Shown piece by piece: positions 1-38,575 of a DNA stretch of 38,575 bases. Position 1 is the stretch's first letter; every line of letters starts with the position of its first letter. Under the pieces are notes generated by a model, which saw nothing but the letters and a program-made list of their open reading frames with translations, had not been told where the DNA came from and searched no databases. The position numbers were made by a program, and so were the translations under genes. The stretch lies in assembly GCA_002269645.1 (NCBI GenBank), contig NIVC01002981.1:1-38575 (forward strand). Direction: 5' to 3'. The DNA is from Macrostomum lignano (lineage: Eukaryota).

Positions 1-20
1 TCGCAAGTCGGTGAGACTGG

Positions 21-272
21 AAAGGATCAGGGCATCCGTGGGATCAGGGCATCCGTGGGGATCAGGGCATCCGTGGGGATCAGGGCATCCGTGGGGATCA
101 GGGCATCCGTGGGATCAGGGCATCCGTGGGGATCAGGGCATCCGTGGGGATCAGGGCATCCGTGGGGATCAGGGCATCCGTGGGGATCAGGGCATCCGTG
201 GGGATCAGGGGCATCCGTGGGGATCAGGGCATCCGTGGGATCAGGGCATCCGTGGGGATCAGGGCATCCGTG
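21..272. repeat. Minisatellite, 18-19 bp unit GGGATCAGGGCATCCGTG(G), about 13 copies
   Basis: Unit visible directly. The periodic ORFs at 11-359 (GSGHPW, GIRASV, GIRGDQ repeats) are its translation. The array is flanked by GAGACTGG at 13-20 and 273-280. Confidence 0.95.
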
Positions 273-606
273 GAGACTGGTTGCTCAGTAACGGCAATGA
301 CATTATTGACATTTCGGAAGGCAGCTGGTATCTTAGAGAACTCGGGACGTAGCTCGTAACTGAGAAATTTTCTCGAAGCCAGCAACAGTAATTTATCGAG
401 GTAGCCGGTCTGCTGCCTTCAGTTATGAGGATAATTCTCCCTAAGATTGTCCGCGCAAGTCTCGCAGTCCCCAGAGGATTTCATAATAGGATTTCCTGGC
501 TGCGAGCCGTCGCTTTGAATGAAATTTTTGTATGATAATGAATGGCGCCTGGGGCTTGGGAATTTTGGATTGAAGCTTGCAGATAAGAGAGAAAAAGAGA
601 CTGGAT

Positions 607-946
607 CAGTCACCCTGCTCACTCCCCCAATCACTCAGTCACCTCCCTGCTCACTCCCCCAATCACTCAGTCACCTCCCTGCTCACTCCCCCAATCACTC
701 AGTCACCTCCCTGCTCACTCCCCCAATCACTCAGTCACCTCCCTGCTCGTCTCCCCAATCACTCAGTCACCATCAGCTCCCTGCTCACTCCCCAATCACT
801 CAGTCACCTCCCTGCTTCACTCCCCCAATCACTCAGTCACCTCCCTGCTCACTCCCCCAATCACTCAGTGACCTCCCTGCTCACTCCCCCAATCACTCAG
901 TCACCTCCCTGCTCACTCCCACCAATCACTCAGTGACCTTACTGCT
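607..946. repeat. Minisatellite, about 32 bp unit CAGTCACCTCCCTGCTCACTCCCCCAATCACT, about 10 copies
   Basis: Visible tandem unit. ORFs 519-965 and 577-936 show a 32-aa cycle, as expected from three 32-bp units. Confidence 0.95.
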
Positions 947-1853
947 CACCTGGCTCGCTGAGTAGAGGACGCTCAGGGGACGCAGAGGCTCAGCTGATCA
1001 GTAAATCAGAGTTCGCGAAGCGCAAATCGTGTCGAACAGAGAACTGAATAATTCGATTTCAGCTCGACGCGGTGACGGGAAACCAAGGCGAGGGGACACC
1101 TGCAATCGAATTGTGGCAACTGAATAACTGGCTGAGATCTGCCTTCGCGGGCGAGGCGGGGGGACAGAGTGGGGGAGGGGAATCGAGAGGCGAGATAAAA
1201 GCTTGGCTGGGGAACGGAAGATTGGCCCAGCTGTCTTCCGCAGGCTGCGCAGCTGCGGGATTCCTGCCCTTTTCCTGCCGTGTGAGCACCGGGCAGAGCG
1301 CCTTGAAGCAGCGGATGGGAAGCAGCGGACAGGCAGACAAGGATCTTGTGGCTGGAGTCCCTGCAGCCCCGCTCTTCAATTCATTCTTTCAAAAAAAATC
1401 CATCCCAACCCCGCAAGGAGGCTGGGCTATGGGGAAGTATCTGAGCATCTCCAGCTCCGGCTTCTGGCTTTCTCAAATTCCTGAATCATTGATAGGGGGT
1501 AGGGAAGCCCTCAGGAGATGCCCAGGGAAGCGAGAGTAGCTGTTGAAACCGATATTCTTGCCCTCTGTACTATGTAGAAGGATGTAAATTCAGGACAAAT
1601 GCACACTGGAAACACAGAAACTCCTGCCGATCAGCCTTGCGGGCTCACTGCGGCCACCTCGAGGGTCGAACATGTAATAATGATCCATTTAACTGCGTAC
1701 TAACCGCGACCACCTCTGCTTAACTCTAGAAACCCGATTTTAGCTTCGGCTATAGGCTTAAAGGTTCTCCAGTCCATTTCGTACGGTTTGGAAGCGCGGC
1801 GTCCTTGCGCGTTCAGCTGTCCATGACTTTCACCTGTCCGATCCCTCCCGAAG

Positions 1854-2197
1854 GCTTCATCGAGTACATCGTGGAGCCGTGCTTCCGCACCCTGCTGCAG
1901 CTGCTGAACGGCGTCCAGGAGCTCAGCAAGAAGGCCAGCGACGACATCGACGAGCAGCAGAGCGAGGAGGCCGCGAGCCCGAGAACGCCGACGAAGCGAA
2001 GCCGCCGCCGGAGCCGCCGACTTCGCCGCCCCCGCCACCGCAGTCAACGCGCGCCGAATGAGGCGACCTGGCGGCCACTGGAGCTGCTGGCGAGCAACAA
2101 GGAGCGGTGGAGGAGCCGGGCGGAGGCGGACGCCAGGCAGATCGCCAGCATCGAGGAGGTGGGCGAGGAGGACTCGGCGGCGGTCAGGAGCGACTGA
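1854..2197 (+). CDS. Terminal coding exon of a class I cyclic-nucleotide phosphodiesterase (PDE1-like). Upstream exons are mostly outside the window or unrecognised.
   Basis: Pyrimidine-rich tract and AG at 1852-1853, then (G)GC TTC ATC GAG TAC ATC GTG GAG CCG = GFIEYIVEPCF, resembling the PDE1 QIGFIDFIVEPTF motif. Later RPLELLASNKERWR resembles the PDE C-terminal helix. Very high GC3, stop at 2195-2197. Confidence 0.65.
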
Positions 2198-2668
2198 GCG
2201 GCCGGCCTCTTCGAATTTCGAGGAGAAAAGTCCGCAGACACCGGGTGCTCAAGAAGACCGAGCCCGCCTTCCACAGAATAATTTGCGCTGAGTCAGTTTC
2301 ATTCATTGCATCGTACCCGACTGGATGAAGTTGAAACCGTCATTGAGGGCGTAGCAGAATCTTTTAAACTTACTCACATTATCAAGATAAATTAGATGTG
2401 ACCATTTTTTAACGTCGGAACGCCGTCTAATTTAGAAAAAAATTTAGTTCTACATTTAGTTTCTATTTAGTTAAAGTATTTTCTGCTATTTTCAATATGC
2501 GACTTCTATTAGCTTCAGGAGGCTGCAAGTCCAATGTTTTATTTGGTCAGAATCTGCCCTGTGCAGCAGCTCTGGCCTGTCTTGCCCTGTTCGAATTTGG
2601 ATAAACTGACTGTCAGCTCCCGAGCCTTACAGTTTGTTTTCAAGTTTTTTATTGGCAGAAAAATGCAG

Positions 2669-3078
2669 CCCTGTGAGCGTCTCTGACATTGCTGACATTC
2701 TCGGAGCTTCTCAATGGTCCTGTGATCTCTGACATCCCTGACATTCTCAGAGCTTCTCAATGGTCCTGTGAGCGTCTCTGACATCCCTGACATTCTCAGA
2801 GCTTCTCAATGGTCCTGTGAGCGTCTCTGACATCCCTGACATTCTCAGAGCTTCTCAATGGTCCTGTGATCTCTGACATCCCTGACATTCTCAGAGCTTC
2901 TCAATGGTCCTGTGATCGTCTCTGACATCCCTGACATTCTCAGAGCTTCTCAATGGTCCTGTGATCTCTGACATCCCTGACATTCTCAGAGCTTCTCAAT
3001 GGTCCTGTGATCTCTGATATTGCTGACATTCTCAGAGCTTCTCAATGGTCATGTGAGCATCTCCGTAATCCCTCACAT
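2669..3078. repeat. Minisatellite, 46-49 bp unit CTCTGACATCCCTGACATTCTCAGAGCTTCTCAATGGTCCTGTGA(T/GCGT), about 8 copies
   Basis: Visible tandem unit. Confidence 0.93.
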
Positions 3079-4463
3079 TCCAAGAGCATTCCAGTAGTTT
3101 TGTGAGAAGCCTTATGCAGCAGACTTACTCATACTCCAAGTGAAAAACACGATTCGATAGCCTATCCAGCGCCTCTCAGCAATGCCACAACTTCCCAGAT
3201 GATTGCCTTTCGTTCCTGCAAGCGCGAGTGCTCTGCCAACGGCACGAGGGCAATAAAAATGTGCACTTCCCTGTCCAGCCAGCTCGGGCAGCTCCCAGTT
3301 ATGAGGCCTGTTTATTACTCCCAGGGCTGCGGCGAGTGCCAGCAATGAGACATCAATTTCCCGGAGCAGGATGCACATGGTTTCCGCGTGGGAACAAGCC
3401 AAGTATCCTGAGGCCCCAGATGGAGGGGAACTGCCGCCGGCCGATCAATGCAAGCTGGCCGAGTTCCAGCAGTTCGCTTGCAGTGCTGGATTGGGTGGTG
3501 CGAATGCCTACATACGCATCATCCTGGATGAAGCTGGAGCTGATGCTGATCAGTACTCGTGCAACTGCGAGTCCGACTAGAAAGGAAAAGCCTCCGGCAC
3601 CAGCCTATTAGCGGGAGTTCTCTACCTGTCACGAGGAATAATTAGCAGCATGGTCTGACAGTTCGGCATGTCGGGGCGTTCGCAACAGCCGATTCGATCC
3701 CCCCTTGTAATTAAACTTCTCTTGGCAACCCGTGAGACTCGACCTTACCAAAATCGGGGCGGGGACTGCAGTCTGACAGATTAAGACTGCCACTTGACAT
3801 TCGCAACAAGCGAAACCTCTCAGCCATTTCGAGTTTCCTATCTGGAATGAATCGCTAAGCATGAAGGTTACTCGAGTATACTCACAGCAGATCGTGCTGA
3901 GATAAAGCATGGTGAGGGCGGCGATATCGATCGTAGCTGTTGCAAGCCAGCTGTGACTGAGCACAGCAACAGTGGGACGCTCTCACAATCTCAATGGAGA
4001 GTTGTAAACCGCGGGAGTGTTGCGAGTAAAACTTGTTCTGTGATGCGCTTATAGTTCACGCCTCTCCATCCTTAATCGGGTCTTAAGATTGTATGGCTTG
4101 GAAGCTCTAAATCTTACTTTAGCAATTCTAATCCCCACCGCACAGGGACTGACGATCCCATCCCGCGGCACCCTTTCTGGACATACACAGAACGGCTGCC
4201 GTACTGTAGGAATCTTCAATTTCTGCCCAATCTTAGAGAGTTAAGGCGCTCGTACCTGTACCTGTGTAATTATGCAATTTTCCCTCCCATTTTCCCTCTC
4301 ATCTACTTTGCGTGCCTCGCTGCACTCGCGGATACAAACAAGTTGCGTCTTGAAAGGTGTTCCACTTTCGTACGTATTCAAAAAGAAAAATACACATGTT
4401 CACAACGTCTACTGTAAGTAGAAATATAATAATTTTATCTTATTTTATAGAAAACAAGCCCCA

Positions 4464-4555
4464 TTTCCAGAAATTTCCAGAATCAAGTCAGTGACACAAT
4501 ACTTCTAGAAACTTCTCCGCGCAGTTTATATAAGCGCGACAGGCTGATTCTCGAA
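4464..4555 (+). promoter_or_regulatory. Heat-shock promoter: HSE1 (4 pentamers), HSE2 (3 pentamers), TATA box and a downstream 2-pentamer element
   Basis: TTCcaGAAatTTCcaGAA at 4465-4482, TTCtaGAAacTTC at 4503-4515, TATATAAG at 4527-4534 and TTCtcGAA at 4548-4555. All lie directly upstream of an sHSP ATG at 4640. Confidence 0.9.
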
Positions 4556-4639
4556 GAGTCAAGTCAAGCCAATCGAAAGCAATCCAAGCAAACCAAGCAA
4601 AGCACTCGAAGCGTTCAACAATCAAGCGAATTCGCCACA

Positions 4640-5440
4640 ATGTCGCTCTGGATCGCGCCAAGCAACGTGTACACGCCGTTCTCGCACGCCCTGCCGCTTG
4701 CGGCAGCCATGAGCGAGCTGGACGACTGGCTGACGCCCGAGTACGACCCGCTGGTGCAGCTGCTACGCCACCGGGGTCCGAGGCGACCTCGGCAGTGGAG
4801 CCGGACTGTCGACCTTCGCGGCTTCCCCCCGAAGGACGTGTCGGTGAAGCGGGAGGACCGGAAGGTGCGCGTGGTGGCTCGGCTCGAAAACGGCGAGGAC
4901 TCGACGGAGGTGAAGCGGACGGTGGAGCTGCCGGAGGAGGTGGACGCTGAGAAGCTGAGCAGCGGCTTCACCCAGGACGGCATGCTGGTGCTGAAGGCGC
5001 CGTTCAAGGAGCAGCAGCTCAAGCAGCAACAGCAGCAGCAGGACTCGGTGTGGGACGAGCTGCGCAGTCTGCTGCGAGGCGACCTGCAGTCCGGCCAGCT
5101 GGTGGAGGCCAGCGACGGCAGCAAGCGGTTCAAGGCGGAGCTGTCGGTGCGCGAGTTCAAGCCGGACGAGATCCGCATCAAGCAGCAGGGCGACTGCGTG
5201 CGAGTCGAGGCTGAGCACAAGGACGAGTCGAACGGGCAGCGGATCCACAAGCGGCTGGAGAGAGAGTTCCAGCTGCCCGCCGGCACCAAGCTGGACCAGG
5301 TGGCCAGCAAGCTCAGCCAGGACGGCCGGCTCTGCATCGAGGCGCCGTTCGAGGCTCCGCCCGCCAAGGAGACGCCGCAGCTCAAGGATGTCCCCATGGA
5401 GATCGACAAGCCTGCCGAGCTGCAGAATGGGGCCAAGTAA
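4640..5440 (+). CDS. Small heat-shock protein (HSP20 family) with two alpha-crystallin domains (p40-like), intronless, 266 aa
   Basis: Two ACD signatures: VDLRGFPPKDVSVK...KRTVELPEEVDAEKLSSGFTQDGMLVLKAP and LSVREFKPDEIRIK...EREFQLPAGTKLDQVASKLSQDGRLCIEAP. C-terminal VPM (IXI-like) motif, HSE promoter and strong GC3 bias. Confidence 0.95.
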   Translation: MSLWIAPSNVYTPFSHALPLAAAMSELDDWLTPEYDPLVQLLRHRGPRRPRQWSRTVDLRGFPPKDVSVKREDRKVRVVARLENGEDSTEVKRTVELPEEVDAEKLSSGFTQDGMLVLKAPFKEQQLKQQQQQQDSVWDELRSLLRGDLQSGQLVEASDGSKRFKAELSVREFKPDEIRIKQQGDCVRVEAEHKDESNGQRIHKRLEREFQLPAGTKLDQVASKLSQDGRLCIEAPFEAPPAKETPQLKDVPMEIDKPAELQNGAK

Positions 5441-5890
5441 TGTGCCATACGGTTGCCATGGCAACTGACTGAACTGACAGTTGAGAACTGCATGTAGCAG
5501 TATATGGCAAATTCTTTTGTGTTCCAGTCTGTCTCACTGACCCCCTGCTTTGAGCCAGTTGATTGCTTTTTAGAATGGTTATCTTTTTATTGTTATTTGC
5601 AAACTACCGCATTAGTACCTAGCTGGATGGATACCTACCTGGTGCTCAGCCTCCAGGAACCTGGAGAGACAACTGGAAACATTTTTAGAGAAAATTTAAT
5701 TTTTTTTTCAAAGGGTAAGGACCCTGGGTTAGGGGATTTAAAGTTTTAGGGATCTGGTTTCAACGCTTCGGATTGAATGTGGGGAAGAAGAATGCAGATT
5801 ATTTTCTGATTGTTTCGAAGATGCTATGGGTGGATGTTGGTGGATTATGTCTGTGTCAGTGAGCATAACAGGTGTTAGTGGACACCTGTT

Positions 5891-6052
5891 ATGCTCTGAT
5901 TCTGTCAGGGATAATGCTCTGATTCTGTCAGGGATAATATGGATGGATTTAATGGGATTATGGAGGACGTTTTGTGAGCGAGTGCGACCCCCCTTTTTTT
6001 CTGATTCTGTCGGGGATAATATGGATGGATTTAATGGGATTATGGAGGACGT
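5891..6052. repeat. Local direct repeats: a 52 bp segment duplicated at 5919-5970 and 6001-6052, plus a short tandem duplication at 5891
   Basis: CTGATTCTGTC(A/G)GGGATAATATGGATGGATTTAATGGGATTATGGAGGACGT occurs twice. Confidence 0.85.
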
Positions 6053-8344
6053 GAAAAATTTTGTCCCAAAAGCCCCCTTTAGCCTAACAAAAGCCCCCTC
6101 ATGCCTTCTACTGTACCTGTATATCACGGATAGCTGCCCACCTAGTATAGTATACATATGTATATATGAATGGCCTCCTAATTTACTCCAGGTCCAGATT
6201 TATATGTAATCAATGCGATACACTCAATTAATTCTGCAATTCGCTGCATTCTAACGCAATCTATTTATGCAGACTTTAAAAAATTGTTTTTTATTCACTA
6301 ACTAACCATTAACTATTTTGAATTCACGCGTAAATTTACATGTACCTTATTTAATAAAGCAAATTTTCACGTCATTGACTTTATGCTCTCATTGAAATGT
6401 GAATTCTGACGTAACATGTTATTTTTTAGTGCTTTCATAGGGTTTAAATGGATGATCGGGCTGATATTGTAGCTATAATTTAGCCTAACTTGAGACGATT
6501 CACCCATTCGTGATGATGCATACTAATGTGACGAATAAGGCGAATAAGACGGATTTGTGTAGCGGTTAATTTAGATAGTTCACGATTAGTTAGCAGATCG
6601 GCAAGCCGCTTCAACCCTTAGACTTTTGCTTAGACTTTTGCTTAAAATTGCTGGATCAGTTGATTAGCTAATTAATGGTGGGCCAAGGTAGACGGCGGAA
6701 GAGTTGGTGCAAGGAGGCCAGACAGCGTCACAGCTAAGGGTTAGCGAGCCTAGGTAGAGAAGCGAAGCAAGGGGAAGGGCGAGAGCGGCTGCTGACTGTA
6801 GTGTAAGCATATATTTAAAGGTAAACAGATAACAACAACACCCTTAATCCAAAACCCAGACAAACAACCCCCACGCGGCGCGCAAATTAATGTACCTGTA
6901 CAAATTAATCGATAAAATATATCATGCAAGAATAACATACGTCAGTACATGTACATAGGTAGAACTACTTTTACGAGAAATAATAACGATATGAATGAAA
7001 TACAAATAATAGAATAAATACATACGAGACTACAAAAACAAAGCAATTAACAGTAAAAATTATAGACTATAGTGCGATAATAATACGTACGAATATTGTT
7101 AAAATAAATGAAAGAATACAGTAGACTCAGTAGTAGTACAGTATGCATATGAAACTAAAGAAATACGATACACGCTTCTACGAATCACACTGTCACACTA
7201 AAGTACTACTACTGTAATCCATCACCAGGACTCTATTATAAAGTGTATGCAGGTAGCGTAAGGACCCACGTAAGGAAGCAAAGGAAGTGGACTAATCGAA
7301 TTCAAATTCAGATTGAATCCGATCACAATACCAAAGCTAAGTTATAAAACTTCATGAGAAAATTCTAATTGTTGCGATCTCATGGACGTCGCGGGGTGGT
7401 GCATTTCATTATAACAAACTGAGACGAAATAAAATTCCTTTCCTGGCCTTCAACTATACTTACAGGAAAAAAGGAATTTACTATGCTTTTAAACTAATTA
7501 AGTTTGTTGACAACGAAAGGATGTTTTCAGACAATATGAGTGGTAGGACACTGGTAGCAACCGTGTAAATTTTTTGAATTTTCAATTTCAATTTTAATTA
7601 TTTTAATTATTTTAAATGATTTAAGTAAATAAACTTTTTGTCACAAAAAATAATGTTATCTCAGTTAAAACATTGGAAACTGGACTGAATTGATAAAATA
7701 GTAACGTCAAAATATCAGTAATTAATAGTTTAATAGTTTATTAAATCATAAAAAATATTATTTGGGAAACTTTGGAAACAATAGCACATAAAAGGCATGG
7801 GCAGTTATAAGTCAGCACAGTTTTAAATAAAAAATAACAGAAATAAAATTTACAAGTAGTTTTGCATGTTAGATAATTTAAATAGCCATATATATGTCTC
7901 TATTGCTTGTTGCTCACTGAGCCATAGTTCTAGAAACTATTTTTTTATTTTACAATTTATTATTAGCAATGGTTGGTGCCACAATTTTTTCTTAATGATA
8001 AACTGTATTTGGTCAACTTTCATGGCCTAGATGCATGTAATTATTTCTATCTCTCAATTAAAACCATATATTCATTAGTAGTTGCTATTTCTTGTAATCA
8101 GAGAATTTAGGATTCAAATATCTAACATGATTTACCATGAGATTTTATTTAGATTGGACCAACCAAGCGTGGCAAAGGAGAAGAGCACGGTTTTGAAAAT
8201 TTACTATTTTGTAGAGTTATAAAAAGTTTAAAATCACTTTTAATCCTGTAACATTTAAAATTTGGCTATAACAATGACAAAACATACATTTTCAATTTAT
8301 GCATTAGCAGCGCTGTAAAGATCAAAGCAGCGAGTTATGCAGCA

Positions 8345-10618
8345 ATGAGTTCTGAGAAACCGGCCGATCAACTGGAAGCTGCAGCCCAGAGTGGCGATGT
8401 TGATTCTGTTAAAAAGTTTTTGGCCATTCTCGCTGATTCGGCAGGTCAGGAGCAGACTCTGGAGAAAGTTATCAAGATCTCCACAAAAGCCGGGCACGCG
8501 GAGATGGTCTCCGAGCTTTTAAAATATGCACCTGATTCCGAGTTCAGAGATCGCTACTGCAGAACTGCGATTCAGACTGCCAATGTGTATGACCGCGAAG
8601 AGATTGTAAAGGAAAGCCTACCTGCAGTAACTGATGCTGATGTCTTGGACCAGTGCCGGCAATCCGCAGTTGAGTGCTTCGCGAGAAACGGAAGAGAATC
8701 CGCTGTTATGGAGATCCTCAAAGCTGTTCGCGGCTCGCCAGTTGAGAACGAGTGCCTCCGATTGGCCACATATGGAGCCGCATCACGGGGCCATAAGAAG
8801 CTCGTCTCCGAATTGATTCAGGCTGCTGCGGATGCGACTAGGCGGAATGAGGTATTCTGGGAAGGAATCCGAACTGCTGCAACTTTTGGCCACAACGAAA
8901 TTGTTTCTGAACTTCTTCAAAGCTTTGGGCATAACGCGGTCCAAGACCAGCGCTATAAAGAAATAGTCGGTCAGGCAGTAAAGAACGGGCATAAGGTAAT
9001 TGCGGATGAACTAATTGCAGCTGTTTCAGATGGTGCCATCAAGGATTCATTGCAAAAAACTGCCCTTTGGGAAGCAGCGAAAACAGGACGCCATGAGATG
9101 CTAGCTGGATTTCTTCCTGTGTCTGACTCGACAACCAGAGACAAGCTATGCGTCTCTCTGGTTCGGCTATCTGTGTCCAGCGGACACCCTGCTACGGCAT
9201 ATGAGCTGGCAAAAACGGTAAGGGATGCAGAGTGCAAAGACCAGTGCTGCGAAATCGTGATTGCGGATGGATGCAAGCAAAGCTGGAGGGACACAATTGC
9301 GGACGCGCTTGAACTTGTTTCCGACTCGAAACGTAAGGAAAGGCTCTATAATTATATCGTGTTGACGGCCACAAGAAACGGTTGGAGGGAACTGCTAACC
9401 CGCCTACTGCAAACAGCGAGCCATCCCAATCTCAGAGATCGATGCTGCAAGGAAGCCACTTTAGTCGCTGCAATGAAGGTCACGTGGAGATTCTGTCTGA
9501 GCTTCTCAATTCCGTCAGCGATCCAGAGATGAAGAATAAATGCTACCGAAAGGGGATCACGGGAGCTGCGATGTCTGATCAAAAGGAAGCTTTGGCGCTG
9601 TTGCTTCACACAATTACTGATCAGCAAGTGAAAGATCGCTGTTGCATTAAAGCTGTAGGTGTCGCCGCAAGGAAAGGCCATGAATCGTCTTTGTCTCAGC
9701 TGCTTGCAGCCATCGCCAATCTGATTCCAAAATACAATCCTACAAGGATGCCACTATCTGTGCCTCTGCTGATGGTCGATCAGAGCTGGTGACAAAGTTG
9801 CTACAGGAGATCACGGATCCCGTTGTCAGAGCTGAGTGCTGCAGCGCTGCAGTATCGCGGGCTGCCTTGTCCAGCCATGTGCCGACCATTGTTACACTCT
9901 TAGCTGCACTGGATGACTCAAGGGCAAAACTTGAGTGCCTCAAGGAAGCCGTTGCTAATGCCATTCTGGATGGGCGAATGCACTTTTTTAGTGACTTGCT
10001 GCAAACTGTTCCGCCTGAATTGCGACACCAGTACGTGCAAATTGGCGTTCGCACCTCAATTGAAAACGCTCGATCTGAAGCGCTGACTGTTATACTGAGA
10101 GGGCTGAGCGATGTCCAGGACCCGACGCTGCAGGGTTGCAAGCCGCCAGTGAGCATGTCAGACCCCGCACTTCTGCGACTGCTAAATGGAGATGCAGTGA
10201 AGCGCCAAGCGGAGAACCTGGCTCTTTTGGCCAAACTGCATCCTGAGAAGGGTCGCCACGCTGCTCTGCTAAAAAGCATTGAAGCTGGTCACGTGTCCCT
10301 TGCCGTTTCCCTGCTGCCATACATGGCTCGCATTGACTCCAGCGATGCTCAAGGAATCACCGCTCTGATGCTTGCTGCCCGCCACGGCCATGACCAGATT
10401 GTTCATGCCGTCCTTGCCATACTGGCTGATCCAGCCGCTGTGAACGCGCAAGACAACGAAGGATTCACAGCTCTTTCAATGGCCTGTCGTGCCGGACATG
10501 TCCGAGTAGCAAAGTACCTGATGGACGCAGGGGCGGAATTGAAGCCCAGGGACGTTCAACTGGCTTCTGAAGGCGGCCACGCGGATTTTCATGCCTTTTT
10601 GCTATGGAAACTAAACGG
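8345..10618 (+). CDS. Exon 1 of predicted ankyrin-repeat / cGAS-like receptor (cGLR) fusion: about 16 atypical ANK-like repeats plus 3-4 canonical ANK repeats. Contains two apparent 1-bp deletions (about 9477 and 9721).
   Basis: Recurrent about 35-aa AAxxGHxExVxxLL pattern across ORFs 8345-9532, 9382-9792 and 9789-10622. Canonical repeats DAQGITALMLAARHGH and DNEGFTALSMACRAGH. Perfect donor GG|GTGAGT at 10619. Confidence 0.8.
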
Positions 10619-10782
10619 GTGAGTCTAAAGCGAAAGCATGTCTGCCTCGGGTGTTTCAGTTTCTGTGGTCTTCACTACGATTGGTTTGTTAAGAAATCCT
10701 CTCAGTATTCGTTTATGTGGCACAGCTTCTGCCTGACTAATTGTTTAATATTTTAATTTTTGCACTTTAACGTACTTTTCAG

Positions 10783-10833
10783 GTGTCCAACGGAAACAAT
10801 TCCTGAAATAAAATTCGACTTGCAGCAAATAAG
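10783..10833 (+). CDS. Predicted 51-nt micro-exon 2 (phase 2/2) encoding (G)CPTETIPEIKFDLQQI(S)
   Basis: Acceptor ACTTTTCAG ends at 10782 and donor AG|GTAAGC starts at 10834. The only open frame is the one required by the flanking phase-2 junctions. Confidence 0.7.
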
Positions 10834-11195
10834 GTAAGCTGAGACAGTGCTAACAGAATTTCGTTCATTGTATTACATTAATTTCGCATATTGCAGCAAA
10901 TGAATATTGCATTGGCTGCGTAAAATCTATTGCAGTTACTGAAGAGCTGTTAAAAATGCAGCCAAGCCACCCCCATAGTTTCAAGCCCATATTACTCCGC
11001 CCAACGTACATTGGCATTGACAAGCCAATGAATGTAGCAGAATAATGAACGCATCTAATTCGCTTAAACTAAGGCTCTAAGCTAATCGAACCGCTACCCA
11101 AAATAGAAGACAACTACCCTCTGCTTAGGTGCACTGCAAAAATATAAATTCGGGGTAAATTTTAAGCATAATTAATTCAGTGCTTAAATCTGTAG

Positions 11196-11593
11196 CATGA
11201 GCAGCGTGCTAAGTCTGCAAAAATTATCGCTAAAAACTTTCAGAGATGACCCGAACGAAGATCAAACACTGAGCATTGCGCTGCATAAGCTGCTCAACTC
11301 TGCAGGATTTACCCAGCAACGAGTTGTATTTCAAACGCGAATGGCTGATTTCCTTCAATCGTTGGCGAAGCTGCTCACAAAGAGTGAAATTGTGATGACT
11401 GGCAGCTTCGCTGACGGATGGGGCAACAACTTGGTAAAGCTAAACGGCAGAACCGCTGCTGACTCCGACATTGACTGGACTGTCATCGTTCCAGGCGTGA
11501 CACTGCACCTGCAGGGAGGTTGCGCTTGCAGCGGAGCAAGTATAGACCGGCTTTCGGTCGACGAGGGGCACGTGGTCTTGGAGGTTGCTGCTG
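11196..11593 (+). CDS. Exon 3: N-terminal half of a Mab-21/cGAS-like nucleotidyltransferase domain
   Basis: Acceptor CTGTAG ends at 11195. Motifs MTGSFADG (GS at 11401) and DSDIDW (11461-11478) match the hG[S/G]...DhD signature. Donor G|GTGAGA at 11594 (phase 1). Confidence 0.85.
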
Positions 11594-12377
11594 GTGAGAT
11601 TCTGAGGAACTGTATTTGCCTAATATGTGATGGGCTGGATGGTAAATCCATGTGATCTTACTGTTTCAACTTTATGACAGAAGACGAAAGTCCTGAGATC
11701 TCTTTTCTCATTAGACTATAATGGCACATCCGTATTATTTATTGAAGGGTTCTTCCTCTACCCTGGTATAAAGTGTTTTTACATGTTTTTATCTCAATAA
11801 ACAGGTTTGACTTTGGTGCGTGTTCTGATATCTACCCTCGTATATTAACTAATTCCAATCGACTAAATAGTACAGTCCTAATTTAAACTGTCTCATAACA
11901 ATCAAGACTGCTCTATATTGTACCTAGCTATCATTGTCTCTTGCAAAGCAGTAAGTATGCGAGTAAATTCATCTCTACCGCACTTCCAGATATAGGATAG
12001 GAAGTTTGTAGAAAAGACCCGTGAGCATAGGCAGGCGCACTGATCAAACAGGGACCAAAAACAAAACAGTTGAGGTGGTGGCCGCTATGAAAATGGAAGT
12101 AAAAACATACTACTCAGCACATTCAAGCCACGAGCGTCAAGGTTGGGAAAACTCCTGCTTCAGGCAACACCGACAGGTGGCAAGGAGAGTGCAGGGAGGA
12201 CCTGTTTTTAATCTGGTTCAGAATAATGTACGAGGTTTATTTTTAAGCCCAATTCATCACGTTTTAGTACGACTCATGCATGCCCAGTTGGAAATTTTTT
12301 AGCAAGGGGAATACGTCTTCCAGCGCAGGTCCTAGCTTTATGCATCGTCCAACCACTCGTCCAACCGCTCATTTCAG

Positions 12378-13798
12378 GCAGCTCGCCTGCCATTGCGGCC
12401 GATGCGTGCGGCATGCGGCCTGCCATGGACACTTGCTATGCCTTTCAGTGCTGCAGCGAGTTCTGCGCAGACCGCTGCTCAGTACTGCTCAGCGACCACG
12501 AGAAGGTCCACCTGGTAAGGGCTACCAGGCCCAACTCAAACAGCGATCTAAGAGTCAGCTTCAGTTTTCACGAAAAGAAGATTATTCGGCAACTGAATAC
12601 CATCCAAGGACAGCTCTTCATTCTCCTCAAGTTTGTCTGCAAGAGGCTGCTGCCACGTCTATGGCGAACGCAGGGCCTCAAGACGTACAATGCAAAGACT
12701 TTGCTTTTTTTCATCATGGAGAGGCACAGACTCACCGAGCATGTCTGGCAGCCTGAGAATCTGATCTCACTGTTAAAGGAGTCCTTGAATCTGATGCTGC
12801 AGTTCATGACAGACAGCCCGGACCCTGACATTTGTATGCCTCACTTCTTCATGCCGAAAGCCCCTCTTTTTGTGAAGAACGCTGGAATCGGTGGAAATTA
12901 TCTCGGGACCAAACGCAGGATAGCGGAGAAGCTGTTCGAGTTGAGGAAGGATGTGAATCAACTCTATCAATCCATCAGCGCGCACGTGCGCCCTTTGCAG
13001 TCCCGCAAATTCTACTGCCACCCATTCACCCTTTTGCCGCTGACGCCGTGTCTCTCCTTGGCTGAAGTGGAGAAGCAGAAAGTGGATACCATAGTTTACG
13101 TGCACTACGGAGCGCAAATCTACAACTTAGTTTTTGCTGCTATTGTTGAGCTGCAAGCGGATGGTTTTGACAAGAACGCATTTGCTAAACGGGTCTGCCT
13201 CCTGCCGCACAACTGCTGCGATACAGCCAAACTGTGCCTGATGGTGATGGCTGAACTGAAGGTCGGAAATGAAGCGGAGGCTAAGAAACTGGTGAGTACT
13301 TTTACTCACCACCCCGTGCAGAGTGGCTGGGATGCCACGGACTCCATCTCTTGGGATGAATTTTTTCGGGAATTTCCGAGACATAACTTTGCATGGAGAT
13401 TCTGCTTTGCCTGGGAGCCCAATAACCCGGCGTTGAAGTTTGACTTCCTGCCGCATTCAACAAGACACCTCATCGCGGTGAAATCATCCGGCCAGTCCTC
13501 TCACCTTTACATCAATTTCCGCTGCCTGTGGTGGAGCCTAGTGTTTGAGACCCAGCCTCTCCTGGGTGCACTCTTTGTGGAGAGGTGGCTGAAGGAGCTG
13601 CGTGAGGATTTTGAGGACGCAGAGTTTATGGAGTTGGAGACTGTATATCACATTTGCCTGAAACTGGAGCTACAGAAGCATGCGCAAGAAGGCTTAAGAC
13701 TGATGGAGCAGCTGGTGCGGGACCAGAAGGCAGGCTTGGCGAGAGGCGAGGCTGCTGATGAGGAAAAGTTTGAAAGCCTCAAAAGTTTAAACGATTAA
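12378..13798 (+). CDS. Exon 4: third catalytic Asp, Mab-21 C-terminal lobe and an unannotated C-terminal extension
   Basis: Acceptor CATTTCAG ends at 12377 and is in phase with exon 3. Motifs MDTCYAF, VHLV, LRVSFSFHEKKII, LKTYNAKTLLFF, WQPENL and CMPHFFMPKAPLF match Mab-21 consensus elements. Stop TAA with an overlapping AATAAA. Confidence 0.88.
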
Positions 13799-14597
13799 TA
13801 AATGAGGCTTGATTGCTACTCAATTTGCTTCTCCGAGGGCTCACGGATTTTTTAAACAATATTTTTCTCAACTATGTATGTAAAATTCGTCTTGATAAAA
13901 AGTATTACCACAGTATAACAGTTATATGAGCTGTAGCTGATTATTCAATTATTGGTGATTTTTGTATTGTCTCTAAATTTCCAACATTTTGAAGATATTT
14001 TTTACTTTGCTTTTAATGCGCAGAAATTTTTGGGTACTAAATGTCAGTGAATGATGTCACTGAAAATTGCGTGGGAAGCAGTTTACTATACACACGAGTG
14101 TGGCTTGATGCTCACCCACCCTTTTGGATCGAGTCTAAGTATATTTCCTTTGTGCACAACCAAGCCACTGCAAGTGCTCCGTTGCTTTGCACGGATATCA
14201 CCATCTTGGGTTACGCGTAGACTGAGCGTGACATGATTTTGGAACCATCTTGTGAACGTTCACTACGTTTATATGTACTCGTAAGGGTCAGTTAACGCAA
14301 TCACGTATAACAGTAGCAATACAATAAATTCTACAAGATCAGGCCGGTAATGCTAAGCCTTAATTACCCCCTCGCTTGGCTAGACTATGTCTCACACGGG
14401 ATTTTCGTGCATCTTGCCCCGACAAAAATGGTGGAAATATAGTGCATCTGAAGCGCTTCTTAAAGCGGCATGCAAGAAACTCCTTGGCTTTTCTACCTCA
14501 GGCATTTTTGTGTTTGAAGACACCTACATCGCCTACATCGCATACAGATAATAAAGAATGAATGGCTCTTGACTGCGCTCCTTGTTGTTGCAAGTGC

Positions 14598-14745
14598 AAT
14601 GCTGACGAAACCTTTGCTGTTCTTGATAGTCATTGCCAACACTTCTTTAATTTCTAAATTCTTTAAGCTCTACTCACATAAAAATATCCAATTTACTATT
14701 ACCGTTGAGATTGGAGGGAAGAAACTTCCGTTTTTGGATGTCGAC
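14598..14745 (+). mobile_element. Decayed Penelope-like reverse-transcriptase fragment
   Basis: NADETFAVLD (degenerate YVDDTF) followed, after a stop and frameshift, by HKNIQFTITVEIGGKKLPFLDV, which resembles the PLE HxxIKFTxExE...LPFLDV motif. Confidence 0.6.
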
Positions 14746-15209
14746 GCTGATTTTAATGGTGATTTGATCTTCAATTTTTTTACTTTTTCTTAAAGTTGAT
14801 ACAAACATTTGTCTACTTAATGATGATTAACGTTGAACGAGCTATACACTTTCAGATTCAGCTTCCGTTTTTACTTGTGCTACTGACTGAATGGCTTTGC
14901 TGCCCAAATTGCCCCAAATTTGCTTCTGTATACTGATCTCTATTCGTATACAATACAGACCGACTTACAGACAAGCTGATGGCCTCGAACTCCGATTGTG
15001 TCCTGACTTATTTCCTGCCTAATGCAAGCATTCCTATATTTAGGTCATTAGATTCCTGGCGGCCCTCCATTTCGATTTAAGTGCACCCCAATCTAATTTT
15101 GACAGCTTTAATTACCATTGATATCCGTCTGTCTGACGGATCTGGTCAAGACCCGGCTCCGGATGTTACCCAGTCAGCGCTTTTGATAATACTCGAGGCG
15201 TGTAACGCC

Positions 15210-15314
15210 AATATTAATAATAATAAAAAGAATATTAACAATAATAATAATATTATTAATATTAATAATAGTAATAGTAATAATAATAATAATAATAATA
15301 ATAGTAATAGTAAT
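15210..15314. repeat. Imperfect (AAT)n microsatellite
   Basis: AATAATAAT/AGTAAT runs, seen as poly-Asn in ORF 15081-15317. Confidence 0.95.
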
Positions 15315-15640
15315 TGATTTCACTAGCCTCAATGGGCCAGATGTGCAACCGACAGCTCAGCCGCAGCTATTGCGTCTTACATCTGAAGGCTGCATACGGC
15401 TGTTCAGTCCAGGGACAGTTGCCAGTTGCTTAAGTGACCGTCTCCCCTCTGCGAGACCCCACGCTGGCACTCCAAACCCATTTACTCAAGCAGAAACAGA
15501 AGAAAAAAGCTTGTGGGCAATAATAGTATTCATTGCTTGCTTGACCATCTACTCGGTTCCCTTAGGACTATGTTTCGACGTGCCTTTTCTTCCAAAAATT
15601 CAACCTTCCGTTTCAAATTCCAGAATCCGCCTGCAATACA

Positions 15641-18538
15641 ATGGCTGCAGCTCCAATGGAGAGTGCCGAAGCCACATCGAAAATCCAGTTTGCAGTCTCG
15701 CTGCTCACCCACGGCATGAATCAGATACTCAAGACGGCCTTGGGACTGAATACCACTCTGGATTTCAACAACTCGCTAAAAATGATTGTAGATGAGCTGC
15801 AGAAACTCTTTCCTGACCCGGCTGTTCAGAGACAACTGCGTGGATCCTTGGAGAGAGCCAGGGCCGTTAGGAACCAGTATTCTCACCACGATTTCGATGC
15901 AAACCGGTTCGAGCATGATATCGAGTGCTTTCTAAAGCTGGCGGAGTTGATGGGGCTGAGCGACTGCAGAAGAGAAATATTGAAGTTTGCTGGCGTTTCT
16001 GGCGAAGACTGGGAGAAGCTGAAGGTCGAGGGGAACAAGCATTATGGAAATAAGCGATGGGCGGATGCCATGGACTGCTACACAAAAGCCATCAGAATCA
16101 ATGCAAATTTGGCCATTTTGTACTCAAACCGAGCTCTGTGCGAGCTCAGACTATCCAAATTTAACCTGGCCCGTGAAGATGCGGAAGATGCAATCCAGCT
16201 GGACCCAAAGCCGGTAAAATTCTATCGAATTCTGTCGGAAGCTCTTGCAAAGCTTCGGCTCTTTAAAGAAGCATTGGCCATCTGCAACGGAGGCTTGGTC
16301 CGCGATCCCAGAGATGATATTCTTCTTCTGAGGAAGAGAGATTGTCAAGCTTATTTAATTGATGAAAGAGTGAAAAAGCAGCCTGTTTGTGGTGGTCTTG
16401 GGGAGCTGAATGATCCTGAAGTTGCCCGCCACTCTCAAATGAACATAATTCAACAATCTTCCAATGTTTCTCCTAGCGATGTCAGCCCAATGAACGATTA
16501 TCAAAGCGAAAGCTACACCGAAATTGTTGAGGCTCATCAGATCCTGCAGTCCGGCAGGGGCAATGTTGCTGAAGAGCAGAGGGCGCTTAGAATATTCCAA
16601 TCAATTGCAACGCGTGGGTGCGCAAATGGGCTGTACAATTTAGCTGTGATGTACAAAGACGGCAGAGCTGGGCTGGCTCGTGACTCAAAGAAATATATCA
16701 ATTTGTGCGACCAAGCCGCCGGGCAGAAGCCCTATCTGGATGATGGCTCCGCGATTTTTCGGAATGTTGGCGTTGCTGAAGCGGAGAACTCAATCGGAAT
16801 GGCTTACAGAGACGGTCTGACCGTTGATCAAGACAATAAGCTCGCCTTCGAATGGTTTGTGAAATCCGCTCAGCACGGCTGCCCGTCAGGTATGAACAAC
16901 CTCGGCGTGGCACTCGAAAACGGCACCGGCTGCAAGCAAAACTTGGCGTCAGCGCGCTGGTGGTACCAGGAGTCTGCCAATCTGGGCCAGGCTGAGGCCC
17001 GATACAACCTCGCACTTATGCTTGCGGAAGGGCGGGGAGGACCCGTGGACACAGTAAAAGCGACGGAGCTGCTTCAAGCCGCTGCGGATCAGGGCCTCCC
17101 AGGATCTCTGAGAGCTCTGCAGAAGCTTTCACAGAGCGGCGCTCTTGGTGCGAGAATTAATGAATCAAAAAAAGTTATTATGCAAAGGGTAGAAAAAAAC
17201 GACAAAGAAGCACTGCTTCTTCTGGGCGAAAACTACATGAGGGGTAAAGGCGGATTCCGAACAAATTTGAAGCAATCGGAGGAATACTTCAAAAAAGCTT
17301 CGGATATGGGTCACGAGAAGGCTACTGTTGCCCTGGGCAGCTTGCTTCTGCAGCAGAATAGAAGCGAAGAAGCAGTGTTTTTTCTTTCAAAGGCTGCTGA
17401 ATGGGAAAATGCTGATGCGCAATGGATTCTGGGCCGTCTGCTGTCACTGGGGCAAGGCTGCAAGCGAGATTTGGATCAAGCACGCAGATGGATGATTCGA
17501 TCCAAGCGAGAAACTCCAGATGTCATCAGTGACGTGATTGAATTTTTCAATGAAATTATAAAGTTTGAAGGCATCAATGGGCTTTCGCAAGAAGGACTTT
17601 CATGCGACGAGAGATGTGAGAGATACTGCGACTCTTCGGTGCCAGATCCATCGCTGAGAGATGCAATTAAAAAGCTGCGCAAGTATTTTACACCTCGACA
17701 AGCAAGTCCAGCACCAGGTCTTTGCTTTCATGATTTGAATCATGAGATCAACGTGATGGCCGAAAGGGTAATCACGGGGTCTGAGACGGCAAAAAAGTAT
17801 TTTGTTGGCCTGGGCCTTCTGGCTGATTCCTACACAGCCCTGCAAGGCGGCGAGCATTCTGAAGCATTTCATCTGTTTCGGAAAGCTGGAAGTACCTGGC
17901 AGCCGCTTGATATTGATGCTTTGACTTGGGAAAGTTTCTACTCTGCTGCAACCAAAGCCTTTAGGAACGATGAAAGAGATGCCGCTGCACTGTTTGTAAT
18001 CATGCGCTACCATCAGACACGTCAACTTAGCAGCAACGCCGAGCTACTTGAAATGACAAAGACGTGCACCGAACTGGACCCAGCTGTCGCTGACTACCAC
18101 ACCTTCCTGATCCAAATGTACTGCACTATTGGTGACTTTGATAGCTGTCTAAGAGCTATCGACCAAGCTCGGGAGCTTGAGAGTGAGCCAGCGTGGCTTT
18201 ATGAACGAGCGACGTGCTTGAGAATGCAGGGTCGGAATAACCCAAAAGCAGTCATTGAAGCCTACCAGAAATTCATTTCTTCAAACGAGCCCGACAATCG
18301 CAAGGTCCCGGAGGCCCTCTATTGCATCAGTCGTGAATATATTCAATTGATGGACGAGCGCAAGGCAAGGGAGTACTTTGAGAAGGCACTGCGCGCTGAG
18401 AGTGCAGAGGTGAGGCTTCCGTGCTTTCCACCAATCAAGGATTTCCCTCCAAAGAATCAGGTTAAATCCATGCTCGAAGCCATGCATCTGGCAGCAGATT
18501 TGGAGCGCCTATTAAAGACTCAGCTTCTTCTAGGCTGA
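15641..18538 (+). CDS. Intronless 965-aa protein: N-terminal HEPN-like domain (Swt1/DZIP3-type, RxxxxH), 3 TPRs, SEL1-like repeat array and C-terminal TPR region
   Basis: RAVRNQYSHHDF at aa 74-85 (RNQYSH at nt 15869-15886) within a helical 115-aa domain. STI1/SGT-type TPRs (LKVEGNKHY...AMDCYTKAI, LYSNRALCELRL). SEL1 repeats (AENSIGMAYRDGLTVDQDNKLAFEWFVKSA, GMNNLGVALENGTGCKQNLASARWWYQESA). Confidence 0.88.
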   Translation: MAAAPMESAEATSKIQFAVSLLTHGMNQILKTALGLNTTLDFNNSLKMIVDELQKLFPDPAVQRQLRGSLERARAVRNQYSHHDFDANRFEHDIECFLKLAELMGLSDCRREILKFAGVSGEDWEKLKVEGNKHYGNKRWADAMDCYTKAIRINANLAILYSNRALCELRLSKFNLAREDAEDAIQLDPKPVKFYRILSEALAKLRLFKEALAICNGGLVRDPRDDILLLRKRDCQAYLIDERVKKQPVCGGLGELNDPEVARHSQMNIIQQSSNVSPSDVSPMNDYQSESYTEIVEAHQILQSGRGNVAEEQRALRIFQSIATRGCANGLYNLAVMYKDGRAGLARDSKKYINLCDQAAGQKPYLDDGSAIFRNVGVAEAENSIGMAYRDGLTVDQDNKLAFEWFVKSAQHGCPSGMNNLGVALENGTGCKQNLASARWWYQESANLGQAEARYNLALMLAEGRGGPVDTVKATELLQAAADQGLPGSLRALQKLSQSGALGARINESKKVIMQRVEKNDKEALLLLGENYMRGKGGFRTNLKQSEEYFKKASDMGHEKATVALGSLLLQQNRSEEAVFFLSKAAEWENADAQWILGRLLSLGQGCKRDLDQARRWMIRSKRETPDVISDVIEFFNEIIKFEGINGLSQEGLSCDERCERYCDSSVPDPSLRDAIKKLRKYFTPRQASPAPGLCFHDLNHEINVMAERVITGSETAKKYFVGLGLLADSYTALQGGEHSEAFHLFRKAGSTWQPLDIDALTWESFYSAATKAFRNDERDAAALFVIMRYHQTRQLSSNAELLEMTKTCTELDPAVADYHTFLIQMYCTIGDFDSCLRAIDQARELESEPAWLYERATCLRMQGRNNPKAVIEAYQKFISSNEPDNRKVPEALYCISREYIQLMDERKAREYFEKALRAESAEVRLPCFPPIKDFPPKNQVKSMLEAMHLAADLERLLKTQLLLG

Positions 18539-19014
18539 GTGGAGCTCAGTGCGCAGCCTGCGGCCTGCCCGATGCCCACTTCCGCTGCAGCAGATGCAAG
18601 GACGCCCACTACTGCGACCGGGTTTGCCAGCGGAAACATTGGAAGGAACACAAAGAGTTATGCGTGAAAATATGAAAGACCTATCTATTTAGCAAGTATT
18701 TTTGCAACATTAGACCTCTAGGACTCATTGCTAAAAGTGCAAGGGGTGGTCTCAAGTGCAGAAAAGGGGACCTAAATGTTTAACGATTTAACTACTGAAG
18801 TATTTTAACATTTTGAACCAAATGGAAGCTGGGGGGGGCTAAAACATAAAGTGATGAATTTCTCAAATGCTTTGGCTACAAGACCGTAAGGTTCCGTGTT
18901 CCAACCTGAGCCCAGGAGGTGCCCCATGCAATGGGCACTTGCCCTACCGGAAAGCGCCCTCCGTTAGTAAAGGAGACTAAATTAACTAATTGGCGACTGT
19001 AAGAGTTAATGGCT

Positions 19015-19129
19015 CGTTCACACCGCCATAAAATGAGAACTATTTTAAAGTGATTGCTTCAAAAGGTTTCAAGTATTTTTGTCATATCATTGTATACATC
19101 AGTCGTGTGAATTGATGGCGGTGTGAACG
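19015..19129. repeat. Perfect 15-bp inverted repeat enclosing 85 bp, probably a MITE or transposon subterminus
   Basis: CGTTCACACCGCCAT at 19015-19029 and ATGGCGGTGTGAACG at 19115-19129. No clear TSD. Confidence 0.6.
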
Positions 19130-19433
19130 CAAAACGCACAGACATTGCACGCAGCACCTGTGGTTGTTGTAATTCCCTGTAAATTTGACCACCACTTGCT
19201 ACCTTGCAGCGGATCAACTTCAATTCAACCTATGTTTTACTTGTGTAACCGTGTTGATACACTTTGGTTTCTCTCCATTCTTTCTACACTTTTACGAGTA
19301 CAAGCTATGCGGGCTGCATAGTTTGCATGCATACATTTTGTGTCGTCCATCTTCAACGGCAATAAATCTAACCTTATATGAATTGATTGTAACGTTCTAG
19401 TCTATTTATCAAAAATCAATTTTTTTCTATCTA

Positions 19434-20428
19434 CGAGGGGTGTCCAAAAAGTAGTGATACTTTTGACCGTGGCTCTCGTTCTGTAGCTTCCTGTGATTTA
19501 AAATTTTATGAACTGATAGCGGAAAATCTCTTCTACAGACTGCTTTTTGAATTTTTAAAATTGATACTAGAGAACAAAAGTTATACCCACGAAAGTAACA
19601 GTACCTGTACCATAGAGTTACACAAATTATATCGAAATTTATAGTAGTTGACTTCTGCACTCATTCATTAAGAAGGCATCGATAAATGTCTTGTTTAAGC
19701 AATACCAAACCCAATTGCAAAATGATGCTCACTGTGACTGACTGAAATTTATCTATGGACGGGATCAGGCGCAGAAAAATAAAGCATTAAATGCATTACT
19801 TTACTTGCAAACAGAGGATCGCTTGCATTTTGCGATTCGTTCATGATTTCATTGCCCATACTCGACAACACACATGAATGTGCACTCAGTTGTTGCTCAG
19901 CAAAGTACCATCTTCACTCTTTGGGGCGCTGGCCATGGTGCCTCAGAAATTCACGCAAATCTTTGCTCTGCGCACGGATCCTCTGCGGTCAGCAAAATGA
20001 CAGTTTATCGATGGATGGAGCAGTTCAGCGAGGGAAGGATTGACTTGGCAGATCAGCATTGGACGGGGCGGCCATACGTTCATCGACCTGATGTACTGGC
20101 GGACTCCATTCTGAATCTTCTTGACGAGGACTCCCGAATGACCATTAGAGAGATCGCTGACAGGTTGGACAAGCCGAAATCAACAATTCATCGAAGCTTA
20201 CTCGGCATGGATCTCGTGAAGCTCAGCCTATAATTTGTGTAACTCTATGGTACAGGTACTGTTACTTTTGTGGGTATAACTTTTGTTCTAGCTGGTATCA
20301 ATTTTAAAAATTCAAAAAGCAGTCTGTAGAGGAGATTTTCCGCTATCAGTTCATAAAATTTTAAATCACAGGAAGCTACAGAACGAGAGCTACGGTTAAA
20401 AGTATCACTACTTTTTGGACACCCCTCG
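19434..20428 (+). mobile_element. Non-autonomous Tc1/mariner element, 995 bp, TIRs about 200 bp, TA target duplication
   Basis: TA|CGAGGGGTGTCCAAAAAGTAGTGATAC at the left end and GTATCACTACTTTTTGGACACCCCTCG|TA at the right. TIRs span about 19434-19631 and 20229-20428. Confidence 0.93.
19874..20233 (+). pseudogene. Truncated mariner transposase ORF with only the bipartite HTH DNA-binding region (119 aa)
   Basis: ASEIHANL...TVYRWMEQF...GRP (HTH1 and linker) and MTIREIADRLDKPKSTIHRSL (HTH2). Stop at the start of the right TIR, no DD(D/E) domain. Confidence 0.85.
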
Positions 20429-21622
20429 TATCTAGCTAGATATGCGATTTGTATTCCCTGAAGTTTCAATTACTACTATATATCGATTCTTGACAATGTA
20501 CAAGAAACTTCCGTCGTGAGCGTGAATTTCTTGCCAAAATACTCGAGTCTATTCTTTGATTTTTACTTTACTGATCAGCATAACCACAATGGTCAAGATT
20601 TTTTGCTTTTAATTAATATACTGTGGCGGCCAGACAGTACGCGACTGGCAGCACCAGTGCAGCCGCACTGGAAACGCCCCCAAACCTCTGTCTAGCTGAG
20701 GTGGGGTGGGTGCGCGCCATGCTAGCCGGCTCGCTAAGCCGGGGGGGGGTCGGCGTAGCCTATCACGCCACGCCACCTTTTCGCACCTCCCTAGGCCCCT
20801 CAATCTCGCGCAGTCTGTGTACATATAAATATACACGCAATGCAGCACAAAAATCTTCGCTGCCATTCCATCTATTGAAACTAAAAGGCCTTCCGCCTCA
20901 ATACTATAATTTCTAACTACAGATCGAACAATGTATCGTTTTTTCTTGCTGTCACTGATTTCTTTGATTTTTTTACATGACGTTCCTACAGATTTAAACA
21001 AAAATAGGCAAATAGCGCTCTACACTATGTGTCAGACTGCCCAGGCTGTTACCTCGCCATGTTGCTGCATGTACGCTCGTAACACTTTTTGGGGTCAGTC
21101 AATATGGATGGACCCCTACGTATAGTATACATGTATAGTAGTGCCTTTTGGGGGCACTATATATGCATGTGTTAAAATGATTCTTCTAGTTAAATTGCTT
21201 GCCTTGTTTCTTAGTAATATTCACCTCATCTTGAGCACTTTTCTCCTCTTGGTGCATTCTCGGTGCAAATCCTGGTGTTCTTTAATCTATGGTACAGCGC
21301 GTTTGTCTTTCGTGTGGTTTATTCTCACTTGAATTGGTCATTTAATTGGCATGACGGCCGCCGTGCTCTTATCATCCACAGCCTTCTTTCCATTTCCTTT
21401 GATATTCCATCCAGCAGTGACTATACATGTACTACGAATTGTTTTCCGGTCCCGCAGGACCATGCACTAAATTGCTCAATGCTATACGTACTGGGTTCCT
21501 TGTACTGCCTTTCCGATTACCTTCCTCCAGTAGTCCATGATTGCTTTATACTTGCCTTAACGCTTAAATTCGTCGTTCTAGGAAGTCGCGGAGAGCTTGC
21601 GTGCATGGTAGCCGTCCACCCA

Positions 21623-21899
21623 GTGTTTAAATTGCATGCACGGCAGCTATCCACATGGTGTTTAAATTGCATGCACGGCAGCTATCCACATGGTGTTTAA
21701 ATTGCATGCACGGCAGCTATCCACATGGTGTTTAAATTGCATGCACGGCAGCTATCCACATGGTGTTTAAATTGCATGCACGGCAGCTATCCACATGGTG
21801 TTTAAATTGCATGCACGGCAGCTATCCACATGGTGTTTAAATTGCATGCACGGCAGCTATCCACACGGTGTTTAAATTGCATGCACGGCAGCTATCCAC
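21623..21899. repeat. Minisatellite, 35 bp unit GTGTTTAAATTGCATGCACGGCAGCTATCCACATG, about 8 nearly identical copies
   Basis: Visible tandem unit, ending about 30 bp from the LTR end. Confidence 0.97.
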
Positions 21900-21928
21900 C
21901 TAGTTATTTAATTTTATGTGCACAGCAG

Positions 21929-22153
21929 TGTAGCGAGCAACTCTAGCTGGTTGTTGCGAGTGTTAGTTAGCCACTCAAAAAGGTGGAGAAATAGAATGTG
22001 CCTGTGCCTGTATATTTATTGTCTGGTAGAACACAGATTTCCGGTTCATTGAGTGCGCGTTGGGATGTGCTCGAGCAGAGCGAAGTGGATAGGCTGGATG
22101 GCGGTCACGGAGTGCAAACTAGGTGCCCGAACTGCCTGCCTGCGCATGCTACA
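21929..22153 (-). mobile_element. 3' LTR (225 bp) of the gypsy element
   Basis: Termini TGTAGC...GCTACA. Polypurine tract (AAACGAGGGA on the minus strand) abuts 22153. AATAAA on the minus strand at about 22015-22020. Confidence 0.75.
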
Positions 22154-24708
22154 TCCCTCGTTTGGTGGATTGGAACCCGGGGTGGGGTTGGGTACAACGT
22201 TGGGTTCAAGTTACGCGCGATCGAGTAATCAGTGTCAGTCATTAGAGTCAATGATCAGTCCTTGCTGCTGTTCCGCCAGCTGTCAGATGTCCAGAGCCTT
22301 TCGCCGGTCGCCCTCTTCGTAGCGTTTCGGCGTCTCCTTGGCCTGTCGGGGGTGCGGCCTGTTGGCGAGAGGGACGTCCTGGTTGCCGGTTGGCTCGGGC
22401 GGGCCGGTTAATTGGTTCATCCGGCCGGCTGTCCTGTCCACTGTCGCGTTCTCCGGGGTCACCCGGCCACTCGTCGGCTGCCTGGGAGACTCGCTTGACG
22501 TGGGTGGCGTGCCTGGAGCACCTCTGGCATGCACGTTGAAGCTGCAGGGTGTTGCCGCGGACTTCTGTCACGGTCCATGGCGAGGCCTCGAAGAAGGGGT
22601 CGGTCTTGCTGCGGTTGGTGAGCCGGCGGAGTACGAGGTCGCCTACGGTGATCTGGTGGTCGGTGGCGCCCCTCTTGCTGTCGGCGAAGGCCTTCATCCG
22701 CTCCTTCGCCCTGTAGTCGTGGCCGCGGACGGTCTGTCGCCTGGCGTCAACCGGCCGGGAGTGGCGCAAGCTGGGGATCGTGTCGTTGAGCTGTCGGCCG
22801 AATAGCAGGTCGGCTGGGGCCATGCCGGTTGCTGCGTGCGGTGTTCGCCGGTAAGCAGTCAGGTAGTCGTCCAGTGCCGCCTGCCAGTCGCTGCCTTCCA
22901 GAATCGCCGCTCTGATTGCCTTGTTGAGGCCTCGGTTGCATCGCTGTACGAGCCGCTCGTGCTACGAGTTGTGAGAGCTCGTGCCGCAGGCCGTGCAGGC
23001 TGCGAGTTGGCTATCGAGTTGCCACCGATGGGACCGCAGCCCGGATACGGCGGCTTGGATCGCCTTGTCGCCTGCGGCGGCCACCTTGATCGTGTCGAGG
23101 CTGATGCTGTTCGGCGCTGCTGCCTGTGCTGTCATTGCGATGTAGGCCGTGTCGAGATCCTCGCCCTCGTTGTTCGGTGGTGTTGGACGTGGCTGGCGGC
23201 TCAGGACATCTGCCGGGTTATCTGCCCCCGGCTGGTAGATGACTTTGATGAAGGCCTTGGAAACGTCTACTTCGGAGAAATAGGTGGAGCCGGCCATCTC
23301 GTCGGTGACTTCTTCGAATGTCGGTATTGGCTGCTTTTCTGGAATTACGTACTTATTGACGTCCCTCAGGTCCTGCGTGATGCGGATTTCGCCTGGCGAG
23401 GCCTTTGGAACGACCACCATGCGTGAACTCCAAGCGCTGGGCCCCGTCACTCGCTCCAGGATGCCGGCTGCTAGCTGGCCCTTCAGCTCCTTTTCCACGG
23501 CGGTTCGAAGATGCACCGGAACTCGAGACGGAGGGTGGCAGACTGGCACCGCTTCTTCCTTCAGCTGGATGCTGACTGAGACGCCCTTGATGCAGCCGAT
23601 TCCTTGAAACCTGTCGCTGAACTCCTTCATGATCGATGACAGTCGCAAGTCTTGCGGAAGGTGCAGGTCCGGCAGTGAGAGCTGTCTCGGCCTGCGGTCC
23701 GACCCTCAGCATCCCCATCTGCGTGCTTGTCTCGCGGCCTAGGATGGTGATGCAGTCCTCTCTGATGACGATGAAGCGCACTGATCTGGCCAGCGGGTGT
23801 CAGGGGCCTCGCTGCTCCGAGAGGATAGACCCTCGTGTGCGTGGGATGAAGCGCCCGCTCGGGTGCTCCCGTTAGATGAAGGGTCCGCTGGCTCAGCACG
23901 TTGCAGCTCGCACCGCTGTCGATCAGGACGGGTACGTTCGCGCCGTTGATGACCGCTTTGAAGGTGGCGCTTTTGCGGCTGGGGTCGAGGCTGGAGAATA
24001 CCGCCTCCGCCAGGTGCGCCACACGACTGCTGGTTCCTATGGCTCAGGCTCTGCCATGTTTAATGCGTGCGCGGCCGCTTAGGCAGGCCTTCGCCAGGTG
24101 GTGCAGCTTGCCGCAGTTGCTGCAGCGCTTGCCTTGGGCCCGGTTGCAAGTGCGGTTGCCGGGCTCTCCGCACCGCAGGCATTTGTCGGCCGGGCTGGCT
24201 GGCGGGCGCCTGGTGGGGCGCTTGTCGCGAGCCGCATGCACTTCTTCAGCTGGTCCGGCTGCCGAGCGCTCCATGATTGCCGCTTGCTGGCTGGCTGCTT
24301 CGTTTGTTCTCGCCAGCTGGAGGGCATCGGGGAGGCTGATGTTGGGCACGTTGAGCAGCCGCTTTCGGAGGGATTCACTGCGGCAGCAGGCGACGATCTG
24401 GTCGCGGATGAGGGACTGTGGCGCAGCTCTCCGAACTGGCAGGCCTCAGCCGCGTTGCACAATCGGTTGTACCAGCTGTCGATGCCTTCGCCGTCTAGCT
24501 GCGTGCACTGGCAGAATTGGTACCGGGTGAACACCACATTGTCGCGTCCTTGAAAGTGCTGAGTTAGCGCCGCTATGAGTGAGTCAAGCGTTTGCTGCTC
24601 CGGCTGGTCAGTGGCGGGACGCGTCTGTGAGATCTCTTTAAAGATGTCTGCAACCTCTTTTCCCGCGGTATACAGGAGGATTTCCTGCTTCTGGGCGTCG
24701 TCCGAGAT
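21929..24708 (-). mobile_element. Ty3/gypsy LTR retrotransposon, 5'-truncated and internally deleted (gag, protease, partial RT, partial integrase, 3' LTR)
   Basis: Gag (QEILLYTAG, VFTRYQF, CxxC zinc knuckles including CSNCGKLHHLAKAC), protease LIDSGASCNV (DSG at 23920-23912), RT N-terminus (WSSRMVVVPK...IRITQDLRDVNK), RNase H end (YQPGADNPADVLSR) and integrase end (YRRTPHAATGMAPADLLF). Confidence 0.93.
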
Positions 24709-26069
24709 TCACAAATTGTGTTTAGTTTTGTGTACTGACGTTAAATCGATATTGTCATTATTATTAGTAATATTATCATTATTATTATATAAAATATTGA
24801 AAGTTGAATTTTGCAAGTCTCATTCGCTTCGATCTTTGGGTCATTTGGTCGTTCTAAGTAAAGCCGGCAGCCATGCAAATATTTAAAATTATCCCTTTTA
24901 ATGACGAAAAGTTTTAACAAAGTACCCGATACTATTCAATACATGTAGTTTATTTGGAAGATTTGTAAAACAGTAAAAACAAAAAGACAGTTTTTGAACA
25001 GATTCATTTTAAGGTTCTTTATTCCAATAAGCTGCCGTGGGGATAAGCTGGAAATTATCGACACGGATCCGTGTGGATAAAATTGGAATTATTGACACGG
25101 CCTATATAGACTTGAATGGTAAGTAAGTTTGGCTCAGGCAAGAAGCCTGTTTGGCCAATATATTTTAGTGTATTTAAGAATAATTCAAGAATAGAAGGCA
25201 ATATTTATGCATGAGTTATTTAAGAACGATTACGAGTTTTGCAATATAGTATTTGAAAGAGCGCGTAAATGTTATTAACGAAACTTTGAACGAGCTTTAA
25301 CGACTAACGAAGTAAGATAAGTGTAGCCGCGTAATCTTGAGTTTGAATTTCCGGGGACTTCTTTAGCCGGAGAACTCTTGATTTATTTGCGTTCCAGCTT
25401 GCTTGATTATATAGACTGACCGCGATGGGGGAGGGTGAAAAACGCAGCTTAAAAAATCCTAACCAATCGGATTTCGCCGACAGGGTAGGCACTAAGCACT
25501 CTATTGGTTGGGGCTCGTTATTCACGCGTTTACAGCCAATCAGAAACGAAAAGAAATTTCGCGAAAGGCTATACGCAGTTGGGTGGGGTGACGCAGAAAG
25601 AAATACGGAGAAAACAACCGAAAACACTAGAAGTGCACGCGCACGCAATTTGAGCACTATTACATAAGTAAGGAATTAAAAAAGACAAGTATTGCGTGAA
25701 ATTTATGTAAATATTTGGCGATTATTGTAAAAAATATGTTATATGAAAGCCTGAAAAAATCCATATCTACATTTTAGTATACAAATCCATTCTGTATCCA
25801 CATCCGTTTCCGCAACAATTTAGTTTGTACCGCCTATAATGATTCATTTTAGCTAAAATAAGTTTATATAGGATACAGGAAAGTAGTGTTTACAAATGTG
25901 CTTACTAAAAGTAGTTAAGAGTTTGCTTGTCAGCCTATAAAAATTGAGTTGCTGACCATTTCTGATGATAAAATTTAAGTCAATGAGTTTTTATATGAGC
26001 ATAGCAATTACTGTATAAACCATTGATATGGATCGGTGGATACTATTAAATGTTTATGTTTTTAAGTGG

Positions 26070-27137
26070 CTTAGCTATACATTTCACATAGAAGATCCTC
26101 CTCTATGTTCACAGCATTGTCCTCCAAATTACCACTCAAAATTGTTGAAGCTTTAGCAGCTGCGGCACTAGGGCTTAGTCTAGTGTCTAGGCAGCAACCT
26201 TTCACTCTGCTTTCTCACTCGAGTGCCTATGTGCCTTAGATGTTCGGCAACTGCGGCTTCAGTTATTAGTTTTGTGTAGTCATAGAAGATGCCAGAAGCT
26301 GCAGCTAAAACACAGTGATTTTGAACTATTTTTAAGCAATACCTTTGAAAGATTAACTGTGAAAGGCTAATCATATTTAACTTAGTTCTGTCAATTTGAT
26401 TTAAGTCAGAGTTAGGTCTATCCTACCATTAGGCCTATCAAAAATGACCAACAATTTTTTTTCCAAATAGGACATTTTAAAATGATTAGACTATTCTTAA
26501 TTCTATTAGATAAAATGGAGCTAGGATGATACCTAAAGCACTTAAACTAGATTTTATGAGAATATTCTTAATGACAAAAGACCTAAGCCTAACACTCGGC
26601 TCATCACTCAACTTGATAATGTGAATCTAGCACTAGATAAGCAGCCTGATACTCAGCTCATTGCTCAACTTAATGATGCAAATCAGCTGATAGCATTTTT
26701 GCTTCTGCTAGCTGAGCACATGGAGATTAGATTTGGTGACATTATTAGATTCACAAATGATGCTAGGCTGCTTTCGCTAGCAGAATATATTGAGACAACT
26801 TGGCTAACACATTATGTGTGGACTAGGCCTAAGACAAATGTTAGCATTTTTTGATAGAAAGTGCATATAAATAATAAAGTAGAAGACTGGCATTTTGTTA
26901 GCTAAAGAACAGAACAGGCTATGCAAAGCTTCTATTGTATATGCTACTCCAGCTACTATATAAGGAGACCAATGTTGCTGCTTTGCAGGCAGAACTGGTA
27001 CTACAGGGCTTCAAAAGTTGAGACCATCATGCTAAATACATTGAACTAAATATGTGACTCAGAGTGAGCTATGGACATTGTACACAGCTAGGCAGCTGAG
27101 TATCCGCAGATTCCTACGTGCTTGCAGTCAGCTTTAG
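26070..27137 (+). pseudogene. Fossil Mutator-like (MULE) transposase
   Basis: *LYISH (QLYTIH-like) at 26072, SDFE at 26314-26325, and AEYIETTW followed in frame by HINNKVEDWH (RTNNxVEGWH-like, 26864-26893). C-terminal LWTLY...FLRACSQL*. The in-frame stops at 26072, 26852 and 26855 are TAG/TGA. Confidence 0.75.
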
Positions 27138-30100
27138 TCTAAAGAATTGCATTAAGGATTGCAAGCTTTTGCTTAAAGTTTTTAATTTATAGCATTTTTA
27201 TCTACTGAAATTGAAATATGAAATTTGCTTTTAACTTTAAACTAATTTTTTTGCATCATCACTCCTAGCCTTATAAAAAATATCAGCTAGTGTAGTTTAT
27301 TTTTATCCTTGTGTTTTACTTAATTGGCCAATTTTTAATACTTATATCAATGAATGAAATATAAGTTTAAACTTGCATTCTTTGCTATTGTTCTTTTTGC
27401 ATAAATTTGTTTTGATATTTGTCACCTCTCTACTGTTCTATTATATATTTGTCTCAATAGTCAGCAATCAGCATTAATTGACATGCTTGTTACAAGTTAT
27501 AAAAATTATGGGTGCATACAAGGGATTTTTGCCTAAAAGTAAGAAAATCCTAGATTAATACACCATTGCCTTTGGTCAAAGTTGTCATATTTAAATGTTT
27601 ATGTCTTCCAGATTTGTTTAAGTTGTCATCATCATATGACAACTTTGAATATGATAATTTTGGCTACACTTAGTCAAGTTGTTAGGCCTATCAACATATG
27701 ACAATTTTGAAGGTGACAATTTCAATTATATGCAGATATTAACTAAACTAGCTCTGCACTCCTAATTAAGATTTTAAGGGCCAAATATTTTTTGGTAAGA
27801 GTGTTATTCTTATCATTTTTAGACAGCAACCTAAGCTTAGATGATAGGCCCTAAGGAAGCCAAAGTTTAGCATGCAAACTCAATTTATCCTTGGTAGGAG
27901 CACTTTTGACTTTTTGTTCCTTGCTCTTAAATCTATAGCATATGACCTAGTAGTTTAAGCTATTTTAAATATATCTAATATAAAATATATATAAAAAATA
28001 TATAATATAAAATAAATATTAAACTATCTGAAAATATATTCTACCTTAGCATTACCATGTAGAAAGACAAGTAGTGCTCTAATTAGATGGTTAAATAATA
28101 GTCATTTGCCAGTCTTGCCTATAGCACTCTAGATCCAAGCAACTATTAAATTGTCATTAAGCTATGCCTTGTCCAACTTAAGTTGCTAAAGTTGTACCTC
28201 ACCTTCTAGGTTGGCAATATTAGCCTTTAGAATCATGGCAAAGAGCTTATAAGCAAAAAAACCAAGCCTAAATAGCATATGAATCCTTTTGCTTCAAAGC
28301 ATCTAAAACTTGATAGGTGCAAGGAAATCTGTTGCCAAAACTATATATTTTTATGCGAATTAATAGTCCCAACCAAAAAGAATTCCCCATACATAGTAGA
28401 CAGATAGAAAATTCATTTTGCTTATTTACTAATGTCCTTATATTATAGTAACAGTTGAATTTTAGTGTCATTATTATTTACAAATAAAAACATTTTAATT
28501 GACAATTTGGCTTAATAAAACAAAGAAGCCAATTGCTTTATAACATTGAAAATCAATTGTAATGTATATAGTCTATGCACATGGTAGCTTTCTTATTAGA
28601 ACAGAAGCTAAAATTGCTCCAGTGGCTTCAAAATATTGACCAAAAAGCATACTAGCATAGTCTTCTAGTCTAGCTTTTTCTTATGTGGTAGAAACAAACT
28701 GATTTGGGACATGCTCAATAATAAATACTGTTGTTTACAGCAAACAAATATTTACAACTTGTAAAAAGGCAAGCGTTTTTAAAATTCAAAACATTCATGA
28801 AAAAAATGGTCCTCTTCATTAATAGAAAACTTAAAGCAGAGGTTAGTAAACTCTGGCCTATAGGCTATATATGGCCCACAAAGCCTTTCTATCTAGCCTT
28901 TGGGTCTTTAGGCACTTTAGAATAACAATCTAATCTATCCAAGGCTTGTCTCTTTTTAGTTTTCTCTATTTTCTTCTTTCTCTTCCTTTCCTCTCCTATC
29001 TTTTCTTTTCCCTTCTCATCTCTTTTCTTTTCTTATCTCCTTTATTCCTCTCTTATTTCTTCTACTTTCTTCTTTCAAATCTTCTCTCTTTCTCTCTCTC
29101 TCTCTGCCATTTTCATCTGGCTTATGGTCATGAGCTAGATTCTTTATTTGGTCTTTCAGGTATAAAAGTTTGCTGGCCCCTGACTTAAAGTGACAATAAA
29201 TGTTGTGGATAAATATCTCAATGAACTTTGTAAGGCAAATGTATCATAGACATATTGTACCATATTATAGATATGATACAGCAAATAGCCATGTTGACAA
29301 GTCCTATAAAGCCAAGGTTTTCCTTCAAGATTCACTCAACAACTCCACTCTTAGAATGTTGTATTATATTGCAATTGTCTATCATTATAGATAATCTATT
29401 CAATTGGAATTTCATTGTCATTTTAAAAATTGTTTTATCTAGATTTGTAGCCATAGTTGATATCAAACTTGCAACATAATGCAAAAAGCCAGTAATACTG
29501 AATAAGTCTTGCAACAAAAAAGTGCACTATAATGCCAAGGTACTTGGCTTTTTTGTTAAACTCATCTATGTGCAAGGAGTACCACTGAAATTTTCATATA
29601 TTGGCAAGGATAAGATTGCAAAGGTATAAGTAGAGCCTCAGTTAGCAGCTATGTTACCTTTGGTTGCACAAATCTATATCTTGGCAAGTATTCACAAGTT
29701 GCTACAGATGGTTTTGAGGTCCTCAACAAGATCATCCTCCAAGTAAATGCTTCACTTTTTTAGTTATAATCTCATGCCATAGACATTACTGAAGCCAATA
29801 AAAAAATTGTTATGCTCAAGGTTATTAATGTTACTTTGGTTAGGAAAGAGGCTACTTAGAACATAAATAGCTTTGAATATTTGTAAAACCACCCTGCTCC
29901 AAATGCTAAATTCTTTTTTATTTTGCACTAGCTGCACTTTAATTTGAATTTGCCACTTTAGTATGTCTAGAGGTCATTTTATTGCCATTCTTATCTATCT
30001 CTTTGAGCCACTCTAAATTCCATTTTATATTCTTAGACTTGGCCATTTTAGGCAACTGGCTAAAAATTATGACATGTCACATGATGATAATCAGGGCTAA

Positions 30101-30266
30101 AAGTATCATTCAGATTTATTGACTGAATCTTTATAAAATATCAATAAACAAACATATCAACTGAAGAGCAAAACATGTAGAATAATGCAATATCTAAACT
30201 TATATATGTCAATTCTATCCCATTGAATTTATTTACTAATGATCAATCATTAGATTTAGATATAAG
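27121..30266. other. CpG desert; milder depletion extends to about 25900 and about 31300
   Basis: A hand count found only two CG dinucleotides (28356, 28774) in about 3.1 kb. Confidence 0.9.
28837..29182. mobile_element. hAT (Charlie-type) MITE, 346 bp, with an internal CT-rich tract, heavily C-to-T/G-to-A mutated
   Basis: 8-bp TSD ACTTAAAG at 28829-28836 and 29183-29190. Ends CAGAGGTTAGTAAACT and AGTTTGCTGGCCCCTG resemble the CAGGGGTCGGCAAACT-type TIR. Confidence 0.85.
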
Positions 30267-30547
30267 CATACATGCGCAACCTCCGAAATTCGGTCAGCCA
30301 TGCAACTTAGTTTTAACAAAAATGCGACGTAGTTTTTGGCCAAAAATGTGACTTACATGTAAAAAAAACCCTAAAGCAAAATTAACGCAACTTTGGGTAA
30401 ACGGCAGGAGTAACTATGACTGTCCTATTAAGCCAAAATGCCTCGTCAGCTACTTAGTACTACTACTTGGTTATTTTTTCGGGTGGGCATTTTTGCGACT
30501 TCCTTGGTTGGCTGCCAAATCGGTCGGCCGACTGTTGCGCATGTATG
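30267..30547. mobile_element. 281-bp MITE (hAT- or P-like) with 14-bp TIRs and an 8-bp TSD, containing a 28S rRNA-like segment
   Basis: TIRs CATACATGCGCAAC (30267-30280) and GTTGCGCATGTATG (30534-30547). TSD GATATAAG at 30259-30266 and 30548-30555. Confidence 0.92.
30395..30458 (+). other. Fragment of large-subunit (28S) rRNA, helices 69-71 region; not a functional rRNA gene
   Basis: GGGTAAACGGCAGGAGTAACTATGACT...AGCCAAAATGCCTCGTCAGCTACTTAGT compared with the conserved eukaryotic GGGTAAACGGCGGGAGTAACTATGACTCTCTTAAGGTAGCCAAATGCCTCGTCATCTAATTAGT. 26 of the first 27 nt match. Confidence 0.85.
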
Positions 30548-31416
30548 GATATAAGATTAGAAATGTCTAAAATAAAGGGAAGCTTGAATTAAAAATCTAT
30601 GCAATCAAAAGAACAAATGCTAAAATGCAAAAAAGCTTTTGATTTTTGGCTTGAATTTTTAAGTTAAAAAAATTGTGAAGTCCCAGAAATTGGACTTTTA
30701 GATTACCTTAGGTCATTTTTGCCCAAATTCATGCCATTGTGGAAGCATTGTCTATTAAAATTTTAAGTATCTTATAGTTGTTTGTCTATTTCATATTTGT
30801 TGTACTTTAGCTACACTTTTGACTACTATAACAGCTATAATCAAAATCAATATTAAAAGTGATGTCACCATGCTTCATTCGAAATAGCTATGCCAAAATC
30901 TTTTCATAGCAGTCTTTGGTTTAGTGCAGTGTTAAGAATAGACCTAAGGAAATGTTGGACTGCAGGCCTTGGAGGTCGGCACTCCAGCACTATGCACCAT
31001 CCTGACAATTGTTTTCTATGCTGATGTGACTTAAATTTAATCTTGCGGCTAAATTTTTTTTAATATAGACTCCTGAAGCAGTCTGAAGTTAATAAAACAA
31101 GATAGAAGATGCTAATTTAATTTTTTTAATATTAAGGAAAAATGCAAACTTTGCTACTGAAAAATGAGTAGAATGAGTGCATTTTTTGTAAGTGAAATAT
31201 TTTAATGTGGATTATGAGCATGTCATAGAATCCTGATTCACATCCTGAGATCCCAACAATAACTAGAATCCCAATTCTGCCCAATGTTATAAATTTTGTT
31301 TAACTAGGCACGATTAGCTCCCTGGCTGCTAGGATCTCATTCAAATCCATCTTCAGTCTGAGCAGCCCGCACCTGCCAATCAACTGCAGGCTCCAGCATC
31401 AGGCCAGCCAGCCAGC

Positions 31417-31707
31417 ATGCAGCTCAAGCTGGCGCGGGCCCTGTTCACCGCCCGCATAGTCTGGCGCAACTTCAGCCGCGGCCTCCCAATCCGGGTGATG
31501 CTGCTGCAGGTGCTCGTGACCTTCTGCGTCCTGCTACCGCTGCTGTGCGCCGGGCTGCCCCACTCCGCCTATTACTGGCCCGGCGACCTGCGCAAGACCA
31601 ACTTCCACCTGCGCAACGAGGACGAGAGACGCGTCGCCCAGGGCAACAGCTATATTGCCGCGCTGAAGGGCCAGCGCTGGGCCTACCTGCCGGATGAGGG
31701 AGCCAAG
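31417..31707 (+). CDS. PGAP4: PGAP4/TMEM246 homologue (GPI side-chain GalNAc transferase), exon 1
   Basis: MLLQVLVTFCVLLPLLCAGLPHSAYY resembles the PGAP4 N-terminal TM segment (QLFILTVVTFGLLAPLACHRLLHSYFY). Donor AAG|GTGCGC, phase 0. Confidence 0.8.
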
Positions 31708-32475
31708 GTGCGCCGGCCTGAACGAATGACGAATGAGGTTTTAAGGATATACTAGCAATCAGCGTCCACCGTTGGGGAGCCAACAAAGAATGAAATAAAA
31801 AATTGGATAAACTACATGTAGCTTCTGACCTCTAAGCCGTGAAATCTCAGCAATTCCCCCCTTCCGTAAGCCCTGACGTCTCAGCACCCCTCCTCCCGTA
31901 AGCCTTGAAATCTGCATTTGCATTCGGCATTCAGACAGCCTTTTTTGATATGGCTAAAACGGCCCTTTTTAGGCTCATATACCTTTATGATGTTTTTTGG
32001 TTTTATCCCACATAAGTAGAATTTCAGGAATTTCAGAATTTCAGGAAACATCGATGTTAGAAACGGCCATTCCCTACTGGGAATTTTTGGTTATCAGTTA
32101 CCACCTAGGTATGGCTTGGAAGTTAAGGTGTTGTTGCACTCTCTAGGAAATCTTTTTTTCAATTCGATTGGCTTTTTTAAATTCAACAGATCAAAGAATC
32201 TGTGATTCGGAAGATTTTTCGAGGAAATTTAATCGAAATTGTAAGGATTAAAAAACTTGCGTCTGGCTCTGACATTCAAACAGATTTTTGCTAACACTGA
32301 AACGGCCCTTTTTAGGGCTCAAAAATATTATTTCTATTTTATCCCAAAAGTGAGACTGTTAATGTTTGCGGATTTCAATTTTAAGCGAAGCATCATTTTG
32401 GGATCTTTTGTTCTAATGTTTTTAACAGGTCTCATGGCCGCTATGTTACTGCGGTTAAATTTATCCCATTCGCAG

Positions 32476-32694
32476 GGCCCGCGACTCGCCGTGGCCGTGC
32501 TGGCCGTGGACCGCAATAACCGGCGCATTGATGCCTACCAGCCACACTACCTGACGCAGACTCTGCACTCCCTGTTGGCCTCCGCTGACCGGGACAAACG
32601 GCTCTACGGCGGCCGCTTCCGCTCCCTGCAGGTGGCCGTCTGCAATGCCGAACAGCAGCCGCACCGGTTCGCCGAGGCCAAGCGCTGGGAGCAG
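32476..32694 (+). CDS. PGAP4: PGAP4 homologue, exon 2
   Basis: Acceptor CCATTCGCAG. Encodes GPRLAVAVLAVDR...HYLTQTLHSL...VCNAE, compared with PGAP4 PWLVITIITVDR...HYVLQVV...LCNVE. Donor CAG|GTCTGT, phase 0. Confidence 0.8.
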
Positions 32695-33310
32695 GTCTGT
32701 CTGTAGCTGGAGTGTATCTGTCTGTAGCTGGATTGTCTGTAGCTGGAGTGTCTGTCTGTAGCTGGAGTGTCTGTCTGTAGCTGGAGTGTCTGTAGCTGGA
32801 TTGTCTGTAGCTGGATTGTCTTTAGCTGGAGTGTCTGTCTGTAGCTGGATTGTCTGTAGCTGGAGTGTCTATCTGTAGCTGGATTGTCTGTAGCTGGAGT
32901 GTCTGTCTGTAGCTGGATTGTCTGTAGCTGGAGTGTCTGTAGCTGGATTGTCTGTAGCTGGAGTGTCTGTAGCTGGATTGGCTCTCTGTAGCTAGAGTGT
33001 CTGTCTGTAGCTGGATTGGCTCTCTGTAGCTAGTGTCTGTCTATAGCTGGAGTGTCTGTCTGTAGCCGGAGTGTCTGCCTGTTGCTGGAGTGTCTGTCTG
33101 TAGCTGGAGTGTCTGCCTGTTGCTGGAGTGTCTGTCTGTTGCTAGAGTAGCTTCAGGGTCTGTAGATTGGGTGCCTGTAGCTGTGATCTTTGTAGCACAG
33201 ATATCTGTAATGTAGCTGGAGTGCCTGTAGGTAAGTATTTAGCTGTCTGTTGGTCAGTCTGTAGCTGTCTGTTGGTCAGTCTGTAGCTGTCTGTTGGCAG
33301 TCTGTAGCTG
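32695..33310. repeat. Degenerate tandem repeat (GTCT)nGTAGCTGGA(G/T)T filling PGAP4 intron 2
   Basis: 15-19 bp variable units run from the donor GT to about 20 nt before the acceptor. Confidence 0.92.
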
Positions 33311-33331
33311 AGCACCCCCTCGCATCTCCAG

Positions 33332-34090
33332 GCGCTGCCGGTGCTGTCCCGCCAGCACCCGCCCGAGCTGCCGCTGCCCGTCAGCGCCAGCGCCATCCGC
33401 TGCCGGCCGAAGGCGGACTGGGCCTGGTGCCTGGGCGCCCTGGCCGCCGCCAGCCCCGACGCGGACTGGCTGGCCGTGGTGGAGGACGACCAGCTGGCGA
33501 GGCTGGACGCGGTCTCGGCCCTGCACGACATCATGGACTCGAAGCTGGCCCGCAGGTACGGCGACCAGCGCCTGGCCCGGGTGGGCCTGGTGCACCTGCA
33601 CTCGCCGGCCAGCGAGCTCCGCTACCGCTGGCTGGACGCCGGCACCTGGCTGGAGCTCATGCTCATCGGCGGCTGCATCGGCGGCGCCTGCTTCATGCTG
33701 TACTACCGGATGTTCTGCAACCCCATGCTGTTCTTGCCGAACCTCTGCCTGGCCAGCTTCCTCTTCATCTACTCGCTGGCGGTGGCCGTGGCGGTGGGCC
33801 GCCCCAACTGGCTGGCCGCCCGCCACGCCCTCACCCGCATCTACAGCCTGGACGAGCCGCTGTCCGCCAACTTCTCCGCCGTGCTGCTGCCGCGCCAGTC
33901 ACAGCTGCTGTTGAACGGCTCCGGCGGCCGCGCCTCGCCGCTGACTGGCTGCTGGGGCGCCGAGCAGGTGGACGCGGCGATGCGGTCGGCCGGCAGGCGG
34001 GTGCTGGCGGTGTACCCCAGCCTGCTGCGCCACGTAGGTCTGTACAGCGCCCACTCTGGCGGCCTGCTGGCGCCGCACCTGCTGGACTGA
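33332..34090 (+). CDS. PGAP4: PGAP4 homologue, exon 3 (joined CDS 1269 nt, 422 aa)
   Basis: Acceptor CATCTCCAG. Motifs DWAWCL and WLAVVEDD (PGAP4 YVLMVEDD), two TM helices, and VYPSLLRHVGLYS (PGAP4 VEPNLVKHIGLFS). Confidence 0.88.
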   Translation, partial: ALPVLSRQHPPELPLPVSASAIRCRPKADWAWCLGALAAASPDADWLAVVEDDQLARLDAVSALHDIMDSKLARRYGDQRLARVGLVHLHSPASELRYRWLDAGTWLELMLIGGCIGGACFMLYYRMFCNPMLFLPNLCLASFLFIYSLAVAVAVGRPNWLAARHALTRIYSLDEPLSANFSAVLLPRQSQLLLNGSGGRASPLTGCWGAEQVDAAMRSAGRRVLAVYPSLLRHVGLYSAHSGGLLAPHLLD

Positions 34091-34769
34091 CCGGCCGGGC
34101 CGTTCACGACATTCGCTTGCACATTCCCCAAGCTGGCAGGCTTCATTCATTTCTGCCAGACATTCAAATTCCCTGTAGCTTCATGCACCAGCCGTATTTC
34201 ACTTCCCCAATGCTGTGCAAGCAATTTCATGAACTCCAAAATCCACAGTTGTTGAAGCCAATCTCCAAAACCTGCACAGAGCCCACAGATCGCACAATAT
34301 TTAACATGCTAATCTTGTGCGTTCTTTTTCTATCCGCACTACTTACATAGAGCGGTTCAGTAGCCACTTTTGCTTTTTTTATTGCTTTGTACCGGGGCGA
34401 TTGAATACTGTAGCAATTTTAGTTAGTAGAAATATTGCAGCCTTTTTATTGTGACTGTGAAACAGTTTGGTTCATTCCTGATTTTTATTTATTTATTGCC
34501 ATGGCTTTGAGCTGAGTCTGTCAGCAGCTGATTTGATCACCCAAATTCAGTTAATACTGCCTTCACTATTGTCACGTGACAATGCAAAATTTGACCGGGC
34601 CGAATATTTTATTTGTGTTTTTTGCAGAATAAACTGGTGTGTAACTCTCTCCGGACTGCTTATTCTCCGTCCTGGTTGCGCGGAGCTCTTCAACTTTAAA
34701 GCCATAACTGAAACCTGTTTGTGTATTTAAGCAATTCATTTTTTACCATGTACTTGACTAATAGGCTGG

Positions 34770-35340
34770 GAGGGGATATGCAGACAGACGGGATTAGTGA
34801 GAGGCTGGGAAGGGGAGATGCAGATTGATGGAATTAGTGAGAGGCTGGGAAGGGGAGATGCAGATTGATGGGATTAATGAGAGGCTGGGAGGGGAGATGC
34901 AGATTGATGAGATTAGTGAGAGGCTGGGAGGGGAGATGCAGATTGATGGGATTAATGAGAGGCTGGGAGGGGAGATGCAGATTGATGGGATTAATGAGAG
35001 GCTGGGAGGGGAGATGCAGATTGATGAGATTAATGAGAGGCTGGGAGGGGAGATGCAGATTGATGGGATTGGGAATAATAAGAGGCTGGGAGGGGAGATG
35101 CAGATTGATGAGATTAATGAGAGGCTGGGAATGAGATGCAGATTGATGGGATTAATGAGAGGCTGGGAGGGGAGATGCAGATTGATGGAATTATTGAGAG
35201 GCTGGGGGGGGGGAGATGCAGATTGATGGGAATAATGAGAGGCTGGGAGCCGGCAGGGGACATGCAGATTGATGGAACTTATGGGAGGCTTGGAGGGGAG
35301 ATGCAGATTAGTGGGATTAAGACGCATACGGAGGGGATCA
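34770..35340. repeat. Minisatellite, about 39 bp unit GAGATGCAGATTGATGGGATTAATGAGAGGCTGGGAGGG, about 14 copies
   Basis: Visible tandem unit. The periodic ORFs (MQIDGINERLGGE and others) are its translation. Confidence 0.95.
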
Positions 35341-35529
35341 GATGGGAAAACTTATTCTACTCTTGCGTGTAAATCTTGATCCCATGCAATCAGGGCTGCG
35401 TGGCAACTGCACAATGCAATGACCTTGGTTATTTATTGCTGAGTTGGTTTATTCATTCAGAGACCGCAAGCGCGCACGGGATTTACTTAGCCATTGGGCT
35501 GTCTGTTACCATGGAAATACACCGACAGT

Positions 35530-35876
35530 TCAGGCCAGCAGCGGCAGCTGAATGTCCTGCAGCAGCATCCTGACCTGAATGCGCACCAGGACTTCGATCA
35601 CCTTGACCAGTGCGCCGCGGATCGCATTGACCAGCGCGTTGGTCACCGGGTTGATGATCCAGTCTAGCGGGCCCAGGCCGCTGAACCGCACCGTGATGCT
35701 GGACATACTCGAGATGGAGAACCTCTCCAGGTCGGGACTGTCGCCGGAGCCTAGAGTGGCGCTGATCCGGGCGTCCACGGTGACCCGATCCACCGTCAGG
35801 CTCAGCTTCGAGTCCACGCCGATGCCCATGAACTTTGCATGCCCGTTGAAGGCGCCCAGAGGTTGTTGACCCCGAT
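35530..35876 (-). CDS. Group-7-allergen-like (Der p 7/TULIP-type lipid-binding) secreted protein, exon 2
   Basis: Acceptor CCCAG ends at 35877 on the minus strand. Encodes AKFMGIG...FSGLGPLDWIINPVTNALVNAIR. High GC3, stop at 35532-35530. Confidence 0.72.
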
Positions 35877-36761
35877 CTGGGCGTTCGGTTTGGGTTTTCT
35901 ATTTTGGAGGTTAATCGTTATAATGTACATGTATAATGTCATGATGGGAAGGCTGAGGGAACCCTACTAGCTGTTACACATGTGCATGGAGTGGATTCAC
36001 AAGGACCACTGGAGGTGGTGCTTTCACAAGGTCGAAATTTAACAACGTCGGAAAAATACACTTCAGAGATGGGAAAATTGAACTGTTTTCATCACAAAAT
36101 CACTGTTTGCATATTTAGATCTGGAACAGTGAAGATTGTCATTTCTTTAATTAAGCATGTACAGCATGTTACTCTGGTGCTGTTGTATTTTATATTATTA
36201 TATAGTTGTGGAGTTGTGGTGTAAGTATCATTTTCATGCTTTTTGATAAGCCCAAGCCAAAGTTGTAAGTACATGTACTCGAGTGAAATTTTTGTTTTGT
36301 TGCTTCTTGAAAAGATAAAGAAGTATTGCATGCAGGTACTCTCAATCTATTAATTGTAGATATAATTAAACTCGTAGTTTAATTATAGCTCGTAATTGCT
36401 GTTGCGACCTACATGCAACATTTTTATTACAAATATACTTCATCCAAGCTTATGAAATAAAAAACAATATAAAAATGAAACTCATCACAGAATTTACCAT
36501 ATAAAACACAGCAGAGTGACATGCTGTACATGTTAAATTAAAGAACTGGCAATCTTCCCTGGCCCCAGAAAAAATGCTATCAAATTGATTCTGTGATGAA
36601 GAAAGGAGAATTTTTCCTACATGCATCTTCCCATCTTCACATCTGTACACTACATGTACATGCAAGTTTAGCAACTGTGTTCGAGACTTGCTTCCAAAGA
36701 GAGGGCTCTAAATTAGCAGGTGCATGTCTATAATGACAGTTAAAGGACGCGATGCACCTAC

Positions 36762-37112
36762 ATTGGCATCAATGGTGAGAGTGTTTCCCTGTGTCTCAAT
36801 GCGGCAGTCGCCGGAGCGGTGCAGAGTGGACAGGCCGTGCATCCGGCCATCCGTGAGGCCGATGCTGCCGTGCACGGTGACCAGCAGGATCTTCTTGGAG
36901 AAGTCAATCACCAGGTTGTCCAGGGGCAGCGGGTCCATGTTGTTCTCGCGCAGGTGCGGCCCGAGCTTGGCCATCAGCAGGTCAATGTAGCGGTTTGCCG
37001 ACTCCTCGGCTGGCGTCGGCGATCTGCTGGGTGCGCCGGCGGCCTGCAGGCAGCTGCCCGCCACCATAATGACGACTGCCAGCAGCATCGGATTTGGAAG
37101 GCGATGCTTCAT
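36762..37112 (-). CDS. Group-7-allergen-like secreted protein, exon 1
   Basis: Signal-peptide-like MLLAVVIMVAGSCLQA, then NRYIDLLM...MDPLPL...HGSIGLTDGRMHGLSTLHRSGD, typical of the family. Donor AAT|GTAGGT at 36761, with an alternative GT at 36757. Confidence 0.75.
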
Positions 37113-37131
37113 TCGCGGGATCTACGTGAAA

Positions 37132-37588
37132 CATTGGCGTAGGAACGTTTCAAAAAGTGGGGAGCCAGGTTCAGTGGCGGATTTACATGTAAGGGGGGCC
37201 GGAGCGTACAGTGCCCCGTCGAGTATGAAAATGTGTTTTTCCTAATTTTTTTATGGAAAATGCACATCATGTACCGATTCTTTTCAGAACCCGTCTTGTC
37301 ATCACTCATTTTAAAGCGCCGCAGGCACTCAATTTAAATTTAGCGTCACAGGCACTCATTTTAGCGCTGCAGGCACTCATTTTAGCGACGCAGGCACTCA
37401 ATTTGGCGCTGCAGCGCTATATTTTGTCGCCCTGCAGCAAAATGCATTCATGCAAAAGCAGCAAAAACCAAAAATAAGCAAAAAAGTCTACATTTTACAT
37501 TTAAATATACCATTACTGCCCACCTCCCCTATTTTAAAAGTATAGGGGGGCCATGGCGCCCACTGTCCCCCGTTCCTACGCGCCTATG
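37132..37588. mobile_element. Probable hAT-like MITE with imperfect TIRs and internal 21-bp-type repeats (GCAGGCACTCA...)
   Basis: Left end CATTGGCGTAGGAACG. Right end CGTTCCTACGCGCCTATG (reverse complement CATAGGCGCGTAGGAACG). G/C-rich subtermini and tandem units at 37320-37415. No matching TSD. Confidence 0.6.
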
Positions 37589-38575
37589 CGATGCACATGC
37601 ATATAACGTACCTGATTTTGTACATTCCGCTTCATACTCGATCGCGGCCTTTGTTAGACTTAGAACAATACTCGAAGCTGTTTAATTGCTTTTCTCAGTT
37701 TTCTGGAGCAAATATACATGTACGAGCTAATACTACAAGCTACTATATTACATGGCTTTGGAAACTGAGAAAGCGTCAGCAGTTGAAAATCTACGCCTGT
37801 ACGTCTTGTTGTGCTTTGCTGAATACATGTATAGATAAGAAAGTATATATTTTATCCTCAATTATCACTATCTTCAACTATAAACATGCTGAACTGCAAG
37901 GTGTGGAAATGAGAGATAACGCGTTTTAATTGACTGGGGGCAATGCAGGCGTCTTCACAGTCCAGGTTTTATTTGCAGCCCTAATTTCACGACTTAATTA
38001 ATTTGATATCACTTAACTGCACCTCTCAAGTAAAGGTAGCTGTGCGTTAATTAGTTTAACACTTGTTAGTTAAACTGACGTTTCGAGAGCTTACATGTAT
38101 CTATATTAATATTATATAGTAATTATAGTTGGTCTACACAAATTAAGCTAGAAACGACCCTAGCCAACACGAGAAGTCACCTTATTCGCTAAACTAAACA
38201 TTTAAAGCCTTTATTACAATATATAGGTCTGCTCACTGAACATCTCTTAACAAATGTACTTTTATTACCTGTATTTAGTAAACAAGTTTACGTGTACTTT
38301 ACAAGTTATTGCATTGGAATACCAATTCATTGTTTGCCTAACCCGCCTTGTGTGTACGATTTGTGATTTTGATTTCCTAAACAGGCTTTTCGTCTAGCGC
38401 TCTCAGTTTTAAAGCTCGTTTAACAAAGCCTAAGTGAAGACAGTAAAACAACGCAACAACGTTATAGTTTAAAAGTTTATTTTGGATCGAAAAAGACAAT
38501 TTTTCAGTCGATGACAAGCATGCGACCCCGCACAGCGATAGGTTCGCATTAATATTCGATGAGGCTTTAAAAAGA

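What the first reader, a model, noticed from the sequence alone, without database searches (positions are those of the whole stretch)
15641..16000. Intact HEPN-type RxxxxH motif at the N-terminus of a TPR/SEL1 protein
Seen: R77-N-Q-Y-S-H82 preceded by an amphipathic helix (LRGSLERARAV) and followed by ...FEHDIECFLKLAELMG. Established: RN(x)3H in this helical context is typical of Swt1-like and DZIP3-like HEPN RNases, which work as dimers. Inference: a latent RNase gated by the TPR and SEL1 solenoids. Ordinary SEL1/TPR annotation would miss this domain.
Basis: partly seen in the sequence, partly recalled or inferred. Interest (0 to 1): 0.72.

Follow-up and report, generated by a model that had tools for sequence, protein, structure and literature searches.

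The report
Flatworm TPR/Sel1 protein with HEPN domain
A gene of the flatworm Macrostomum lignano really does begin with a small HEPN domain (probably RNA-cutting) that routine annotation misses, but the domain belongs to an already catalogued family (Swt1-like HEPN), and this copy looks like a truncated, loosely constrained duplicate.

Summary
RNQYSH occupies aa 77-82 (nt 15869-15886) of an intronless 965-aa ORF (15641-18538, + strand). The window is Macrostomum lignano DNA.

The motif alone proves little: Rx4H is expected about 1.1 times per shuffled protein. Its context is what counts.
- **Conservation:** across 111 domain instances, R is kept in 93, N/H after it in 94, H in 98, and an upstream Asp (D41) in 95.
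- **Profile match:** the window protein alone scores 15 bits against Pfam HEPN_Swt1 (cut-off 27.5). However, 14 of 19 aligned relatives match at E<=0.1 (best 3.4e-10), and other relatives exceed the cut-off.
- **Link to a typical member:** the family profile aligns at 94% hhalign probability to a bacterial HEPN_Swt1+DUF499 protein, with R, N, H and D in register.
- **Structure:** AlphaFold2 (pLDDT 88.7) places the motif at the end of a long helix and the start of the next loop, as in HEPN. Foldseek found no HEPN structure, so the fold test is inconclusive.

It is Swt1-like, not DZIP3-like. RNase activity and "gating" by the repeats remain untested.

Architecture: HEPN, then a TPR of the Hsp70/Hsp90 co-chaperone type, Sel1 repeats, TPR-like helices, and a MYND finger that is out of frame in this copy. 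The family is patchy across eukaryotes and tandemly expanded in this flatworm. Verdict: a new member of a known kind, of moderate-to-low interest.

The parts
15641..18538 (+). Intronless ORF of 965 aa (stop included): HEPN, clamp-type TPR, Sel1 repeats, C-terminal TPR-like helices. A Macrostomum lignano gene, 99% identical to NCBI model BOX15_Mlig026018g1 over the 690 aa that the model covers.
15641..16006 (+). HEPN domain, Swt1-like family (aa 1-122). AlphaFold2 helices at 3-34, 42-51, 53-56, 60-81, 87-103 and 107-117.
15761..15766 (+). D41-F42, the only invariant columns among the 19 relatives. D41 aligns with the conserved Asp of the bacterial HEPN_Swt1 protein P0200. It is the probable helix-2 acidic residue of the HEPN active site.
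   Evidence: PMC3710099
15869..15886 (+). R77-N-Q-Y-S-H82, the Rx4H catalytic motif. It sits in the last turn of helix 60-81 and at the first residue of the following loop.
16010..16330 (+). Three-repeat TPR domain (aa 124-230). Closest to the Hsp70/Hsp90-binding TPRs of SPAG1, HOP/STI1, RPAP3, CHIP and PP5. K128, N132, N163 and K193 are invariant in the family; R196 is invariant but one residue closer to K193 than in PP5 and SPAG1.
16628..17503 (+). Sel1 repeat region (about aa 330-621). Pfam Sel1 E 3e-37, five stretches.
18086..18433 (+). C-terminal TPR-like helices (Pfam TPR_8, best stretch aa 891-920) ending in the family-conserved RLPCF..FPPK segment.
18503..18510 (+). Site where this copy lacks 7 nt that the sister copy L001 has. 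In L001 the main frame runs on into the MYND finger. Here the frame shifts and ends at the TGA at 18536-18538.
18550..18663 (+). MYND zinc finger (Pfam zf-MYND 42 bits, E 9e-11), encoded in a different frame from the main ORF. Its own frame stops at 18673-18675. As the sequence stands it is not part of the 965-aa product.

Best explanation
The first ~120 residues of this M. lignano protein are a HEPN domain of the Swt1-like (Ava_2192/Abi2-related) family. The full active-site set is retained: D41, R77, N78 and H82.

The most likely function is a metal-independent endoribonuclease effector. It probably becomes active when two HEPN domains come together. It sits at the head of a long alpha-solenoid: a TPR of the Hsp70/Hsp90 co-chaperone type, then Sel1 repeats, more TPR-like helices and, ancestrally, a MYND finger. 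The solenoid would supply partner or ligand binding and so control when the HEPN domains pair. This is the same effector-plus-repeat-sensor logic as RNase L or Ire1.

The gene belongs to a small, patchily distributed eukaryotic family: flatworm, bdelloid rotifers, Daphnia, oomycetes and a blastocladiomycete fungus. In M. lignano the family is tandemly expanded and turns over quickly. The window copy has lost its MYND finger to a frameshift.

Shown: domain identity, residue conservation, architecture, distribution and the state of the copies. Inferred: RNase activity, dimer activation, chaperone-tail binding and any role in immunity or stress. The confidence of 0.6 is for the whole statement. 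For HEPN_Swt1 family membership alone I would say about 0.85, for catalytic RNase activity about 0.5, and for control by the repeats about 0.35.
For: - Motif and ORF are present as described.
- Conservation of R, N/H, H and D in 19 full-length relatives and in 111 domain instances.
- Pfam HEPN_Swt1 hits 14 of 19 relatives at E<=0.1, best 3.4e-10. P0135 scores 40.2 bits and P0209 30.8 bits, above the 27.5 cut-off.
- An exhaustive profile search of 1.84 billion representatives gives only 94 hits at E<=0.001. One is bacterial P0200, which has HEPN_Swt1 at 68 bits plus DUF499.
- hhalign of the family against P0200 gives 94.4% probability and E 8.7e-8. It aligns RNQYSH with RNRHAH and D41 with D.
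- The AlphaFold2 model has pLDDT 88.7, with the motif at the end of helix 60-81 and the start of the loop. That is where the HEPN superfamily paper places it, at the end of helix-3 (PMC3710099).
- A Rotaria protein, P0037, has the same TPR+Sel1+MYND body but a DZIP3-type HEPN at the head. This argues that the head position is an HEPN effector slot.
- Other members of this HEPN subfamily are fused to LRRs (P0208) or occur as a tandem pair followed by a hydrophobic tail (P0155).
- The TPR is closest to Hsp70/Hsp90 co-chaperone TPRs, E down to 8e-24. The clamp-position residues are invariant in the family.
- L003 carries three tandem copies, all with RNRYSH intact.
Against: - The window protein alone does not reach the Pfam cut-off: 15 bits against 27.5.
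- Foldseek against PDB and BFVD gave no hit better than E of about 1, and no HEPN structure among the 50 best matches listed for each library.
- A profile search of PDB sequences found nothing significant.
- No biochemical data exist for any member, and no paper was found.
- Swt1 itself, the family's namesake, is thought to have an inactive HEPN (PMC3710099).
- Two M. lignano paralogues have lost the catalytic residues: P0002 has RDRHSR and P0004 has TSRLST. Catalysis is therefore dispensable for some members.
- Q83, present in 94 of 111 instances, is H in this copy.
- The window copy and its sister copy L001 each carry a frameshift. They differ by 11 non-synonymous and 4 synonymous changes, dN/dS about 0.8. 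This copy may be decaying.
- The fifth clamp residue, R196, lies one position closer to K193 than in PP5 or SPAG1.
Confidence: 0.6

Rival explanations
1. The domain is a genuine HEPN, but it acts without cutting RNA. It would serve as an RNA- or nucleotide-binding module, or as a dimerisation module, on a chaperone-linked scaffold. Comparable proposals exist for the HEPN of Swt1 proper and for sacsin.
For: - The superfamily paper infers that the Swt1 HEPN is inactive and serves in sensing.
- Paralogues P0002 and P0004 lack R and/or H, yet keep the rest of the protein.
- The TPR and Sel1 parts are much better conserved than the HEPN part.
- The TPR resembles Hsp70/Hsp90 co-chaperone TPRs.
Against: - R, the polar residue after it, H and the upstream Asp are kept in about 85-92% of 111 instances across distant eukaryotes. 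That degree of conservation is the expected signature of an active site.
- The superfamily paper calls the eukaryotic Ava_2192-like branch 'catalytically active', in contrast to Swt1 proper.
Confidence: 0.2
2. This particular copy is a decaying duplicate (a pseudogene or a truncated allele). Its HEPN motif is intact only because the duplication is recent. Any function resides in other paralogues.
For: - A 7-nt gap relative to L001 puts the MYND finger out of frame.
- The sister copy has a 1-nt deletion at window position 16385 that breaks its own ORF.
- There are 11 non-synonymous and 4 synonymous differences, dN/dS about 0.8.
- Another paralogue, P0004, has both a lost motif and a C-terminus that reads like a frameshifted MYND.
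Against: - A 965-aa ORF with no internal stop is still open.
- A MYND-less paralogue, P0003 (961 aa, intronless), exists with an intact motif. Loss of MYND need not mean loss of function.
- The indels could be assembly errors.
- Fifteen substitutions are too few for a firm dN/dS.
- A candidate 89-nt GT..AG intron (18461-18549) would restore the MYND frame. This was worked out by hand from the sequence and was not tested.
Confidence: 0.3
3. The RNQYSH string is a chance occurrence in a generic helical N-terminal extension that is not a HEPN domain.
For: - Rx4H is expected about once per protein of this composition.
- Foldseek finds only generic helical bundles.
- The single-sequence Pfam score is below the cut-off.
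Against: - The conservation is position-specific.
- Relatives score above the cut-off against HEPN_Swt1.
- The hhalign match to P0200 is in register, with 94% probability.
Confidence: 0.04

Closest known systems
Swt1-like HEPN family (Pfam PF18731), Ava_2192 branch: bacterial HEPN + DUF499 AAA+ ATPase in restriction-modification contexts, with eukaryotic transfers to Naegleria, dictyostelids and Daphnia (Anantharaman et al. 2013, PMC3710099)
   Same: The family profile matches a member of this branch directly (P0200). The R-N-x3-H motif and the upstream Asp align. A Daphnia protein is among the relatives (P0153).
   Different: The 2013 survey lists the eukaryotic members of this branch as stand-alone domains. 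Here the HEPN heads a ~1000-aa TPR-Sel1-(MYND) protein. There is no DUF499 ATPase and no operon context.
DZIP3/hRUL138-type HEPN proteins of animals (Pfam PF18738)
   Same: These are animal HEPN domains fused to TPR and other repeats or adaptors, with lineage-specific expansions. One Rotaria protein, P0037, carries a DZIP3-type HEPN on the same TPR+Sel1+MYND body.
   Different: None of the 19 aligned family members matches PF18738. This is a different HEPN family.
Swt1 proper (PIN endonuclease + HEPN dyad, nuclear-pore pre-mRNA surveillance)
   Same: It shares the Pfam HEPN family name.
   Different: The window protein has no PIN domain and no HEPN dyad. The Swt1 HEPN has largely lost the motif and is thought to be inactive. 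Here the motif is intact.
RNase L and Ire1 (KEN-type HEPN RNases)
   Same: This is a comparison of working logic only. A repeat or sensor module controls pairing of HEPN domains, which then cut RNA without metal.
   Different: The HEPN family is different (KEN) and circularly permuted. Those proteins have a kinase or pseudokinase dimerisation module and ankyrin or lumenal sensors. None of these is present here.
Hsp70/Hsp90 co-chaperone TPR domains (HOP/STI1, SPAG1, RPAP3, CHIP, PP5, SGT)
   Same: Residues 118-240 match them at E 8e-24 to 1e-10. The K/N/N/K/R clamp-position residues are invariant in the family. The clamp positions are taken from my own knowledge of HOP and PP5.
   Different: The arginine is one residue closer to the second lysine than in PP5 and SPAG1. 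Binding of an EEVD tail was not tested. No known co-chaperone carries a HEPN head. Sacsin, which has HEPN, DnaJ and Hsp90-like regions, is the nearest thematic precedent (from my own knowledge).

Membership tests
HEPN superfamily / Swt1-like HEPN (PF18731) | Rx4-6H motif with a polar residue (N, D or H) immediately after the R | tested here: met
   R77-N78-Q-Y-S-H82. The definition is from PMC3710099.
HEPN superfamily / Swt1-like HEPN (PF18731) | The motif is conserved at the same position among homologues | tested here: met
   R in 18/19 and H in 17/19 relatives. R 93, N/H 94 and H 98 of 111 domain instances. Exceptions: paralogues P0002 and P0004.
HEPN superfamily / Swt1-like HEPN (PF18731) | Second conserved acidic residue upstream, in helix 2 | tested here: met
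   D41 is invariant in 19 relatives and present in 95 of 111 instances. It aligns to the Asp of P0200.
HEPN superfamily / Swt1-like HEPN (PF18731) | Significant profile relationship to bona fide members | tested here: met
   The window sequence alone is below the cut-off, 15.2 against 27.5 bits. However, 14 of 19 relatives hit at E<=0.1, best 3.4e-10. P0135 scores 40.2 bits and P0209 30.8 bits. The family profile hits P0200, which has HEPN_Swt1 at 68 bits, at E 8.7e-5 against 1.84 billion proteins. hhalign gives 94.4%.
HEPN superfamily / Swt1-like HEPN (PF18731) | [quoted passage not shown] | tested here: inconclusive
   The AlphaFold2 model (pLDDT 88.7) is all-helical. R77-S81 lie in the last turn of helix 60-81, and H82 opens the loop before helix 87-103. 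Foldseek found no HEPN structure: the best E was about 1 against PDB and about 0.7 against BFVD.
HEPN superfamily / Swt1-like HEPN (PF18731) | Metal-independent RNase activity that depends on R and H; active as a dimer or a tandem pair | not testable with these tools
   There is no multimer modelling and no biochemistry here.
DZIP3-like HEPN (PF18738) | Match to the family profile | tested here: not met
   No PF18738 hit for the window protein or for any of the 19 aligned relatives at E<=0.1. Only the more distant P0037 carries it.
Swt1 proper | N-terminal PIN endonuclease plus a dyad of HEPN domains | tested here: not met
   Pfam finds no PIN domain and only one HEPN region.
RNase L / Ire1 (KEN) | Kinase or pseudokinase domain next to a KEN-type HEPN | tested here: not met
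   No kinase or KEN hit. The resemblance is in working logic only.
Carboxylate-clamp TPR co-chaperones | Three-repeat TPR with the K/N/N/K/R clamp residues that bind an EEVD tail | tested here: inconclusive
   Strong sequence similarity to HOP, SPAG1, CHIP and PP5 TPRs. K128, N132, N163, K193 and R196 are invariant in 20 family members. R196 is offset by one residue, and binding was not tested.

The most novel reading that the evidence does not exclude
The HEPN-clampTPR-Sel1-MYND proteins are an uncharacterised class of eukaryotic stress or immune sensors. They are scattered across flatworms, rotifers, Daphnia, oomycetes and a blastocladiomycete fungus. In this reading, occupancy of a co-chaperone-type TPR by Hsp70/Hsp90 tails, or by a mimicking ligand, controls pairing of an active Swt1/Ava_2192-type HEPN RNase. 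The result would be an RNase L-like switch wired to the chaperone system instead of to 2-5A.
Probability: 0.12. Interest if true: 0.65.

Novelty: new member of a known kind. Interest (0 to 1): 0.33.

Why it matters
- **Annotation:** it corrects the annotation of a family now labelled only 'TPR/Sel1/MYND' or 'hypothetical'. The public model of the sister copy lacks the HEPN part altogether.
- **Architecture:** it shows that the Ava_2192-like branch of Swt1-type HEPN domains, listed in 2013 as stand-alone in eukaryotes, also heads large repeat proteins in several eukaryotic lineages.
- **Hypothesis:** the pairing of an apparently active HEPN with a chaperone-clamp-type TPR gives a concrete, testable idea about RNA cleavage coupled to proteostasis or defence.
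- **Limits:** HEPN domains fused to repeat sensors in expanded invertebrate gene families are an established pattern, so a specialist would not be surprised. This copy may not even be functional.

Tried and rejected
- **Word-index homologue searches:** searches with the N-terminal 127 aa alone and with the 19-sequence alignment both found nothing. Relatives were reached only through the full-length protein and the exhaustive profile search.
- **PDB by sequence:** phmmer of the domain gave only spurious repeats to designed 'Pizza' proteins. The profile search gave PDCD10 at E 0.14, which is not significant.
- **Structure searches:** Foldseek against PDB and BFVD returned only generic helical bundles at E of about 1 or worse.
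- **DZIP3 membership:** rejected.
- **Link to the upstream gene:** I considered a functional link to the upstream ankyrin + Mab-21-like gene, on the OAS/RNase L analogy. The paralogue loci L002 and L003 show no such neighbour. They show tandem copies followed by a PH-domain gene. The adjacency is therefore probably coincidental.
- **Possible intron:** I considered that the MYND finger is joined by an intron. Reading the sequence by hand, the only GT..AG pair I found that restores the frame is 18461..18549 (89 nt). The sister copy, however, reads straight through without any intron. A frameshift is the simpler reading. This cannot be settled without RNA data.
- **Literature:** no paper was found on HEPN+TPR+Sel1+MYND, on PITG_12794, or on HEPN in Macrostomum.
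Full report
**1. The observation**

The window carries an intronless ORF at 15641..18538 on the + strand, encoding 965 aa. Residues 77-82 read R-N-Q-Y-S-H (nt 15869-15886).

The motif alone is weak evidence.
- Shuffling the protein gives 1.1 Rx4H strings on average, and at least one in 68% of shuffles.
- The stricter R[NDH]x3H within a 122-aa stretch occurs in 1.8% of shuffles.

Whether the motif means anything therefore depends on homology and conservation.

**2. Source and relatives**

The full-length protein is 99% identical to an NCBI model from Macrostomum lignano. That model is only 690 aa long and starts at M276, so it lacks the N-terminal domain altogether.
- Five further M. lignano paralogues are about 50% identical.
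- More distant full-length relatives (29-43% identity) come from bdelloid rotifers (Didymodactylos, Rotaria), a EukProt transcriptome and metagenomes.
- Named cluster members add Phytophthora infestans PITG_12794, Aphanomyces stellatus, Daphnia sinensis and the blastocladiomycete fungus Paraphysoderma sedebokerense.

The family is eukaryotic and patchy.

**3. Is the N-terminus a HEPN domain?**

Pfam on the window protein finds TPR and Sel1 repeats. When the N-terminal 140 aa are scanned alone, HEPN_Swt1 (PF18731) appears at only 14.9 bits, E 0.034, against a cut-off of 27.5.

The evidence from relatives is much stronger.
- **Alignment of 19 N-termini (A1):** D41 and F42 are invariant, R77 is kept in 18/19 and H82 in 17/19.
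- **Pfam on the 19 members one by one:** 14 match HEPN_Swt1 at E<=0.1, best E 3.4e-10. None matches HEPN_DZIP3.
- **Exhaustive profile search of 1.84 billion representatives:** only 94 hits at E<=0.001. Several exceed the Pfam cut-off, for example P0135 at 40.2 bits and P0209 at 30.8 bits.
- **A textbook member among the hits:** P0200 is a bacterial protein with HEPN_Swt1 at 68.4 bits followed by DUF499. That is the Ava_2192 architecture described in the HEPN superfamily paper (PMC3710099).
- **hhalign of A1 against P0200:** 94.4% probability, E 8.7e-8. It aligns RARAVRNQYSH-HDF with EANDVRNRHAHDQPF, and LDFNNSLK with WDIQALIR. R, N, H and the upstream Asp are all in register.
- **All 111 domain instances recovered:** R is present in 93, N or H after it in 94, H in 98, D41 in 95 and Q after the His in 94. 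At that last position the window copy has H instead.

**4. Structure**

AlphaFold2 on A1 gives a confident all-helical model (mean pLDDT 88.7, pTM 0.80). The helices are at 3-34, 42-51, 53-56, 60-81, 87-103 and 107-117.

R77-S81 form the last turn of helix 60-81, and H82 opens the loop to the next helix. [quoted passage not shown]

The other structural tests did not confirm this.
- Foldseek against PDB and BFVD returned only generic helical bundles at E of about 1, with no HEPN structure among the 50 best matches listed for each library.
- A profile search of PDB sequences found nothing significant.

I therefore count the fold test as inconclusive, not as passed.

**5. The rest of the protein**

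- **TPR (aa 118-240):** it matches the Hsp70/Hsp90-binding TPR domains of SPAG1, HOP/STI1, RPAP3, CHIP, PP5 and SGT, at E 8e-24 to 1e-10. This segment is far better conserved in the family than the HEPN head. K128, N132, N163, K193 and R196 are invariant in 20 members. By my own knowledge of HOP and PP5, these correspond to the carboxylate-clamp positions. The arginine, however, sits one residue closer to the lysine than in PP5 and SPAG1.
- **Sel1 repeats:** about aa 330-621 (Pfam E 3e-37).
- **C-terminus:** TPR-like helices follow.
- **MYND finger:** most relatives end in one.

**6. State of this copy**

A MYND finger is encoded at 18550-18663 (zf-MYND 42 bits), but in a different frame from the main ORF, which stops at 18536-18538.

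The sister copy L001 lies on contig NIVC01002980.1 of assembly GCA_002269645.1. It is 98-99% identical over about 14 kb.
- **Near 18506:** L001 has 7 more nucleotides than the window and reads straight through into the MYND finger.
- **At window position 16385:** L001 lacks one nucleotide, which breaks its ORF after the TPR. This explains the truncated public model.
- **Within the CDS:** the two copies differ by 15 substitutions, 11 non-synonymous and 4 synonymous. With 2247 and 648 sites respectively, dN/dS is about 0.8. None of the substitutions falls in the HEPN segment.

So each copy carries one frameshift, and the pair looks close to neutral. The numbers are small, though, and the indels could be assembly errors.

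Other paralogues point the same way.
- L003 holds three tandem copies, all with RNRYSH intact.
- P0003 is intronless and lacks a MYND finger.
- P0002 (RDRHSR) and P0004 (TSRLST) have lost the catalytic residues. P0004 also ends in what reads like a frameshifted MYND.

This is birth-and-death evolution of a lineage-specific expansion.

**7. How it most likely works**

Shown: a Swt1-like HEPN domain with a complete active-site signature heads a clamp-TPR/Sel1/(MYND) solenoid.

The following rests on established knowledge of HEPN enzymes. The H and R of the motif are needed for the metal-independent RNase activity of RNase L/KEN, PrrC and RloC (PMC3710099). Two motif copies cooperate in active HEPN RNases (discussion in PMC10897365).

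From this I infer that the domain is an endoribonuclease that needs pairing, and that the repeats decide when pairing happens. They could do so by binding partners such as Hsp70/Hsp90 tails (TPR) or PxLxP-type ligands (MYND, from my own knowledge), or some unknown ligand (Sel1).

The following points fit an effector-plus-sensor protein of the conflict or stress type:
- a DZIP3-type HEPN occupies the same position on the same body in a Rotaria protein (P0037);
- relatives are fused to LRRs (P0208) or occur as tandem HEPN pairs (P0155);
- the gene is tandemly expanded;
- some copies have lost catalytic residues;
- recent duplicates evolve almost neutrally.

None of this is demonstrated.

**8. 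Comparison with what is known**

- **Member of:** the Swt1-like HEPN family, on its Ava_2192-like branch.
- **Not a member of:** DZIP3-type HEPN, Swt1 proper (no PIN domain, no HEPN dyad) or the KEN RNases.
- **Versus the 2013 survey:** that paper lists the eukaryotic representatives of this branch (Naegleria, dictyostelids, a Daphnia expansion) as stand-alone domains, and reports TPR fusions only for the DZIP3 family. The HEPN_Swt1-TPR-Sel1-MYND architecture is thus not in that paper, nor in any paper I could find.
- **Visibility in databases:** the architecture is already visible, since precomputed Pfam hits mark PF18731 on several relatives.

I rate it a new member of a known kind.

**9. 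Verdict**

| Question | Result |
|---|---|
| Observation | Confirmed |
| HEPN assignment | Supported (Swt1-like, not DZIP3-like) |
| Fold test | Inconclusive |
| RNase activity and gating | Untested |
| This copy | Truncated, possibly decaying |

Interest is moderate to low. The chaperone-clamp link is the one idea worth a bench test.

Noticed in passing
window 18466-18675: A complete MYND zinc finger (zf-MYND 42 bits) lies just past the stop codon of the main ORF, in another frame. The sister copy L001 has 7 more nucleotides near window 18506 and reads through into it.
   Followed up: yes
L001 around 5947 (= window 16385): The sister copy (NIVC01002980.1) lacks one nucleotide here, which breaks its ORF after the TPR. 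This explains why the public model BOX15_Mlig026018g1 starts at M276 and lacks the HEPN and TPR parts.
   Followed up: yes
window 8345-13798, + strand: The upstream neighbour looks like one multi-exon gene. It has ankyrin repeats (8345-9532 and 9789-10622), an ORF with a faint NTP_transf_2 hit (11197-11655, E 0.08), and an ORF with Mab-21_C exactly at the Pfam cut-off (12413-13798, 24.1 bits). It may be an ankyrin + Mab-21/cGAS-like nucleotidyltransferase sitting 1.8 kb from a HEPN gene. Paralogue loci L002 and L003 do not show this neighbour.
   Followed up: partly
window 19434-20428: About 1 kb that is present in the window but absent from the sister copy L001. It contains an ORF with Mos1/mariner-type HTH domains (19874-20233). 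This is probably a transposon-fragment insertion polymorphism.
   Followed up: partly
L003 10013, 14608, 19425; L002 1-2322 and 10001-12886: Paralogues sit in tandem arrays: three HEPN heads within 10 kb on L003, all with RNRYSH, each array followed by a PH-domain gene. Paralogues P0002 and P0004 have lost the catalytic R and/or H.
   Followed up: partly
P0037 (Rotaria sordida): This protein has the same TPR + Sel1 + MYND body but a DZIP3-type HEPN (PF18738) at the head. Two HEPN families appear to be interchangeable in one architecture.
   Followed up: no
window aa 83 (nt 15887-15889): The residue after the catalytic His is Q in 94 of 111 family instances. This copy and its sister copy are the only ones with H (SHH instead of SHQ).
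   Followed up: no
window 15081-15317: An AAT/AGT-rich microsatellite-like stretch, which translates as poly-Asn/Ser, lies about 320 bp upstream of the start codon.
   Followed up: no
window 22000-24500 and 32000-34500: Two GC-rich blocks (0.56-0.62) with strongly negative AT skew. The first overlaps a weak reverse-transcriptase fragment on the minus strand (22962-23648, RVT_1 E 3.6e-4). These are probably retroelement remnants.
   Followed up: no
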